From Escherichia phage vB_EcoM-RPN226: a stretch of DNA of 64,000 nucleotides. This document shows positions 1-64,000 of this stretch, in pieces (positions within the stretch are counted from its first letter, which is position 1; each line of letters opens with the position of its first letter). The stretch lies in the sequence record OL770073.2. One strand, written 5' to 3'. A program made the translations under genes and the position numbers. The notes beneath the pieces were generated by a model. It worked only from the letters and a program-made list of their open reading frames with translations. It was not told the DNA's origin and did not search any database.

Positions 1-11
1 GAGGATATTAA

Positions 12-1214
12 ATGAAAGTATGCATTTTTATGGCTCGAGGTCTTGAAGGTTGTGGTGTAACTAAATTTTCTCTTGAGCAACGTGATTGGTTTATTAAAAA
101 TGGTCATGAAGTAACTTTGGTTTATGCTAAAGATAAATCATTTACCCGTAATTGCGCGCATGATTATAAATCATTTTCAATTCCGGTTTTATTGGCAAAA
201 GAATACGATAAAACACTTAAACTGGTAAATGATTGCGATATTCTAATTATCAATTCAGTTCCTGCTACTTCAGTTGAAGAAGACACGATTAATAATTATA
301 AAAAAATTATTGATAACATTAAACCTTCGGTTCGTGTTGTAGTTTATCAGCATGACCATTCTTCTCTTTCTTTACGCCGAAATTTGGGATTAGAAGAAAC
401 TGTTCGTCGAGCTGATGTTATTTTTAGTCATTCTGATAATGGCGATTTTAATAAAGTTTTAATGAAAGAATGGTATCCAGAAACAGTTTCTCTGTTTGAT
501 GATATTGAAGAAGCACCGACCGTATATAACTTTCAGCCTCCTATGGATATTGCGAAGGTTCGATCAACCTACTGGAAAGATGTTTCTGAAATTAACACGA
601 ATATCAACCGTTGGATTGGTCGTACGACTACATGGAAAGGCTTTTATCAGATGTTTGATTTTCACGAAAAACATCTTAAACCTGCAGGACTAAGTACTGT
701 TATGGAAGGTCTGGAACGTTCTCCAGCGTTCATTCCTATTAAAGAAAAAGGAATTCCATACGAGTATTATCGTCTTCATCAAGTAGACCAAATTAAAATT
801 GCTCCTAATTTGCCAACGCAAATTCTCGACCGTTATGTAAATAGCGAAATGCTTGAACGTATGAGTAAATCCGGATTTGGTTATCAGCTGAGTAAATTAG
901 ATAAAAAATATCTACAACGTTCTTTAGAATATACTCATCTCGAGCTTGGTGCATGTGGAACAATTCCGGTATTTTGGAAATCTACTGGCGAAAATTTAAA
1001 ATTCCGTGTTGATAATACTCCGTTAATTTCTCATGATAGCGGTATCGTTTGGTTTGATGAAAATGACATGGAATCAACATTTGAACGTATTAAAGAACTG
1101 TCATCTGACCGAGCTCTTTATGATCGCGAACGCGAAAAAGCTTATGAATTTTTGTATCAGCATCAAGATTCAAGCTTCTGCTTTAAAGAACAGTTTGACA
1201 TTATTACAAAATAA
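12..1214 (+). CDS. a-gt: DNA alpha-glucosyltransferase (glucosylates HMC-DNA)
   Basis: 400-aa ORF, colinear and near-identical to T4 alpha-glucosyltransferase as recalled (CIFMARGLEGCGVTKFSLEQRDWFIKNGHEV...); ATG with upstream GAGG. Confidence 0.9.
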   Translation: MKVCIFMARGLEGCGVTKFSLEQRDWFIKNGHEVTLVYAKDKSFTRNCAHDYKSFSIPVLLAKEYDKTLKLVNDCDILIINSVPATSVEEDTINNYKKIIDNIKPSVRVVVYQHDHSSLSLRRNLGLEETVRRADVIFSHSDNGDFNKVLMKEWYPETVSLFDDIEEAPTVYNFQPPMDIAKVRSTYWKDVSEINTNINRWIGRTTTWKGFYQMFDFHEKHLKPAGLSTVMEGLERSPAFIPIKEKGIPYEYYRLHQVDQIKIAPNLPTQILDRYVNSEMLERMSKSGFGYQLSKLDKKYLQRSLEYTHLELGACGTIPVFWKSTGENLKFRVDNTPLISHDSGIVWFDENDMESTFERIKELSSDRALYDREREKAYEFLYQHQDSSFCFKEQFDIITK

Positions 1215-1232
1215 AGGGCTTCGGCCCTTTAG
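1214..1232 (+). terminator. GC hairpin GGGC-UUCG-GCCC followed by U tract
   Basis: aaaGGGCttcgGCCCttt directly after a-gt stop; same hairpin family recurs in window. Confidence 0.6.
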
Positions 1233-1253
1233 CTTTATACGGAGTTTGATATA

Positions 1254-1394
1254 ATGATATTTCTTGGATATGTGATACTTTTTCTAGCGTTTTATTTGTT
1301 CACCAGAGCATGTTGGATTGGGTTCTTTAGTACTCCAGATGGATTTATTTCAATAATTTTATTTTGCATTTCAATGACGGTTCTTGATATATGA
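1254..1394 (+). CDS. small hydrophobic protein (46 aa)
   Basis: hand-translated MIFLGYVILFLAFYLFTRACWIGFF...; stop overlaps gene 47 start (ATGA); not in ORF track (<60 aa). Confidence 0.3.
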   Translation: MIFLGYVILFLAFYLFTRACWIGFFSTPDGFISIILFCISMTVLDI

Positions 1395-2410
1395 AAATTT
1401 TAAATTTAGGTGATTGGCATTTAGGTGTTAAAGCCGATGATGAGTGGGTTCAATCCATTCAGTTGGATGGAATTAAACAAGCAATAGAATATTCTAAGAA
1501 AAATGGAATTACTACATGGATTCAATACGGCGATATTTTTGATGTGCGAAAAGCAATCACGCATAAAACTATGGAGTTCGCCCGTGAAATAGTTCAAATG
1601 CTTGATGATGCTGGTATTACCCTACATACTGTTGTAGGAAACCATGATATGCACTTTAAAAATACTTTAACTCCAAATGCTTCTACTGAGCTTTTGGCTA
1701 AATATTCTAATGTTAAAGTATATGATAAGCCTACTACAGTAGATTTTGACGGATGTTTGATTGATTTAATTCCTTGGATGTGTGAAGAAAATACTGGTGA
1801 AATTCTTGAACACATCAAAACTTCATCTGCTTCTTTTTGTGTCGGTCACTGGGAACTGAATGGATTTTATTTTTATAAAGGAATGAAATCTCACGGTCTT
1901 GAACCTGATTTCCTTAAGACTTATAAAGAAGTGTGGTCTGGTCACTTCCACACTATCTCTGAGGCTGCTAACGTCAGATATATTGGGACACCATGGACAC
2001 TAACTGCAGGTGACGAGAATGACCCTCGCGGGTTCTGGGTGTTTGATACAGAAACAGAACGAATGGAATTTATTCCAAACAACACTACCTGGCATCGTCG
2101 AATTCAATATCCATTTAAGGGAAAAATTGACTATAAAGATTTTACAAATCTATCAGTACGTGTTATAGTAACTGAGGTAGACAAAAATCTGACGAAGTTC
2201 GAATCTGAATTAGAAAAAGTTGTACATTCATTACGAGTTGTGTCAAAGATTGATAACTCTGTCGAGTCAGATGATAGCGAAGAAGTTGAAGTTCAATCTC
2301 TTCAGACGTTGATGGAAGAATACATTAATGCAATTCCAGACATCACTGATTCTGACCGTGAAGCACTTATTCAATATGCAAATCAGTTATATGTAGAGGC
2401 AACACAATGA
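1391..2410 (+). CDS. 47: recombination endonuclease subunit gp47 (Mre11/SbcD-like)
   Basis: 339 aa as in T4 gp47; calcineurin-like phosphoesterase motifs (GDWHLG, GNHD, GHWE, GHFH). Confidence 0.9.
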   Translation: MKILNLGDWHLGVKADDEWVQSIQLDGIKQAIEYSKKNGITTWIQYGDIFDVRKAITHKTMEFAREIVQMLDDAGITLHTVVGNHDMHFKNTLTPNASTELLAKYSNVKVYDKPTTVDFDGCLIDLIPWMCEENTGEILEHIKTSSASFCVGHWELNGFYFYKGMKSHGLEPDFLKTYKEVWSGHFHTISEAANVRYIGTPWTLTAGDENDPRGFWVFDTETERMEFIPNNTTWHRRIQYPFKGKIDYKDFTNLSVRVIVTEVDKNLTKFESELEKVVHSLRVVSKIDNSVESDDSEEVEVQSLQTLMEEYINAIPDITDSDREALIQYANQLYVEATQ

Positions 2411-2670
2411 CTTTTGATGAATTTAAAAATGTTATGATGAGTCAGCATTTTGAATGCGAAGTAAAAGATGATATTGGTCATAAAGAAATTATTGAATACT
2501 GGTTTGAACCATTAGAGGTTGAAGATAATTGTATTAAAAAGGTCACGGTCTGCACTGACTGGGCTGTATCTTTTAACTTCAACATTTTAGATAATGACAC
2601 ACCTAAATCATTACAAGATATGGCTGTATCTTGTATTAAGGATGCATACTGTGAAGTTTTCGACATTTGA
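2407..2670 (+). CDS. hypothetical protein
   Basis: 87-aa ORF, ATG overlapping gene 47 stop; no motif recognised. Confidence 0.4.
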   Translation: MTFDEFKNVMMSQHFECEVKDDIGHKEIIEYWFEPLEVEDNCIKKVTVCTDWAVSFNFNILDNDTPKSLQDMAVSCIKDAYCEVFDI

Positions 2671-2857
2671 CATTAACGATGAATTCATAGCAAATATTGA
2701 TTACACCGAAGAAGATTCTAGATATGTTGGAATAATTTATATCACATCAAAAGCAGCGCAAGGTGTTGTTTGCATGGCTGAATTTGATGAATACTTTTTA
2801 GATTATGATGATATGATAGAATGGTCTAAAAGATACATTAAAAGGAATCTTTTGTGA
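2594..2857 (+). CDS. hypothetical protein (start probably internal ATG at 2642)
   Basis: ORF ending at HNH gene start; N-terminus (VKFSTFDINDEF) mirrors N-terminus of downstream HNH ORF. Confidence 0.3.
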   Translation: MTHLNHYKIWLYLVLRMHTVKFSTFDINDEFIANIDYTEEDSRYVGIIYITSKAAQGVVCMAEFDEYFLDYDDMIEWSKRYIKRNLL

Positions 2858-3708
2858 AGAATTTTAAACTTGACATTAATGATGAATTTTTAATAAAGGA
2901 ATTAGTTGAAAAATTAGCGTTGAGTGAAGAAGACGCCAAGTCTTACATTAATTTTATTTCTGCGAATTCAACTGTTAAAACTCCAGGTAAAACGGAAGCA
3001 CACCACGTGCTTCCTAAATCAATATTTCCTGAATATTTAAAATCTACATGGAATTTAGTTAATTTAAGTCATTTTAATCATTTTAAAGCACACTTCTTAT
3101 TAGCAAAAGGTAAAAATGGAAAAATGTTAAATGCTTTAAATAGAATGATGTCAGGAAAAACATATAAAAATTTATCTTTAGCCGAAGTTGATTTAATAGC
3201 TGCTGAATATAGTTTTATAAAACAAGATGTAAGTGACACAATATCAAAAAGGCTTCAACAGTATTATTCAAATCCGCAAAATAGAAATGCTGCTAGAGAA
3301 AGGGCATTAAAATATTTTTCAGTAGCAAAAAATAGGAAAGATAATAAAGAAAGATTAAATAATTTTAAAACAAAACAAAAAATTTCAATGGCTTCAAGGG
3401 AATGGTTTAATAACGAAGAAAATAAAATTAAACACCAAAAGGCTGTTCGTGCTGCTTTATCAAAACCTGAATATAAAATAGCTATATCAAATTCAGTAGC
3501 TGCTAGTTGGAAAAATCCGGAGATTAGAAAAGCTCATATAGCATCTCGACGAAAAGGCTATCATTGGGATAATAAAGATAAATTGTATGAATTGTGGATA
3601 TCATATAATCGTCCTAAACATGTAATGTTTAGGAAAATGTTAGTTAAGAATGGATATCCAATAGAGGCTTCATTACAGGCTTTAGTTAAAGAATTTTCTT
3701 CATTGTGA
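2854..3708 (+). CDS. HNH homing endonuclease (Mob-like, free-standing)
   Basis: GTG start after AAAGGA; HNH motif EAHHVLPKS...NLVNLSHFNHFKAH; C-terminal region paralogous to ORF 21476..22126 (YELWxxxNRPK...GYP). Confidence 0.7.
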   Translation: MKNFKLDINDEFLIKELVEKLALSEEDAKSYINFISANSTVKTPGKTEAHHVLPKSIFPEYLKSTWNLVNLSHFNHFKAHFLLAKGKNGKMLNALNRMMSGKTYKNLSLAEVDLIAAEYSFIKQDVSDTISKRLQQYYSNPQNRNAARERALKYFSVAKNRKDNKERLNNFKTKQKISMASREWFNNEENKIKHQKAVRAALSKPEYKIAISNSVAASWKNPEIRKAHIASRRKGYHWDNKDKLYELWISYNRPKHVMFRKMLVKNGYPIEASLQALVKEFSSL

Positions 3709-3723
3709 ACAATTGGATACAAA

Positions 3724-5406
3724 ATGAAATCATTTAAACTTAATAGAGTAAAATATAAAAATATAATGTCAGTTGGTCAAAATGGAGTTGACATTCAATT
3801 AGATAAGGTTCAAAAAACTCTTATTACTGGCCGAAATGGCGGTGGTAAGTCTACTATGTTAGAAGCCATCACATTTGGGCTTTTTGGCAAGCCATTCCGT
3901 GATGTAAAGAAAGGCCAATTAATAAACAGCACAAATAAGAAAGAACTTTTAGTTGAACTGTGGATGGAATATGATGAGAAAAAGTACTATATCAAAAGAG
4001 GACAAAAACCAAACGTTTTCGAAATCACCGTTAACGGTACACGTCTTAATGAATCTGCCAGCAGTAAAGATTTCCAAGCAGAATTTGAACAGCTTATCGG
4101 AATGTCATATGCCAGTTTCAAGCAGATTGTTGTCCTTGGTACAGCAGGGTATACCCCTTTCATGGGTTTGTCGACCCCTGCGCGAAGAAAGCTTGTGGAA
4201 GACCTGCTTGAGGTAGGAACATTAGCTGAAATGGATAAGCTTAATAAAGCACTAATACGTGAATTAAATTCACAAAACCAAGTGCTTGATGTTAAAAAAG
4301 ATAGTATTATCCAGCAAATTAAAATATATAATGATAACGTTGAACGCCAGAAAAAATTAACTGGTGATAACCTTACTCGTCTGCAGAATATGTATGATGA
4401 TTTAGCAAAAGAAGCTAGAACGCTAAAATCGGAAATAGAAGAAGCTAATGAAAGATTAGTTAATATTGTTTTGGATGAAGACCCGACTGATGCATTTAAT
4501 AAAATCGGTCAAGAAGCATTTTTAATTAAATCAAAAATTGATTCGTATAATAAAGTCATTAATATGTATCACGAAGGTGGATTATGTCCAACCTGTTTGT
4601 CACAATTAAGTTCCGGTGATAAAGTTGTTTCTAAAATTAAAGATAAAGTTTCTGAATGTACGCATTCGTTTGAACAGCTTTCAACACATCGTGATAATTT
4701 AAAAGTTCTTGTTGATGAATACCGAGATAATATTAAAACCCAGCAGACATTGGCGAATGATATTCGCAATAAAAAGCAATCTCTAATCACGACGGTAGAT
4801 AAAGCTAAAAAAGTTAAAGCAGCTATAGAAAAAGCATCATCCGAGTTTATTGATCATGCTGATGAAATAGCACTGCTTCAAGAAGAACTTGATAAAATTG
4901 TTAAGACAAAAACTAATTTAGTAATGGAAAAATACCATAGAGGAATTTTGACTGATATGCTCAAAGATTCTGGTATTAAAGGTGCTATTATTAAAAAGTA
5001 CATTCCATTATTTAATAAGCAGATTAACCATTATCTTAAAATAATGGAAGCGGATTATGTGTTTACATTAGATGAAGAATTTAATGAGACAATTAAATCA
5101 CGTGGTCGTGAAGATTTTAGTTATGCTTCATTTAGTGAAGGTGAAAAAGCACGAATCGATATTGCTCTTTTATTTACTTGGCGTGATATTGCTTCTATCG
5201 TATCTGGTGTTAGTATTAGTACATTAATTCTTGATGAAGTGTTTGATGGGTCATTTGATGCCGAAGGTATTAAAGGCGTAGCTAATATTATAAATTCAAT
5301 GAAAAATACTAATGTTTTTATAATTTCGCATAAAGACCATGACCCGCAAGAATATGGTCAGCATCTTCAAATGAAGAAAGTTGGTCGGTTTACTGTAATG
5401 GTTTAA
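3724..5406 (+). CDS. 46: recombination endonuclease subunit gp46 (Rad50/SbcC-like ATPase)
   Basis: 560 aa as in T4 gp46; Walker A GRNGGGKST, coiled-coil middle, CPTC zinc hook, signature/Walker B near C-terminus. Confidence 0.9.
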   Translation: MKSFKLNRVKYKNIMSVGQNGVDIQLDKVQKTLITGRNGGGKSTMLEAITFGLFGKPFRDVKKGQLINSTNKKELLVELWMEYDEKKYYIKRGQKPNVFEITVNGTRLNESASSKDFQAEFEQLIGMSYASFKQIVVLGTAGYTPFMGLSTPARRKLVEDLLEVGTLAEMDKLNKALIRELNSQNQVLDVKKDSIIQQIKIYNDNVERQKKLTGDNLTRLQNMYDDLAKEARTLKSEIEEANERLVNIVLDEDPTDAFNKIGQEAFLIKSKIDSYNKVINMYHEGGLCPTCLSQLSSGDKVVSKIKDKVSECTHSFEQLSTHRDNLKVLVDEYRDNIKTQQTLANDIRNKKQSLITTVDKAKKVKAAIEKASSEFIDHADEIALLQEELDKIVKTKTNLVMEKYHRGILTDMLKDSGIKGAIIKKYIPLFNKQINHYLKIMEADYVFTLDEEFNETIKSRGREDFSYASFSEGEKARIDIALLFTWRDIASIVSGVSISTLILDEVFDGSFDAEGIKGVANIINSMKNTNVFIISHKDHDPQEYGQHLQMKKVGRFTVMV

Positions 5407-5461
5407 TTTATAAGAGATTATGCTTTAATTTATTAAAGTATAATCTCTATGGAGGAAAAAC

Positions 5462-5650
5462 ATGGAATATTCAACTGGACAGCATCTATTAACTATTCCT
5501 GAAATAAAACGATATATTCTGAGAAATAATTTTTCTAATGAAGAGCATATAGTTACTGAATCTATGCTTAGGAATGCATTTAAAGCAGAATATACAAAAA
5601 TAATGTCCAACAGAAATGAAGCTTGGACTGTTACTGATTATTATGACTAA
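5462..5650 (+). CDS. hypothetical protein (45.2-like position)
   Basis: 62-aa ORF with GGAGG RBS between 46 and rpbA. Confidence 0.4.
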   Translation: MEYSTGQHLLTIPEIKRYILRNNFSNEEHIVTESMLRNAFKAEYTKIMSNRNEAWTVTDYYD

Positions 5651-5659
5651 AGGTGTATT

Positions 5660-6049
5660 ATGACTAAAATTACTGTGAATTATACTGTTGATGTAAAAGA
5701 TATTCAGCCAAAACACGTGCGTTCTGAATCAAATCCACAAAACCAAAATAAAATTCGTCGAGCATGGGTTTTGTCTCTTTCTAATAACGCAATGGAAGTT
5801 ATTCAGAACAAAATTAAATCTGCACCTGCTCGTCATGCGTATTATGAAGCTATCGATCGTGAAGTAAGTAATAAATGGATTGAATTAATGCGCAAACATA
5901 CGGCAGAATCTCTAAATGCTGGTGCTAAATTTATTATGACTTCATGTGGTGAACGCCTTGAAGATGATTATTGCGGTAATGCAGATGAACGTCTAATTGT
6001 TGCTGCTCAAATTGTTGCGGAAACAATTGCTGCTGATTTTAATCGTTAA
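5660..6049 (+). CDS. rpbA: RNA polymerase binding protein RpbA
   Basis: 129 aa, position immediately upstream of gene 45 as in T4. Confidence 0.75.
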
Positions 6050-6077
6050 TTGCTTTATTAAATTAGTTATAGAATTA
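6048..6077 (+). promoter_or_regulatory. putative MotA-dependent middle promoter for gene 45
   Basis: MotA-box-like TTGCTTTA about 12 bp upstream of -10-like TATAGAAT, upstream of gene 45 start; approx coordinates. Confidence 0.5.
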
Positions 6078-6105
6078 AATTCTCATTTGAATTGAAGGAA
6101 ATTAA

Positions 6106-6792
6106 ATGAAATTATCTAAAGACACGCTGAATATTTTGAAAAATTTCGCTACTATTAACTCTGGTATTATGCTTAAATCCGGTCAATTTATTATGACTCG
6201 CGCGGTTAATGGTACAACTTATGCGGAAGCAAATATTTCTGACACTATTGATTTTGATGTAGCGATTTACGATTTGAACGGTTTTCTCGGTATTCTGTCT
6301 CTAGTTAATGATGATGCAGAAATTTCCCAGTCAGAAGATGGTAATATTAAAATTGCTGATGCCCGTTCAACAATTTTTTGGCCAGCAGCCGATCCGAGTA
6401 CAGTAGTTGCTCCTAATAAACCAATTCCATTCCCGGTAGCATCTGTTGTTACTGAAATTAAAGCGGAAGACCTTCAACAGCTGTTGCGTGTATCTCGCGG
6501 TCTGCAGATTGATACAATTGCTATCACAGTAAAAGAAGGTAAAATCGTAATTAACGGTTTTAATAAAGTGGAAGATTCTGCTTTGACCCGTGTTAAATAT
6601 TCTTTGACTCTTGGTGATTATGATGGTGAAAATACATTTAATTTCATTATCAATATGGCAAATATGAAAATGCAACCAGGAAATTATAAACTTCTTCTCT
6701 GGGCAAAAGGTAAACAAGGCGCTGCTAAATTTGAAGGTGAACATGCGAATTATGTAGTAGCTCTTGAAGCTGATTCTACCCACGATTTTTAA
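6106..6792 (+). CDS. 45: sliding clamp gp45
   Basis: 228 aa, matches T4 gp45 along length. Confidence 0.95.
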   Translation: MKLSKDTLNILKNFATINSGIMLKSGQFIMTRAVNGTTYAEANISDTIDFDVAIYDLNGFLGILSLVNDDAEISQSEDGNIKIADARSTIFWPAADPSTVVAPNKPIPFPVASVVTEIKAEDLQQLLRVSRGLQIDTIAITVKEGKIVINGFNKVEDSALTRVKYSLTLGDYDGENTFNFIINMANMKMQPGNYKLLLWAKGKQGAAKFEGEHANYVVALEADSTHDF

Positions 6793-6793
6793 T

Positions 6794-6812
6794 AAAGGGC
6801 TTCGGCCCTTTA
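6794..6812 (+). terminator. GGGC-UUCG-GCCC hairpin after gene 45
   Basis: aaaGGGCttcgGCCCttt. Confidence 0.55.
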
Positions 6813-6843
6813 TAATTTACACTAAAACTTGAATGAGGAAATT

Positions 6844-7803
6844 ATGATTACTGTAAATGAAAAAGAACACATTCTTGAACAGAAATATCGTCCATCTACT
6901 ATCGATGAATGTATTCTTCCCGCCTTTGATAAAGAAACCTTTAAATCTATTACAAGTAAAGGTAAGATTCCACATATTATTCTTCATTCTCCTTCTCCAG
7001 GAACAGGTAAAACAACCGTAGCAAAAGCATTGTGTCATGATGTAAATGCTGATATGATGTTTGTGAATGGGTCAGATTGTAAAATTGATTTCGTTCGTGG
7101 TCCTTTGACTAATTTTGCTAGTGCAGCTTCATTTGATGGTCGTCAAAAAGTAATTATTATTGATGAATTTGACCGCTCAGGGCTAGCAGAGTCTCAGCGA
7201 CATCTTCGTTCCTTTATGGAAGCTTATAGTTCAAACTGTAGTATTATTATTACTGCTAACAATATTGATGGTATTATTAAACCGCTTCAGTCACGCTGTC
7301 GAGTTATTACATTCGGTCAACCGACCGATGAAGATAAAATTGAAATGATGAAGCAGATGATTCGTCGATTGACTGAAATCTGTAAGCATGAAGGAATTGC
7401 TATAGCTGATATGAAAGTTGTAGCAGCTTTGGTTAAAAAGAATTTTCCTGATTTTCGTAAAACTATTGGTGAGCTCGATAGTTATTCATCTAAAGGTGTT
7501 TTGGATGCTGGTATTTTATCACTGGTTACTAACGATCGTGGTGCTATTGATGATGTTCTTGAGTCTCTCAAAAATAAAGATGTTAAACAACTCAGAGCTT
7601 TAGCACCAAAATATGCGGCTGATTATTCGTGGTTCGTTGGTAAACTTGCCGAAGAAATCTATACACGCGTAACTCCGCAAAGTATTATTCGTATGTATGA
7701 AATTGTTGGTGAAAATAACCAGTATCATGGAATTGCGGCTAATACGGAATTACATTTAGCATATCTTTTCATTCAATTAGCATGTGAAATGCAGTGGAAG
7801 TGA
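6844..7803 (+). CDS. 44: clamp loader large subunit gp44 (AAA+)
   Basis: 319 aa from ATG 6844 (track start 6829 is upstream alternative); Walker [15 protein letters not shown] box. Confidence 0.9.
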
Positions 7804-7804
7804 T

Positions 7805-8368
7805 ATGAGCTTATTTGAAGATGATATTCAATTAAACGAGCATCAAGTTGCTTGGTATTCAAAAGATTGGACAGCTGTCCAATCTGCTGCTGATTCTTTT
7901 AAAGAAAAAGCTGAAAATGAGTTTTTTGAAATAATTGGAGCTATTAATAATAAAACTAAATGCTCTATTGCTCAAAAAGATTATTCAAAATACATGGTTG
8001 AGAATGCATTATCACAATTTCCTGAGTGCATGCCAGCTGTTTATGCTATGAATTTAATTGGATCAGGTTTAAGCGATGAAGCCCATTTTAATTATCTGAT
8101 GGCTGCTGTTCCTCGGGGTAAAAGATATGGTAAATGGGCAAAACTGGTTGAAGATTCTACTGAAGTATTGATTATTAAGTTACTTGCTAAGCGGTATCAA
8201 GTTAATACAAATGATGCAATTAACTATAAATCAATTCTTACTAAAAATGGAAAACTTCCTTTAGTATTAAAAGAACTAAAAGGTTTAGTCACGGATGATT
8301 TTTTGAAAGAAGTGACTAAGAACGTAAAAGAACAGAAACAACTCAAAAAACTAGCATTGGAATGGTAA
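7805..8368 (+). CDS. 62: clamp loader small subunit gp62
   Basis: 187 aa from MSLFEDD; ATG overlaps gp44 stop. Confidence 0.9.
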
Positions 8369-8369
8369 A

Positions 8370-8738
8370 ATGATTGAAATTACTCTTAAAAAACCTGAAG
8401 ATTTTCTGAAAGTAAAAGAAACTTTGACTCGTATGGGAATTGCTAATAATAAAGATAAAGTTCTGTATCAGTCCTGCCACATTCTTCAGAAAAAAGGACT
8501 ATACTATATCGTTCATTTTAAAGAAATGCTTCGTATGGATGGCCGTCAGGTTGAAATGACAGAAGAAGATGAAGTTCGTCGTGATTCGATTGCGTGGCTG
8601 TTAGAAGATTGGGGGCTGATTGAAATCGTTCCTGGTCAAAGAACTTTTATGAAAGATTTAACCAATAACTTCCGAGTTATTTCTTTTAAGCAAAAACATG
8701 AATGGAAACTCGTTCCTAAATATACGATTGGTAATTAA
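8370..8738 (+). CDS. regA: translational repressor RegA
   Basis: 122 aa, matches T4 RegA. Confidence 0.9.
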   Translation: MIEITLKKPEDFLKVKETLTRMGIANNKDKVLYQSCHILQKKGLYYIVHFKEMLRMDGRQVEMTEEDEVRRDSIAWLLEDWGLIEIVPGQRTFMKDLTNNFRVISFKQKHEWKLVPKYTIGN

Positions 8739-8739
8739 T

Positions 8740-8961
8740 ATGACTGCTATAACCCCGCAAGAATACATGGCGTCTCTTAAAGAAAAATATAATCTTTCTG
8801 CAACAGAAACACTTTTTGATTTACCAGAAAATCTCCAACTAAAATTTCAGGTAGAATTTCAAAAATTAGTTCACCCAGAACAAAAACACTTTACCGCAGT
8901 GGTTAAGTCAATTAATGCAGATGGATTGACAATTTTTCACCGACAAACGGTATTAATTTAA
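8740..8961 (+). CDS. hypothetical protein
   Basis: 73-aa ORF between regA and gene 43. Confidence 0.4.
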   Translation: MTAITPQEYMASLKEKYNLSATETLFDLPENLQLKFQVEFQKLVHPEQKHFTAVVKSINADGLTIFHRQTVLI

Positions 8962-8962
8962 G

Positions 8963-8986
8963 CAAGGGGCTTCGGCCCCTTATTTG
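8963..8986 (+). terminator. AGGGGC-UUCG-GCCCCU hairpin with U tract
   Basis: hairpin directly after ORF 8740..8961. Confidence 0.55.
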
Positions 8987-9000
8987 GAGTATAATATATC

Positions 9001-9042
9001 AAGAGCCTAATAACTCGGGCTATAAACTAAGGAATATCTATG
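9001..9042 (+). promoter_or_regulatory. gp43 translational operator (autoregulatory RNA hairpin overlapping RBS)
   Basis: AGCCU-AAUAACUC-GGGCU hairpin (5-bp stem, 8-nt loop) followed by AAGGAA RBS and ATG; matches the classical T4 DNA polymerase operator. Confidence 0.7.
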
Positions 9043-11736
9043 AAAGAATTTTATATCTCTATCGAAACAGTCGGAAATAATATTGTTGAGCGTTATATTG
9101 ATGAAAACGGAAAGGAACGTACTCGTGAAGTAGAATATCTTCCGACTATGTTTAGGCATTGTAAGGAAGAGTCAAAGTACAAAGACATTTATGGTAAAAA
9201 CTGTGCTCCTCAAAAATTTCCATCAATGAAAGATGCACGAGATTGGATGAAACGAATGGAAGACATCGGTCTCGAAGCTCTTGGTATGAACGATTTTAAA
9301 CTCGCTTATATCAGTGATACATATGGTTCAGAAATTGTTTATGACCGAAAATTTGTTCGTGTAGCTAACTGTGACATTGAGGTTACTGGTGATAAATTTC
9401 CTGACCCAATGAAAGCAGAATATGAAATTGATGCTATCACTCATTATGATTCAATTGACGACCGTTTTTACGTCTTTGATTTGTTGAATTCAATGTACGG
9501 TTCAGTATCAAAATGGGATGCAAAGTTAGCTGCTAAGCTTGACTGTGAAGGTGGTGATGAAGTTCCTCAGGAAATTCTTGACCGAGTAATTTATATGCCA
9601 TTTGATAATGAGCGTGATATGCTCATGGAATATATTAATCTCTGGGAACAGAAACGACCTGCTATTTTTACCGGTTGGAATATTGAGGGATTTGACGTTC
9701 CGTATATCATGAATCGTGTTAAAATGGTTCTCGGTGAACGCAGTATGAAACGCTTCTCTCCAATCGGTCGAGTAAAATCTAAACTAATTCAAAATATGTA
9801 CGGTAGCAAAGAAATTTATTCTATTGATGGCGTATCTATTCTTGATTATTTAGATTTGTACAAGAAATTCGCATTTACTAATTTGCCATCATTCTCTTTG
9901 GAATCAGTTGCTCAGCACGAAACCAAAAAAGGTAAATTGCCGTACGATGGTCCTATTAATAAACTTCGTGAGACTAATCATCAACGATACATTAGTTATA
10001 ACATCATTGACGTAGAATCAGTTCAAGCAATTGATAAAATTCGCGGGTTTATCGATCTAGTTTTAAGTATGTCTTATTACGCTAAAATGCCTTTTTCTGG
10101 TGTAATGAGTCCTATTAAAACTTGGGATGCTATTATTTTTAACTCACTGAAAGGTGAACATAAGGTTATTCCTCAACAAGGTTCGCACGTTAAACAGAGT
10201 TTTCCAGGTGCATTTGTATTTGAACCTAAACCGATTGCTCGTCGATACATTATGAGTTTTGACTTGACGTCTCTGTATCCTAGCATTATTCGTCAGGTTA
10301 ACATTAGTCCTGAGACTATTCGTGGACAGTTTAAAGTTCATCCAATTCATGAATATATCGCAGGAACAGCTCCTAAGCCAAGTGATGAATATTCTTGTTC
10401 TCCGAATGGATGGATGTATGATAAGCATCAAGAAGGTATCATTCCAAAGGAAATCGCTAAAGTATTTTTCCAACGTAAAGATTGGAAAAAGAAAATGTTC
10501 GCTGAAGAAATGAATGCCGAAGCTATTAAAAAGATTATTATGAAAGGTGCAGGGTCTTGTTCAACTAAACCAGAAGTTGAACGATATGTTAAGTTCAATG
10601 ATGATTTCTTAAACGAATTATCGAATTACACTGAATCTGTTCTTAATAGTCTGATCGAAGAATGTGAAAAAGCAGCTACACTTGCTAACACAAATCAGCT
10701 GAACCGTAAAATTCTTATCAACAGTCTTTATGGTGCTCTTGGTAATATTCATTTCCGTTACTATGATTTGCGAAATGCTACTGCTATCACAATTTTTGGT
10801 CAAGTTGGTATTCAGTGGATTGCTCGTAAAATTAATGAATACCTAAATAAAGTATGTGGAACTGATGGTGAAGATTTCATCGCAGCAGGTGATACTGATT
10901 CGGTATATGTTTGTGTAGATAAAGTAATTGAAAAAGTAGGTCTTGACCGCTTTAAAGAACAAAATGATTTAGTTGAATTCATGAATCAGTTCGGTAAGAA
11001 AAAGATGGAACCTATGATTGATGTTGCATATCGTGAGTTATGCGATTATATGAATAACCGCGAGCATCTGATGCATATGGACCGTGAAGCTATTTCTTGC
11101 CCTCCGCTTGGTTCAAAGGGTGTTGGTGGATTTTGGAAAGCGAAAAAACGTTATGCTCTGAACGTTTATGATATGGAAGATAAGCGATTTGCTGAACCAC
11201 ATCTAAAAATCATGGGTATGGAAACTCAGCAGAGTTCAACACCAAAAGCAGTACAAGAAGCTCTCGAAGAAAGTATTCGTCGTATTCTTCAGGAAGGCGA
11301 AGAGTCTGTCCAAGAATACTATAAGAACTTTGAGAAAGAATATCGTCAACTTGACTATAAAGTTATTGCTGAAGTAAAAACCGCGAACGATATAGCGAAA
11401 TATGATGATAAAGGTTGGCCAGGGTTTAAATGCCCGTTCCATATTCGTGGTGTACTAACTTATCGTCGAGCTGTTAGTGGTTTAGGTGTAGCTCCAATTT
11501 TGGATGGAAATAAGGTAATGGTTCTTCCATTACGTGAGGGAAATCCATTTGGTGACAAGTGTATTGCTTGGCCGTCGGGCACAGAACTTCCAAAAGAAAT
11601 TCGTTCTGATGTACTGTCTTGGATTGACTACTCAACTTTGTTCCAAAAATCGTTTGTTAAACCGCTTGCGGGCATGTGTGAATCGGCAGGTATGGACTAT
11701 GAGGAAAAAGCTTCGTTAGACTTCCTGTTTGGCTGA
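9040..11736 (+). CDS. 43: DNA polymerase gp43 (family B, with 3'-5' exonuclease)
   Basis: 898 aa as in T4 gp43; exo motifs (FANCDIEV, YNIIDVES), pol motifs (DLTSLYPS, KILINSLYG, YGDTDS). Confidence 0.97.
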   Translation: MKEFYISIETVGNNIVERYIDENGKERTREVEYLPTMFRHCKEESKYKDIYGKNCAPQKFPSMKDARDWMKRMEDIGLEALGMNDFKLAYISDTYGSEIVYDRKFVRVANCDIEVTGDKFPDPMKAEYEIDAITHYDSIDDRFYVFDLLNSMYGSVSKWDAKLAAKLDCEGGDEVPQEILDRVIYMPFDNERDMLMEYINLWEQKRPAIFTGWNIEGFDVPYIMNRVKMVLGERSMKRFSPIGRVKSKLIQNMYGSKEIYSIDGVSILDYLDLYKKFAFTNLPSFSLESVAQHETKKGKLPYDGPINKLRETNHQRYISYNIIDVESVQAIDKIRGFIDLVLSMSYYAKMPFSGVMSPIKTWDAIIFNSLKGEHKVIPQQGSHVKQSFPGAFVFEPKPIARRYIMSFDLTSLYPSIIRQVNISPETIRGQFKVHPIHEYIAGTAPKPSDEYSCSPNGWMYDKHQEGIIPKEIAKVFFQRKDWKKKMFAEEMNAEAIKKIIMKGAGSCSTKPEVERYVKFNDDFLNELSNYTESVLNSLIEECEKAATLANTNQLNRKILINSLYGALGNIHFRYYDLRNATAITIFGQVGIQWIARKINEYLNKVCGTDGEDFIAAGDTDSVYVCVDKVIEKVGLDRFKEQNDLVEFMNQFGKKKMEPMIDVAYRELCDYMNNREHLMHMDREAISCPPLGSKGVGGFWKAKKRYALNVYDMEDKRFAEPHLKIMGMETQQSSTPKAVQEALEESIRRILQEGEESVQEYYKNFEKEYRQLDYKVIAEVKTANDIAKYDDKGWPGFKCPFHIRGVLTYRRAVSGLGVAPILDGNKVMVLPLREGNPFGDKCIAWPSGTELPKEIRSDVLSWIDYSTLFQKSFVKPLAGMCESAGMDYEEKASLDFLFG

Positions 11737-11748
11737 TAGAATAAATCT

Positions 11749-11771
11749 AGGGACCTCCGGGTCCCTTTTTC
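11749..11771 (+). terminator. GGGACC-UCCG-GGUCCC hairpin with U5
   Basis: directly after gene 43 stop. Confidence 0.65.
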
Positions 11772-11853
11772 ACACAAGTAATGTAAATCTATACTTAAGA
11801 AAAATAGATGATTCTAGGTCCTGTAAATTCATTAAAAATTTTTTCACAAAACT

Positions 11854-11884
11854 GTTTACATCCCGGTTCCTTTGTGGTACTATA
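11854..11884 (+). promoter_or_regulatory. T4-type early promoter (cassette copy A)
   Basis: A/T-rich UP region, -35-like GTTTAC, -10-like TACTAT about 18 bp downstream; shared leader GGTACTATACAACTATCAACTGATAC. Confidence 0.6.
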
Positions 11885-11917
11885 CAACTATCAACTGATA
11901 CGGATTTGGAGAATGAA

Positions 11918-12298
11918 ATGAAAATCGCTATTTTGGTTATTGCATTGGGTCTTACTGGTTGTGTAGCTCAAGGACCAGTAGTAAATCAGTCTGATGCAGG
12001 AAAAATTGTAAACTGTTCAAGCAAATTTTATAATCCTAACGTCAAGTGTTATAAAGAGGCTCCAAAACAGACAGTAGAACAAATGCAGGCGAATTTTGAC
12101 GAAGCTATTCGTCCAGATGAATCTGCACAAACATATCGTAATTCAGATGTAATTACGCGTGAAGAAAAAATTGAAAACTACTGTGCTGAACTTTGGGCAA
12201 ATTGGGCTAATAATTACCAATGGCGTACTGGTAAAAATGCTCCGATGGAGTATGTAGTAAATTCTTATAATTCATGTGTAAAAAATTTGACTAAGTGA
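11918..12298 (+). CDS. putative lipoprotein (imm.1 position)
   Basis: 126 aa from ATG with GGAG RBS; signal peptide plus lipobox LTGC; track ORF start 11729 is read-through of promoter region. Confidence 0.5.
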   Translation: MKIAILVIALGLTGCVAQGPVVNQSDAGKIVNCSSKFYNPNVKCYKEAPKQTVEQMQANFDEAIRPDESAQTYRNSDVITREEKIENYCAELWANWANNYQWRTGKNAPMEYVVNSYNSCVKNLTK

Positions 12299-12305
12299 GG
12301 AAAAG

Positions 12306-12557
12306 ATGGAAACTTTAGTAGCAGGTTCAATTTTTATGGTTTTAGTTTCAGGCGTGTTGGCTATTATTATATACATGCTTCCGTGGTTCATCGCCTTGAT
12401 GCGTGGGTCAAAATCGACAGTAGGAATCTTTTTCACATCTTTACTGTTTAACTGGTCAATCATTGGTTGGTTTATTACTTTTATTTGGTCAATTGCCGGT
12501 GAAACTAAAAAGTCAACACAGCCAAATCAAGTAATTATCATCAGAGAGAAGGAATGA
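12306..12557 (+). CDS. imm: superinfection immunity membrane protein Imm
   Basis: 83 aa, two hydrophobic helices, matches T4 Imm. Confidence 0.8.
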   Translation: METLVAGSIFMVLVSGVLAIIIYMLPWFIALMRGSKSTVGIFFTSLLFNWSIIGWFITFIWSIAGETKKSTQPNQVIIIREKE

Positions 12558-12703
12558 AAAGCAAAATTTTAGCAGTATTGCTTTTAATCTTGATGATTAT
12601 AATAAGTATATACTATAGCGTAACAGTTCCTCTTATGATTCCGCCACTTATTATAGGTTGGAGTTTATTACTGTTACAAATTAAATATGAATGCATCAAT
12701 TGA
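12554..12703 (+). CDS. small hydrophobic protein (49 aa)
   Basis: hand-translated MKSKILAVLLLILMIIISIYYSVTVPLMIPPLIIGWSLLLLQIKYECIN; ATG overlaps imm stop. Confidence 0.3.
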   Translation: MKSKILAVLLLILMIIISIYYSVTVPLMIPPLIIGWSLLLLQIKYECIN

Positions 12704-12710
12704 GGTTTAA

Positions 12711-13451
12711 ATGATTAACGATTATATGACAGTTGAAGAAATCCGTCTTGATTTGGGTCTTGCATTAAAGGAAAAAGATTTCGTAATTGATAAAACCGGG
12801 GTTAAAACTATTGAAATTATTGGTGCATCATTTGTAGCAGATGAACCTTTTATTTTTGGCGCTCTTAATGATGAATACATTCAACGTGAACTTGAATGGT
12901 ATAAGTCTCAAAGTTTGTTTGTTAAAGATATTCCAGGTGAAACACCAAAGATTTGGCAGCAGGTAGCATCTTCTAAAGGCGAAATTAACTCGAATTATGG
13001 TTGGGCCATCTGGTCAGAAGATAACTATGCCCAGTATGATATGTGTTTAGCTGAACTTGGTCAAAATCCTGATTCTCGACGTGGTATCATGATTTATACT
13101 CGTCCATCCATGCAGTTTGACTACAATAAAGATGGCATGTCAGATTTCATGTGTACTAATACAGTACAGTACCTGATTCGTGATAAGAAAATTAATGCAG
13201 TGGTTAATATGAGAAGCAATGACTGCTGGGCAGGCTATCGTAATGATTATGCGTGGCAAAAATACGTACTAGATAAATTAGTATCTGATTTGAATGCAGG
13301 CGACCCATCACGACAGTATAAAGCAGGTTCTATTATATGGAATGTTGGAAGTCTTCATGTGTACGAAAATCAGTTTTATTTGGTTGACCATTGGTGGAAC
13401 ACCGGTGAAACCCATATTGCTAAAAAGGATTATACTGGAAAATGGAAGTAA
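12711..13451 (+). CDS. 42: dCMP hydroxymethylase gp42
   Basis: 246 aa, thymidylate-synthase-like fold; matches T4 gp42. Confidence 0.95.
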   Translation: MINDYMTVEEIRLDLGLALKEKDFVIDKTGVKTIEIIGASFVADEPFIFGALNDEYIQRELEWYKSQSLFVKDIPGETPKIWQQVASSKGEINSNYGWAIWSEDNYAQYDMCLAELGQNPDSRRGIMIYTRPSMQFDYNKDGMSDFMCTNTVQYLIRDKKINAVVNMRSNDCWAGYRNDYAWQKYVLDKLVSDLNAGDPSRQYKAGSIIWNVGSLHVYENQFYLVDHWWNTGETHIAKKDYTGKWK

Positions 13452-14083
13452 ATGCGCCACATGTTTATAAGTATAAACATCCTAAAACTAAAAAGTGGTA
13501 TATAGGAAGTCATGATGGTCACAACCCGAATTATGATGGTTCGGGTGTAGTTTGGCAACATGCTAAAAAGAAATATGGAATAAAATCCTTTAATAAAGAA
13601 ATATTATATGAAGGACCAATGTTTAGACAGGTTGAAGAAATTATTTTAACTTGTTTAGATGCTGCTAATTGTCCAGATTCATATAATTTAAAGAATGAAG
13701 CATGGGGAGGAAGTTTTCCAGGCAAATTAAATGGAATGTACGGTAAAAAACTATCTCCAGAAGAAAGATATAAGTGCGGAAATGCCTTTCGTGGAATCAA
13801 GCGTCCTGATCATTCTAAAAGAATGAAAGGCGAAGGTAATCCAATGTATGGTAAAAATGAGCAGGCATATGGAATTATAAATCGAGCAAAGGAAAATTCT
13901 GGTAAAACTTATGAAGAAATTTTTGGCGCAGAAAAAGCTAAAATAATTAAAGAAACGATGTCTAAAAATCGTAAAGGAAAACCTCATAATTTGATAGAAA
14001 AAATATGTCCGCATTGCGGACTAAAAGGACGTGGGCCAAATATGACAAGATACCATTTTGACAAATGTAAGGCACTTAAATGA
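13442..14083 (+). CDS. GIY-YIG homing endonuclease (Seg-like, free-standing)
   Basis: N-terminal VYKYKH...KKWYIGSH (GIY-YIG), basic NUMOD-like repeats, C-terminal CPHCG zinc motif; start overlaps 3' end of gene 42. Confidence 0.6.
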   Translation: MEVNAPHVYKYKHPKTKKWYIGSHDGHNPNYDGSGVVWQHAKKKYGIKSFNKEILYEGPMFRQVEEIILTCLDAANCPDSYNLKNEAWGGSFPGKLNGMYGKKLSPEERYKCGNAFRGIKRPDHSKRMKGEGNPMYGKNEQAYGIINRAKENSGKTYEEIFGAEKAKIIKETMSKNRKGKPHNLIEKICPHCGLKGRGPNMTRYHFDKCKALK

Positions 14084-14922
14084 TTCAATTCGTAATTCCA
14101 AGTTATCAACGCGTAGGGGCAGTTTCTGCCCTTGATATGTTTCCATCTGATTATGAACCTCATATTGTAGTACGTAAACACGAAGAAAAAGCTTATTATG
14201 ATGCTTATGGGTCTAGAGCTAAAATTATAACTATTCCTGATGATGTTAATGGAATTGCTGGTACTCGTAAAGCAATTACTGATATGTATGCAGGCCAACG
14301 AATCTGGATGATTGATGATGATACTACTATTCGTATGAGTTCAATGCGAAAGAAAGATGATCGTCGCTGCGTAGATAAAATTAATCAATTAACTCGTGAA
14401 CAGTTCTATGAATTGATTCAATACGTTGAAGATGCAATGGATTGTGGGTATTATCACGGTCATGCTCGTCTACCTATTTTTAAAATTACTTCATCTTGGG
14501 GTAATTATCGTGAAAATTCATATGGATTCACGAATACCTGGTATGACCTCGGAAAACTTACAACAGAACAAATTGGGTATGGAAAAATTGATTTATGCGA
14601 AGATATGTATGCATTTCTCAATTTAATTAATCAAGGTTATCCGCATTTGGCCTTGTTCAAATATCTGGTTGTGTCTGGAAAAGCACAAGCTCCAGGCGGA
14701 TGTAGTTCAATTCGTAGTAATTCAAAACATAATAGAGCTCTTGAGCAAATCAATAGAGAGTTTCCAGAGCAAGCTCGTTGGAAAACATCGAATATTGAAA
14801 AGAGAAAATCGTTGGGCGAAGAAGACGAGCCATTAAAGGTTCTTCGCATGTGTGTTTCGCGCAAAGAAAAATCAGAAGCGTTTCATAAGTTTAATGCTAT
14901 TCATCCAATAGCAGTCGATTAA
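14080..14922 (+). CDS. GT-A type glycosyltransferase at the beta-gt locus (candidate HMC-DNA glucosyltransferase, not T4 beta-gt)
   Basis: 280 aa; VIPSYQR near N-terminus and WMIDDD (DxD) motif; occupies slot between 42 and uvsX. Confidence 0.45.
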   Translation: MIQFVIPSYQRVGAVSALDMFPSDYEPHIVVRKHEEKAYYDAYGSRAKIITIPDDVNGIAGTRKAITDMYAGQRIWMIDDDTTIRMSSMRKKDDRRCVDKINQLTREQFYELIQYVEDAMDCGYYHGHARLPIFKITSSWGNYRENSYGFTNTWYDLGKLTTEQIGYGKIDLCEDMYAFLNLINQGYPHLALFKYLVVSGKAQAPGGCSSIRSNSKHNRALEQINREFPEQARWKTSNIEKRKSLGEEDEPLKVLRMCVSRKEKSEAFHKFNAIHPIAVD

Positions 14923-14947
14923 TGCCTAAATTTATTGTGTTATAATT
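14920..14947 (+). promoter_or_regulatory. putative middle promoter upstream of uvsX
   Basis: MotA-box-like ATGCCTAA about 12 bp upstream of TATAAT; approx coordinates. Confidence 0.35.
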
Positions 14948-14999
14948 ACTCTATCTTTAACCAGTGAGGAAAATATAATGATGCCTATGGAAAAAATGA

Positions 15000-15929
15000 A
15001 TGTCTATTGCAGATTTAAAATCCCGTTTGATTAAAGCTTCCACTTCTAAAATGACTGCTGAACTGACTACATCTAAATTCTTTAATGAAAAGGATGTAAT
15101 CCGTACAAAAATCCCAATGCTCAATATCGCTATTTCCGGCGCGATTGATGGTGGTATGCAGTCTGGTTTAACTATTTTTGCAGGTCCTTCTAAACACTTT
15201 AAATCAAATATGTCTTTGACTATGGTTGCGGCGTATTTGAACAAATATCCTGACGCGGTTTGTCTATTTTATGATAGCGAATTTGGTATTACTCCAGCTT
15301 ATTTGCGATCCATGGGAGTTGACCCGGAACGAGTAATTCATACGCCAATTCAGTCAGTTGAACAGCTGAAAATTGATATGGTGAATCAGCTTGAAGCTAT
15401 TGAGCGCGGTGAAAAAGTTATTGTATTCATCGACTCAATCGGTAATATGGCTTCTAAGAAAGAAACGGAAGATGCCTTGAATGAAAAATCTGTGGCAGAT
15501 ATGACTCGTGCTAAATCACTGAAGTCATTATTCCGTATTGTTACTCCTTATTTTAGTATTAAAAACATTCCATGTGTTGCGGTTAACCATACAATTGAAA
15601 CAATTGAAATGTTTAGTAAAACCGTGATGACAGGTGGTTGTGTTATTGCTGGTACTAAAATCCAGATGTCCGATGGTTCTACTAAAGCAGTTGAAGATAT
15701 TCGCCCGGGTGAACGTGTTAAAACCATGGTCGGTGATAATGAAGTAACTTATGTTTGGGACCCCGAAACTCTGGCTGAAGGTACTCCTGAATGTTTCGAA
15801 ATTGAATTCGAAGACGGTTATAAAGTAACTACTTCTAATACTCATAAATTTCTGGTAATGGTTAAAGACATTCCAACGTGGGTTGAAGCTAAAGACTTAG
15901 TAGCCGGTATGGATTGTGTTGTAAGGTAA
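15000..15929 (+). CDS. uvsX: UvsX recombinase N-terminal part (213 aa) fused to N-terminal half of a split intein (96 aa)
   Basis: residues 1-213 colinear with T4 UvsX up to KTVMTGG; then CVIAGTKIQMSDGS (Hint block A, Cys1) and TTSNTHKF (block B); stop at 15927. Confidence 0.85.
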   Translation: MSIADLKSRLIKASTSKMTAELTTSKFFNEKDVIRTKIPMLNIAISGAIDGGMQSGLTIFAGPSKHFKSNMSLTMVAAYLNKYPDAVCLFYDSEFGITPAYLRSMGVDPERVIHTPIQSVEQLKIDMVNQLEAIERGEKVIVFIDSIGNMASKKETEDALNEKSVADMTRAKSLKSLFRIVTPYFSIKNIPCVAVNHTIETIEMFSKTVMTGGCVIAGTKIQMSDGSTKAVEDIRPGERVKTMVGDNEVTYVWDPETLAEGTPECFEIEFEDGYKVTTSNTHKFLVMVKDIPTWVEAKDLVAGMDCVVR

Positions 15930-16829
15930 ATAAATATGGATACCGGACTAATGTATATTTTGAGGTATCCATATGAATTTTGTCTACAAAATCGTGTTCA
16001 ACAATAGAATTAAAGAAAACACTCCACCGTTTTACTACATAGGAAGCAAAACGAACGCTTCCTATGTAGATGGTAAGATTATAGATTCCAATGGTCATGA
16101 GTACTATGGTTCATCGAGATATCCCGGATATTATGATTTTATCGATAATGTTACGGTGGAAATACTTGAACAATTCGATGAGATAGAACACGCCGAACTA
16201 TTAGAGCGTGAAAATTTTTATCAGAAACAAGTAAAAGTTAAAACAAATCCAGATTATTTTAATTTGGATTATGCATGCGGACATAATTCATATGCTAATT
16301 CTGATTTTGCGTCGTACAAGCATCATATAACAGGCAAATGTATTCGTCTTGAAAGAAACCATCCTCTTGTTAAATCGGGAGAATATGTTGGCGTCACAAA
16401 AGGCGCGAAATGTTCTGATGCTCATCGTAAGCTCATATCAGAAGCTATTACTGGAGAAAACAACGGTTTCTATGGTAAGAAACATTCTAAAGAAACCCTC
16501 GATATAATAGCAGAAAAGGCAAAGAAAAGATTAAAGCATTCCCATCCTAGACAAAAAGGTGTTATTATAAACGGTATTGAATATCGTGGTGTCCGTCCTG
16601 CTGCAAGAGAACTAGGAATTAATCCTAATACAATTATCCGCAAGATTAAAACTAACACTAAAGGCTGGGCTTATGCGGCACAGTGATATTATTAAACTAG
16701 CTACTACGAAACACAAGGTAAAGTATGAAAATTAAATCTGTTAAATCTGTTGGTAAAAAAGAAGTCTATGATTTGTCTGTTGCTGACGTAGAGCATTATG
16801 TTTTAGAAAATGGTATCGTTACACACAAC
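15639..16829 (+). mobile_element. split intein plus embedded free-standing homing endonuclease gene interrupting uvsX
   Basis: N-intein 15639..15926, HEG 15973..16686, C-intein 16725..16829; exteins rejoin to a 393-aa UvsX. Confidence 0.75.
15973..16686 (+). CDS. GIY-YIG homing endonuclease (free-standing, between the two uvsX pieces)
   Basis: own RBS (TGAGGTA) and ATG, different frame from uvsX; FVYKIVF...PFYYIGSK GIY-YIG motif; NUMOD-like FYGKKHSKETL; C-terminal HTH-like GINPNTIIRKIK. Confidence 0.65.
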   Translation: MNFVYKIVFNNRIKENTPPFYYIGSKTNASYVDGKIIDSNGHEYYGSSRYPGYYDFIDNVTVEILEQFDEIEHAELLERENFYQKQVKVKTNPDYFNLDYACGHNSYANSDFASYKHHITGKCIRLERNHPLVKSGEYVGVTKGAKCSDAHRKLISEAITGENNGFYGKKHSKETLDIIAEKAKKRLKHSHPRQKGVIINGIEYRGVRPAARELGINPNTIIRKIKTNTKGWAYAAQ

Positions 16830-17372
16830 ACAGGCGTAATGTATTCGGCTGATACCGTATTCATTATCGGTAAACGTCAGATTAAAGATGGTTCTGATCT
16901 TCAGGGGTATCAATTTGTTCTAAATGTAGAAAAATCTCGTACCGTTAAAGAAAAAAGTAAATTCTTTATTGATGTTAAATTTGACGGTGGTATCGATCCT
17001 TATTCTGGATTGTTAGATATGGCTCTTGAATTAGGATTTGTAGTAAAACCTAAAAATGGTTGGTATGCTCGTGAATTTCTTGACGAAGAAACCGGTGAGA
17101 TGATTCGCGAAGAAAAATCTTGGCGTGCAAAAGATACCAACTGCACTACATTCTGGGGTCCTTTATTTAAACATCAACCATTCCGAGATGCTATTAAACG
17201 TGCTTATCAGTTAGGTGCTATTGATAGTAATGAAATTGTTGAAGCTGAAGTTGATGAATTGATTAACTCAAAGGTTGAAAAATTTAAATCTCCAGAAAGT
17301 AAAAGTAAATCAGCAGCTGATTTAGAAACTGACCTAGATCAGTTAAGTGATATGGAAGAATTTAATGAATAA
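16725..17372 (+). CDS. uvsX: C-terminal half of split intein (35 aa) fused to UvsX C-terminal part (180 aa)
   Basis: MKIKSVKSVGKKEVYDLSVADVEHYVLENGIVTHN (blocks F/G ending His-Asn) then Thr+1 and TGVMYSADTVFIIGKRQ... colinear with T4 UvsX C-terminus; own RBS. Confidence 0.85.
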   Translation: MKIKSVKSVGKKEVYDLSVADVEHYVLENGIVTHNTGVMYSADTVFIIGKRQIKDGSDLQGYQFVLNVEKSRTVKEKSKFFIDVKFDGGIDPYSGLLDMALELGFVVKPKNGWYAREFLDEETGEMIREEKSWRAKDTNCTTFWGPLFKHQPFRDAIKRAYQLGAIDSNEIVEAEVDELINSKVEKFKSPESKSKSAADLETDLDQLSDMEEFNE

Positions 17373-17709
17373 AGATGATTTAGATTTAGATCTAGAAATT
17401 ATCGATGAATCCCCCTCTTCGGAGGGGGAAGAAGAAAGAAAAGAACGTCTTTTTAATGAATCTCTTAAGATAATTAAATCTGCTATGGAAAATGTTATCC
17501 AGGAGATTGTCATTAAACTAGAAGACGGTTCTACACACATTGTGTATGTGACAAAATTAGATTGGGTTGATGGAAAAGTCGTAATGGACTTTGCTGTTCT
17601 TGACCAAGAAAGAAAAGCTGAGTTAGCTCCTCATGCAGAAAAATGTATTACAATGCAACTACAAGATGCATTTAATAAAAGGTCAAAGAAAAAATTTAAA
17701 TTCTTTTAA
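17365..17709 (+). CDS. 40: head vertex assembly chaperone gp40
   Basis: 114 aa from MNKDDLDLDLEIIDE; acidic N-terminus; position after uvsX. Confidence 0.7.
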   Translation: MNKDDLDLDLEIIDESPSSEGEEERKERLFNESLKIIKSAMENVIQEIVIKLEDGSTHIVYVTKLDWVDGKVVMDFAVLDQERKAELAPHAEKCITMQLQDAFNKRSKKKFKFF

Positions 17710-17718
17710 GGAGTAAGT

Positions 17719-19146
17719 GTGGTAGAAATTATTCTTTCTCATCTCATATTTGATCAAGCTTATTTTTCAAAAGTTTGGCCATATATGGATTCAGAATATT
17801 TTGAAAGTGGTCCAGCTAAAAATACATTCAAATTAATTAAATCTCATGTTAATGAGTACCATAGCGTTCCATCTATTAATGCGTTAAATGTTGCATTAGA
17901 AAATAGTTCATTTACTGAAACAGAATATTCTGGTGTAAAAACACTTATTTCAAAACTGGCCGATTCTCCGGAAGACCATAGCTGGTTAGTAAAAGAAACA
18001 GAAAAATATGTTCAGCAAAGGGCGATGTTTAACGCCACATCTAAAATAATTGAAATTCAAACTAATGCTGAGCTTCCTCCGGAAAAACGAAATAAGAAAA
18101 TGCCAGATGTAGGTGCTATTCCTGACATCATGCGCCAAGCATTATCAATTTCATTTGATAGCTACGTTGGTCATGATTGGATGGATGACTACGAAGCACG
18201 TTGGCTATCTTATATGAATAAAGCTCGTAAGGTTCCATTTAAACTCAAAATTCTAAATAAAATTACTAAAGGCGGAGCTGAGACTGGAACACTGAACGTT
18301 TTAATGGCTGGTGTTAACGTTGGTAAGTCATTAGGATTGTGTTCATTGGCAGCAGATTATTTGCAGCTCGGACACAATGTTCTTTACATTTCCATGGAAA
18401 TGGCAGAAGAAGTCTGTGCTAAACGTATTGATGCTAATATGCTTGACGTTTCTCTTGATGACATTGATGATGGGCATATTTCTTACGCTGAATATAAAGG
18501 AAAAATGGAAAAATGGCGTGAGAAATCTACTCTTGGACGTTTAATCGTTAAACAGTATCCTACTGGTGGAGCAGACGCTAATACATTTCGATCGCTTTTG
18601 AACGAATTAAAGCTCAAGAAGAATTTTGTTCCAACAATCATTATTGTCGACTATCTAGGTATTTGTAAATCTTGTCGCATCAGAGTTTACTCAGAAAATA
18701 GTTACACAACTGTTAAAGCTATCGCAGAGGAATTGCGTGCTCTAGCTGTTGAAACCGAAACTGTTCTTTGGACTGCAGCGCAGGTTGGTAAGCAAGCTTG
18801 GGATTCTTCTGATGTTAACATGAGCGATATTGCAGAATCCGCCGGTCTTCCAGCAACAGCCGATTTTATGCTTGCGGTCATTGAAACCGAGGAGTTAGCA
18901 GCTGCTGAACAGCAACTCATTAAGCAAATCAAATCACGATATGGTGATAAGAATAAATGGAATAAGTTTTTGATGGGTGTTCAAAAAGGAAATCAGAAAT
19001 GGGTAGAAATTGAACAAGATTCTACTCCAACTGAAGTGAACGAAGTAGCAGGTTCACAGCAGATTCAGGCTGAACAGAACCGCTATCAAAGAAATGAATC
19101 GGCTCGAGCTCAGTTAGATGCTTTGGCAAATGAATTAAAATTTTAG
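17719..19146 (+). CDS. 41: replicative DNA helicase gp41 (DnaB-like)
   Basis: 475 aa as in T4 gp41; Walker A GVNVGKS; GTG start after AAGGAG. Confidence 0.95.
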   Translation: MVEIILSHLIFDQAYFSKVWPYMDSEYFESGPAKNTFKLIKSHVNEYHSVPSINALNVALENSSFTETEYSGVKTLISKLADSPEDHSWLVKETEKYVQQRAMFNATSKIIEIQTNAELPPEKRNKKMPDVGAIPDIMRQALSISFDSYVGHDWMDDYEARWLSYMNKARKVPFKLKILNKITKGGAETGTLNVLMAGVNVGKSLGLCSLAADYLQLGHNVLYISMEMAEEVCAKRIDANMLDVSLDDIDDGHISYAEYKGKMEKWREKSTLGRLIVKQYPTGGADANTFRSLLNELKLKKNFVPTIIIVDYLGICKSCRIRVYSENSYTTVKAIAEELRALAVETETVLWTAAQVGKQAWDSSDVNMSDIAESAGLPATADFMLAVIETEELAAAEQQLIKQIKSRYGDKNKWNKFLMGVQKGNQKWVEIEQDSTPTEVNEVAGSQQIQAEQNRYQRNESARAQLDALANELKF

Positions 19147-19176
19147 TTTACAAGCTGACAAGACTATGGTATAGTA
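19146..19176 (+). promoter_or_regulatory. T4-type early promoter upstream of dmd
   Basis: GTTTAC ... TATAGT with about 18-bp spacer. Confidence 0.5.
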
Positions 19177-19204
19177 GTCTTGTTGGTTAAATGAGGAGAT
19201 TTTT

Positions 19205-19387
19205 ATGGAATTGGTAAAGGTAGTTTTTATGGGGTGGTTTAAGAATGAAAGCATGTTTACTAAAGAAATCACAATGATGAAAGATGACGTTCAATGGGCT
19301 ACTACTCAATATGCTGAAGTTAATAAAGCATTAGTTAAAGCTTTCATTGATGACAAGAAAGTATGTGAAGTTGATTGTCGAGGATAA
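19205..19387 (+). CDS. dmd: discriminator of mRNA degradation Dmd (antitoxin to RnlA/LsoA)
   Basis: 60 aa MELVKVVFMGWFKNESMF..., matches T4 Dmd as recalled; position after gene 41. Confidence 0.7.
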   Translation: MELVKVVFMGWFKNESMFTKEITMMKDDVQWATTQYAEVNKALVKAFIDDKKVCEVDCRG

Positions 19388-19388
19388 T

Positions 19389-19646
19389 ATGCATATTGTT
19401 TTATTTAAACCTACTCCGTATAATGTCAGGAAAAATACTCAATTCAAAGCACTTGTTGCAGATACGTGGGAATTGGTGTTAGATATTCCAGCAGAAGAAA
19501 GTCCTCCATTTGGTCGAGTGGAATTTATTAAGTTTGCTGTGCGCCCTACGAAGCGACAGATTCGTCAATGCAAAAGATACTTTCGTAAAATCGTCAAGTT
19601 AGAGAAACAGTTTGTAACATGTGATTATGCAGAAGTTTTAAAATAA
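19389..19646 (+). CDS. hypothetical protein (61.4-like position)
   Basis: 85 aa from ATG after GAGGA. Confidence 0.4.
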   Translation: MHIVLFKPTPYNVRKNTQFKALVADTWELVLDIPAEESPPFGRVEFIKFAVRPTKRQIRQCKRYFRKIVKLEKQFVTCDYAEVLK

Positions 19647-19706
19647 GTGTTTACTTTTGTTGAAAATTGAGATACTATATAAACATAAACTACTGAGGAG
19701 ATTATC

Positions 19707-20000
19707 ATGAAAAAATTTGTTTTTGCTACAATTTTTGCTTTAGCTTCTTGCGCTGCTCAGCCTGCTATGGCGGGTTATGACAAAGATTTGTGTGAATGGT
19801 CTATGACCGCAGATCAGACTGAGGTTGAAACTCAGATTGAAGCAGATATTATGAATATCGTTGAGCGTGATCGCCCTGAAATGAAAGCTGAAGTACAAAA
19901 ACAGCTTAAGTCTGGTGGTGTAATGCAGTATAATTACGTTCTGTATTGTGATAAAAACTTCAATAATAAAAATATCATCGCTGAAGTGGTAGGTGAATAA
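19707..20000 (+). CDS. sp: spackle periplasmic protein Sp (superinfection exclusion, lysozyme inhibitor)
   Basis: 97 aa with signal peptide MKKFVFATIFALASCAAQPAMA; matches T4 Sp. Confidence 0.7.
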   Translation: MKKFVFATIFALASCAAQPAMAGYDKDLCEWSMTADQTEVETQIEADIMNIVERDRPEMKAEVQKQLKSGGVMQYNYVLYCDKNFNNKNIIAEVVGE

Positions 20001-20012
20001 TTAGAGGTTAAT

Positions 20013-20177
20013 ATGAAAACATTTAAAGAATTTATCAAAGAAGATATGGTCGCTGGAGATTCAGGTGGTAATCCTGAAAATATCTCTACTGGAACAACAT
20101 CAGGCGCTGTAGTAAATAAAGGTCCTGAACAGATTCCTAAAAAGAAAAAAGAGGAATCTAAAGAAAAAGAAGAGTAA
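20013..20177 (+). CDS. hypothetical small protein (54 aa)
   Basis: hand-translated MKTFKEFIKEDMVAGDSGGNPENIST...; lysine-rich C-terminus. Confidence 0.3.
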   Translation: MKTFKEFIKEDMVAGDSGGNPENISTGTTSGAVVNKGPEQIPKKKKEESKEKEE

Positions 20178-20179
20178 AA

Positions 20180-21208
20180 ATGTCATCAATACCTTGGATT
20201 GATAATGAGTTTGCATACCGTGCATTAGCTCATTTACCTAAATTCACACAAGTAAATAATAGTTCAACTTTTAAATTGCGGTTTAGATGCCCAGTGTGTG
20301 GAGATTCAAAAACCGACCAGAATAAAGCTCGTGGATGGTATTATGGTGATAATAATGAAGGAAATATTCATTGTTATAACTGTAACTATCATGCACCAAT
20401 CGGAATATATTTAAAGGAGTTTGAACCTGATTTATATCGTGAGTATATCTTTGAAATAAGAAAAGAAAAAGGTAAAAGTCGTCCAGTAGAAAAACCTAAA
20501 GAACTTCCTAAACAACCTGAGAAGAAAATAATTAAATCTCTTCCGTCATGCATTAGATTAGATAAACTGGCGGAAGACCATCCAATTATAAAATACGTAA
20601 AAGCTCGTTGTATTCCAAAGGACAAATGGAAATATCTTTGGTTTACAACCGAATGGCCTAAATTGGTTAATAGCATAGCACCGGGAACATATAAAAAGGA
20701 AATACCTGAGCCTCGTCTTGTTATTCCAATTTATAATGCTAATGGAAAAGCTGAGTCTTTTCAAGGACGTGCATTAAAGAAAGATGCTCCTCAAAAATAT
20801 ATCACCATCAAAGCTTATCCTGAGGCAACAAAAATATATGGAGTCGAACGAGTCAAAGATGGTGATGTATATGTTCTAGAAGGACCTATAGATTCACTTT
20901 TTATTGAAAATGGTATAGCTATTACAGGTGGTCAATTAGACCTAGAAATTGTTCCATTTAAAGATAGACGTGTATGGGTTTTAGATAATGAACCTCGTCA
21001 TCCTGACACTATTAAACGAATGACTAAATTAGTTGATGCAGGAGAAAGGGTTATGTTTTGGGACAAATCTCCCTGGAAATCAAAAGATGTTAATGATATG
21101 ATTAGAAAGGAAGGTGCAACCCCTGAACAAATTATGGAATATATGAGAAATAATATTGCCCAGGGGTTGATGGCTAAAATGCGGCTATCTAAATATGCTA
21201 AGATTTAA
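20180..21208 (+). CDS. 61: DNA primase gp61
   Basis: 342 aa as in T4 gp61; N-terminal zinc ribbon CPVCGDS...CYNC, TOPRIM-like core. Confidence 0.95.
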   Translation: MSSIPWIDNEFAYRALAHLPKFTQVNNSSTFKLRFRCPVCGDSKTDQNKARGWYYGDNNEGNIHCYNCNYHAPIGIYLKEFEPDLYREYIFEIRKEKGKSRPVEKPKELPKQPEKKIIKSLPSCIRLDKLAEDHPIIKYVKARCIPKDKWKYLWFTTEWPKLVNSIAPGTYKKEIPEPRLVIPIYNANGKAESFQGRALKKDAPQKYITIKAYPEATKIYGVERVKDGDVYVLEGPIDSLFIENGIAITGGQLDLEIVPFKDRRVWVLDNEPRHPDTIKRMTKLVDAGERVMFWDKSPWKSKDVNDMIRKEGATPEQIMEYMRNNIAQGLMAKMRLSKYAKI

Positions 21209-21405
21209 ATTAACCCAACTAAAGCAAATGCTAAATCTACGAATGTATCAAGAGTAATTACTGGAATATTAACGCCATGAGCAATAGCAATTGGTGATAA
21301 AACAAAATTCCAGAGTAAAATTCCTATCATAGCAGAAATAGTAAAAGCTATACGTTTTTTATTACCTTTTATGGCATCGACAAGTGCCATTAATTTTTGT
21401 ACCAT
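21205..21405 (-). CDS. small membrane protein (66 aa), opposite strand
   Basis: strong RBS AAGGAGGA upstream on - strand; two hydrophobic segments; convergent with primase. Confidence 0.4.
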   Translation of the reverse strand: MVQKLMALVDAIKGNKKRIAFTISAMIGILLWNFVLSPIAIAHGVNIPVITLDTFVDLAFALVGLI

Positions 21406-21475
21406 ATGTCCTCCTTATTGCTTTATATATTTATTGTATAATTAATCTATTAACCCATGAATTGAAAGGATATAT

Positions 21476-22126
21476 GTGAATTACCAAAAAATTTACTCGG
21501 CTTTAATTACAAAAGCTAAATGCCGGCATCTTGGCGGATATAAAGAACGCCATCATATAATTCCTAGATGTATGGGAGGAGCAGATGGCAAAAACAATCT
21601 TGTTGAGTTAACTGCGCGTGAGCATTTTATAGCTCATAGATTATTAACTAAAATATATCCAGATGTGAGAGGATTGCATTATGCTGTAAATTTAATGCGA
21701 TATAATAAAGGTGTTAAATTAACAAGTAGATTAATAGAAACCCTTAAAATCCAAAACTCTGTTCTTTTCTCGGGTGAAAATAATCCTAGATATGGCAAGC
21801 CGTCATGGATTAAAGGTAAAAAGACTCCAGAAGAAACTAAAGCCAAAATGCGTCTAGCTCATAAAGGTAAAATTATATCCGATGAAGCCAAGGCTAATAT
21901 GAGTAAAGCCCGAAAAGGAAGATTTAGCGGTAAAAATTCGCCTCGATATGGTTTACCAAATCCTAGGCGAGGAGAAATATGGAATAGTTATGATGCGCTT
22001 TATGAATTATGGGTTTATAATAATAGACCTAAGCGCACAAAATTTAATAAAATAGCTGTCAAGGCAGGTTATCCTAATATCTGCTATAGACATATGATAG
22101 AAAACTTCATAAGAAAGGAAAAATAA
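21476..22126 (+). CDS. HNH homing endonuclease (Mob-like, free-standing)
   Basis: GTG start; HNH motif ERHHIIPRCMGG...NLVELTAREHFIAH; NUMOD-like repeats; paralog of ORF 2854..3708. Confidence 0.7.
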   Translation: MNYQKIYSALITKAKCRHLGGYKERHHIIPRCMGGADGKNNLVELTAREHFIAHRLLTKIYPDVRGLHYAVNLMRYNKGVKLTSRLIETLKIQNSVLFSGENNPRYGKPSWIKGKKTPEETKAKMRLAHKGKIISDEAKANMSKARKGRFSGKNSPRYGLPNPRRGEIWNSYDALYELWVYNNRPKRTKFNKIAVKAGYPNICYRHMIENFIRKEK

Positions 22127-22127
22127 C

Positions 22128-22646
22128 ATGCCACATTTCAACGAATGTTCGCAACTGATCGAAGGCGCTGATAAAGCTCAAAATGAATACTGGGATATTC
22201 TCGGTGATGAAAAAGACCCACTGCAGGTTATGCTTGATATGCAGAAATCTTTGCAGGTTCGTTTAGCTAAAGATAAACCTGAATATAACCGTCATCCTGA
22301 TGATTTGGCTACTGCAGGCGAAGTTGTTGATTGGCTGCGTAATCAGAAAGATTACATTGATGATGAATTCCGTGAACTTCTGACTTCTCTTGGTGGTATG
22401 AGCAATGGTGAAAAAGATGCATCTGCTGTATGGAAGCCTTGGAAGTCGCAGCATGGTGAACGCCGTGAAACTCTAATTACTGATTTGTCTCCTCAAGACC
22501 AGTTGGAAATTAAATTCGAAATGATTGATATTCTTCATTTCGTTCTGAACATGTTCCAAGGTCTCGGCCTTACTGCTGAAGAAATCTTTAAACTTTATTA
22601 TTTGAAGAATGCTGAAAACTTCGCTCGTCAAGATCGAGGTTATTAA
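22128..22646 (+). CDS. 56: dCTP/dUTP pyrophosphatase gp56 (MazG-like)
   Basis: 172 aa, matches T4 gp56. Confidence 0.9.
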   Translation: MPHFNECSQLIEGADKAQNEYWDILGDEKDPLQVMLDMQKSLQVRLAKDKPEYNRHPDDLATAGEVVDWLRNQKDYIDDEFRELLTSLGGMSNGEKDASAVWKPWKSQHGERRETLITDLSPQDQLEIKFEMIDILHFVLNMFQGLGLTAEEIFKLYYLKNAENFARQDRGY

Positions 22647-22855
22647 TGGCTCGTTTAAATAAACGCCAGCTTAAGAAAGCCCGCAAGAAACGTATTGACC
22701 AGCTATTTAAAAATTATGACAAAGAGCTCGTATGTGAGCTCTTATCTAATCAGCTTCGCGTGGTTGATTGGGTTGATTGGGTTGTAGAAGAAGGTCCTGA
22801 TGAAATTTTTGTCAGCGAAGAAGCCTTAAAATTAATTATAGAACATTCAAAATGA
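22646..22855 (+). CDS. hypothetical protein
   Basis: 69-aa basic N-terminus ORF. Confidence 0.4.
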   Translation: MARLNKRQLKKARKKRIDQLFKNYDKELVCELLSNQLRVVDWVDWVVEEGPDEIFVSEEALKLIIEHSK

Positions 22856-23025
22856 AAATATCCAAAGAAGAATTTATTAGACGTCAAAAAGCTTTAATTA
22901 ATTTATACGAGTGGTATGCTTATCAGCTTAAAGTAGATAGCTCTAATATAAATGCTGTAATGGCTTTATATAAACAAATTCAAGATGAACATGAATTCCT
23001 GGCACAAGTTTTCGTTGAAGACTGA
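22852..23025 (+). CDS. hypothetical small protein (57 aa)
   Basis: hand-translated MKISKEEFIRRQKALINLYEWYAYQLK...; ATG overlaps previous stop. Confidence 0.3.
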   Translation: MKISKEEFIRRQKALINLYEWYAYQLKVDSSNINAVMALYKQIQDEHEFLAQVFVED

Positions 23026-23033
23026 TATAAATA
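23026..23033 (+). promoter_or_regulatory. T4 late promoter TATAAATA upstream of soc
   Basis: exact TATAAATA about 30 nt upstream of soc ATG. Confidence 0.6.
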
Positions 23034-23063
23034 ATCATGTAATTTAAATAAAAGGAGAATTAC

Positions 23064-23309
23064 ATGGCTAGTACTCGCGGTTATGTTAATATCAAAACGT
23101 TTGAGCAGAAATTAGATGGAAATAAGAAAATTGAAGGAAAGGAAATTTCTGTAGCTTTCCCTCTTTATTCTGACGTTCACAAAATTTCTGGCGCTCATTA
23201 CCAGACATTCCCTTCAGAAAAAGCAGCATATTCTACAGTATATGAAGAAAATCAACGTGATGCATGGATTGCTGCAAACGAAGATTTGTGGAAAGTAACT
23301 GGTGGTTAA
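23064..23309 (+). CDS. soc: small outer capsid protein Soc
   Basis: 81 aa MASTRGYVNIKTFEQKLDGNKKIEGKEISVAFPLYSDVHKISGAHYQTF...; matches T4 Soc. Confidence 0.9.
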   Translation: MASTRGYVNIKTFEQKLDGNKKIEGKEISVAFPLYSDVHKISGAHYQTFPSEKAAYSTVYEENQRDAWIAANEDLWKVTGG

Positions 23310-23316
23310 TAATTCA

Positions 23317-23343
23317 AGGACTCCTTCGGGAGTCCTTTTTTCA
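23317..23343 (+). terminator. AGGACUCC-UUCG-GGAGUCCU hairpin with U7
   Basis: directly after soc stop. Confidence 0.7.
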
Positions 23344-23351
23344 TTTTACTG

Positions 23352-23382
23352 GTTTACTTTCCAAAATGAGTATGGTATAATA
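23352..23382 (+). promoter_or_regulatory. T4-type early promoter
   Basis: GTTTAC ... TGGTATAAT. Confidence 0.55.
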
Positions 23383-23407
23383 AAATTATCTTATAGAGGA
23401 GAGCACT

Positions 23408-23620
23408 ATGTTAAATCGCTGGATTAAACCAAATGAAGACCTTCAGAAGGTTCTTGATAAAGCTATCTCTGATAAATGGGGTATGAAAAGCTGGGATTGT
23501 GATATCGTCACGCATTCATTCATGATGCATGCAGATGGTTCAGTCGAGTTCAATGCTGAAATGCGATACACTGACTGGGGTGGATTTCAAAGAGTCGAAT
23601 TTCAAAGAGGCTTTTTGTAA
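23408..23620 (+). CDS. hypothetical protein
   Basis: 70-aa ORF. Confidence 0.4.
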   Translation: MLNRWIKPNEDLQKVLDKAISDKWGMKSWDCDIVTHSFMMHADGSVEFNAEMRYTDWGGFQRVEFQRGFL

Positions 23621-23961
23621 TGTTTATCTTCAATTGGTTTAAAAGTTTCTTTACGGATTTTTTCTCTACAACTCCCGGAGAAGGTGTAGTTCCTATTTCA
23701 AACGACTACCTTCCTTTAACTGTAGTTGAATATGTTTATATGGGAGATGGAACAGTAGAAGCAGTTACTATGACTTATGAAGAAGCCCAAGAATATTATA
23801 AAAATCCTTGGCGCTGGTCAACACCTACTGCATCATCTAATACACAGAATACACAATCTAGTTCTGATTCATATGACACTAATGTTCCTGTTCATGTATG
23901 GGCGGGCGATTCATGTGGAAGTTCTTGTGATTCTAGTTGTTCATCTACATCTTGTGATTGA
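23620..23961 (+). CDS. hypothetical protein with Ser/Cys-rich C-terminal tail
   Basis: 113 aa; C-terminus [19 protein letters not shown]. Confidence 0.4.
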
Positions 23962-23969
23962 GGAAAATT

Positions 23970-24455
23970 ATGGAAGCGATTTTGTTTGAAATGTATATTA
24001 GTAGTAATAGTTTGTCGTTTGCTAAAGACGTTCCAATTACCGTAGCAGTAATGATTGATAAGGGTTATTGTGACCCAATGTATCTCGTAGAAAATTTCGT
24101 TTCAATGCCAGTTCCAGAAGATGCTGAAATAAAGCTTAAAAAGATTGGTATCATTGAAACTGTACCAAATATTCCGTTTAGAGCAATTGAAGCATTTACT
24201 AAATCCGAATACATTAATGTTAGCGCAGAACAATATAATGATAAGCCTTTATCTTTTTATTCGTACGATTCACTATATAGTTGGAAAATAGATAAAGGAA
24301 ATAAATTTATAATTGCAAGTGAAGATGCTTTATCATACTTTATTTCTTCTGTATGGAATAGTTTACATCCAAATTTGCTAAAAATTCATGAATTTGATGA
24401 TGCTCCTACTGTTGTTTTAGGTAAAACAAATGAAAGTTCTGAAGAAGATTCTTGA
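23970..24455 (+). CDS. hypothetical protein (Mrh-like by size and position)
   Basis: 161 aa from ATG after GAGGAAAA; assignment by synteny and length only. Confidence 0.4.
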
Positions 24456-24633
24456 ATGGTTCAATAGACCAAACTCAATGTACATTGATGATGGTTGGGT
24501 TGAACAAGCAAATAAAGAAATGCAGAACGAATCAGAAGAATGGATGAAATCAATGATTAGCGTTGAGAAAGAAAAGAAATTAGAACGCTCAGCGCTTAAA
24601 TTGATGAGAGACATCTATGGGGATAAATCATGA
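24430..24633 (+). CDS. hypothetical protein
   Basis: 67-aa ORF. Confidence 0.35.
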
Positions 24634-24794
24634 ACAGAGATATGACGCTAGAAGAGGCCAAGGCTAAAGCAAATGAAGCATTGGATTTGCTTCTTAAAAT
24701 TGGCAGTAAAATGATGGAAGAAAATGAGAAATATATCCAGGAAAACAAAATTCCTGACGGCCCGTTAGTAGGCAAGAGGAAATCACATGATTGA
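24630..24794 (+). CDS. hypothetical small protein (54 aa)
   Basis: hand-translated; ATG overlaps previous stop, stop overlaps next ATG. Confidence 0.3.
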
Positions 24795-25257
24795 AGTAGC
24801 AAAACATTATTCAATAGAATTTATGTCTAAAGAAGGTAAATCAGTAAATACACTTGATAAAAAGTGCTCATTAATTATTCCTTTAGCAGAAAATCCGGAT
24901 ATTTTAATTAAAGATATAAAAGAAAGAAAATATCCAGAAAATGTTATTCTAATTATAAAGCATACTGAAGATATTTTGCATAATACTGATTCACCGTTTT
25001 CTTCTTCTGAAGCTTTAACTATTAAAGGCTATAAAAGAGCTCATGAATATGGTCTTTTTGACCTGTTTGAAGACGATAAAGTTAAATTAGCGAGTCAACC
25101 TTCTAAAAGTAAAACATTCATTATTGAAGATATTAAAGATATAAATGCATTTGTTAAGATGGTCTGGGCTCATTTTGATGTTGGACTACGCTGGAGAATG
25201 TCCGAAGAAGAAAGAAAGATTATTGAAGCTAATCGTTATTTTGGTTTTTATCGCTAG
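24787..25257 (+). CDS. hypothetical protein
   Basis: 156-aa ORF. Confidence 0.4.
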
Positions 25258-25265
25258 GAATTAAT

Positions 25266-25448
25266 ATGGATTTATTTGAGATGTTAGAAGATAATCATTC
25301 TACGAATATCCAGAATGATTCTAGTGATTATAAGAAAGAATACCGTATAGTATTACAGAATTATGGAATTGAAGCCCCAGATGCTCTTCTAGAAGAACTA
25401 GCTTCATACCATCTTGACCCTCCGCCCTGGGCTCCCTGGGCAAAATAA
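25266..25448 (+). CDS. hypothetical protein
   Basis: 60-aa acidic ORF. Confidence 0.35.
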   Translation: MDLFEMLEDNHSTNIQNDSSDYKKEYRIVLQNYGIEAPDALLEELASYHLDPPPWAPWAK

Positions 25449-25459
25449 TTCAAAAAGTT

Positions 25460-25490
25460 GTTTACTTTCCTTCCTAACAATGATATGATA
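25460..25490 (+). promoter_or_regulatory. T4-type early promoter upstream of modB
   Basis: GTTTAC ... TATGAT. Confidence 0.5.
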
Positions 25491-25515
25491 GCTTCTGAAG
25501 TATATGGAGGCTATC

Positions 25516-26139
25516 ATGATTATTAATCCCGCAGATGTTGAACAGTTATCTATAAAAGCTGAAAGCGTTGATTTTCAATATGATATGTATAAAAAAGTCT
25601 GTGAAAAATTTACTGACTTCGAGCAGTCAGTTCTTTGGCAATGTATGGAAGCAAAAAAGAATGAAGCTCTTCATCGGCAGTTGAATAAAATCGTTAAAAA
25701 GCATTTAACTAAATCGCCTTATCAGCTATATCGTGGTATATCAAAATCGACAAAAGAACTCATTAAAGATTTACAAGTCGGAGAAGTGTTTTCAACGAAC
25801 AGAGTAGATTCATTTACTACTAGTTTGCACACAGCATGTGGTTTTTCTTATGTTGAATATTCCACTGAAATAATATTTCGCTTAAAAACTGATAAAGCTT
25901 TTAATTACTCTGACCATATCAGCGATATTATACTTTCTTCTCCTAATACTGAGTTTAAGTATACATATGAAGATACTGATGGATTAGATTCAGAACGTAC
26001 TGATAACTTAATGATGATTGTGCGTGAACAAGAATGGATGATTCCAATTGGAAAGTATAAAATAACTTCTATTTCAAAGGAAAAATTACACGATTCGTTT
26101 GGAACATTTAAAGTGTATGATATTGAGGTAGTTGAATGA
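25516..26139 (+). CDS. modB: ADP-ribosyltransferase ModB
   Basis: 207 aa from ATG after GGAGG; ART motifs YRG, STS-like FTTS, EQEWMIP. Confidence 0.7.
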   Translation: MIINPADVEQLSIKAESVDFQYDMYKKVCEKFTDFEQSVLWQCMEAKKNEALHRQLNKIVKKHLTKSPYQLYRGISKSTKELIKDLQVGEVFSTNRVDSFTTSLHTACGFSYVEYSTEIIFRLKTDKAFNYSDHISDIILSSPNTEFKYTYEDTDGLDSERTDNLMMIVREQEWMIPIGKYKITSISKEKLHDSFGTFKVYDIEVVE

Positions 26140-26738
26140 AATATTCAGCAATGCAATTAAAAGATTTTAAAATCAAATCAATGGATGCATCAGTGCGTGC
26201 TTCTATTCGTGAAGAATTACTTTCTGAAGGATTTAATTTATCTGAAATTGAACTTTTAATTCATTGTATTACTAATAAGCCAGACGATCATTCTTGGTTA
26301 AATGAAATAATCAAATCTCGTTTGGTTCCAAACGATAAACCTCTTTGGAGAGGTGTTCCAGTTGAGACTAAGCAGGTATTAAATCAAGGAATTGATATTA
26401 TTACATTTGATAAAGTAGTATCAGCTTCATATGATAAAAATATAGCTCTGCATTTTGCTTCTGGATTAGAATACAACACGCAAGTTATTTTTGAATTCAA
26501 AGCTCCTATGGTATTTAATTTCCAGGAGTATGCTATAAAAGCTTTACGTTGTAAAGAATATAGTCCGAGTTTTAAATTTCCAGATAGCCATCGCTATCGT
26601 AATATGGAATTAGTTTCAGATGAACAAGAAGTAATGATACCAGCTGGAAGTGTATTTAGAATTGCAGATAGATATGAGTATAAAAAGTATTCAACATACA
26701 CTATCTATACTCTTGACTTTGAAGGATTTAATCTATAA
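26136..26738 (+). CDS. modA: ADP-ribosyltransferase ModA
   Basis: 200 aa; ART motifs WRG, SAS, EQEVMIP; paralog of preceding ORF. Confidence 0.7.
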   Translation: MKYSAMQLKDFKIKSMDASVRASIREELLSEGFNLSEIELLIHCITNKPDDHSWLNEIIKSRLVPNDKPLWRGVPVETKQVLNQGIDIITFDKVVSASYDKNIALHFASGLEYNTQVIFEFKAPMVFNFQEYAIKALRCKEYSPSFKFPDSHRYRNMELVSDEQEVMIPAGSVFRIADRYEYKKYSTYTIYTLDFEGFNL

Positions 26739-26794
26739 TGGAAGGACTTAGATTCATTATACCATGAAAGTTTTAAAGCATTTTTCATAAAGTT

Positions 26795-26826
26795 GTTTAC
26801 AAGCTGAAGTAAAAATGATATAGTAT
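26795..26826 (+). promoter_or_regulatory. T4-type early promoter upstream of srd
   Basis: GTTTAC ... TATAGT. Confidence 0.5.
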
Positions 26827-26853
26827 AAGTAGTTAACCGTTCGTGAGAAAAAT

Positions 26854-27600
26854 ATGAAACTGTCTAAAAATCAAATTCGTAAAATTACACGTCGTCTAGA
26901 GCATACTCAGGCATCTGCCAAAAGACGTTCTAAAGATTTTAACTTAGACTTCAATTACATTAAGAACATTTTAGATCAGAAAGTTTGCGCTTACTCAGGA
27001 GAACCTTTTGATAATCGTATTGAAGGAGAGAAATTATCGTTAGAACGTTTTGATAATAACGTTGGATACATTAAAGGGAATGTTATTGCAGTAAAGAAAA
27101 AGTATAATACATTTCGTTCTGATTATACTTTAGAAGAGTTGATTGAAAAGCGTGATTTATTTGCTTTGCGAATTGGTCGTTCATCTGCGAAAAAAGTTCA
27201 TAAACTAAATTTAGATGAAAAGAAATGGGCTAAAATCAAAAAGACTTATAATCAAATTAAAGCTATACAGAAAAAACGTGAAAACCGAATTGAGCACATT
27301 TCTCAGCTTTCTAAATCAAAACAAACTTCTGACGTTAAGCTAACGATTATAGCACTTAAAGCTCGTATTGATGGTTCTCGTATAGCAGAAGGCGCTGAAG
27401 TTGTTAAATTGAACGTTCTTCTTAAAGGCTCAGATTGGAAAACCGTGAAAAAGTTGTCAGAAGCAGAAATGCAATATGATATGTGTGATAAAATTATTCA
27501 AGGTGTAGAGCGGTATCAAAACTTGTCTTTTATTGATAAACTTAAACTGAAAAGAGGATACCCGCTAAATTGTTCAATTTTTAAACTTATCCGAGGATAA
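26854..27600 (+). CDS. srd: Srd-like protein (similarity to RpoD; anti-sigma/decay factor)
   Basis: 248 aa basic protein upstream of dda.1/dda; assigned by synteny and size. Confidence 0.5.
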   Translation: MKLSKNQIRKITRRLEHTQASAKRRSKDFNLDFNYIKNILDQKVCAYSGEPFDNRIEGEKLSLERFDNNVGYIKGNVIAVKKKYNTFRSDYTLEELIEKRDLFALRIGRSSAKKVHKLNLDEKKWAKIKKTYNQIKAIQKKRENRIEHISQLSKSKQTSDVKLTIIALKARIDGSRIAEGAEVVKLNVLLKGSDWKTVKKLSEAEMQYDMCDKIIQGVERYQNLSFIDKLKLKRGYPLNCSIFKLIRG

Positions 27601-27601
27601 T

Positions 27602-27913
27602 ATGTTTTATGTATATGCGATAGTGTATAGAGATAAAGATGGATTTGCGGTGCCTGTTCCTCTTGATGAACATCGTCCTGCTGTATTTTTTGAAAGGGAG
27701 ATTGCTGATAAAGTATTTACAACTCTTAAAGATCAGTATCGACTAGCTTTAGGTATGGGAATTCCGAGATTAGTCGAGACTCCACGCAAGTTTTGGTTTA
27801 ATAAAATAGAAGTTAAACATGTTAAGCCTGATGTAGACACACAAAGATTATATCGACGAATTTTAGATACTGGGCGTATTGTTAGTATACCAATTGCAGG
27901 GAATTTACGATGA
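27602..27913 (+). CDS. hypothetical protein (dda.1 position)
   Basis: 103-aa ORF. Confidence 0.4.
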   Translation: MFYVYAIVYRDKDGFAVPVPLDEHRPAVFFEREIADKVFTTLKDQYRLALGMGIPRLVETPRKFWFNKIEVKHVKPDVDTQRLYRRILDTGRIVSIPIAGNLR

Positions 27914-29229
27914 CATTTGATGATTTGACTGAAGGCCAGAAAAATGCCTTTAACATCGTTATGAGGGCTATTAAAGAAAAGAAACATCATGTAACTATTA
28001 ATGGACCTGCTGGTACCGGTAAGACTACTCTTACCAAGTTCATCATTGAAGCTTTAATATCTACAGGCGAAACTGGCATTATTTTAGCAGCTCCTACACA
28101 TGCAGCTAAAAAGATTCTTTCAAAACTATCAGGGAAAGAAGCGAGTACTATTCACAGTATTCTTAAAATTAACCCAGTAACATACGAAGAAAACGTTCTT
28201 TTTGAGCAAAAAGAAGTACCGGATTTGGCTAAATGCAGAGTATTAATCTGCGACGAAGTATCAATGTATGATAGAAAGCTATTTAAAATTCTGCTTTCAA
28301 CTATTCCACCTTGGTGTACTATAATTGGAATAGGCGATAATAAGCAAATTAGACCTGTTGATCCAGGAGAAAACACTGCTTATATCAGTCCATTCTTTAC
28401 ACATAAAGATTTTTATCAGTGTGAACTCACTGAAGTTAAACGCAGTAATGCTCCTATTATTGATGTAGCTACTGATGTTCGCAACGGTAAGTGGATTTAT
28501 GATAAAGTTGTTGACGGGCATGGAGTACGTGGATTTATCGGTGATACCGCTTTACGCGATTTTATGGTAAATTATTTTTCAATCGTAAAATCACTAGATG
28601 ATTTGTTTGAAAATCGTGTAATGGCATTTACGAATAAATCTGTTGACAAGTTAAATAGCATTATTCGCAAAAAGATTTTTGAAACTGATAAAGATTTTAT
28701 CGTTGGTGAAATTATTGTAATGCAGGAACCATTAATTAAAACATATAAAATTGATGGAAAGCCTGTGTCAGAAATTATTTTTAATAACGGACAATTAGTT
28801 CGTATTATAGAAGCAGAGTATACATCAACATTTGTTAAAGCTCGTGGTGTTTCTGGAGAATATCTAATTCGTCATTGGGATTTAACAGTAGAAACTTACG
28901 GCGATGATGAATATTATCGTGAAAAGATTAAAATAATTTCATCTGATGAAGAGCTGTATAAGTTTAACTTATTTTTAGGTAAAACGGCAGAAACTTATAA
29001 AAATTGGAATAAAGGAGGAAAAGCTCCGTGGAGTGATTTTTGGGATGCTAAATCGCAGTTTAGTAAAGTGAAAGCACTTCCTGCATCAACATTCCATAAA
29101 GCTCAGGGCATGTCTGTAGATCGTGCTTTCATTTATACGCCTTGTATCCATTATGCAGATGCTGAACTAGCTCAGCAGCTTCTTTATGTTGGTGTAACAC
29201 GTGGTCGTTATGATGTGTTTTATGTATGA
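27910..29229 (+). CDS. dda: Dda 5'-3' DNA helicase (SF1B)
   Basis: 439 aa as in T4 Dda; Walker A GPAGTGKTT, Walker B LICDEVSM. Confidence 0.95.
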   Translation: MTFDDLTEGQKNAFNIVMRAIKEKKHHVTINGPAGTGKTTLTKFIIEALISTGETGIILAAPTHAAKKILSKLSGKEASTIHSILKINPVTYEENVLFEQKEVPDLAKCRVLICDEVSMYDRKLFKILLSTIPPWCTIIGIGDNKQIRPVDPGENTAYISPFFTHKDFYQCELTEVKRSNAPIIDVATDVRNGKWIYDKVVDGHGVRGFIGDTALRDFMVNYFSIVKSLDDLFENRVMAFTNKSVDKLNSIIRKKIFETDKDFIVGEIIVMQEPLIKTYKIDGKPVSEIIFNNGQLVRIIEAEYTSTFVKARGVSGEYLIRHWDLTVETYGDDEYYREKIKIISSDEELYKFNLFLGKTAETYKNWNKGGKAPWSDFWDAKSQFSKVKALPASTFHKAQGMSVDRAFIYTPCIHYADAELAQQLLYVGVTRGRYDVFYV

Positions 29230-29235
29230 TTAAAT

Positions 29236-29496
29236 TTGAGGAAGCTATTCGTGGAAATAACTAAAGACCAGTTTTATCTACTTCAAGATAAAGTGAGCGA
29301 AATATATGAAATAGCTTATAGTAAAAATCGCAAAAACGTGAAAATTGAATCAGGCAAGTTAATGCTTCAATTGGAAGAAATTGAACGAGATTTGATTGCG
29401 TTAGAATTCTTTTGTGGTGAAGTGAAAACTGTTACAATCAGTGATTACGTTTTAGGTGAAATTAGCCATCTTTATAAGGCGGTTATTAATGATTGA
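29236..29496 (+). CDS. hypothetical protein (dexA.2 position)
   Basis: 86 aa; paralogous to next ORF. Confidence 0.4.
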   Translation: MRKLFVEITKDQFYLLQDKVSEIYEIAYSKNRKNVKIESGKLMLQLEEIERDLIALEFFCGEVKTVTISDYVLGEISHLYKAVIND

Positions 29497-29731
29497 ATTA
29501 AGTTTGCATCAGTTTAAATCTCTTATGGCAAATGTTAAAGCTGTCATTCAAGAAAATTCAGGACCTGATAATGTTACTATTCGCGAAAAAGCTTTAAAGA
29601 TAGTATACAGTCTTGAAGAGATACAAAAAGATATTGAATCTATGGCAAAATTTATTGATGAGCCCATTAATAAAGTTTATATCCAAGATTATACTGTAGG
29701 TCAAATTCGCGATTTAGCGAGGAAAATTTAA
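29489..29731 (+). CDS. hypothetical protein (dexA.1 position)
   Basis: 80 aa from MIELSLHQ; tandem paralog of 29236..29496. Confidence 0.4.
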   Translation: MIELSLHQFKSLMANVKAVIQENSGPDNVTIREKALKIVYSLEEIQKDIESMAKFIDEPINKVYIQDYTVGQIRDLARKI

Positions 29732-30414
29732 TGTTTGATTTTATTATAGATTTTGAAACAATGGGAAGCGGTGAAAAGGCAGCTGTTATTGATTTGGCTG
29801 TAATTGCTTTTGACCCTAATCCAGAAGTCGTTGAAACATTCGATGAATTAGTTTCACGTGGCATTAAAATCAAATTTGATTTAAAAAGCCAAAAAGGACA
29901 TCGTCTTTTTACTAAAAGCACTATCGAATGGTGGAAAAATCAGTCTCCTGAAGCTCGAAAAAATATTGCGCCATCAGATGAAGATGTAAGCACTATCGAT
30001 GGTATTGTAAAATTTAATGATTACATCAATGCACATAATATCGATCCTTGGAAATCTCAAGGCTGGTGCCGTGGAATGTCGTTTGATTTTCCAATTTTAG
30101 TCGATCTTATTCGCGATATTCAACGTCTTAATGGCGTTTCTGAGAATGAGCTTGATACATTTAAGTTAGAACCATGTAAATTCTGGAATCAACGTGATAT
30201 TCGTACCAGAATTGAAGCACTTCTGCTTGTTCGTGATATGACCATGTGTCCTCTTCCAAGGGGAACTTTAGATGGATTCGTTGCACATGATTCTATTCAT
30301 GACTGTGCGAAAGACATCCTGATGATGAAGTATGCTTTGCGATACGCTATGGGTCTTGAAGATGCTCCGTCAGAGGAAGAGTGCGATCCTCTTTCTCTTC
30401 CAACAAAACGATAA
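29731..30414 (+). CDS. dexA: exonuclease A DexA (DnaQ-like 3'-5' exonuclease)
   Basis: 227 aa as in T4 DexA; DFET exo motif. Confidence 0.9.
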   Translation: MFDFIIDFETMGSGEKAAVIDLAVIAFDPNPEVVETFDELVSRGIKIKFDLKSQKGHRLFTKSTIEWWKNQSPEARKNIAPSDEDVSTIDGIVKFNDYINAHNIDPWKSQGWCRGMSFDFPILVDLIRDIQRLNGVSENELDTFKLEPCKFWNQRDIRTRIEALLLVRDMTMCPLPRGTLDGFVAHDSIHDCAKDILMMKYALRYAMGLEDAPSEEECDPLSLPTKR

Positions 30415-30420
30415 AAAGTT

Positions 30421-30451
30421 GTTTACTTCCTCGGTTAGTTGTGGTATTATA
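30421..30451 (+). promoter_or_regulatory. T4-type early promoter
   Basis: GTTTAC ... TGGTATTAT. Confidence 0.5.
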
Positions 30452-30477
30452 ACACCATAGCTGCTGAGGATAATAAA

Positions 30478-30978
30478 ATGAAAATTTATCGTGTTGAATC
30501 ATCTTTTAGTATTCTTAATTATGAAGATGCTATAACAATACGTCGAAATCTTTGTGTTCAAATAACGCCGTACAGGAGTATAATAGATTCATGGAGCGAA
30601 GAGTGGTTATTACACGTAGGTTATGATAGACCTAATTTTATGCATCATAGCGATAATAATAAAAGAATTCCTTTACCACACGAAGATAAACTATTAGTTA
30701 AAAACGCTAATATAGTAATTAATACTAAGTTCAAGAAAGATTATGTTGGAGTAGAATATCATATTCCAGGATGGTTTATAGCTCTTTATCATTTTGCTTT
30801 CGCTAGTGAATATGATATGATGAGATGGTTCACACGAGAAGAGCGGGAAGAATTATCTTCTAAAGGATTTTATCTCGCTGTATACGAAGTTCCTGAAGAT
30901 GAAGTTATCATTGGCGGGCACCAAGTAATGTTCCGCAAATCGCATGCTGAACTCATAGATTTTATTGAAATGAGATAA
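30478..30978 (+). CDS. hypothetical protein (MotB-like by position and size)
   Basis: 166 aa from ATG after GAGGA; track start 30439 lies in promoter. Confidence 0.4.
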   Translation: MKIYRVESSFSILNYEDAITIRRNLCVQITPYRSIIDSWSEEWLLHVGYDRPNFMHHSDNNKRIPLPHEDKLLVKNANIVINTKFKKDYVGVEYHIPGWFIALYHFAFASEYDMMRWFTREEREELSSKGFYLAVYEVPEDEVIIGGHQVMFRKSHAELIDFIEMR

Positions 30979-30980
30979 TT

Positions 30981-31523
30981 ATGAAATTTAATTATAATCC
31001 TGAATACACACCAAATCCGGTAGCTAAACTGATTGATTTTGATGTTGTAAGCACTTATGTATGCCCTGTTAAACCACTGGAAATTAAGGAACCTACTATG
31101 ACTACTGCTATTGAAATCGGCAAAACCTACAAACTGGTTGAACCTGAAATTAAAACTAATGCCTTGATTTCCGGCCATAAAACTTTGACTGATGTTTTTG
31201 GCGAAGGCGAATTTACCGTTGAAGACTTTGAAAAAAGTAAATGGTTTACTAAATCTTATATTGTCCACGGTCGTCGTTTAGACAATAACAAAATAGAGAA
31301 AATCCTGGTTTATGAAGCAGAGTTCATCCTGTTCCAAGAAGTTGAAGAACAAGACCCTACCGACCTTCTAACTCGTGCAGTAGCTATTAAGACCCCATTT
31401 ATTTCGGTCTGTGGTTGGGTAACAGACCAATGGATTGAAGATGGCGTTGAACTTCTGAATGTTGTGCATGCAGGCGATTTTAGTGTAGTACCTCGTAGTG
31501 CGGTGGTAGCTATTTTAAATTAA
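30981..31523 (+). CDS. hypothetical protein
   Basis: 180 aa; C-terminal CGWVTDQWIEDGVELLNVVHAGDFSVVP shared with next ORF. Confidence 0.45.
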   Translation: MKFNYNPEYTPNPVAKLIDFDVVSTYVCPVKPLEIKEPTMTTAIEIGKTYKLVEPEIKTNALISGHKTLTDVFGEGEFTVEDFEKSKWFTKSYIVHGRRLDNNKIEKILVYEAEFILFQEVEEQDPTDLLTRAVAIKTPFISVCGWVTDQWIEDGVELLNVVHAGDFSVVPRSAVVAILN

Positions 31524-31525
31524 TA

Positions 31526-31556
31526 GTTTACAAACTCTTGGGACCAGAGTATAATG
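31526..31556 (+). promoter_or_regulatory. T4-type early promoter
   Basis: GTTTAC ... GAGTATAAT. Confidence 0.5.
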
Positions 31557-31599
31557 GTCCCGTGGAGTATAAAATCTTTTTAACAAGTGAGAGATAACT

Positions 31600-32097
31600 A
31601 TGATTATTAATATTGGTGAAATTGCTCGTGTATCTGATAAATCCCGTTCTAAAGCAGCAGGAAAATTGGTCGAAATTGTAAGCATTCAGCTTAAACATGG
31701 TGTTAAAGATGAAGATTCTGAAGTAAAAGTGCGTATCATTCCTAAAGATGGAAAGTCTAAACCTCAGTTTGGCTATGTTCGTGCGAAATTTCTTGAGTCT
31801 GCGTTTTTGAAAGCTATTCCTGCTAAAGGAATTGAAACGATTGATACTTCGCATGTAGGTGTAGACTTTAAGTGGAAACTCGGTCAGGCTATTAAGTTCA
31901 TTGCTCCTTATGAATTCGAATTTACTGAAGATGAGGAAGGGGTTATTCAAAAACATCGTACTCGCGCTATGTGTGCATACATTACCGATCAGTGGGTAGA
32001 AGATGGCGTTAAGTTGTACAACGCAGTATTTTTAGGAACATACAAAGTCATTCCTGAAAGTTGGATTAAACACTATAGTAAAGCCCGCTATGCATAA
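31600..32097 (+). CDS. hypothetical protein (paralog of 30981..31523)
   Basis: 165 aa; C-terminal CAYITDQWVEDGVKLYNAVFLGTYKVIP. Confidence 0.45.
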   Translation: MIINIGEIARVSDKSRSKAAGKLVEIVSIQLKHGVKDEDSEVKVRIIPKDGKSKPQFGYVRAKFLESAFLKAIPAKGIETIDTSHVGVDFKWKLGQAIKFIAPYEFEFTEDEEGVIQKHRTRAMCAYITDQWVEDGVKLYNAVFLGTYKVIPESWIKHYSKARYA

Positions 32098-32182
32098 AGT
32101 TTAAAATTTTTTCATAAAACTATATACATCAGTAGTTGATTATGGTACTATATCAATATCAACTACTGATACAGAAAACAAC

Positions 32183-32464
32183 TTGGAGAATAAAATGGAA
32201 AACTTAATTATCATCGAACAATCTTTCAACGATTATGGTATGGCTTATGGTTATCGTGCGATAATGGAAGATTCTCGTGGATGTGTTATCGATATTGCAG
32301 AGTGTAAAGATTTACTGCAGCTTTTGAAGATTGTTCGTAAAAATTGGGATTGTGAAAACATTAAAGTTCGTGTTGTAACAGAAGAAGAAACTGTTTTTCA
32401 TGATGTAAAATTCGCCAAAGGTGCTGCTACTCTTCTGAAACGCATCGCTCTACTGTTTAATTAA
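32183..32464 (+). CDS. hypothetical protein
   Basis: 93-aa ORF downstream of degenerate promoter cassette. Confidence 0.4.
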   Translation: MENKMENLIIIEQSFNDYGMAYGYRAIMEDSRGCVIDIAECKDLLQLLKIVRKNWDCENIKVRVVTEEETVFHDVKFAKGAATLLKRIALLFN

Positions 32465-32477
32465 TGAGGAAATTGTA

Positions 32478-32693
32478 ATGAAACGTAAAATTGTTCAGAA
32501 TTGCACTAATGATGAATTTGAAGATGTATTATTTGATCCAAATTTGGTAGTAGTTCAAAAGGAACATACTAGCAAGTTTACTCACTTGACTTCTGTTTAT
32601 GTGTATGAGAAAGCCGGTGATAAACAGCCAATTTACGGTGTATTTCGTGAAATTACTGAAGACGGCACAACTTACTGGAAGGAAATTTATTAA
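32478..32693 (+). CDS. hypothetical protein
   Basis: 71-aa ORF. Confidence 0.35.
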
Positions 32694-33112
32694 TGGCTAT
32701 TAAATTTGAAGTTAATAAATGGTATCAATTTAAAAATAAACAAGCCCAAGAAAATTTTATTAAAGACCATACTGATAACGGAATCTATGCACGACGTTTA
32801 GGTATGGAGCCTTTTAAAATTTTAGATGCTGATTATCTTGGGCGTCCTACTAAAATTATGACATCCATAGGTGTGCTCAAACGTTGTGCCGGCGGTGATA
32901 TCCTTGACGAAAACTTTATCTGGCTCTCTACTAACGAAGCTGGGTTCTTTGATGAAGTTGAAAATCCATATCAGGCTGCTGAAGAACAAGAGCAGGAAGA
33001 GCAAGAACAAATAGAAGATTTCACAGAATTCCCGGTAATGAAAGTTACTATTGAAAATAATGAACAAGCATGGTCCTTGTATCAGATGTTGAAAGCTCAC
33101 TTTAAGGAATAA
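32693..33112 (+). CDS. hypothetical protein with acidic EQ-rich segment
   Basis: 139 aa; [16 protein letters not shown]. Confidence 0.4.
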
Positions 33113-33114
33113 TT

Positions 33115-33291
33115 ATGCCTCTTTATGATTATAAATGTCAATCCAAAGACTGTGCAAAAGAATACGAAAAAATCAAGAAAATTTCTGAAAGGGATACTGA
33201 TGTATGTCCTGATTGTCATCGGATTGCTATTCGGTTAGTTTCCGCTCCTAAGCATGTGAATGGTGGATTTTACGACTTACTTAAAGGGTGA
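33115..33291 (+). CDS. small zinc-ribbon protein (58 aa)
   Basis: hand-translated MPLYDYKCQSKDCAKEYEKIKKISERDTDVCPDCH...; two CxxC pairs. Confidence 0.4.
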   Translation: MPLYDYKCQSKDCAKEYEKIKKISERDTDVCPDCHRIAIRLVSAPKHVNGGFYDLLKG

Positions 33292-33293
33292 TT

Positions 33294-33665
33294 ATGTTTA
33301 AAATCGGTAAGAAGTATCGTGTTCGCGAAGGTGAAGAAAAGAAATATCTAATGTCTGCTATTTATAGGAATGGTTCTATTAATGCTGTAATATCTACAAG
33401 CGAATTTATCGTTGAAGATATGAAAGGTCATAATGTTACGATGATTAGTACAGCATCTGGAAATGACGGAAAAATTCTTCACAGTATGCAGAGTAATGTT
33501 CTAATTTATGCTGAAGAATTTGACTTCTTCGAAGAAGTTCCCGAAAATTTTGATTTTGGATGCACTATCACTATGAAATCTGGTGACCCTCTTTCCTTTA
33601 CAGTTAAAGATGAAAGAAGTCGCTTGAGAATTATTAGTCTCCTTCAAGCCATTAAATTTGAGTGA
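33294..33665 (+). CDS. hypothetical protein
   Basis: 123-aa ORF from ATG; track start 33288 is GTG. Confidence 0.4.
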   Translation: MFKIGKKYRVREGEEKKYLMSAIYRNGSINAVISTSEFIVEDMKGHNVTMISTASGNDGKILHSMQSNVLIYAEEFDFFEEVPENFDFGCTITMKSGDPLSFTVKDERSRLRIISLLQAIKFE

Positions 33666-33669
33666 AATT

Positions 33670-33930
33670 ATGAAATATGTTAATCGTTCTATCGCGGCAT
33701 TAGTATTAGCAGTATCTTTAGTAGGATGTACTGATGCTGATAATGCAACCAAAGTTTTGTCTTCAAGTGGTTTTACTAATATTGAAATCACTGGATATAA
33801 TTGGTTCGGTTGCTCTGAAAATGATTTCCAGCATACTGGATTTCGTGCTATTGGACCTACCGGGCAGAAAGTAGAAGGAACAGTATGTTCTGGTCTATTC
33901 TTCAAGGATTCGACTATCCGTTTTAAATAA
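33670..33930 (+). CDS. putative lipoprotein
   Basis: 86 aa; signal peptide plus lipobox LVGC. Confidence 0.45.
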   Translation: MKYVNRSIAALVLAVSLVGCTDADNATKVLSSSGFTNIEITGYNWFGCSENDFQHTGFRAIGPTGQKVEGTVCSGLFFKDSTIRFK

Positions 33931-33950
33931 AAGGCCTTCGGGCCTTTAGC
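33931..33950 (+). terminator. AGGCC-UUCG-GGCCU hairpin
   Basis: directly after lipoprotein ORF. Confidence 0.5.
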
Positions 33951-33999
33951 TTTATGATTACCGGAGTATAATATTCCCGAAACCAAACGAGGATAAGTG

Positions 34000-35817
34000 A
34001 TGATTAAGAATGAAATTAAAATTCTGAGCGATATTGAACATATCAAAAAGCGTAGCGGCATGTATATTGGCTCTTCTGCTAATGAAATGCATGAGCGCTT
34101 TCTGTTTGGTAAATGGGAAAGTGTTCAGTATGTACCTGGTCTTGTTAAGCTTATTGATGAAATTATCGATAACTCAGTAGATGAAGGTATTCGTACTAAG
34201 TTTAAATTCGCAAATAAAATTAATGTTACTATCAAAAACAATCAAGTAACAGTTGAAGATAACGGTCGTGGTATTCCACAAGCGATGGTTAAAACACCTA
34301 CCGGTGAAGAAATTCCTGGTCCAGTTGCTGCATGGACTATTCCAAAAGCAGGTGGTAACTTTGGTGATGATAAAGAACGCGTCACTGGCGGTATGAACGG
34401 TGTTGGCTCTAGTTTAACTAACATTTTTTCTGTGATGTTTGTCGGTGAAACTGGCGACGGTCAAAATAATATTGTAGTTCGTTGTTCAAACGGCATGGAA
34501 AATAAATCGTGGGAAGATATTCCTGGAAAATGGAAAGGAACTCGCGTTACTTTCATTCCCGATTTTATGTCATTTGAAACTAATGAGCTATCTCAGGTTT
34601 ATCTTGACATTACACTAGATCGTCTCCAGACACTTGCAGTAGTTTATCCTGATATTCAATTTACCTTTAATGGTAAAAAGGTTCAGGGTAATTTTAAGAA
34701 ATACGCACGCCAATATGATGAGCATGCTATCGTTCAAGAACAAGAAAATTGTTCTATTGCGGTTGGTCGTTCACCGGATGGTTTTCGTCAATTAACATAC
34801 GTCAATAACATTCATACTAAGAATGGTGGCCACCACATTGACTGCGTTATGGATGATATTTGTGAAGACCTTATTCCACAAATCAAACGTAAATTTAAAA
34901 TTGACGTAACTAAAGCACGTGTTAAAGAATGTTTGACTATCGTTATGTTTGTTCGTGATATGAAAAACATGCGATTTGATTCTCAGACTAAAGAGCGTTT
35001 GACTTCTCCATTTGGTGAAATTCGTAGTCATATTCAGCTTGATGCTAAAAAGATTTCACGTGCTATTTTAAATAATGAAGCAATTTTAATGCCAATTATT
35101 GAAGCTGCTTTGGCTCGTAAATTGGCGGCAGAAAAAGCAGCAGAAACTAAAGCAGCTAAAAAGGCTTCTAAAGCTAAGGTTCATAAACATATTAAAGCGA
35201 ATCTTTGCGGTAAAGATGCTGATACTACTCTTTTCTTGACTGAGGGTGATTCGGCTATTGGATATCTTATTGATGTTCGTGATAAAGAACTTCATGGTGG
35301 TTATCCATTGCGTGGTAAAGTTCTTAACAGTTGGGGTATGTCATATGCTGATATGCTTAAAAACAAAGAACTGTTTGATATTTGCGCAATCACTGGATTG
35401 GTTCTTGGTGAAAAAGCCGAAAACTTGAATTATCATAATATTGCTATTATGACAGATGCTGACCATGATGGTCTAGGAAGCATTTATCCTTCTCTGCTCG
35501 GATTTTTTAGTAATTGGCCAGAACTGTTTGAACAAGGAAGAATTCGCTTTGTCAAAACTCCTGTAATCATCGCTCAGGTCGGTAAAAAACAAGAATGGTT
35601 TTATACAGTCGCTGAATATGAGAGTGCCAAAGATGCTCTACCTAAACATAGCATCCGTTATATTAAGGGACTTGGCTCTTTGGAAAAATCTGAATATCGT
35701 GAGATGATTCAAAATCCAGTATATGATGTTGTTAAACTTCCTGAGAATTGGAAAGAGCTTTTTGAAATGCTTATGGGAGATAATGCTGACCTTCGTAAAG
35801 AATGGATGAGCCAGTAG
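34000..35817 (+). CDS. 39: DNA topoisomerase II large subunit gp39 (ATPase plus TOPRIM, full length, no gene 60 split)
   Basis: 605 aa; GHKL ATPase motifs, TOPRIM EGDSA and DADHDG; in T4 this protein is split into 39 and 60. Confidence 0.9.
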   Translation: MIKNEIKILSDIEHIKKRSGMYIGSSANEMHERFLFGKWESVQYVPGLVKLIDEIIDNSVDEGIRTKFKFANKINVTIKNNQVTVEDNGRGIPQAMVKTPTGEEIPGPVAAWTIPKAGGNFGDDKERVTGGMNGVGSSLTNIFSVMFVGETGDGQNNIVVRCSNGMENKSWEDIPGKWKGTRVTFIPDFMSFETNELSQVYLDITLDRLQTLAVVYPDIQFTFNGKKVQGNFKKYARQYDEHAIVQEQENCSIAVGRSPDGFRQLTYVNNIHTKNGGHHIDCVMDDICEDLIPQIKRKFKIDVTKARVKECLTIVMFVRDMKNMRFDSQTKERLTSPFGEIRSHIQLDAKKISRAILNNEAILMPIIEAALARKLAAEKAAETKAAKKASKAKVHKHIKANLCGKDADTTLFLTEGDSAIGYLIDVRDKELHGGYPLRGKVLNSWGMSYADMLKNKELFDICAITGLVLGEKAENLNYHNIAIMTDADHDGLGSIYPSLLGFFSNWPELFEQGRIRFVKTPVIIAQVGKKQEWFYTVAEYESAKDALPKHSIRYIKGLGSLEKSEYREMIQNPVYDVVKLPENWKELFEMLMGDNADLRKEWMSQ

Positions 35818-35847
35818 TTTACTTTACCACAAGGATGTGGTATAATT
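35817..35847 (+). promoter_or_regulatory. T4-type early promoter
   Basis: GTTTAC ... TGGTATAAT. Confidence 0.5.
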
Positions 35848-35871
35848 AATTGGGCAAATGAGGACATTGAA

Positions 35872-36075
35872 ATGAAATCATACAGAGTAAATTTAGAACT
35901 TTTTGATAAAGCAGTTCATCGAGAATATAGAATCATTCAACGCTTTTTCGATATGGGAGAAGCCGAAGAGTTTAAAAACCGCTTTAAGGATATTAGAGAT
36001 AAAATTCAATCCGACACCGCAACTAAAGATGAACTACTAGAAGTTGCTGAAGTTATTAAACGCAATATGAATTAA
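35872..36075 (+). CDS. hypothetical protein
   Basis: 67-aa ORF. Confidence 0.4.
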
Positions 36076-36085
36076 TGAGGAAATT

Positions 36086-38263
36086 ATGATTATCACCACT
36101 GAAAAAGAAACAATTCTTGGTAATGGTTCTAAATCAAAAGCATTTAGCATCACAGCGTCTCCTAAAGTATTTAAAATTCTGTCATCTGATTTGTATACAA
36201 ACAAGATTCGCGCAGTGGTTCGTGAATTGATTACCAACATGATTGATGCCCATGCTCTTAATGGAAATCCTGAAAAATTTATCATTCAAGTTCCAGGACG
36301 ATTAGATCCGCGATTTGTTTGCCGAGATTTTGGTCCAGGTATGAGCGATTTTGATATTCAGGGTGATGATAATTCTCCTGGGTTATATAATTCATACTTT
36401 AGTTCATCTAAGGCTGAGTCTAACGATTTCATTGGTGGATTTGGTTTAGGTTCTAAATCTCCGTTTAGTTATACTGATACATTTAGTATTACTTCATATC
36501 ATAAAGGTGAAATTCGTGGTTATGTAGCTTACATGGATGGTGATGGTCCACAGATTAAACCTACATTCGTAAAAGAAATGGGTCCAAACGATAAAACTGG
36601 TATTGAAATCGTAGTTCCAGTTGAAGAAAAAGACTTTAGAAACTTTGCTTATGAAGTTTCTTATATCATGCGACCATTCAAAGATTTGGCTATCATTAAT
36701 GGTCTTGACCGCGAAATTGATTATTTTCCGGATTTTGATAACTACTACGGCGTAAATCCAGAAAGATACTGGCCAGATCGTGGTGGATTGTACGCTATCT
36801 ATGGTGGTATTGTTTATCCTATTGACGGTGTTATTAGAGACCGTAACTGGTTAAGCATTCGCAATGAAGTGAATTATATTAAGTTTCCAATGGGTTCACT
36901 TGATATTGCTCCATCACGCGAAGCCCTTTCACTAGATGATCGTACTCGTAAAAATATTATTGAGCGTGTTAAAGAGCTTAGTGAGAAGGCATTCAATGAA
37001 GATGTAAAACGATTTAAAGAATCTACATCTCCTCGTCATACATACCGTGAATTGATGAAGATGGGATATTCTGCTCGAGATTATATGATTAGCAATTCAG
37101 TCAAATTTACGACTAAAAATCTGTCATATAAAAAGATGCAGAGCATGTTTGAACCTGACAGTAAGTTATGCAATGCAGGGGTTGTGTATGAAGTAAATCT
37201 TGACCCTCGACTGAAACGCATTAAACAAAGTCATGAAACTTCAGCCGTTGCGTCAAGCTATCGTCTGTTTGGTATTAATACAACAAAAATTAATATCGTT
37301 ATTGATAATATTAAAAATCGTGTTAATATTGTCCGTGGATTAGCACGTGCATTAGATGATAGTGAATTTAATAACACTCTGAATATTCATCATAACGAAC
37401 GTCTTCTGTTTATTAATCCGGAAGTAGAATCACAGATTGATTTACTTCCTGATATTATGGCAATGTTTGAAAGTGATGAAGTTAACATTCATTATTTGTC
37501 AGAAATCGAAGCTTTAGTTAAAAGTTATATTCCAAAGGTAGTAAAAAGTGCAGCTCCTCGTCCTAAAACTGCTACTGCATTTAAGTTTGAAATTAAAGAC
37601 GGACGCTGGGAAAAAGAGGAACTGTTTACACTCACATCAGAAGCAGATGAAATTACTGGTTATGTAGCATACATGCATCGTTTTGATATTTTCTCTATGG
37701 ATGGTACTACATCGCTTTGTAATCCGTCTACGAGTATTTTGACTCGTATGGCTAATCTTATTGGCATTAATGAATTTTATGTTATTCGTCCACTTTTACA
37801 GAAAAAGGTAAAAGAACTCGGTCAGTGCCAGTGTATTTTTGAAACTCTACGTGATTTATATGTAGATGCTTTTGATGCTGTAGATTATGATAAGTATGTA
37901 GGTTATTCAAGTTCAGCTAAACGATATATTGATAAAATTATTAAGTATCCTGAACTAGATTTTATGATGAAGTACTTTAGTACAGATAATGTTTCTGAAG
38001 AATATACTCGCCTTGGTAATATGGTCAGTTCATTGCAGGGTATATATTTCAACGGTGGAAAAGGTACCATCGGTCATGACATCTGGGCAGTAACTAATCT
38101 TTTTGAAACACTATCATATAATGCTTCAAAAAACAGTGATAAAATGGTTGCTGAGTTTACCAAGAAATTCCGTATTGTTTCCGACTTTATCGGTTATCGC
38201 AACTCTTTAAGTGATGATGAAGTTTCCCAAATCGCTAAAACTATGAAGGCCCTTGCGGCCTAA
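36086..38263 (+). CDS. rIIA: RIIA membrane-associated protein (lysis inhibition/Rex exclusion)
   Basis: 725 aa as in T4 rIIA; GHKL-like N-terminus. Confidence 0.9.
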
Positions 38264-38274
38264 TAAGGAAAATT

Positions 38275-39213
38275 ATGTACAATATTAAATGCCTGACCAA
38301 AAACGAACAAGCTGAAATTGTCAAACTGTATTCAAGCGGTAATTATACCCAACAGGAATTGGCTGATTGGCAAGGTGTATCGGTTGACACAATCCGTCGT
38401 GTTTTGAAAAATGCTGAAGAAGCTGAGCGTTCCAAAGTTACCATTAGCGGTGACATTACAGTTGAAGTTAAGAGTGATGTAGCTATTGCTCCAGTTGCTA
38501 AATCTGACATTATTTGGAATGCATCTAAAAAATTCATTTCAATTACTGTTGATGGCGTAACTTATAACGCAACTCCTAATACTCATTCAAACTTCCAGGA
38601 AATTCTTAATCTGCTTGTTGAAGATAAATTGGAAGAAGCAGCGCAAAAAATTAATGTTCGTCGCGCTGTTGAAAAATATATTTCCGGTGATGTTCGAATT
38701 GAAGGCGGAAGCTTGTTCTATCAAAATATTGAATTGCGGTCTGGTTTAGTTGATCGTATTCTCGATTCGATGGAAAAAGGTGAAAACTTTGAATTTTATT
38801 TTCCGTTCTTGGAAAATCTGTTGGAAAATCCAAGCCAAAAAGCAGTATCTCGACTCTTTGATTTCTTGGTAGCAAACGATATTGAAATTACAGAAGATGG
38901 TTACTTCTATGCTTGGAAAGTAGTTCGCAGCAATTACTTTGACTGTCATTCAAATACTTTTGATAACAGTCCTGGTAAAGTAGTTAAAATGCCACGTACT
39001 CGCGTGAATGACGATGATACACAAACTTGTTCTCGTGGTCTGCATGTGTGTTCTAAATCTTATATTCGTCACTTTGGCAGTTCAACCAGCCGAGTTGTAA
39101 AAGTTAAAGTACATCCTCGCGATGTAGTATCAATTCCGATCGATTACAACGATGCTAAAATGCGTACCTGCCAATACGAAGTAGTTGAAGACGTTACTGA
39201 ACAATTTAAATAA
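38275..39213 (+). CDS. rIIB: RIIB protein
   Basis: 312 aa as in T4 rIIB. Confidence 0.9.
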   Translation: MYNIKCLTKNEQAEIVKLYSSGNYTQQELADWQGVSVDTIRRVLKNAEEAERSKVTISGDITVEVKSDVAIAPVAKSDIIWNASKKFISITVDGVTYNATPNTHSNFQEILNLLVEDKLEEAAQKINVRRAVEKYISGDVRIEGGSLFYQNIELRSGLVDRILDSMEKGENFEFYFPFLENLLENPSQKAVSRLFDFLVANDIEITEDGYFYAWKVVRSNYFDCHSNTFDNSPGKVVKMPRTRVNDDDTQTCSRGLHVCSKSYIRHFGSSTSRVVKVKVHPRDVVSIPIDYNDAKMRTCQYEVVEDVTEQFK

Positions 39214-39230
39214 GGGCTTCGGCCCTTAAC
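39212..39230 (+). terminator. AAGGGC-UUCG-GCCCUU hairpin (no U tract)
   Basis: directly after rIIB; may be RNA-stabilising stem-loop and not a terminator. Confidence 0.4.
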
Positions 39231-39241
39231 TAAGGAAAATT

Positions 39242-39436
39242 ATGTTAGGTTATCAAGCACGAGTAAAAGAAGAATACGATCAATTAATGCTCAAAATTAA
39301 TGCACTGAGCAAATTTTTAGAAAGCGCAAAGTTTCTAACAGTTAGTGCAGTTGAGCAAGAACTGTTACTTTCACAGTTCATCTCAATGAAATCTTATGCT
39401 GAATGTCTAGAGAAAAGAATTGCACAATTCAAATAA
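39242..39436 (+). CDS. hypothetical protein
   Basis: 64-aa ORF flanked on both sides by the same GGGCUUCGGCCC hairpin. Confidence 0.4.
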   Translation: MLGYQARVKEEYDQLMLKINALSKFLESAKFLTVSAVEQELLLSQFISMKSYAECLEKRIAQFK

Positions 39437-39439
39437 AAT

Positions 39440-39462
39440 AAGGGCTTCGGCCCTTTTGTTTT
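39440..39462 (+). terminator. AGGGC-UUCG-GCCCU hairpin with U-rich tail
   Basis: after ORF 39242..39436. Confidence 0.55.
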
Positions 39463-39521
39463 AAGAGAAATTATGATTTATTATATGAATATCAGTGATT
39501 CCGGCATAAAGGAAAGTTTAA

Positions 39522-40079
39522 ATGCAGAAAACGAATCCGGGTTTACAGAGACTATTTCAGATTCCGACATTTACCCTATCGAACAGTGACTTGACTAGTG
39601 AAATGAAGGTCAAAATTGCTGATACAGCAAGATACTCTTTAAAACAAAATCCAAATCAGGATAAGGCAGAAGTTATCGAAAGATGCCGTATCGCTGTGTA
39701 CGCAGAATTTTTTGTGGCAGATTGGCTAAGCGGATATGTCAATAAAGGCCAAGAAGATGTCGATGATCCGTACACATATGCATGGGATGTACTGGCGCAT
39801 CCAAAATACTGCGGGCTTCGTGTAGAAGTCAAAACACATCAAACTGACTCACGTTGGATTTCGGTAACAACCGGATGCAGCGGAGAGTATCCATACGGTT
39901 CTGGAATAAATCTAGGGCCCATTCTAAATCATCAAGTCGCTGACTGTATAATTATATTCAACACTAAAGAAATTCATCCAGGTGTCATCCAGTACACTCC
40001 GAAATTCATCGGTGATAGAGAAGACCTTCGTAAGGTTGTAAGAAAAAGCAACTACAATGGATGGTATCTTTCCATTTAA
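39522..40079 (+). CDS. denB: endonuclease IV DenB
   Basis: 185 aa as in T4 DenB. Confidence 0.8.
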   Translation: MQKTNPGLQRLFQIPTFTLSNSDLTSEMKVKIADTARYSLKQNPNQDKAEVIERCRIAVYAEFFVADWLSGYVNKGQEDVDDPYTYAWDVLAHPKYCGLRVEVKTHQTDSRWISVTTGCSGEYPYGSGINLGPILNHQVADCIIIFNTKEIHPGVIQYTPKFIGDREDLRKVVRKSNYNGWYLSI

Positions 40080-40095
40080 AAATTTTCACAAAACG

Positions 40096-40126
40096 GTTTA
40101 CATACCACAAGGACTGTGGTAATATA
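40096..40126 (+). promoter_or_regulatory. T4-type early promoter (cassette copy B)
   Basis: GTTTAC ... TAATAT; downstream leader almost identical to copy A. Confidence 0.55.
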
Positions 40127-40159
40127 CAACTATCAACTGATACGGATTTGGAGAATAAA

Positions 40160-40366
40160 ATGTTTACTACAGCTGAATTAAAACGAGCAAAAGCTAAGAA
40201 AGGGCAAGGAAAATATAAAGCTGAATTAGTTAAAGAACTTCAGTTTGCTGAGGCTGAATTGAATTCAATGATTATTCAAAATGCTCCAGAAACTGAAATT
40301 GCTCTTAAGCGTATTGCGAATAAGTGTCTTCGTGATGCAATCGTCGATCTTTTAGCGGATTATTGA
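40160..40366 (+). CDS. hypothetical protein
   Basis: 68 aa from ATG after GGAGAAT; track start 40061 is read-through of promoter. Confidence 0.4.
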   Translation: MFTTAELKRAKAKKGQGKYKAELVKELQFAEAELNSMIIQNAPETEIALKRIANKCLRDAIVDLLADY

Positions 40367-40583
40367 GTAAAATGAAAATCGTTGAGATTGAACTATGAGT
40401 TCATTATGGTGGTGTTTTGTTTGGTTAATTAGTATTCCAGTAATTTGTTTAACATTTACTTTTGTAATGAGGTTATTATGAAAATTTTGAATTCTGTACT
40501 TATTGCTTGTGCGTGGTGGGTTGCACAAGTTTCAGCGGTAGTAGTTGGTATTCACATTTATTACGAATATTTTTAAAAAAGTT

Positions 40584-40614
40584 GTTTACAAGACTGTTCC
40601 TCTATGGTACTATA
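40584..40614 (+). promoter_or_regulatory. T4-type early promoter (cassette copy C)
   Basis: GTTTAC ... TACTAT. Confidence 0.55.
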
Positions 40615-40641
40615 CAACTATCAACTACGGAGGAACAGAAA

Positions 40642-40755
40642 ATGAAAAAGATTATTAAAGCTATATGGAATGTAGTTATAATACTAATAGTTTTGAGTAT
40701 ATTCCCAATCGTTTTAATGATTGATGTATTAAACGTTTACTTTGGATTTATGTGA
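40642..40755 (+). CDS. small hydrophobic protein (37 aa)
   Basis: MKKIIKAIWNVVIILIVLSIFPIVLMIDVLNVYFGFM. Confidence 0.3.
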   Translation: MKKIIKAIWNVVIILIVLSIFPIVLMIDVLNVYFGFM

Positions 40756-40762
40756 GGAAAAT

Positions 40763-40960
40763 ATGAAGCGTAAACGCAGTGCTTTTACATTTATTGAATG
40801 GTTTTTCGATAATATTTTTCCGGCTTTATTCATTTTCATGCTGATTTTTGCCTTAGGTTCAGTTGTAGTTGGAATCTATTTGATGGCGGTAGTCGGAATG
40901 GATATTCATCAAAATGGTTTAAAATCCGTAGTTGAAACAATTTGGAATGGTGTAAAATGA
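40763..40960 (+). CDS. small membrane protein (65 aa)
   Basis: MKRKRSAF... with hydrophobic core FPALFIFMLIFALGSVVVGIYLMAVVG. Confidence 0.35.
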   Translation: MKRKRSAFTFIEWFFDNIFPALFIFMLIFALGSVVVGIYLMAVVGMDIHQNGLKSVVETIWNGVK

Positions 40961-41075
40961 TGAATTTACTAAACATTTGGTTTTATATTCTTATGTTTTA
41001 CATTGGTGCAAATTTCCCATATTGGATGGGATGGTCAACAACTGCGTTTGGATTTTATACTCCTTGAGGTGAATT

Positions 41076-41291
41076 ATGAAAATCTTTAAAGATGTAAAAG
41101 TTGGTGAAATTTTTTGCTTAGATAATGGTGATCAGTTAATTCGTATTTCGCCTCTTAAAAGCACTAGCGAGAAAATGACAGTTAACGCTACTTTAGCAAA
41201 TAACAACAATGAACGTTTCTGTATTGAAAATGATACTGAAACTTATACTGTAGAAGAGTTTTGGGAATTGAGCGTCGACTGCGACGATTAA
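41076..41291 (+). CDS. hypothetical protein
   Basis: 71-aa ORF. Confidence 0.4.
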   Translation: MKIFKDVKVGEIFCLDNGDQLIRISPLKSTSEKMTVNATLANNNNERFCIENDTETYTVEEFWELSVDCDD

Positions 41292-41351
41292 TTTAATGGC
41301 CGCATGGATACATGCGGTCTTGGAGCAGAAAATAATTTAGAGGAAATTAAT

Positions 41352-41795
41352 ATGAAATACATGACTGTTACTGATCTGAATAATGCAGGCGCTACTGTTA
41401 TTGGTACAATTAAGGGTGGTGAATGGTTTTTAGGAACTCCGCATAAAGATATTTTATCTAAACCTGGATTTTACTTTTTAGTAAGTGAATTCGATGGTTC
41501 ATGCGTATCTGCACGATTTTATGTAGGTAATCAGCGTTCTAAGCAAGGATTCAGCGCAGTTCTAAGTCATATTCGTCAACGCCGGTCTCAGCTTGCGCGT
41601 ACTATTGCAAATAACAATATGGTATACACAGTATTTTATCTGCCTGCTTCTAAGATGAAACCTCTGACGACAGGATTTGGAAAAGGTCAGTTAGCTTTGG
41701 CGTTTACTCGTAACCATCATTCTGAGTATCAAACGCTTGAAGAAATGAATCGTATGTTGGCTGATAACTTTAAATTTGTTTTGCAGGCATACTAA
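41352..41795 (+). CDS. ndd: nucleoid disruption protein Ndd (tentative)
   Basis: 147 aa from [18 protein letters not shown]; matches my recollection of T4 Ndd N-terminus and its position between denB and 52. Confidence 0.5.
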
Positions 41796-41875
41796 TGAGT
41801 AATTTCCACAACGAACACGTGATGCAGTTCTATCGTAACAATCTTAAAACCAAAGGCGTCTTCGGACGCCAGTGA
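41795..41875 (+). CDS. stp: Stp peptide (26 aa; suppressor of three-prime phosphatase, PrrC activator)
   Basis: hand-translated [26 protein letters not shown]; ATG overlaps ndd stop. Confidence 0.65.
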
Positions 41876-41882
41876 GGAAAAT

Positions 41883-42035
41883 ATGAAATTTGTTTATGGC
41901 ATAGCCTTTTTCTGTTGGTCCTTTTTATGCATCGGAACAGTAATAACTGGAGAAACTTCAGTATTTTTACAAGCAACAGCTCAAGGCGTATTAGCGGTTT
42001 TATCATTGTTTTGGCTATTAGATAAAAATGATTAA
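41883..42035 (+). CDS. small membrane protein (50 aa; Ac-like by position)
   Basis: MKFVYGIAFFCWSFLCIGTVITGETSVFLQATAQGVLAVLSLFWLLDKND. Confidence 0.3.
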   Translation: MKFVYGIAFFCWSFLCIGTVITGETSVFLQATAQGVLAVLSLFWLLDKND

Positions 42036-42168
42036 GAAAATCTTGGGCTATTCATTAGCCCTTGCTGCTTTATTGGTAGCACTATATTACGGAATAATGT
42101 TCGGATTAATTCAAGTCGTGCTTTTCATTTCTGATGTTATTATGGCACTACATTCACTAGTATGGTAA
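42028..42168 (+). CDS. small membrane protein (46 aa)
   Basis: MIKKILGYSLALAALLVALYYGIMFGLIQVVLFISDVIMALHSLVW. Confidence 0.3.
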   Translation: MIKKILGYSLALAALLVALYYGIMFGLIQVVLFISDVIMALHSLVW

Positions 42169-42172
42169 ATTT

Positions 42173-43501
42173 ATGCAACTGAATAATCGCGATTTAAAAA
42201 GTATCATTGATAATGAAGCATTGGCTTATGCTATGTACACGGTTGAAAATCGTGCTATCCCAAATATGATTGATGGATTTAAGCCAGTTCAACGATTTGT
42301 TATTGCTCGAGCTCTTGATTTGGCGCGAGGAAATAAAGATAAGTTTCACAAACTTGCTTCTATTGCAGGTGGTGTAGCTGACCTTGGATATCATCATGGT
42401 GAAAACTCTGCGCAAGACGCGGGGGCTTTGATGGCTAACACTTGGAATAATAACTTTCCTTTGTTAGATGGTCAAGGAAACTTTGGTTCTCGTACCGTTC
42501 AAAAAGCAGCAGCAAGTCGTTATATTTTTGCTCGTGTAAGTAAAAATTTCTATAGTGTATATAAAGATACTGAATATGCTCCGGTACATCAAGATAAAGA
42601 ACACATTCCTCCTGCTTTCTATTTGCCTATTATTCCTACCGTTCTTCTTAATGGTGTTTCCGGTATTGCAACTGGTTATGCAACTTACATTCTTCCTCAT
42701 AGTGTTTCTTCTGTCAAGAAAGCTGTACTACAAGCTCTTCAAGGAAAGAAAGTAACTAAACCGAAGGTAGAATTCCCAGAATTTCGTGGTGAAGTCGTTG
42801 AAATTGACGGTCAATATGAAATTCGTGGAACGTACAAGTTTACTTCACGAACTCAAATGAATATCACTGAGATTCCGTATAAGTATGATCGTGAAACTTA
42901 TGTGAGTAAAATCTTAGACCCGCTTGAAGATAAAGGCTTCATTACATGGGATGATGCTTGTGGTGAGCATGGTTTTGGCTTCAAAGTTAAATTCCGTAAA
43001 GAATATTCTTTAAGCGATAACGAAGAAGAACGCCATGCAAAAATTATGAAAGACTTTGGATTGATTGAGCGTCGTTCTCAGAATATTACAGTCATCAATG
43101 AGAAAGGAAAACTGCAAGTTTACGATAACGTAGTTGATTTAATTAAAGACTTCGTTGAAGTTCGTAAAACTTATGTCCAAAAACGAATTGATAACAAAAT
43201 CAAAGAAACTGAATCAGCTTTTCGTTTAGCCTTTGCCAAGGCACATTTCATTAAGAAAGTAATTTCAGGTGAAATCGTTGTACAGGGTAAAACTCGTAAA
43301 GAACTGACCGAAGAACTTTCTAAAATTGAGATGTATTCTTCTTATGTTGATAAACTAGTTGGAATGAATATTTTTCATATGACTTCCGATGAAGCGAAGA
43401 AACTCGCTGAAGAAGCTAAAGCCAAAAAAGAAGAAAACGAATATTGGAAAACTACTGATGTAGTTACCGAATACACCAAAGATTTAGAGGAAATCAAATG
43501 A
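42173..43501 (+). CDS. 52: DNA topoisomerase II medium subunit gp52 (GyrA-like cleavage/religation)
   Basis: 442 aa as in T4 gp52. Confidence 0.9.
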   Translation: MQLNNRDLKSIIDNEALAYAMYTVENRAIPNMIDGFKPVQRFVIARALDLARGNKDKFHKLASIAGGVADLGYHHGENSAQDAGALMANTWNNNFPLLDGQGNFGSRTVQKAAASRYIFARVSKNFYSVYKDTEYAPVHQDKEHIPPAFYLPIIPTVLLNGVSGIATGYATYILPHSVSSVKKAVLQALQGKKVTKPKVEFPEFRGEVVEIDGQYEIRGTYKFTSRTQMNITEIPYKYDRETYVSKILDPLEDKGFITWDDACGEHGFGFKVKFRKEYSLSDNEEERHAKIMKDFGLIERRSQNITVINEKGKLQVYDNVVDLIKDFVEVRKTYVQKRIDNKIKETESAFRLAFAKAHFIKKVISGEIVVQGKTRKELTEELSKIEMYSSYVDKLVGMNIFHMTSDEAKKLAEEAKAKKEENEYWKTTDVVTEYTKDLEEIK

Positions 43502-43647
43502 GTCCATTCATTGGTATTACAAGCGCTGCATTAGTATCTGGCAGCATTTTACTGGCGGGTTTAGGTGTTGTTCCAGCCGTAGCAGGAGGTCTTCTTGCGT
43601 TCGGAATTCAACGTGTTATCATGACAGTTATCACAGTCATGCAGTAA
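43498..43647 (+). CDS. small membrane protein (49 aa)
   Basis: MSPFIGITSAALVSGSILLAGLGVVPAVAGGLLAFGIQRVIMTVITVMQ; ATG overlaps gp52 stop. Confidence 0.3.
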   Translation: MSPFIGITSAALVSGSILLAGLGVVPAVAGGLLAFGIQRVIMTVITVMQ

Positions 43648-43651
43648 TTTT

Positions 43652-43680
43652 AGGGAGAGCCTCGGCTCTCCCTTTTTTTA
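43652..43680 (+). terminator. GGGAGAGC-CUCG-GCUCUCCC hairpin with U7
   Basis: after gene 52 cluster. Confidence 0.7.
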
Positions 43681-43704
43681 TTTCAAAAATTTTTTCACAA
43701 AACG

Positions 43705-43735
43705 GTTTACAACCAAAGCATACTGTGGTACTATA
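43705..43735 (+). promoter_or_regulatory. T4-type early promoter (cassette copy D) for motA
   Basis: GTTTAC ... TACTAT, leader GGTACTATACAACTATCAA. Confidence 0.6.
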
Positions 43736-43775
43736 CAACTATCAAATACTGATACAGAATTACGGAGATTAGAAA

Positions 43776-44411
43776 ATGTCTAAAGTAACTTACATCATCA
43801 AAGCTTCTAACGATGTTCTGAATGAAAAAACTGCTGCGATTTTAATTACTATTGCTAAGAAAGATTTCATTACAGCTGCAGAAGTTCGTGAGGTGCATCC
43901 AGATTTAGGTAACGCAGTAGTTAATAGTAATATTGGGGTATTGATTAAAAAAGGCCTGGTGGAGAAATCTGGTGATGGATTAATCATTACTGGTGAAGCT
44001 CAGGATATTATTTCAAATGCAGCAACTTTATACGCACAAGAAAATGCTCCGGAACTGCTGAAAAAACGAGCAACTCGTAAAGCTCGTGAGATTACTTCTG
44101 ATATGGAAGAAGATAAAGACTTCATGTTAAAACTTTTAGATGAAAATGGATTTGTTCTTAAAAAGGTTGAAACTTATCGTAGTAACTATCTTGCTATTTT
44201 AGAAAAACGCACTCACGGAATTCGTAATTTTGAAATTAATAACAATGGAAATATGCGAATTTTTGGATACAAAATGATGGAACATCATATTCAGAAATTT
44301 ACTGACATCGGTATGTCATGCAAAATCGCTAAAAATGGTAATGTGTATCTTGACATTAAACGCTCGGCAGAAAACATTGAAGCAGTAATCACCGTAGCAT
44401 CTGAACTGTGA
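43776..44411 (+). CDS. motA: middle-promoter transcription activator MotA
   Basis: 211 aa as in T4 MotA. Confidence 0.85.
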   Translation: MSKVTYIIKASNDVLNEKTAAILITIAKKDFITAAEVREVHPDLGNAVVNSNIGVLIKKGLVEKSGDGLIITGEAQDIISNAATLYAQENAPELLKKRATRKAREITSDMEEDKDFMLKLLDENGFVLKKVETYRSNYLAILEKRTHGIRNFEINNNGNMRIFGYKMMEHHIQKFTDIGMSCKIAKNGNVYLDIKRSAENIEAVITVASEL

Positions 44412-44421
44412 GGAATAAATA

Positions 44422-44751
44422 ATGAACAAGTTAGAAATTGTTAATGAACTTCGCCGTTGTGCAGAACCCACTCAAGAGGGGTGGGATATCTGGTACCATG
44501 GGGCTTATCTTGGAACTATTGTAAAGATTAAGACTGGCAAATACATGATTATTCGTGAAAGTAAAGATGCTCCAGTAGGTATTCGCAATAATTTCATGGC
44601 AGCGATAAGTTCCTTTACGGATTCAGCTTACGAAATTTACCTTGCTGATTATAAAGAATTCCAGGAATCTCAACCAGTTATTCGCTCAATTGGTGTTAAC
44701 AAAGCTCAACAGAAAACTTTGTGGCAGCGTATTAAAGGATGGTTTAAATGA
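44422..44751 (+). CDS. hypothetical protein
   Basis: 109-aa ORF. Confidence 0.4.
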
Positions 44752-45209
44752 ATCCATTTATTAATCGCTTAAAAATGCTGAATGTTCCTTTATCTCGTGA
44801 AACTCCAGAAAGTCTTGTTGAAAAATTTAAAGCACATGGTTATAAATGCACAGAAGAAGATATTCTTGCAGAAGTTCCTGAAATCTGTTGGCAGACCGCA
44901 TACTGGGATGAAAACCAAAAGTATCAACGACGAATTGTTTGCGCAGCCAACCGTTTTAAATTAAAAGATGGACGAACTCTTGTTATTCCGGGTGCTCGTC
45001 ATTATTCTAAAGATATGGCAGCAGTTTTAGATGTAGTTAAACCCCAATTAGTTACTCAGCAAGTTTGTGATGATGACCAAGGGTTTATTGACCAATATAG
45101 TAATTATTGGACACGTGAAGAAGCAATGATTATTGCAACTTACGCTGGACAAGTACGTATTGAACGTGGTGGTAGTGAAAAAGAACTTTACTCTGAGGAC
45201 CTTTACTAA
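44748..45209 (+). CDS. hypothetical protein
   Basis: 153-aa ORF. Confidence 0.4.
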
Positions 45210-45505
45210 TGAATATTAAAAAGTTTCAAATTGATGGAATTATGAATCAAATCCAGGCATTGGAATATGCCAATAAAATGATGTCAACTAATTGGGGAAT
45301 TTATGCCAATGAACCGGGATTTAAGTTCTGTAATATGGAATTCACTAAAAAGCTCGTAGGAAAAGATTATGTATGTCCATTTAGTTCTCCAGTAAATGGA
45401 ATGTTAAAACCTGCTTTACGCGATCTTTATATTGCGATGAACGAAGAAATGATAAAAGAACTAAAACGTCAACTGAAGGTGATTCAATTTGGCCAGGGAA
45501 ATTAA
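45209..45505 (+). CDS. hypothetical protein
   Basis: 98-aa ORF. Confidence 0.4.
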   Translation: MNIKKFQIDGIMNQIQALEYANKMMSTNWGIYANEPGFKFCNMEFTKKLVGKDYVCPFSSPVNGMLKPALRDLYIAMNEEMIKELKRQLKVIQFGQGN

Positions 45506-45707
45506 TTCAAAATCCGATTATTTTAATTCTCTCAATGATAAAGATAAAAATCTAATACGGCATTTTATCGTTGAGATGGGATATACTGATACACGTGATT
45601 TAAGAGAACATATATTTGAATGCGGTGTAGCTAAAAAGTTTTCATTCACATGCAAATGTTTAAGAGAGGTAATTCAGCACTATGAACAATTTAGTCGCAA
45701 AACATAA
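45489..45707 (+). CDS. hypothetical protein
   Basis: 72-aa ORF. Confidence 0.35.
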   Translation: MAREINSKSDYFNSLNDKDKNLIRHFIVEMGYTDTRDLREHIFECGVAKKFSFTCKCLREVIQHYEQFSRKT

Positions 45708-45790
45708 TTTTAATAAAGCTTCTGTCCATAAAGATAAGAAGAAAGCGTTTAAAGAATCTAATCGCAAACAGAAACATAAGGGGAAGGTCT

Positions 45791-46069
45791 ATGATTATTG
45801 ATTCTCAATCTGTGGTTCAATATACAATCAAAATTGATATTCTAGAAAAGCTATATAAGATTCTACCAAATTTATACCACTCAATTGTTAATGAATTAGT
45901 TGAAGAACTACATCTCGAGAATAATGATTTCTTGGTTGGAACTTATAAAGACCTCTCAAAAGCAGGATATTTTTACGTAATTCCAGCTCCAGGAAAAAGT
46001 ATTGATGATGTATTAAAAACTATAATGATTTATGTCCATGATTACGAAATTGAAGATTATTTTGAATGA
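45791..46069 (+). CDS. arn: anti-restriction nuclease Arn (tentative)
   Basis: 92 aa, acidic; position immediately upstream of asiA region as in T4. Confidence 0.5.
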   Translation: MIIDSQSVVQYTIKIDILEKLYKILPNLYHSIVNELVEELHLENNDFLVGTYKDLSKAGYFYVIPAPGKSIDDVLKTIMIYVHDYEIEDYFE

Positions 46070-46218
46070 GTCATAATCTTGAAAAGGTAATCGAGCATAA
46101 TGTAGCTCAGGAACGTGAGTCGTTCAAGGAATTCGTAGAAAAAATTTTTGAAGAAAATAACACAGACCAGTTTACAAATCAAACGTCTGATGATATTATA
46201 ATAAAGTCAACTAATTGA
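46066..46218 (+). CDS. hypothetical small protein (50 aa)
   Basis: hand-translated MSHNLEKVIEHNVAQERESF... Confidence 0.3.
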   Translation: MSHNLEKVIEHNVAQERESFKEFVEKIFEENNTDQFTNQTSDDIIIKSTN

Positions 46219-46230
46219 GTGGTATAGTTA

Positions 46231-46503
46231 ATGAATAAAAACATTGATACAGTTCGTGAAATTATTACTGTTGCGTCTATTTTGATTAAATTTTCCAGAG
46301 AAGATATTGTTGAGAATCGTGCTAATTTTATTGCATTTCTGAACGAGATTGGAGTAACGCATGAAGGTAGAAAGTTAAATCAGAATTCATTCCGTAAAAT
46401 TGTTTCTGAAATAACCCAAGAAGATAAGAAAACCCTCATCGACGAATTCAACGAGGGTTTTGAGGGTGTATATCGATATCTAGAGATGTATACAAATAAA
46501 TAA
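46231..46503 (+). CDS. asiA: anti-sigma70 factor AsiA
   Basis: 90 aa MNKNIDTVREIITVASILIKFSREDIVENRANFIAFLNEIGVTHEGRKLNQNSFRKIV...; matches T4 AsiA. Confidence 0.85.
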   Translation: MNKNIDTVREIITVASILIKFSREDIVENRANFIAFLNEIGVTHEGRKLNQNSFRKIVSEITQEDKKTLIDEFNEGFEGVYRYLEMYTNK

Positions 46504-47160
46504 TTATTTAGCCCTTCCTAATATTCTGGCCGCCTGAGAACATATTGATTCAAGGCGGTCATTACTTATATGATCATTTCTATACCAGTACATGGTTATT
46601 GTTCCAGCATAGATATTATCCAAATTAAAATATGGACAACTGTACATGTAATTTATTTCGGGAGTAGGCTTTTTAGTTGGTAAAAAAGCAAATTTTGAAT
46701 CGGAATAATAATGACGTCCATTTAAATGAACTGTATATTCATCCATAGTTTTATCAACAGGATATCCTCCAAGTGATTTTTCGCTTATTGTTGAAGGTAA
46801 TTTTCCTTCATATGCTATAATATCAACAAAATAGTTTAAGTTTTTAGGGCGGAAAGAATACACCGCACTAAAGTCTGCCTCAGATGATATGTGAACTATC
46901 TGGAGTTGTTCCAGGGCGACAGATTCAAAGCGTGCAGTTCTTTCCTTTTCAATAATTTCACTGTATGTTTCATACTTTGATTGCTTATAGTACTCAAAGA
47001 AACTATCTCCCCTATACCAAACAATCGCCATTATAAACAAAAGAATTACGACAGCTACTCGGGAAGCAAGAACCTTCCCGGTAGCGTTATCTTTGAACAA
47101 GCGATCTAGAACACCCAACAGAATATCAGAGGGCGAAAATGATATTCTAGGTGCTGCCAT
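46504..47160 (-). CDS. t: holin T
   Basis: 218 aa as in T4 holin; single N-terminal TMD (VAVVILLFIMAIVWY) and large periplasmic domain; RBS AAGGAGGG. Confidence 0.85.
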   Translation of the reverse strand: MAAPRISFSPSDILLGVLDRLFKDNATGKVLASRVAVVILLFIMAIVWYRGDSFFEYYKQSKYETYSEIIEKERTARFESVALEQLQIVHISSEADFSAVYSFRPKNLNYFVDIIAYEGKLPSTISEKSLGGYPVDKTMDEYTVHLNGRHYYSDSKFAFLPTKKPTPEINYMYSCPYFNLDNIYAGTITMYWYRNDHISNDRLESICSQAARILGRAK

Positions 47161-47190
47161 AGACCCTCCTTTTAAGGATATTTATTCAAA

Positions 47191-47970
47191 TTATACTCTT
47201 GGACCATATATTGCTCCAACATTTATCCACGTTGGAGCAGACCCTATAACAGCATAACCAGCAGCACCGCCGTCATATTCTGTACCGTTACCTTGAATAT
47301 TACATCTTCCTCCAGCAGCACCAACGTTACCGCCAGCACCGCCTGTATATACCCAAAGAGACCCCTCACCGACAGATCCGGCACCAGGAGCGGAAATGGT
47401 GCCGGCGGTTGCACCAGCACCCATATGAGAGCCAGACCCGCCAGCACCGAATGGGCGACCACCGCCACCGCCAAATGATAGTCTGCCATATCTACCGCCG
47501 CCACCGCCACCGCCGCCACCAGCAATAGCTCCGCCATTATTAATTCTTAGTCTCCCACCAATATCGTTTTGAATACAATGACCTCCAGCTGATCCAGGAC
47601 TATTGCTACCGCCATTCCCGCCACGGCCATACATCGTTACACCGTGTATATTCAGTTGAACATATTCATTTGGTGTATCTCCGTACATGAAGAATAAAGG
47701 AACATCTTTAGAATATGATACTAAATCTCCGGTGATATTAAACACTATAGGTGCACTACCTGCCTCAAAACATCTATCTCGGAACCATTGACCATTGAAG
47801 TTATGGTCTGCTCCAAGCGTGTGAATTATTTCTCTTGAGCGACCTGCAAATTGACTCATCCAGCAAGGAACACCCAATCTTAATTGACCAGCTGCTTGAC
47901 TCATCCAGCGCTGACCCGTTTCATTTACGGCTGAACTTCCAATCCAGCCAGGAACTCCAACTACTGCCAT
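47191..47970 (-). CDS. 38: long tail fiber tip adhesin gp38 (T2-type, glycine-rich motifs)
   Basis: 259 aa; conserved N-terminus, then glycine-rich motifs ([38 protein letters not shown]) separated by variable segments. Confidence 0.85.
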
Positions 47971-48006
47971 AATTTATACTCCAAAGGGGGCATTTCCCCC
48001 TTGTTG

Positions 48007-51000
48007 TTAGAATTTAAAGTATTTACCAATTTTGCGAGCAATTTTAGTGAAGAAAGGCGTTTTCAATTCTTTAATTTCTTCACTCATTTCCTGAATGGCC
48101 TTAATTAAAAGAGCATTCACAGCAGAGTTAGAAATTGTCAGAACTTCGTCTGGTTTATCAAGATTGCCAATTTTCGAAATATTAATCGCTTCTGGTAATA
48201 TTTCTTGTAAATCCTGTGCGATAATGCCGATCTCATGACCGATAATTTCACGGTCGGATAATGATTTAACTTTATCGTAGGTTTTAACTTTCAGTTTACC
48301 GATTAAATCAGTTGCATTTCCTATATAATCTTCGATGTTTTCTTTGAGGCGACGGTCTGATCGAATATAAACATCGTTAAAGCTTCCGTTACCAGTGGCA
48401 TGAAATTCTCCACTTGCATGGAATTGATAATTAGCATCTTGAACATGGAGAATCGCTGCTGCAGTATTATTACTATCACCTGGCATATGAACATCCAAAG
48501 CAGCGATGTAGTTACGCCCCCAATCAACCGCTTTCCAAATGGCATGAGCACTATCAACGCTTTGTTGACAGTCAAGCAACAAACCAGCAGGGCGATTTCT
48601 CCAATCCACATAAGCACCGCCAGAAACCTCACCACGAATAATTCCTTGATCTGCGGCATAAGGAACACGTCCGTCAAGTTTAAACATCGCGCCCTGGAAG
48701 CGATGTGCAACTGCTCCACCATAGTTATTGCGAATATGTAAAATACCCTCATCTGTAGCCCAGATAACAGCCTTTTCCGATTCGCTGTCATCTCTAAACC
48801 AGATATGGCGTGCACCAGCAGAGTTTTTGATGGTTATTCCGTTAGGTCCATGCACGGTCAAAGCACCAGCAACATCAAACGCCAAATTGTTATCTGTCCT
48901 GCGTTCTGTAAAGAAGTGATAACCTTTGGAATCACCGACTTCCATCACTGCCGCGCGACCAACTTCTGAATTTCCCCAATTATTGATATGGAATCGTTCA
49001 GAGCTATTATTCATCTGATTTAGGTATAATGTACCATCAGTAAATGTTTCGCCAAAGAAACGAGTTTTAATTGCACCTGTCGCTAAAGTACGTTCAGTGG
49101 AAAAATGAGCGCCTTGACTATCTTCTAACTGGATGATGTTATCACGAGCATTATTACTATCACCCCAATGGTTAAATTTAAAATAATCTCGTGATCCTAA
49201 ACGTCCGGCGTCAAAAGTCATCACGCCTTTCATGTTAATATCACCGTCGACCAGAACATTATCCGGGAAGTTAACAGTACCGTCTTGATTAAAACGAGAC
49301 GTATGGCCTTGTGAACCATCTTCTTTCAGATGATGAATAACGAATGTACCCGAATTAATTTCAGTACCTAAAGACCAAACGGCTTTACTGTTTAAAAACT
49401 TCTGTTTAACAATAGGATAATATTTGCTTATAGCATCATCATCAATTTCCTGGAAAATAGGAGCTGCTTGAACATACTGAATATCATAACCACCGGCGCC
49501 CGCACCGTGACCAGTAAATTTAATATAGCCGTTTGCTGCGAACGTATTGTAACTTGATTGTAAATCCGGAATAGTAACTTTACCAGTATCTAAAGCCATA
49601 CTAAACGGGCGAAGTGGACCGATATCGCCATATTTACCTTCACCGTAAGCAGTTGGAATAATATGAAGACTTCCTTCTGAACGTCTAAAAATGGCTCCAT
49701 AATCTGCATTCCAAATGCGAAGCGCATTCACTGCTCCAGATGAAATTTCGCCTGTTGTGTGAACTCCTCTATTTCCAGCAGTAACACCGGATGATTCAAA
49801 TGAACCATTGACGTTCATTTCTACTTCACCGGTAGTAAGTCTTTGAATATAACTCATCCAGCTAGTTGCGTCAGAAATTTCCATGACATTTTTACGATTA
49901 CCTACACTAGGATTAGTAAACGTATTACCCCATACAGAAATTGTCATATTATCAACTGAACTGCTACCAGTTGTGTTACCTCTAAACATCAGCGTAGAAG
50001 CATTATTACGACCATCAATATTAACAGAACCACCAATAACGTCAATATTACCAGGAGTAACTAACAAACCGCCATGAGTATTAATGTTTGTGGTACCCTT
50101 ACCGCGGAAATAGTGGTGATAATTGCCGCCCTGATAATAACCTAAAAGAGTTTGACCGTCGCCATACGCGTTATTATCATGATAAGTAACAACAGTGGCT
50201 AATGCATAGTTTTCTGTCGGTGGCGTTGTCATAAGAATCCCATCCGGAGAATAACCCATAACCATTTTTCTAAGGCTTTGTGTTTCCGCAGGACCGTAAA
50301 TGAAAGTTCTTGTTCCGTTGTTTACTGTATGAAAATATCCGTCCTGATGCCATTTAAATCCGGTATCATTATCACCAAGAGCAATTGAAGCAGTCCCTAA
50401 TTCAGAATATCCTTTAGAGCCGCCCGGAAGACCTATAGAAATAGAATGGCCTGCTTTCAATCCACCGAACCAGGTAAACGACCAAAGATAGGCATCTAAC
50501 CCGTCACCGGCGTACCAGGTTATCCCGTCGTTATCTTTAACTTCATGGAATATACCAGATCCTACGGCATTTCGCATAACACGGAGGTGGTTAATAGCCG
50601 TTTCGCTTTCTGCCAACGGAGTGTTATTTGCTAATGAGTAGATATCATAATCGCCTGTCTTCTTCCCATTTGTAATAACTTTATCGGTCAGAATTTGTGG
50701 AGACGAAATAGATTTCCATGCTGATACTTCAGGTGAAGTAAATAGGCCACTGCCTGAAAATGCATAGGTGCTTTCATCACCAGCGGCGTAGTCTTGAACG
50801 CGGATATTAACTACTTGCGTAGTTAATCCATCATTAGCCGGGGCATAAATGATTCCACGTTCGCGGCTATTGCCATCGAAAAAACGAACATGCGATGTAC
50901 CTGAACTTTTTGTAATAAGTTCTCCACCCTCAGTCATAATCTGCCCGGCGGCAATAATATCGCGAGTTACTCGAGCAATACCAGTTAAATTGAAATCACC

Positions 51001-51249
51001 GGTTTGAGTGAAGGTACCATTTAAAGTATAATCACCAGTTTGATTATAGTTTCCTATATGAATAACATTCCCGTCAATGCTACCACCTTTAGCAAAACCA
51101 AGATCAATGATATTTCCTTGGTCATCTTTAGTAAAAAGTACGCGGTCTTTTAAGTTTATAGCCAATTCACCTTCGGCTAATACTGAAGCGGCAGGACGTG
51201 CTCCTGCAGTTTTGCTTCTTTTAAATTGTATTTGTTTTAAAGTAGCCAT
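48007..51249 (-). CDS. 37: long tail fiber distal subunit gp37
   Basis: 1080 aa; conserved N-terminus MATLKQIQFKRSKTAGARPAASVLAEGELAINL...; C-terminal ~120 aa resembles autoproteolytic intramolecular chaperone domain. Confidence 0.9.
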   Translation of the reverse strand: MATLKQIQFKRSKTAGARPAASVLAEGELAINLKDRVLFTKDDQGNIIDLGFAKGGSIDGNVIHIGNYNQTGDYTLNGTFTQTGDFNLTGIARVTRDIIAAGQIMTEGGELITKSSGTSHVRFFDGNSRERGIIYAPANDGLTTQVVNIRVQDYAAGDESTYAFSGSGLFTSPEVSAWKSISSPQILTDKVITNGKKTGDYDIYSLANNTPLAESETAINHLRVMRNAVGSGIFHEVKDNDGITWYAGDGLDAYLWSFTWFGGLKAGHSISIGLPGGSKGYSELGTASIALGDNDTGFKWHQDGYFHTVNNGTRTFIYGPAETQSLRKMVMGYSPDGILMTTPPTENYALATVVTYHDNNAYGDGQTLLGYYQGGNYHHYFRGKGTTNINTHGGLLVTPGNIDVIGGSVNIDGRNNASTLMFRGNTTGSSSVDNMTISVWGNTFTNPSVGNRKNVMEISDATSWMSYIQRLTTGEVEMNVNGSFESSGVTAGNRGVHTTGEISSGAVNALRIWNADYGAIFRRSEGSLHIIPTAYGEGKYGDIGPLRPFSMALDTGKVTIPDLQSSYNTFAANGYIKFTGHGAGAGGYDIQYVQAAPIFQEIDDDAISKYYPIVKQKFLNSKAVWSLGTEINSGTFVIHHLKEDGSQGHTSRFNQDGTVNFPDNVLVDGDINMKGVMTFDAGRLGSRDYFKFNHWGDSNNARDNIIQLEDSQGAHFSTERTLATGAIKTRFFGETFTDGTLYLNQMNNSSERFHINNWGNSEVGRAAVMEVGDSKGYHFFTERRTDNNLAFDVAGALTVHGPNGITIKNSAGARHIWFRDDSESEKAVIWATDEGILHIRNNYGGAVAHRFQGAMFKLDGRVPYAADQGIIRGEVSGGAYVDWRNRPAGLLLDCQQSVDSAHAIWKAVDWGRNYIAALDVHMPGDSNNTAAAILHVQDANYQFHASGEFHATGNGSFNDVYIRSDRRLKENIEDYIGNATDLIGKLKVKTYDKVKSLSDREIIGHEIGIIAQDLQEILPEAINISKIGNLDKPDEVLTISNSAVNALLIKAIQEMSEEIKELKTPFFTKIARKIGKYFKF

Positions 51250-51257
51250 AAGTCCTC

Positions 51258-51914
51258 TTAATAATAGCCGAAATCTTGAACAGAATCCTTAATAACAATT
51301 TGATCAAATCGTGGAACATGTGAAGGTTGAGATGCAGGATTCTGTGAAAAAAGGTTTGGCGCAGTTAAATTTCCTGTCATAGTGTCTCCAGAGCGTAATA
51401 CTCTAGAGTTTGCGTTTGCTGTAACAATATTTATTGCTCCATCAACATAATCTTTCCGTGTAAGGTCATAATTATTTACTGGTGATAATGAAGTTGCGCG
51501 TATTTGTGATGCTTCAATTACACCCTTTGAGCTAATATCTCCATTTCGTGTGTTAATTACTACAGTTCTACCTGCTGTTCCTTGTGATGATTTAAAACCA
51601 ATACCATACCACGAAACAATATCCATATTTGTAGTATCAAATGTTGCTCCATCATCATTACCAGGATATATACCATTTCCAGAATTACTTGCTAATGGAA
51701 TCGTTATTCCATTATTAAAAATTACTCTATTTAAATAAGTACCACCATTAGCTTTAGAAACGAAATCGTTATCAGCAGCTTGTGGTTTATTGTATTCTGA
51801 ATATATTTTAAATGATTTATAGAGTACATCGTCACCGGCTGGATTCAATGGAAAATTTCCTTGATGCCAAATGACAGAGCCTCCAGTTGTTGAACCTACT
51901 TTTAAATCAGCCAT
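51258..51914 (-). CDS. 36: long tail fiber distal connector gp36
   Basis: 218 aa, matches T4 gp36. Confidence 0.85.
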   Translation of the reverse strand: MADLKVGSTTGGSVIWHQGNFPLNPAGDDVLYKSFKIYSEYNKPQAADNDFVSKANGGTYLNRVIFNNGITIPLASNSGNGIYPGNDDGATFDTTNMDIVSWYGIGFKSSQGTAGRTVVINTRNGDISSKGVIEASQIRATSLSPVNNYDLTRKDYVDGAINIVTANANSRVLRSGDTMTGNLTAPNLFSQNPASQPSHVPRFDQIVIKDSVQDFGYY

Positions 51915-51937
51915 TGTATGCCCCTTTATTTTAATAG

Positions 51938-51945
51938 TATTTATA
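51938..51945 (-). promoter_or_regulatory. T4 late promoter TATAAATA for genes 36-37-38
   Basis: reverse complement of tatttata upstream of gene 36 start. Confidence 0.6.
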
Positions 51946-51946
51946 A

Positions 51947-51971
51947 AGAAAAAGGGAACCCGAAGGCTCCC
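51947..51971 (-). terminator. GGGAGCC-UUCG-GGUUCCC hairpin with U tract (- strand) after gene 35
   Basis: hairpin plus UUUUUUCUUU on - strand between genes 35 and 36. Confidence 0.55.
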
Positions 51972-51976
51972 TCAAT

Positions 51977-53092
51977 TTAAACTTCTCTAAATTCTTGCCC
52001 AAACACTTTACCAGTTTTAGACGATGCTTGCGTAGGAAGTACCATTATATCTGGAGGTGAAGCAGATTCACAGACATAATTAACTCGAATACCATTGACG
52101 CCAAATTCAGCAGGTTTTGAAATTCCGCCATTTCTTGATACTTCAGAAAAGCTTAAATTTCTCATGCCGCCTTGACCAGCTTGAGCAGTTCTTTGTGCAT
52201 ATATCGTAAATCCTACTGCATTTTCTGGAATAACTACATAATCTTCCTTTAATTCCCACGACCCAGCCTGTCCAGTAAACTCAGCATGTGTTGAAGAAAT
52301 ATATCCATTCGATTCATCATAAAAACGGATAGATATATTTGTAGTTCCAAGCGCAAGTAAATCGGCATCAGCATATAACTGCGCTTTAAGATAAAGAACA
52401 TCACCAGGAATTAAATTATAATCAGAGAGTTTACTTATCGCGGATGAAGTTGGTAAACGTGCAATTTCGTTATTAGTTCCACCAACTGCTGACATAAATT
52501 GTTCAACGCTTTCATATGTTCTTTTAGGAAATCCTGTAGCTCCAACGTCTTCTAAACTGTCAAATACAACATCTAAAATAGTTTGATAATCGTCTGTACT
52601 TTTTCTATTACTTAGTTTAACATGTTCTAATGCAATAGCTCTTTTAGAAGAAGTATAAAAGGCAGCATATGATACGTCAAATCTTGACAATATAGAATCA
52701 GATGGAAAAGCAGACGTTCCCGCGGATCTTAGCCAAGATACTACCTCAGGAGGAAAATTAACCTTTCCACTGGTTAATATAGCAACAAGTCTGTTGTTTG
52801 AAAAAGAATTCATGAAACTGACAAAAGCAGCTGATGTAGTATCGTTTGAAGTCGAAAAAGCATATGACTTACTATCAACTAATGCTCCTGTAGAAGGGTC
52901 AAAAACTCTTAGATGAAGTCCTGCGCTAAATGTTTGGCTTCCGATAGGATTATCCTGAAATTTAACATATGGTCCTGCTGTAGAAAGCGGGCAAGAACCC
53001 GCTATACTTATTTTATATCTTACTGAATTACTTTCCGATAAAAATGGCGTTTGGACATATCCTTGTCCAAACTCTGCCATAAATTTTTCCAT
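51977..53092 (-). CDS. 35: long tail fiber hinge connector gp35
   Basis: 371 aa, matches T4 gp35. Confidence 0.85.
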   Translation of the reverse strand: MEKFMAEFGQGYVQTPFLSESNSVRYKISIAGSCPLSTAGPYVKFQDNPIGSQTFSAGLHLRVFDPSTGALVDSKSYAFSTSNDTTSAAFVSFMNSFSNNRLVAILTSGKVNFPPEVVSWLRSAGTSAFPSDSILSRFDVSYAAFYTSSKRAIALEHVKLSNRKSTDDYQTILDVVFDSLEDVGATGFPKRTYESVEQFMSAVGGTNNEIARLPTSSAISKLSDYNLIPGDVLYLKAQLYADADLLALGTTNISIRFYDESNGYISSTHAEFTGQAGSWELKEDYVVIPENAVGFTIYAQRTAQAGQGGMRNLSFSEVSRNGGISKPAEFGVNGIRVNYVCESASPPDIMVLPTQASSKTGKVFGQEFREV

Positions 53093-53100
53093 AATACCTC

Positions 53101-56100
53101 TTATTCAACCCATTCAAATTTAACTGTTTTATTCACTGGGTCAGGAATAATGCGAACATTACCAATTCGTAAGAAATCACGAATAGTAAGATTCCCCATT
53201 ATAGCATTATCAGATGGTAAAGCACCGATATCAGATGGCTGAGGAGGGTTACCTCCATCAAATACCTGAACAAAACTTGACCAAGAGTTTTTGGTTTTCT
53301 GCCATGTACGCGTCCAGCGAGTGGTGCGCGCTTCTGGGGTCGTTGGATAAGTAATCCAATCTTGGTAAAGCGAATCGAGTGTGTTACCAAACTGAGTCAA
53401 TGTACCAGGAGATTTAACCTCTTCGCCACGTTCTAAGTATGGAAGTCCAGTCACTTCATTAGTTTTTTCAACCATCTTAAAATAACCCGGGAACTGGTTA
53501 TAAGTAGCTGAATCATTAATATCGATTGACCAGAATCCTACAGTATCAGATGTTGGCGCACGGGTATATAAATCAGAGGTTTTAGTACCCTGAGAACGAA
53601 TTCTCGAGTTAACAGTTAAACCACCTGAAGTTATAGTAGCACCTTTGGCAATGATTAGGCTTTCACCAATTGTAACCTGACCAGATTGATTATTAATTGA
53701 TAATGGACGTAATCCATTAAACCCACCAGTCTGATCGCCAGATGCAGTAAGCATAAAATAGGTGTTAGCACCATCATTACGAATAAAGAATCCATAATCA
53801 CCATTTATTGCTCTAAAAGCATTCGACGATTTACTGATAAATTCGCCATTAGCAGTAACTGAACTACCGAATGTTGCAACGCCATTCGCATTCAATGTTC
53901 CTGAAGCATTAACATTTATCGGAGTTACTGTACCGTTGATATTAAATGTTATATTACCAGCTTTATTGCGTTGAGAATAAAAGTGACTAGACGTTTCATC
54001 ACTAACTTCAAATACAGTAGAACGCGTTGTGTCTGATTCACCACTAAATTGATTTCCCCACACTTTGACTGTCATCGTTTGAGCAGGGTTCGTTCCAGTT
54101 TGAGGTCCTTTCTCAAAAATCAGACGAGTTGCTGTTCCAGTATTAGAAATAGTTAGTGTACTATTTGCTGAAACTGATCCACCAAACGTAGCAGTACTAG
54201 ATGATACAAGAGGGGCACTCAGATTCGTTTGTTGGGTTAAGGTTAGTGAACCATTAACTGTCTGTGCAATATCCCTACGAATGAACTGAGATGAATCTAG
54301 ACCATCCAGTAAATTACTATCTACGGCTTTTGCTTTTAACGGCAAATAATTTGCTAATACACGGTTTAATTCATATGGCGATACTGCATAGCTATTTTTC
54401 TCATATAATTCTAATGACTGTGTTGAACCAACTGTATCATTACCAACGAATGTAATTGAACCAGATGAAGTTTTAACAAAACCTCTTACCAAAGTAGTAG
54501 CTGCCCAAGTAGATTCACTCTGCACAATCCATTTTAAATTTTTTGGAGATACAGCAGTATTTGCTGACGTTCCAGCTACAGTTTCAGCCTGAGTTGCAAC
54601 TTTAATAACGCCTTCTTGCGATTCGGTAGATTTAGTACCTAAAAGCTTTTTAGGAGTTATTAGAACATTATCCAATGTTCCTGCAGCAGCTTCAACTTGT
54701 GTAGCTACACGAAGTGTACCACGTTGTGTCTCATTTGCTTCAAGAATATTAAGGGTATAATGGTCCCAGAGAGTTCCTGATTCAACTAATCCAGATAGAG
54801 CAACAACAGAAGTACGATCAGTACTATTAAATCTAGTTTTAATTTTTAATGGTGTAGAGATACGAGTATCGTCGACGCCTGCGTCGAATTCAACTTGTGT
54901 AGCAATTTCAGCTATACCACTTAAACTTTCAGTTGCTATACGGTCATTTAAAGTTTTCGGAGTGACTGCACGAGTATAATCAGTTCCTGTATTAACTTCG
55001 CTTTGCGTAGCAATTTCAATTAAACCAATTCTTGCATCAGTCGATGTCTTTTTATGTAACGTTTCTGGTGTTACAACCGCATTTGCCCATCCTTCTTGGC
55101 TTTGTCCAGCAATTACTTCACTTTCAACTGCTAAAATTACTGCACCTTGCTGTGTTGGAGTAGCTTTATACTGATCCAAAGCTTTAGGCGAAACAACTAA
55201 ATTATTAGTGTTTTTATTGTAAACATTTGTACCATTTAATTCACGACTAGAAGCTGGAGTAGCTCCTGCGGTAGATACAAAGGTTACAATACCAGATAAT
55301 GATTCAGAACCTTGTCGAGCTTGAAGCTTTTTAGGAGTGATGATTGTAGTATCATCAGTACCTGCATTAGTTTCTTGCTGTGTAGCAATTTCAGCAACAC
55401 CTCTACGAGTTTCTGTGGCAGTTCTTTCATTCAGCTTTTTAGGAGTGACGATAATATCATCAGCAAAAGAGAATGTAGTATCCTGGTTCACTTGGGCAGT
55501 GGTTGCTATTCTTGCGATACCTCTACGAGTTTCTGTAGCAGTACGGTTAGCTAATGTTTCTGGTGTAATTGCTAATTCTTTCTGTGGAGAATTTTCTAAA
55601 TCAGCATTTGCTTGAGCTTGTGTAGCTAAAGCAATTACGCCTAATCTTGCTCTAGTAGAATCATTTAAAGAATCAACTCTTTCAACTGTTGGAACGTTTT
55701 GTTGTACAACCCAGTATTTTCCGTCAGAATCTTCTATGTAAGCAAGCTGTAAAACTGGAACATAATTAGTTTCGCCGTTAAAAACTAATTCTTGAACAGT
55801 CACCCATTTAGTTTCAGGCGGATACTCTGAACGTTTTGGGAATTGCAACAATTGAATTGAAGAAGCAATTTTATCTTCACCAGCAGCTTTGATTTTAACT
55901 GTTTGGCCTTTTCTCATGTAATTCATGGAAATTTTAACAGTATCACCAATAGAAATATCAGTTGGAAGCTGAAGTTCAATTGTTTGGGTTGTTCCGTTAT
56001 TCGCTCCAAATACCATAACTTCTTCATTTGGAAGAATATTTGAATTAGTTGTTATAATACGTAAACGTGCTTTACTATCCCCGTCAAACAATCTCCACAA

Positions 56101-56970
56101 TTTTTCATTATCATCATACATCAAGAAACCATCAATCGATGTACGACCTTCAATGGAATGAGTTCCATCTTCTTGTATTGAAGTAGTTTCGTCGTATGTA
56201 GTAACAATTGTATGATAAAGCGGATTTAGTTTGTCTAAATCGACGAAATTAATAATATCGCCATGATTAGCAAATCTCGGAAGTTTAATATTAATCGGCG
56301 CAGCGGAAGTAAATCTACGCACGATAAAATCGTTAGATTGCGCCTGATAGAGACTTGCCGGTGTTACAATTGCAGCTTCTCTGCTATAATCAGCAACGTA
56401 CATTTGCCACAGACGATTACTAAAAATTAAAACTATCTGTGATTTTGGATGAGTCATTAGTACTGATCGTACTTGCTGACCTCTAAAATTTACAATGCTT
56501 TGCACTGGAGCTGTAATTAAAACTTGGTTAACTCCGGGTTTTCCTCCAATGTCTTGGAGAACGATAGTATCTCCATCAATTGGGGAAGATGGTAAAGTAA
56601 ATGTAATGTCATTACCGGCTGCAGTATCAACTGAAATTGATTCGCCTGACTTTAATTGATAAGGTCCTGATGAAACAGTTGTCCAATTAGCATCAGTACG
56701 TAATGCTCTCCAGCGTACGCTATTAAAAGCTCCTGCTGGTTTTGGAATATCATTTATAGCAGCCCAAAAGCGGTTATCATAAATGATTACAAAATCTTTT
56801 AAATATCCACGAGTTGGATCGTATTGTTGAACTGTGTTTTCTTGAATTAAGTAATCAACGTTAACACCGTCAGTTCCTACGGTACGATCAGCTAAAGCTA
56901 CGTTGATTATTTTATCGCCACCTGCGTCCAGACCATCTTCTGCTCTGAACTTTCTTTTAATCTCGGCCAT
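53101..56970 (-). CDS. 34: long tail fiber proximal subunit gp34
   Basis: 1289 aa as in T4 gp34; repeated ATQ...NTGTDxTxxITPKxL motifs. Confidence 0.9.
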   Translation of the reverse strand: MAEIKRKFRAEDGLDAGGDKIINVALADRTVGTDGVNVDYLIQENTVQQYDPTRGYLKDFVIIYDNRFWAAINDIPKPAGAFNSVRWRALRTDANWTTVSSGPYQLKSGESISVDTAAGNDITFTLPSSPIDGDTIVLQDIGGKPGVNQVLITAPVQSIVNFRGQQVRSVLMTHPKSQIVLIFSNRLWQMYVADYSREAAIVTPASLYQAQSNDFIVRRFTSAAPINIKLPRFANHGDIINFVDLDKLNPLYHTIVTTYDETTSIQEDGTHSIEGRTSIDGFLMYDDNEKLWRLFDGDSKARLRIITTNSNILPNEEVMVFGANNGTTQTIELQLPTDISIGDTVKISMNYMRKGQTVKIKAAGEDKIASSIQLLQFPKRSEYPPETKWVTVQELVFNGETNYVPVLQLAYIEDSDGKYWVVQQNVPTVERVDSLNDSTRARLGVIALATQAQANADLENSPQKELAITPETLANRTATETRRGIARIATTAQVNQDTTFSFADDIIVTPKKLNERTATETRRGVAEIATQQETNAGTDDTTIITPKKLQARQGSESLSGIVTFVSTAGATPASSRELNGTNVYNKNTNNLVVSPKALDQYKATPTQQGAVILAVESEVIAGQSQEGWANAVVTPETLHKKTSTDARIGLIEIATQSEVNTGTDYTRAVTPKTLNDRIATESLSGIAEIATQVEFDAGVDDTRISTPLKIKTRFNSTDRTSVVALSGLVESGTLWDHYTLNILEANETQRGTLRVATQVEAAAGTLDNVLITPKKLLGTKSTESQEGVIKVATQAETVAGTSANTAVSPKNLKWIVQSESTWAATTLVRGFVKTSSGSITFVGNDTVGSTQSLELYEKNSYAVSPYELNRVLANYLPLKAKAVDSNLLDGLDSSQFIRRDIAQTVNGSLTLTQQTNLSAPLVSSSTATFGGSVSANSTLTISNTGTATRLIFEKGPQTGTNPAQTMTVKVWGNQFSGESDTTRSTVFEVSDETSSHFYSQRNKAGNITFNINGTVTPINVNASGTLNANGVATFGSSVTANGEFISKSSNAFRAINGDYGFFIRNDGANTYFMLTASGDQTGGFNGLRPLSINNQSGQVTIGESLIIAKGATITSGGLTVNSRIRSQGTKTSDLYTRAPTSDTVGFWSIDINDSATYNQFPGYFKMVEKTNEVTGLPYLERGEEVKSPGTLTQFGNTLDSLYQDWITYPTTPEARTTRWTRTWQKTKNSWSSFVQVFDGGNPPQPSDIGALPSDNAIMGNLTIRDFLRIGNVRIIPDPVNKTVKFEWVE

Positions 56971-57004
56971 TCTCCCGGGCTCCTATTGTGTTTTCAATAA
57001 TAAG

Positions 57005-57012
57005 TATTTATA
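57005..57012 (-). promoter_or_regulatory. T4 late promoter TATAAATA for gene 34
   Basis: reverse complement of tatttata about 35 nt upstream of gene 34 ATG. Confidence 0.6.
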
Positions 57013-57015
57013 CTT

Positions 57016-57045
57016 GTTTACTTTAAGATTTAGATAGTATATAAT
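57016..57045 (+). promoter_or_regulatory. T4-type early promoter for rnh (divergent from gene 34 late promoter)
   Basis: GTTTAC ... TATAAT. Confidence 0.5.
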
Positions 57046-57074
57046 AGAAATCTCACTAATTGAACGAGGTTCAT

Positions 57075-57992
57075 ATGGATTTAGAAATGATGCTGGATGA
57101 AGATTACAAAGAAGGAATTTGCTTAATTGACTTTAGTCAGATTGCGCTTTCAACTGCTCTGGTAAACTTCCCAGATAAAGAAAAAATTAATTTATCAATG
57201 GTTCGTCATTTGATATTGAACTCAATTAAGTTCAATGTTAAAAAAGCAAAAACTCTTGGATACACTAAAATTGTATTGTGTATTGATAACGCGAAATCTG
57301 GATACTGGCGTCGTGATTTCGCTTATTATTATAAGAAAAACCGCGGAAAAGCACGAGAAGAATCTACTTGGGACTGGGAAGGTTATTTTGAATCCAGTCA
57401 TAAAGTTATAGATGAATTGAAAGCTTATATGCCATACATCGTTATGGATATTGATAAGTATGAAGCAGATGATCATATCGCTGTTCTTGTTAAAAAGTTC
57501 TCTTTAGAAGGACACAAGATTTTAATCATTTCGTCGGATGGTGACTTTACTCAACTTCACAAATACCCAAATGTTAAGCAATGGTCACCGATGCACAAGA
57601 AATGGGTTAAAATTAAAAGCGGTTCTGCTGAAATTGACTGTATGACTAAAATCCTTAAAGGCGACAAAAAGGATAACGTCGCTTCAGTTAAAGTACGATC
57701 TGACTTTTGGTTTACCAGAGTTGAAGGTGAACGAACTCCTTCAATGAAAACATCTATTGTTGAAGCTATTGCTAATGACCGTGAGCAAGCTAAGGTGCTT
57801 CTCACTGAATCTGAATATAATCGATATAAAGAAAATTTAGTTCTAATTGATTTTGATTATATTCCTGATAATATTGCTTCAAACATTGTGAATTACTATA
57901 ATTCATATAAATTACCACCGCGTGGCAAAATTTATTCATATTTTGTAAAAGCGGGTCTTTCTAAATTAACTAATAGCATTAATGAATTTTGA
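57075..57992 (+). CDS. rnh: RNase H (5'-3' exonuclease, FEN-1 family)
   Basis: 305 aa from ATG after GAGGT, as in T4 RNase H; track start 57060 is TTG upstream. Confidence 0.9.
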   Translation: MDLEMMLDEDYKEGICLIDFSQIALSTALVNFPDKEKINLSMVRHLILNSIKFNVKKAKTLGYTKIVLCIDNAKSGYWRRDFAYYYKKNRGKAREESTWDWEGYFESSHKVIDELKAYMPYIVMDIDKYEADDHIAVLVKKFSLEGHKILIISSDGDFTQLHKYPNVKQWSPMHKKWVKIKSGSAEIDCMTKILKGDKKDNVASVKVRSDFWFTRVEGERTPSMKTSIVEAIANDREQAKVLLTESEYNRYKENLVLIDFDYIPDNIASNIVNYYNSYKLPPRGKIYSYFVKAGLSKLTNSINEF

Positions 57993-58000
57993 GGTGAATA

Positions 58001-58270
58001 ATGGCTAAAAAAGAAATGGTTGAATTTGATGAAGCTATCCATGGCGAAGACTTAGCTAAATTTATCAAAGAAGCATCTGATCATAAACTGAAAATTTCTG
58101 GTTATAATGAATTGATTAAAGATATTCGAATTCGCGCCAAAGATGAACTTGGCGTTGATGGTAAGATGTTTAATCGTCTTTTAGCTTTGTATCATAAAGA
58201 TAACCGTGATGTGTTTGAAGCTGAAACCGAAGAGGTAGTTGAACTTTATGACACAGTTTTCTCTAAATGA
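58001..58270 (+). CDS. dsbA: dsDNA-binding protein DsbA
   Basis: 89 aa as in T4 DsbA. Confidence 0.8.
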   Translation: MAKKEMVEFDEAIHGEDLAKFIKEASDHKLKISGYNELIKDIRIRAKDELGVDGKMFNRLLALYHKDNRDVFEAETEEVVELYDTVFSK

Positions 58271-58586
58271 TATTCGTCCGGTCGATGAGACCGGTCTTTC
58301 AGAAAAAGAACTTTCAATTAAGAAAGAAAAGGATGAAATAGCAAAGCTTCTTGACCGCCAAGAAAATGGATTTATTATTGAAAAAATGGTAGAAGAATTT
58401 GGAATGAGTTATCTTGAAGCTACAACCGCATTCTTGGAAGAAAATTCTATTCCTGAAACTCAATTTGCTAAATTTATTCCTTCGGGTATAATTGAAAAAA
58501 TTCAGTCAGAAGCTATTGACGAAAATCTTTTACGTCCTTCTGTTGTTCGTTGTGAAAAAACTAATACATTAGATTTTCTACTATGA
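58248..58586 (+). CDS. 33: late transcription co-activator gp33
   Basis: 112 aa from MTQFSLNDIRPVDETG. Confidence 0.8.
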   Translation: MTQFSLNDIRPVDETGLSEKELSIKKEKDEIAKLLDRQENGFIIEKMVEEFGMSYLEATTAFLEENSIPETQFAKFIPSGIIEKIQSEAIDENLLRPSVVRCEKTNTLDFLL

Positions 58587-59236
58587 TTAAACTCCGCATG
58601 CCTGCTGGTGGTGAAAGATATATTGATGGTAAATCAGTTTATAAATTATACTTAATGATAAAACAACATATGAATGGAAAGTATGATGTAATTAAGTATA
58701 ATTGGTGCATGCGGGTGTCTGATGCCGCTTATCAAAAGCGAAGGGATAAGTATTTTTTCCAGAAGTTATCAGAAAAATATAAATTAAAGGAACTTGCTTT
58801 AATCTTTATAAGCAATCTTGTTGCTAACCAAGATGCTTGGATTGGTGACATCTCTGACGCTGATGCACTTGTGTTTTATCGTGAATATATCGGACGCTTA
58901 AAGCAAATTAAATTTAAGTTTGAAGAAGATATTCGCAACATTTATTATTTTAGTAAAAAAGTTGAAGTTTCTGCTTTTAAAGAAATCTTTGAGTATAATC
59001 CAAAAGTTCAATCAAGTTATATTTTTAAACTACTTCAATCGAATATAATTTCGTTTGAGACGTTTATCTTGCTTGATTCGTTTTTAAATATAATCGATAA
59101 ACATGATGAACAGACTGATAATTTAGTCTGGAATAATTATTCTATAAAGTTAAAGGCTTATAGAAAAATTTTAAATATTGATTCGCAGAAAGCTAAAAGT
59201 GTTTTCATTGAAACTGTGAAATCCTGCAAGTATTAA
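58583..59236 (+). CDS. 59: helicase loader gp59
   Basis: 217 aa as in T4 gp59. Confidence 0.85.
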   Translation: MIKLRMPAGGERYIDGKSVYKLYLMIKQHMNGKYDVIKYNWCMRVSDAAYQKRRDKYFFQKLSEKYKLKELALIFISNLVANQDAWIGDISDADALVFYREYIGRLKQIKFKFEEDIRNIYYFSKKVEVSAFKEIFEYNPKVQSSYIFKLLQSNIISFETFILLDSFLNIIDKHDEQTDNLVWNNYSIKLKAYRKILNIDSQKAKSVFIETVKSCKY

Positions 59237-59262
59237 TTGCTTATTATAAATAGATTATAATT
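59236..59262 (+). promoter_or_regulatory. overlapping middle (MotA box TTGCTTAT plus TATAAT) and late (TATAAATA) promoters upstream of gene 32
   Basis: TATAAATA at about 59245..59252; MotA-box-like TGCTTA about 12 bp upstream of TATAAT; approx coordinates. Confidence 0.5.
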
Positions 59263-59335
59263 ATCTCACTGACCAGCTATGAGGTCATACATCGTCATAG
59301 CACCAACTGTTAATTAAATTAAAAAGGAAATAAAA
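59263..59335 (+). promoter_or_regulatory. gene 32 5' leader / translational operator region
   Basis: structured region followed by unstructured AU-rich tract UUAAAUUAAAAAGGAAAUAAAAAUG, as in T4 gp32 autoregulation. Confidence 0.5.
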
Positions 59336-60244
59336 ATGTTTAAACGTAAATCTACTGCTGAACTCGCTGCACAAATGGCTAAACTGGCTGGAAATAAAGG
59401 TGGTTTTTCTTCTGAAGATAAAGGCGAGTGGAAACTGAAACTCGATAATGCGGGTAACGGTCAAGCAGTAATTCGTTTTCTTCCGTCTAAAAATGATGAA
59501 CAAGCACCATTCGCAATTCTTGTAAATCATGGTTTCAAGAAAAATGGCAAATGGTATATTGAAACGTGTTCATCTACCCACGGTGATTACGATTCTTGCC
59601 CAGTATGTCAGTACATCAGTAAAAATGATTTGTACAACACTGACAATAAAGAGTATGGTCTTGTTAAACGTAAAACTTCTTACTGGGCTAACATTCTTGT
59701 TGTAAAAGACCCAGCTGCTCCAGAAAATGAAGGTAAAGTATTTAAATATCGTTTCGGTAAGAAAATCTGGGATAAAATCAACGCAATGATTGCAGTTGAT
59801 GTTGAAATGGGTGAAACCCCAGTTGATGTAACTTGTCCGTGGGAAGGTGCTAACTTTGTACTGAAAGTTAAACAAGTTTCTGGTTTTAGTAACTACGACG
59901 AATCTAAATTCCTGAATCAATCTGCGATTCCAAACATTGATGATGAATCTTTCCAGAAAGAACTGTTCGAACAAATGGTTGACCTTTCTGAAATGACTTC
60001 TAAAGATAAATTCAAATCGTTTGAAGAACTGAGCACTAAGTTCAGTCAAGTTATGGGAACTGCTGCTATGGGTGGTGCCGCTGCAACTGCCGCTAAGAAA
60101 GCTGATAAAGTTGCTGATGATTTGGATGCATTCAATGTTGATGACTTCAAAACAAAAACTGAAGATGATTTTATGAGCTCAAGCTCTGGCAGTCCATCTA
60201 GTGCTGATGACACGGACCTGGATGACCTTTTGAATGACCTTTAA
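59336..60244 (+). CDS. 32: ssDNA-binding protein gp32
   Basis: 302 aa; zinc site H..C..C..C ([11 protein letters not shown]); acidic C-terminus [15 protein letters not shown]. Confidence 0.95.
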
Positions 60245-60265
60245 TAGATTATATTACTAATTAAT

Positions 60266-60292
60266 TGGGGACCCTAGAGGTCCCCTTTTTTA
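60266..60292 (+). terminator. GGGGACC-CUAGA-GGUCCCC hairpin with U7
   Basis: directly after gene 32. Confidence 0.7.
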
Positions 60293-60316
60293 TTTCAAAA
60301 TTTTTTTCACAAAACT

Positions 60317-60347
60317 GTTTACATCTCTGTTCTTCCATGGTACTATA
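60317..60347 (+). promoter_or_regulatory. T4-type early promoter (cassette copy E)
   Basis: GTTTAC ... TACTAT, leader GGTACTATACAACTATC. Confidence 0.6.
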
Positions 60348-60389
60348 CAACTATCGGCAATACTGCTGATGATTAAAGAGGAAAATAAC

Positions 60390-60620
60390 ATGGCTAAAAT
60401 TGATATTGATGTTGTTGATTTTGAATATATTGAAGAAATTATTCGTAATCGTTATCCTGAACTCCGTATCACAAGTATTCATGATGATCCAAATTATTGC
60501 AATTTTTCTATTGTTATTGAAGGTCCTTTAGAAGTTCTTGAACGATTTATGGCTAATGAATACTGTGATGGTATGGATTCTGAAGACGCAGAATTTTACA
60601 TGGGACTGATTGAACAATAA
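60390..60620 (+). CDS. hypothetical protein (frd.3 position)
   Basis: 76 aa from ATG after GAGGAAAA. Confidence 0.4.
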
Positions 60621-60654
60621 CTATCAAGCCCCTATTAAAATGAGGAAAATCAAA

Positions 60655-61041
60655 ATGGAAATCGGCAAAAAATACGAGTTAAATCCACATCGTATTAAAT
60701 CTTTCATTGATATTAGCTCATCAAATGCTAATATGGTCGGCATCATTCAAGAAAATGGTGGTTGGTTTGAAGTTAAATCAATATCAAATTTAGATGGCTT
60801 TGATTATGTAACCGAAATCATTTGTGCTAATGGCGAAATCTATAATGATGATGGTATGGGTGATGATTATTTTGAACTTAGTGAAGAAGAGTTTTATTGT
60901 TTCCGCGAATATAAAGAACCGACTTCTGAAGAAGATGAAATCGAAGACAAGGTTTCTGGCGTAACAAAAATTCACTGCATTGTTGACGAAAACAATGTAG
61001 ATGAAATTATTGAACTTTTGCGAAAAACTTTCAAAAAGTAG
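60655..61041 (+). CDS. hypothetical protein (frd.2 position)
   Basis: 128 aa from ATG after GAGGAAAA. Confidence 0.4.
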   Translation: MEIGKKYELNPHRIKSFIDISSSNANMVGIIQENGGWFEVKSISNLDGFDYVTEIICANGEIYNDDGMGDDYFELSEEEFYCFREYKEPTSEEDEIEDKVSGVTKIHCIVDENNVDEIIELLRKTFKK

Positions 61042-61071
61042 TTTACAGAAGGGTAGTAGTGTGATACTATT
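61041..61071 (+). promoter_or_regulatory. T4-type early promoter
   Basis: GTTTAC ... TACTAT. Confidence 0.5.
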
Positions 61072-61095
61072 ACCCTATCAATTAAGGAGAATAAA

Positions 61096-62479
<1,384 letters not shown>

Positions 62480-63495
62480 TAATTTAGGCCTAGGTATAAG
62501 GTGACTTATACTTGTAATCTATCTAAACGGGGGACCTCTCTAGTAGACAATCCCGTGCTAAATTGTAGGACTACCCTTTAATAAATACTTCTATATAAAA
62601 AGAGGTGTTTATGAAAAGCGGAATTTATCAGATTAAAAACACTTTAAACGGTAAAGTGTATGTTGGAAGTGCTAAAGATTTTGAGAAAAGATGGAAGAGA
62701 CATTTTAAAGACCTTGAAAACGGTGTTCACTCTTCTATAAAATTTCAAAGGTCTTTTAATAAACATGGTAATGTTTTTGAATGCTCTGTACTGGAAGAAA
62801 TTCCATATGAGAAAGATTTGATTATTGAACGAGAAAATTTTTGGATTAAAGAGCTAAATTCTAAAATTAATGGATATAATATTGCTGATGCGTCTTTTGG
62901 CGATGTGCTTTCAAATCATCCATTAAAAGAAGAAATTGCTAAGAAACGAGCTGAAACTGTTAAAGCTAAGATGCTTAAGCTTGGTCCTGATGGTCGGAAA
63001 GCTCTTTATGGTAAACACGGAAGTAAAAATGGCCGATGGAATCCAGAAAACCACAAGTTTTGTAAATGCGGTGTTCGCATACCATCTTCGGCTGATACTT
63101 GTGGAAAGTGCCGAAAACGTTCAGGTGAAAATAACCCGTTCTTTAATCACAAACATTCAGAAAAAACTAAAACTAAACTATCTGAAAAGATGAAAGGCAA
63201 AAAGCCAGCTAACATCAAAAAGATTTCATGCGATGGGATTATTTTTGAATGTGCAGCCGATGCGGCTAGACATTTTGAAATTTCATCAGGATTAGTTACT
63301 TACCGTGTAAAATCTGATAAGTGGAATTGGTTCTACATAAATGCCTAACGACTATCCCTTTGGGGAGTAGGGTCAAGTGACTCGAAACGATAGACATCTT
63401 GCTTCATCAAGATGGAGATATAGTCTGATCTGTATGGTGACATGCAGCTGGATATAATTCCGGGATAAGATTAACGACCTTATCTGAACATAATG
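62480..63495 (+). ncRNA. group I self-splicing intron in td (1016 nt)
   Basis: starts UAAUUUAGGCCUAGGUAUAAGGUGACUUAUACUUGUAAUCUAUCUAAACGGGG, ends with G before exon 2 CUUCCAUUC; same length and boundaries as the T4 td intron as I recall it; contains I-TevI ORF. Confidence 0.8.
62611..63348 (+). CDS. intron-encoded GIY-YIG homing endonuclease I-TevI
   Basis: 245 aa from MKSGIYQIKNTLNGKVYVGSAKDFEKRWKRH; zinc finger CKCG...CGKC; C-terminal HTH; RBS AAAGAGG. Confidence 0.9.
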   Translation: MKSGIYQIKNTLNGKVYVGSAKDFEKRWKRHFKDLENGVHSSIKFQRSFNKHGNVFECSVLEEIPYEKDLIIERENFWIKELNSKINGYNIADASFGDVLSNHPLKEEIAKKRAETVKAKMLKLGPDGRKALYGKHGSKNGRWNPENHKFCKCGVRIPSSADTCGKCRKRSGENNPFFNHKHSEKTKTKLSEKMKGKKPANIKKISCDGIIFECAADAARHFEISSGLVTYRVKSDKWNWFYINA

Positions 63496-63807
63496 CTTCC
63501 ATTCAACATTGCATCATATGCTGCGTTGGCTCATATTGTAGCTAAGATGTGTAATCTTATTCCAGGAGATTTGATATTTTCTGGCGGTAATACTCATATC
63601 TATATGAATCACGTAGAACAATGTAAAGAAATTTTGCGTCGTGAACCTAAAGAGCTTTGTGAACTGGTAATAGGCGGATTGCCTTATAAATTCCGCTATC
63701 TTTCTACTAAAGAACAATTGGAATACATTCTTAAACTCAGGCCTAAAGATTTCGTTCTTAAAGGTTACGAATCACACCCTCCTATTAAAGGAAAAATGGC
63801 GGTGTAA
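63496..63807 (+). CDS. td: thymidylate synthase, exon 2 (103 codons)
   Basis: LPFNIASYAALAHIVAKMCNLIPGD...; exon1+exon2 = 286 aa as in T4 TS. Confidence 0.9.
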   Translation, partial: LPFNIASYAALAHIVAKMCNLIPGDLIFSGGNTHIYMNHVEQCKEILRREPKELCELVIGGLPYKFRYLSTKEQLEYILKLRPKDFVLKGYESHPPIKGKMAV

Positions 63808-63830
63808 TTAATTATTAATTGTGAGGATAT

Positions 63831-64000
63831 ATGATTTTACGATTTAAGGATACTTCTGGTGTCGTTCTTTTTACACTTCCTAACCCAAGTGAGTTAGAAG
63901 TTCCAGGACCAAATCAGCCTATTATCATTTATGGCAAAAAATATTATACTCATAAAATGACCCGTGAGTATTTTGATAATAAAATTTCCACAGTTAAAAC
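63831..64000 (+). CDS. hypothetical protein, 3'-truncated by window end
   Basis: ATG after TGAGGAT; open to end of window. Confidence 0.35.

Follow-up and report, generated by a model that had tools for sequence, protein, structure and literature searches.

The 64 kb of DNA analysed here (64,000 nucleotides of Escherichia phage vB_EcoM-RPN226, sequence record OL770073.2; hereafter the window) belong to the genus Tequatrovirus, with approximately 95-98% identity to many isolates in megablast searches, and are collinear with phage T4 in the orientation of the T4 minus strand. Gene 41 (17719-19146) is followed by dmd, 61.4, sp and 61.1, by the primase gene 61 (gp61; 20180-21208) and, further downstream, by gene 56 (22128..22646, + strand), whose product, the dCTPase/dUTPase gp56, is recognized by the Pfam model dUTPase_2 and by the annotations of its homologs. 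Gene 61.2 is missing from the window, in which sp extends to 20000 and 61.1 begins at 20013; at this position T4, ELT1 and G50 possess a 627-bp gene 61.2, and WL-3 and HY01 an ORF of 357 bp.

An earlier note on this DNA had described, between genes 61 and 56, a 216-aa HNH endonuclease gene with an HHIIPR...N...EH motif and a GTG start, together with a small ORF on the opposite strand. The endonuclease gene (21476..22126, + strand) is exactly as claimed, and its stop codon adjoins the start of gene 56 in the arrangement TAA-C-ATG. The opposite-strand ORF is present as well (21205..21405, - strand): it encodes a hydrophobic protein of 66 amino acids, possesses a strong AAGGAGG ribosome-binding site, and overlaps the end of gene 61 with its stop codon. 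It matches phrog_2024 (E=2.4e-30) and is intact in T4 (positions 3239-3439 of our T4 locus L004), with six conservative amino-acid changes. The T4 RefSeq record contains no annotation in the spacer between 61 and dam in which this copy lies; annotated homologs are found in ELT1, WL-3, G50, Dhakavirus VR5 and Klebsiella phage Mexia. Probably, this ORF is a real gene for a small membrane protein. In IME537 an additional ORF of 186 aa (locus L005, 1621-2181) lies between the 66-aa ORF and dam, so that the 61-56 interval can be regarded as a variable slot with up to three optional genes, i.e. the 186-aa ORF, dam, and the HNH gene.

The HNH protein and its relatives

The reading frame of the HNH ORF opens past the TGA at 21458-21460, and the GTG at 21476 is its first start codon; the N-terminus that results, MNYQKIY, is shared with T4 MobE. 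An out-of-frame ATG-TGA start-stop pair (ATGTGA, 21474-21479) overlaps this GTG, and such a mini-frame could dampen translation of the HNH gene. The HNH signature ERHHIIPRCMGG..NNLVELTAREHFIAH is intact, with the protein reading HHIIPR..NNLVEL..EHFIAH, and an alignment of 54 family sequences, drawn from more than 3000 homologs, shows no variation at E24, H26, H27, P30, N41, H50 or H54. The catalytic motif of the HNH homing endonucleases of the T4 Mob group – a histidine as general base, an asparagine, and a metal-binding histidine – is present, as is a modular DNA-binding extension of the kind found in this group (NUMOD-type repeats or HTH). The protein is assigned to PHROG 655 (phrog_655, 'homing endonuclease'; E=3.7e-59), is matched by the Pfam model NUMOD3 above its gathering score (7.4e-07) and by the Pfam HNH model below threshold (E=0.036), and shares, in its nuclease domain, 63% identity over 82 aa with T4 MobE (E=2e-33). 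Identical proteins, e.g. those of G50 and fPS-2, are already named 'homing endonuclease' in RefSeq. A search of NCBIfam gave nothing useful, and a sequence search of the PDB returned marginal matches to HNH domains only, with E values of at least 0.15.

The order of domains is an HNH nuclease (residues ~20-60), NUMOD3 repeats (~100-160), and a C-terminal three-helix module (~169-215). The AlphaFold (AF2) model, with a pLDDT of 83, is extended and modular; it predicts a beta-beta-alpha unit at residues 24-60 (strands 24-27 and 42-45, helix 47-60), helical repeats, and the C-terminal module, which is presumed to bind DNA. Fold searches with this model gave weak local matches to HNH domains and to Myb-like three-helix DNA-binding domains; in the Foldseek search of the PDB none reached E<=0.001, the top local matches being the HNH domains of Cas8-HNH and IscB.

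The second HNH ORF of the window (2854..3708, + strand; 284 aa) lies between gene 47/46.x and gene 46 and belongs to the same PHROG (phrog_655, 'homing endonuclease'; 3.2e-45). BLASTP aligns the two proteins at 28% identity over 243 columns (E=7e-13), and the C-terminal block LYELW..NRPK..GYP, common to both, is ~54% identical. The paralogy and the shared C-terminal block that had been proposed for the pair are thereby borne out: by alignment, ORF 2854..3708 is a true but distant paralog of the 216-aa ORF. The 862-bp segment that holds it is absent from G50, and the ORF is found in 70 phage records, including that of T2.

Among known systems, I-HmuI and I-HmuII are intron-encoded HNH nicking endonucleases of Bacillus phages in which the HNH nuclease is followed by NUMOD-type DNA-binding modules, arranged like beads on a string, and the protein of the window resembles them in this architecture. 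Its gene, unlike that of I-HmuI, is not intron-encoded, and no significant match to I-HmuI was obtained in the PDB sequence and fold searches. T4 MobE is a free-standing HNH homing endonuclease encoded between nrdA and nrdB (Wilson & Edgell 2009, PMC2790892). In addition to the similar nuclease domain and N-terminus, the two have in common that they are free-standing, that the promoter of a neighbouring gene is needed, and that they are polymorphic for presence and absence among T-even phages. The differences are a C-terminal region (NUMOD3 repeats plus the LYELW..NRPK..GYP module) unrelated to that of MobE, and a location upstream of gene 56 instead of in the nrdA/nrdB interval. Furthermore, the internal terminator and the RBS-masking hairpin of mobE have no counterpart here: a generic promoter and terminator scan returned no more sites than in shuffled sequence and no internal terminator on the + strand, and folding did not support an RBS-masking hairpin at the HNH start (z=0.08). 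T4 SegF, a GIY-YIG endonuclease encoded between 56 and soc, targets gene 56 (PMC2988022, Table 1). It resembles the HNH gene in being a mobile endonuclease that adjoins gene 56 and is accompanied by localized differences in gene 56, but it belongs to a different nuclease family and flanks gene 56 on the opposite side. The 56-soc interval of the window contains no SegF; Klebsiella phage Mexia possesses both SegF and the HNH gene.

The insertion site upstream of gene 56

The HNH gene resides in an insert of 650 bp between two GAAAGGA repeats, which are themselves 650 bp apart. The left repeat (21463..21469, + strand) is the original ribosome-binding site of gene 56 and now that of the HNH gene; the right repeat (22113..22119, + strand), which forms part of the HNH coding sequence near its 3' end and precedes the gene-56 ATG by 8 nt, constitutes the replacement ribosome-binding site. 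At the left repeat, HNH-free genomes read TTGAAAGGAAAAATA-ATG(56). In general form, cassette-free genomes contain …ATGAATTGAAAGGAAAA(A/C)TA-ATGGCT(T/C)ACTTTAATGAATG…, where the ATG is the start of gene 56, and cassette-bearing genomes contain …ATGAATTGAAAGGA-TATAT-GTG…(HNH)…AAGAAAGGAAAAATAAC-ATGCCACATTTCAACGAATGT…. The HNH-free contig L014 reads TTGAAAGGAAAAATAACATGCCACAT and corresponds exactly to the empty-site form.

A promoter-like element, ATTGCTTTA-N11-TATAAT (21417..21442, + strand), is homologous to the dam-56 intergenic region that drives gene 56 in T4; it is aligned with T4, ELT1 and HY01, and it fits the consensus of MotA-box middle promoters. Based on these alignments it probably acts as a promoter; a generic sigma-70 scan did not flag it. 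As far as the compared sequences indicate, the cassette takes over both this element and the ribosome-binding site of gene 56.

The cassette does not travel alone. Gene 56 of the window differs from that of HY01 by seven mismatches in nt 1-21 and by only about six in the remaining ~490-498 nt, a significant clustering (Fisher p=9e-8 for a 21/498-nt split), and is HY01-like from nt 22 onward. The first 21 nt of gene 56 in the window (22128..22148, + strand; ATGCCACATTTCAACGAATGT), and the first 24 nt in the other HNH-bearing phages, are identical to the allele of Klebsiella phage Mexia, i.e. a donor-type 5' end. Such a tract would look like a short co-conversion tract. Scans of IMG/VR and of GenBank phages also recovered this allele from cassette-free sequences, namely the IMG/VR contigs L013 and L014 and about seven isolates. 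L013 has a Klebsiella-type backbone, to which the allele appears native; the sequence of L014 could reflect either a deletion of the cassette between its repeats or an ancestral empty site. The tract may thus derive from the flank of a donor or mark a past loss of the cassette. The idea of an immunity allele exclusive to HNH-bearing genomes was downgraded for the same reason: as the allele is also found without the cassette, a change of immunity is not proven.

In the T4 RefSeq record, oriA is annotated 22 nt inside gene 56 (T4 record position 16763), with a transcript of gene 56 as primer RNA. In cassette-bearing phages the 650-bp insert lies between the promoter of this primer and the origin point, and the co-travelling tract of 21-24 nt covers the point itself. 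With the promoter that T4 RefSeq assigns to the oriA primer upstream of the cassette, and the annotated point inside the tract, one may conceive an endonuclease that nicks an origin-proximal site and couples its homing to origin-dependent replication or recombination, the exchanged gene-56 codons being a self-immunity allele from Klebsiella phages. We regard this elaborate scenario as very unlikely.

The dam-less junction

In the T4 RefSeq record the gene order is 61, a 309-bp spacer, dam, 56, segF and soc, in agreement with the T4 map on which the earlier note had based its expectation of dam in this neighbourhood. T4 Dam, a D12-class GATC N6-adenine methyltransferase, has its gene at this locus in T4, T2 and ELT1; in the window the gene is absent. 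Queries with the Dam proteins of T4 and ELT1 found nothing in the 64 kb (tblastn, best E 3.5; positive control ELT1, 1e-175), and dam DNA matched the flanking spacers only (blastn). None of the ORFs of at least 80 aa in the window pairs [DNS]PP[YFWH] (motif IV) with an FxGxG-like AdoMet motif (motif I); motif IV is present in just two short ORFs (as SPPF or DPPF), both without an FxGxG-like motif. Those segments of the window that are missing from the methylase-free phage G50 code for endonucleases, tail-fibre proteins, uvsX pieces and the td region only, and Pfam revealed no methyltransferase among the window-specific ORFs. Both similarity to T4 Dam and an ORF combining motif IV with FxGxG, as would be expected of a D12-class N6-adenine DNA methyltransferase, are lacking in the window; the observation that the 64 kb encode no methyltransferase-like protein has thus withstood motif scan, tblastn and Pfam alike.

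For the remaining ~100 kb of the genome, we infer the absence of dam from relatives. G50 (NC_054917), chosen as whole-genome comparator over WL-3, whose annotation looked fragmented, is complete, shows the identical 61-orf66-HNH-56 arrangement, and encodes an HNH protein 100% identical to that of the window. No methyltransferase is annotated in G50, where Dam as a tblastn query reaches no better E than 0.75; a dam gene elsewhere in the genome, by which the earlier note would have stood corrected, is consequently not found in this close relative. T4-type dam DNA occurs at 185 places in 184 GenBank phage records, essentially one place per record, and wherever the context was examined in dam-bearing genomes (T4, ELT1, IME537) this place is the 61-56 interval. 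That so much of the genome lies beyond the window leaves room for Dam or another DNA methyltransferase to be encoded there, but in view of G50 and of the fixed position of dam we consider it extremely unlikely. If the remaining genome resembles that of its closest relatives, there would be no phage-encoded GATC adenine methylation in the DNA of this phage.

The dam-less junction is located at 21416..21417: to its left lies sequence of the T4 61-dam spacer, to its right a single promoter region. At this site T4 and ELT1 hold ~880 bp, consisting of dam and its upstream region. The T4 spacer matches window positions 21208-21416 at 92%, and the dam-HNH spacer of ELT1 matches 21417-21476 (blastn). 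Sequence shared with T4 stops at 21416 (…CATATGTCCTCCTT), and ATTGCTTTATATATTTATTGTATAAT… follows directly. This junction, CCTCCTT followed by ATTGCTTTATATATTTATTGTATAAT, is identical in the window and in the HNH-free phage HY01. With a 140-nt probe across the junction, 497 GenBank phage records were surveyed: the probe is fully covered, i.e. the record is dam-less, in 322 of them, and covered only up to the break in 175. The dam-less state is therefore the majority among sequenced relatives (322/497; dam in ~180). According to a 2026 survey, the Dam-like gene of T4 is common to only some Tequatrovirus isolates (PMC13390438).

The position of the HNH gene in the window, roughly where T4 has dam, invites the interpretation that the cassette displaced dam, its insertion or homing having deleted the methylase gene. 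The distribution of the two genes already contradicts this interpretation, and we assign it a near-negligible probability. T4 has dam and no HNH gene; ELT1 and IME537 have both; HY01 has neither and shares nevertheless the dam-less junction of the window; the window, WL-3 and G50 have the HNH gene and no dam. Where both genes occur, dam is intact and the cassette follows it, occupying the usual RBS/ATG point of gene 56, and ~290 dam-less records are without HNH. Since all four combinations exist, the HNH gene did not displace dam, and any tie between the absence of dam and the presence of the endonuclease dissolves.

A simple deletion of dam by recombination between the dam and 56 promoters was also considered but gained no support: the dam-less promoter is just ~77% like that of T4, and no obvious hybrid is seen. 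Dhakavirus VR5, Klebsiella phage Mexia and contig L013 also lack dam at the 61-56 locus, for which reason the sequence evidence leans toward an acquisition of dam in a T4/T2 sub-lineage.

GATC is the most depleted 4-bp palindrome of the window, with an observed/expected ratio of 0.31 (71 vs 226). G50, which lacks dam, has a ratio of 0.38, and for 17 kb of dam-bearing T4 (loci L004 and L015) it is ~0.36. Because dam-less and dam-bearing DNA are similarly depleted, the depletion does not track the dam status of the phage.

Probable homing and spread of the cassette

A total of 58 GenBank phage records contain the cassette, the HNH gene being identical or nearly so and annotated as 'homing endonuclease', and in each of them it immediately precedes gene 56; its hosts are Tequatrovirus members, Dhakavirus VR5 and 22 Klebsiella T4-like phages. 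The insertion site between the RBS and the ATG of gene 56 is the same across all cassette-bearing genomes examined; it is empty in T4, HY01, L013 and L014, and the cassette is absent from most other relatives. As in the Mob group of T4, we are dealing with a free-standing gene that shows presence/absence polymorphism at one site in otherwise collinear genomes. Within Tequatroviruses, HNH genes are 99.2-100% identical, compared with 92-98% for the flanks; between the window and Klebsiella phage Mexia, identity amounts to 90% for HNH, 67.5% for gene 61 and 72% for gene 56. The HNH gene of the window is the same as that of G50, while the flanks of the window are closest (98.5-98.8%) to HNH-free HY01. 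An element more conserved than its flanks and accompanied by co-converted markers, i.e. horizontal spread as in the Mob group, is what these comparisons yield, and conservation of HNH far beyond the flanks is, at the sequence level, a signature of homing. That the gene is conserved across diverged backgrounds and genera speaks for recent horizontal spread rather than decay.

Conservation of this extent also bears on the question of whether the HNH gene is still active. A stranded or domesticated copy which no longer homes may be inactive, may exclude the gene 56 alleles of competitors, or may nick near the oriA-equivalent region. Defunct endonucleases such as I-TevIII exist in T4 (PMC2988022), the cassette-linked gene-56 allele exists without the cassette, so that loss of the cassette may occur, and the GTG is a weak start that overlaps the ATG-TGA mini-frame. 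We nevertheless hold a stranded copy to be unlikely: the ORF is intact, all catalytic residues are kept, and the gene is 99-100% conserved where flanks differ by 2-8%, and 90% conserved across genera with flanks at ~70%.

Hence, we are fairly confident that the 216-aa ORF encodes a free-standing homing endonuclease of the T4 Mob (HNH) type, carried in a 650-bp cassette upstream of gene 56, and that the absence of dam is a separate matter. The cassette separates the original ribosome-binding site of gene 56 from its ATG, and the GAAAGGA copy in the 3' end of the HNH gene would keep gene 56 translated. In a mixed infection, by analogy with MobE and I-HmuI, the enzyme would nick or cut a cassette-free genome around the start of gene 56, and recombinational repair from the cassette-bearing genome would copy in the cassette together with a few flanking nucleotides. 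Site-specific nicking or cleavage and homing by the 216-aa protein are proposed on the model of MobE, a homing endonuclease shown by experiment to nick the neighbouring gene in a strand-specific manner and to be inherited at high frequency in dependence on its HNH function (PMC2790892), and of the mobile elements of T4 reviewed in PMC2988022. Independently of these steps, the phage is one of those T4 relatives, the majority, in which a single promoter and no dam are found between genes 61 and 56.

Other putative mobile elements are present in the window. The uvsX gene appears to be fractured in a split-intein-like arrangement (15000-17372, + strand), which consists of a RecA/UvsX N-part with a Hint N-half (15000-15929, + strand), a free-standing NUMOD3 endonuclease-like gene (15973-16686, + strand), and an intein C-terminal block (..VADVEHYVLENGIVTHNT) followed by the UvsX C-domain (16725-17372, + strand). 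The Hint and intein matches of Pfam in the uvsX pieces are sub-threshold. G50 lacks this segment, and only 12 out of 459 related phage records cover it in full, their annotations listing two recombinase CDS and a homing endonuclease. An ORF of 213 aa (13442-14083, + strand) in the neighbourhood of gene 42 and beta-gt is likewise absent from G50 and without a Pfam match; its N-terminus, KKWYIGSHDG, looks seg/GIY-YIG-like. Finally, an intron interrupts the td gene (61931-63807, + strand) and encodes I-TevI (62605-63348), in which GIY-YIG, I-TevI zinc-finger and DNA-binding domains are recognized; G50 lacks this td segment, too.

Both the HNH gene in this slot and the dam polymorphism are already known, common variations among T4 relatives, and the nucleotide-level anatomy of the insertion and the contrast in conservation across genera are modest additions. 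The comparison resolves the insertion site to the base and distinguishes empty-site, filled-site and possible footprint alleles; beyond such book-keeping, the locus offers little more than one further case of endonucleases moving among T4-type genomes and making them mosaic. The absence of dam is usual in this phage group and should not be read as an endonuclease-linked loss. In a phage without a Dam of its own, any GATC methylation depends on the host, which bears on the sensitivity of the phage to m6A-dependent or m6A-blocked host defences.

Follow-up and report, generated by a model that had tools for sequence, protein, structure and literature searches.

Adhesins of the gp38 family, of which T2 gp38 is the type eponym, have been described since 1987, and schemes for predicting their receptors have been published. 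Their published segment architecture comprises an N-terminal attachment domain, a beta-helix, glycine-rich motifs (GRMs) and hypervariable segments (HVSs) (PMC3157838, PMC6851490). The receptors differ among members: FadL/OmpF for T2, Tsx for T6 and RB3 (PMC3157838), and OmpC for S16 and PP01. The crystal structures of S16 gp38 (6F45) and PP01 gp38 (9V85) consist of a beta-helix and a polyglycine-II (PGII) sandwich (PMC6851490, PMC12892980); in the S16 protein, residues 151-GGGGGGGG-158 form PGII helix 3 of this sandwich, and three tryptophans insert into three pockets of gp37 (PMC6851490). The T4 protein of the same name and map position, an assembly chaperone, is unrelated to the adhesins in both sequence and function (PMC3157838, PMC6851490).

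Several gp38-bearing phages have been typed as OmpA-dependent. Infection and adsorption of IME340 are lost on an ompA deletion strain, and both are restored by complementation (PMC6499177). EV240 was found to depend on OmpA by RB-TnSeq, and its gp38 from HVS2 onward, placed in phage CM8, changed the receptor from Tsx to OmpA (bioRxiv 10.64898/2026.04.02.716166). FL20 and FL12 carry OmpA-dependent "type 2" adhesins (Lutz et al. 2025, PMC12032242), a class tied to a narrower range of OmpA variants (Lutz et al., PMC12032242).

Here we describe gene 38 of Escherichia phage vB_EcoM-RPN226 (OL770073.2), analysed within a stretch of 64,000 nucleotides that we call the window. RPN226 has been named among pig-associated E. 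coli phage isolates (PMC12189532), and the literature found under its name consists of isolate listings, with no experiments on the phage. The gene is already catalogued: GenBank entry ULA51769.1, "tail fiber adhesin [Escherichia phage vB_EcoM-RPN226]", is the same sequence over 259/259 residues and is annotated with the same function. We read the locus as a Tequatrovirus gene 38 whose product is a monomeric adhesin that would cap the gp37 trimer, with OmpA as the predicted receptor and a glycine tract whose length is probably fixed by structure, and we give this reading a probability of roughly 0.8. It draws on what was observed for gp38: its family, its fold, its genomic context, the conserved tract and the mosaic structure.

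Compared with the described systems, RPN226 gp38 has its family, architecture and gene position in common with T2 gp38, but differs from it in attachment subtype, in all HVSs, in the length of the glycine run (seven residues in T2) and over a C-domain that is 49% identical. With T6 and RB3 it shares the attachment subtype, the GRMs including a nine-glycine run, HVS1 and a near-identical C-terminus, whereas its HVS2 is 5 aa shorter and its HVS3 4 aa longer than theirs. The S16 and PP01 proteins, which are 45-65% identical to it, have a long glycine helix at the same position (S16 151-158), although the loops differ and loop B of PP01 is 5 aa longer. Among the relatives compared, the closest is the gp38 of IME340, which has the same sequence as that of SP1, with 96.1% amino acid and 93.8% nucleotide identity and the same length, HVS1-3 and attachment domain. 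The gp38 proteins of EV240, FL20/kvi and FL12 are 87-93% identical and have the same HVS2 and HVS3 lengths; FL12 has a T2-type attachment domain, and FL20 and kvi, which belong to Krischvirus, have a different gene 38 3' end.

Identity of gene 38 and its neighbourhood

Gene 38 and the features around it are as follows.

47191..47970, minus strand: gene 38, encoding the gp38 receptor-recognizing tail-fibre adhesin (259 aa plus stop; ORF with Pfam, PHROG and PDB matches)
47979..47982, minus strand: ribosome-binding site GGAG of gene 38, read from the sequence, 8 nt upstream of the start
48007..51249, minus strand: gene 37, distal long-tail-fibre subunit of 1080 aa (PHROG 1699, E=0), whose trimer gp38 would cap
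48010..48360, minus strand: C-terminal intramolecular-chaperone domain of gp37, residues 964-1080 (Pfam Peptidase_S74, 1.7e-13, residues 964-1021)
46504..47160, minus strand: gene t, holin, which canonically follows gene 38 (Pfam Phage_holin_T, 1.6e-118)
51938..51945, minus strand: TATAAATA, late-promoter consensus just upstream of g36 (motif scan)

The gene has an ATG start codon and a TAA stop codon, the latter at 47191-47193. Its product matches two Pfam families over their whole profiles, namely GP38 (PF05268, 1.2e-68, 231.7 bits, residues 47-259, profile 1-218/218) and Gp38_N (PF21721, 1.1e-20, 73.8 bits, residues 1-42, profile 1-40/40), both above the curated cut-off of 25 bits that applies to each. 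It also matches PHROG 2056 ("tail fiber protein; host specificity") at 2.6e-108, and its best match in the "phages" collection, among whose hits the identical GenBank entry does not appear, is 96.1% identical. The NCBIfam search returned no match, and a search for contigs encoding exactly this product yielded none. The 20 kb around the gene are 94-96% identical to many Tequatrovirus genomes. On this evidence gp38 is a member of the T2/T6-class adhesin family, as a preliminary description of this DNA had proposed in calling it a tip adhesin, and the sequence and fold matches given below agree.

Some records of close homologues are named "distal long tail fiber assembly catalyst", which would suit a T4-type gp38, that is, a gp37 assembly chaperone absent from the virion, with receptor binding left to gp37. 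We consider this almost certainly wrong. In Pfam, gp38 matches the adhesin family over its full length, and both its sequence and its fold lead to gp38 crystallized on the gp37 tip. The gp37 of this phage ends in an intramolecular-chaperone domain and not in a T4-type receptor-binding tip; the "assembly catalyst" names are a carry-over from T4 annotation.

The gene order, g37 with a Peptidase_S74 C-terminus followed by g38 and t, is the same in SP1, JE01, T2, T6, M1 and Ox2. The chaperone domain of gp37 comes after an NDVYIRS|DRRLK junction, a motif kept in JE01, SP1, M1, Ox2 and T2, and it is presumed, on the analogy of related fibres, to be cleaved off so as to expose the tip bound by gp38. 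The late-promoter consensus before g36 likely drives a g36-g37-g38 late transcript, to judge from what is known of T4. Across the window this motif is not enriched (5 copies seen against about 10 expected), and weight is given only to two copies, those directly before g36 and g34, because of where they lie. A hairpin lying between g37 and g38 is hardly more stable than shuffled sequence (z = -1.9), and we therefore claim no function for it. Scans of the entire window for tRNAs and Rfam families found nothing.

GC content in the 64-kb window peaks in the C-terminal half of gene 38 (57%; window mean 35.3%, SD 3.8%), owing to the GGN and GCN codons there. Two ORFs overlap this GC-rich half in other frames (47244..47537, minus strand, and 47293..47478, plus strand); we judged both spurious as genes, because each falls within a gene that is itself strongly supported and in sequence where stop codons are scarce.

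Domain architecture and fold

We aligned gp38 to reference adhesins and to 122 other family members, and scored invariance in 41 homologues; K3 gp38 is not part of the reference set, record X04747 holding gene 37 only. The segments, all on the minus strand, are listed from the N-terminus.

47842..47970, minus strand: N-terminal attachment domain, residues 1-43, with W9, W22 and W37; T6 subtype (Gp38_N match)
47629..47841, minus strand: first part of the central beta-helix, residues 44-114 (AF2 strands 48-114, pLDDT >90; Foldseek match 9V85_C)
47608..47628, minus strand: GRM1, GRGGNGG, residues 115-121 (G115, R116, G117, G118 and G120 invariant)
47587..47607, minus strand: HVS1, SNSPGSA, residues 122-128 (alignment, low column conservation; same in T6, RB3 and M1)
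47521..47586, minus strand: conserved beta-helix turn, residues 129-150 (I133, N135, I137, G138, R140-I143, N145, G147 and I149 invariant)
47494..47520, minus strand: GRM2, the nine-glycine run, residues 151-159 (counterpart of S16 gp38 PGII helix 3)
47473..47493, minus strand: HVS2, RYGRLSF, residues 160-166 (alignment; shorter than in T6/RB3)
47437..47472, minus strand: GRM3, residues 167-178 (G167-G171, R172, P173, G175 and G178 invariant)
47344..47436, minus strand: HVS3, residues 179-209, containing GEGSLWVY (alignment; longer than in T6/RB3)
47308..47343, minus strand: GRM4, residues 210-221, FL20-type variant (alignment; left recombination junction at its 5' edge)
47272..47307, minus strand: HVS4, residues 222-233 (alignment)
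47257..47271, minus strand: GRM5, GGAAG, residues 234-238 (alignment and conservation)
47194..47256, minus strand: conserved C-terminal strands closing the beta-helix, residues 239-259 (conservation and AF2 model)

GRM1-5 thus separate HVS1-4 in a fixed order, with little or no variation at the motif glycines and variable columns in between. Of the three tryptophans, all of which align with those of S16 gp38, W9 and W22 do not vary among the 41 homologues. Within the variable segments, R160 of HVS2 is absent from every relative compared, which have N or I there, and columns 202-205 of HVS3 are gaps in about 66% of homologues. The tip of HVS3 reads SLWVY, its W206-V207 being common to gp38 and IME340/SP1, in contrast to SLSAY in EV240, FL20/kvi and FL12.

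A phmmer search of the PDB matched 9V85 (the PP01 receptor-binding domain) at 7e-77 and 6F45_D (S16 gp38 on gp37) at 2e-52. The AF2 model, computed with the 41 homologues, has a mean pLDDT of 85.9, with low confidence in the first 18 residues. In Foldseek it matches 9V85_C with a TM-score of 0.86 (normalized by target length) and an rmsd of 2.2 Å, and 6F45_D with an E-value of 1.5e-21, and no other fold in the PDB was found at E<1. The predicted fold of gp38 is accordingly that of the solved adhesins, a beta-helix with a polyglycine-II sandwich.

Alignment, Pfam and fold agree with the preliminary description in placing a conserved N-terminal attachment region before glycine-rich motifs that alternate with variable segments. 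Its label "T2-type" did not hold for the attachment domain, which is of the T6 subtype: over residues 1-115 the identity is 114/115 to RB3 and 105/116 to T6, as against 60/116 to T2.

Conservation of the nine-glycine run

Residues 151-159 are encoded by GGT GGC GGC GGT GGC GGT GGC GGC GGT (window positions 47494-47520), so that the run of nine glycines noted at the outset is present. A second run, GGGGG, stands at residues 167-171, with ten further GG pairs elsewhere in gp38. The glycine content is 36% over residues 116-259, as against 12% over residues 1-115. When the C-terminal domain was shuffled, a run of at least nine glycines arose in 1174 of 200,000 trials (about 0.6%); since the run is kept in homologues, it is not a product of chance.

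In a survey of 116 near-full-length representatives of homologue clusters, the longest glycine run was exactly nine in 53 and longer than nine in none, which makes nine both the mode and the maximum. The run columns of the family alignment hold no gaps, conservation being 90% or more at the first seven glycines and lower at the last two; shorter runs have therefore arisen by substitution at the C-terminal end and not by deletion. The run is nine glycines long in each of the 15 members listed for the 90%-identity cluster, and those of 257 aa differ elsewhere. Nine glycines are likewise found in all of eight related genes, whose GGT/GGC/GGA patterns differ synonymously. FL12 keeps nine despite a perfect (GGC)8, and five of the 31 synonymous codon differences between this gene 38 and that of SP1 fall within the run.

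These data bear on the suggestion that the GGC/GGT repeats are substrates for slippage, which would make the tract a contingency locus where changes in length alter host range or switch the adhesin on and off. Two features of the DNA speak for it: TRF reports weak, imperfect period-3 and period-9 tandem arrays at the tract (scores 32-42, 80-84% matches), and GRM2 and GRM3 share a 14-nt repeat, GGCGGTGGCGGTGG, whose copies are in frame with each other at a distance of 42 nt. The homologues argue strongly the other way, however, with no run beyond nine, ungapped columns, and relatives, FL12 included, that vary only at synonymous third bases. In T6 gp38, moreover, no viable phage was recovered when single GRMs or HVSs were deleted (PMC3157838), and a trinucleotide repeat leaves the reading frame unshifted, so that an on/off switch would not result. 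Slippage at this tract is thus very improbable. The run aligns as the counterpart of S16 PGII helix 3, and for this reason we take its length to be structurally fixed: by alignment and by analogy with S16, the nine-glycine tract appears to be a length-constrained structural element and not an unstable repeat.

Receptor class

Among the adhesins compared, the combination of a short HVS2 and a long HVS3 relative to T6/RB3 occurs only in the OmpA-typed set, and it is common to gp38, IME340/SP1, EV240, FL20/kvi and FL12. All four receptor-typed relatives that bear it (IME340, EV240, FL20 and FL12) depend on OmpA. Identity over the C-domain gives the same grouping, with 93.8% to IME340/SP1, 88.9% to EV240, 88.2% to FL12 and 87.5% to FL20, as against 78.5% to RB3, 77.2% to T6, 66% to M1, 48.7% to T2 and about 48% to Ox2. 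Over the whole protein, the values are 96.1% for IME340, 93.0% for EV240, 92.3% for FL20 and 87.3% for FL12; FL18 gp38 is 87% identical across 90% of the query. Alignment with T2, T6, Ox2 and the other references, K3 left out, therefore places the variable segments with a known adhesin class: the specificity domain clusters with the type 2 OmpA-binding subgroup and not with the Tsx, OmpF, OmpC or type 1 OmpA binders. Because gp38 shares both the signature and high identity with a set that uses OmpA throughout, E. coli OmpA is most likely its primary receptor, a prediction drawn from sequence comparison and from the behaviour of typed relatives.

Binding to Tsx in the manner of T6, or to both Tsx and OmpA as PST requires (PMC3157838), would also be a natural thought, because gp38 is 87.5% identical to RB3 and 83% to T6 (83-87% for T6-like Tsx binders overall) and agrees with the T6 group in its attachment domain, in HVS1 and over the greater part of HVS4, and because type 2 OmpA adhesins have been argued to stem recently from Tsx binders (PMC12032242). 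The resemblance, however, is not carried by the distal half: from HVS2 onward, where the two length differences lie, identity to RB3/T6 is only 71-73%, and every typed phage with that indel signature is OmpA-dependent (PMC6499177, PMC12032242, bioRxiv 10.64898/2026.04.02.716166). The EV240 exchange described above indicates further that the distal half is enough to convert a Tsx phage to OmpA (bioRxiv 10.64898/2026.04.02.716166). We therefore regard Tsx, alone or with OmpA, as unlikely, and retain OmpA as the predicted receptor.

This assignment carries a real caveat, since single loop substitutions can switch the receptor and gp38 has four loop residues, R160, G180, Q226 and I249, found in no receptor-typed relative. 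In RB68 the single change Q206L switched the receptor from OmpF to OmpW (bioRxiv 10.64898/2026.04.02.716166), and PST and T6 gp38 are three residues apart (PMC3157838). There is a small but appreciable chance that gp38 recognizes another set of OmpA loop variants than its typed relatives do, or has a second receptor (Tsx or LPS), given that it combines IME340-type HVS1-3 with FL20-type GRM4/HVS4 and these four residues.

Mosaicism and divergence

The ten substitutions that separate gp38 from IME340/SP1 are A73T, R160N, G180S, A212N, N215E, A218S, Q226H, D233N, A245T and I249Q, and about six of them lie within a patch that resembles FL20, with which gp38 has the GRM4/HVS4 variant in common.

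47221..47338, minus strand: mosaic patch, gene nt 633-750, codons 211-250 (SP1/FL20 informative sites)

At sites informative between SP1 and FL20, the FL20 state is found at 19 of 22 within the patch and the SP1/IME340 state at 62 of 66 outside it, and the block score was reached by none of 20,000 permutations (p<5e-5). The left junction maps to the interval of codons 207-211, where HVS3 passes into GRM4, and the right one to codons 250/251, in the conserved C-terminus. GRM-coding DNA and conserved flanks have been proposed as crossover sites (PMC3157838). The position of the junction at GRM4 thus supports recombination at glycine-rich motifs in gene 38, and the part of the preliminary description that saw the repeats as recombination substrates is borne out to that extent, whereas the part on slippage is not. 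The partner fibre protein, gp37, of SP1 is far more divergent than its gp38, with 67% identity over the last 251 aa.

The same description called gene 38 the host-range-determining hotspot of the window. The first half of the claim is sound, as gp38 is an established primary-receptor determinant; the implied divergence was overstated. In a comparison with JE01 only, a genome picked for its similarity in the gene 38 region, g38 is 93.5% identical (N-domain 97.7%, C-domain 90.1%) against 95.1% for the window overall, and g36 (83.6%), g37 (91.2%) and several indel regions or segments either diverge more or are missing. We therefore rejected the idea that divergence in the window is highest at gene 38.

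A split uvsX in the same window

Outside gene 38, the most interesting feature of the window is the arrangement of uvsX, which is broken into three ORFs by a split intein and a free-standing endonuclease gene. The first ORF (15000..15929) codes for the N-terminal, RecA-like part of UvsX as far as ...SKTVMTGG and then for an intein N-fragment of 96 aa that starts CVIAGTKI. The second (15973..16686) encodes a free-standing NUMOD3 endonuclease. In the third (16725..17372), an intein C-fragment of 35 aa comes first, up to ...VTHN, after which TGVMYSADT... continues UvsX. In JE01, UvsX is uninterrupted and reads ...SKTVMTGG|TGVMYSADT... at the exact insertion point. The insert is present in only 11 of 509 matching phage records, where it is annotated as three separate genes, and the one paper found to pair "split intein" with "UvsX" covers fractured gp41 genes, not uvsX.

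A model for gp38 and its significance

The location of gp38 at the fibre tip, the processing of gp37 and the binding of OmpA would all follow from receptor-typed relatives and solved homologues. By this analogy, each long tail fibre would have a gp38 monomer capping the gp37 trimer at its tip, where residues 1-43 would form a three-helix attachment domain whose W9, W22 and W37 plug three symmetry-related pockets of gp37. Residues 44-150 and 239-259 would make up the beta-helix, and two excursions from it would carry the glycine-rich motifs that pack into the polyglycine-II sandwich. The nine-glycine run would be the long central PGII helix of this sandwich, its length being set by structure, and the hypervariable segments between the motifs would be distal loops in contact with the outer-membrane protein. 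The "type 2" loop set, with short HVS2 and long HVS3, would direct the phage to E. coli OmpA as the primary receptor. Diversity would then come from point substitutions within the loops, together with homologous exchange at motif-coding DNA and its flanks, and not from changes in tract length.

As gp38 is the main determinant of the outer-membrane protein used by T2/T6-like phages, a receptor class read from its sequence helps in choosing or engineering therapeutic phages, which in the present case is a routine use of published knowledge. The junction at a glycine-rich motif in gene 38 is of the type that earlier work proposed for the shuffling of specificity segments. Should the exchanged GRM4/HVS4 and the unmatched loop residues indeed give gp38 a different set of OmpA variants or a second receptor, RPN226 would be a natural case of altered host range brought about by an exchange at such a motif.

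The uvsX region

Outside the adhesin locus, a split intein appears to break the recombinase gene uvsX in two, with a homing endonuclease gene standing free between the halves (15000-17372, plus strand). Three consecutive open reading frames (ORFs) make up this region:

15000..15929, plus strand: N-terminal part of UvsX (RecA domain), followed by the N-terminal fragment of a Hint domain (about 96 aa, starting 'CVIAGTKI...')
15973..16686, plus strand: free-standing NUMOD3 endonuclease, between the two uvsX halves
16725..17372, plus strand: C-terminal intein fragment (35 aa, ending 'VTHN'), then the C-terminal part of UvsX, 'TGVMYSADT...'

In JE01, the phage used as reference for the whole-window comparison, uvsX is by contrast uninterrupted, and ...TGG is followed directly by TGV... 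exactly at the window's insertion point. The insert is present in only 11 of the 509 matching phage records, all 11 of which have the uvsX region annotated as three separate genes, and our literature search found no published description of a uvsX split by an intein.

Other regions of the window

The arrangement at 61931-63348 (plus strand) looks like that of the classical td group I intron, although Rfam, at the gathering threshold, detected no intron family in the whole window. Two ORFs form this arrangement:

within 61931-63348, plus strand: thymidylate synthase ORF of 183 aa, covering only positions 1-175 of the 266-position profile
62605..63348, plus strand: I-TevI-like GIY-YIG endonuclease ORF, after the thymidylate synthase ORF

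Two further ORFs, neither of which has a Pfam match, occupy stretches absent from JE01 and are probably accessory or mobile genes:

2854-3708, plus strand: 284-aa ORF with a GTG start
13442-14083, plus strand: 213-aa ORF

The adhesin locus

Gene 38 (47191..47970, minus strand) codes for the adhesin gp38, which caps the distal tail-fibre subunit gp37. The DNA of its specificity domain (47201-47650) has the highest GC content of the whole window (57% vs. 35.3%, SD 3.8%), and this leaves other frames free of stop codons, yielding two spurious ORFs:

47244..47537, minus strand: spurious ORF
47293..47478, plus strand: spurious ORF

The 36-nt gap between genes 37 and 38 contains a GGGGG/CCCCC hairpin followed by UUU (47985-48001, minus strand), just upstream of the gene 38 ribosome-binding site. 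The folding of this hairpin is barely stronger than that of shuffled controls (z = -1.9).

In the Krischvirus phages kvi and FL20, gp38 is 92% identical to that of the window, a Tequatrovirus gp38; there its neighbouring genes are unrelated, and the final 30 nt of the gene have diverged. This is a cross-genus transfer of the adhesin gene, as already noted (PMC12032242; bioRxiv 10.64898/2026.04.02.716166).

Within the attachment domain of gp38, GCTGGATGAGTCAA forms an exact 14-nt direct repeat (47896-47909 and 47851-47864, minus strand; spacing 45 nt), coding for the pseudo-repeats RWMSQ and CWMSQ, which bear two of the three tryptophans that dock onto gp37. The attachment domains are 99-100% identical among the window, JE01 and the comparison phage SP1. 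On the gp37 side, residues from about 830 to 963 (48361-48760), directly before the junction with the chaperone domain, share 54% identity with SP1 and about 85% with JE01. Since distal gp37 has diverged while the gp38 N-domains are near-identical, the tip of gp37 and the N-domain of gp38 co-vary more loosely here than the description of 'lock-and-key subtypes' suggests.
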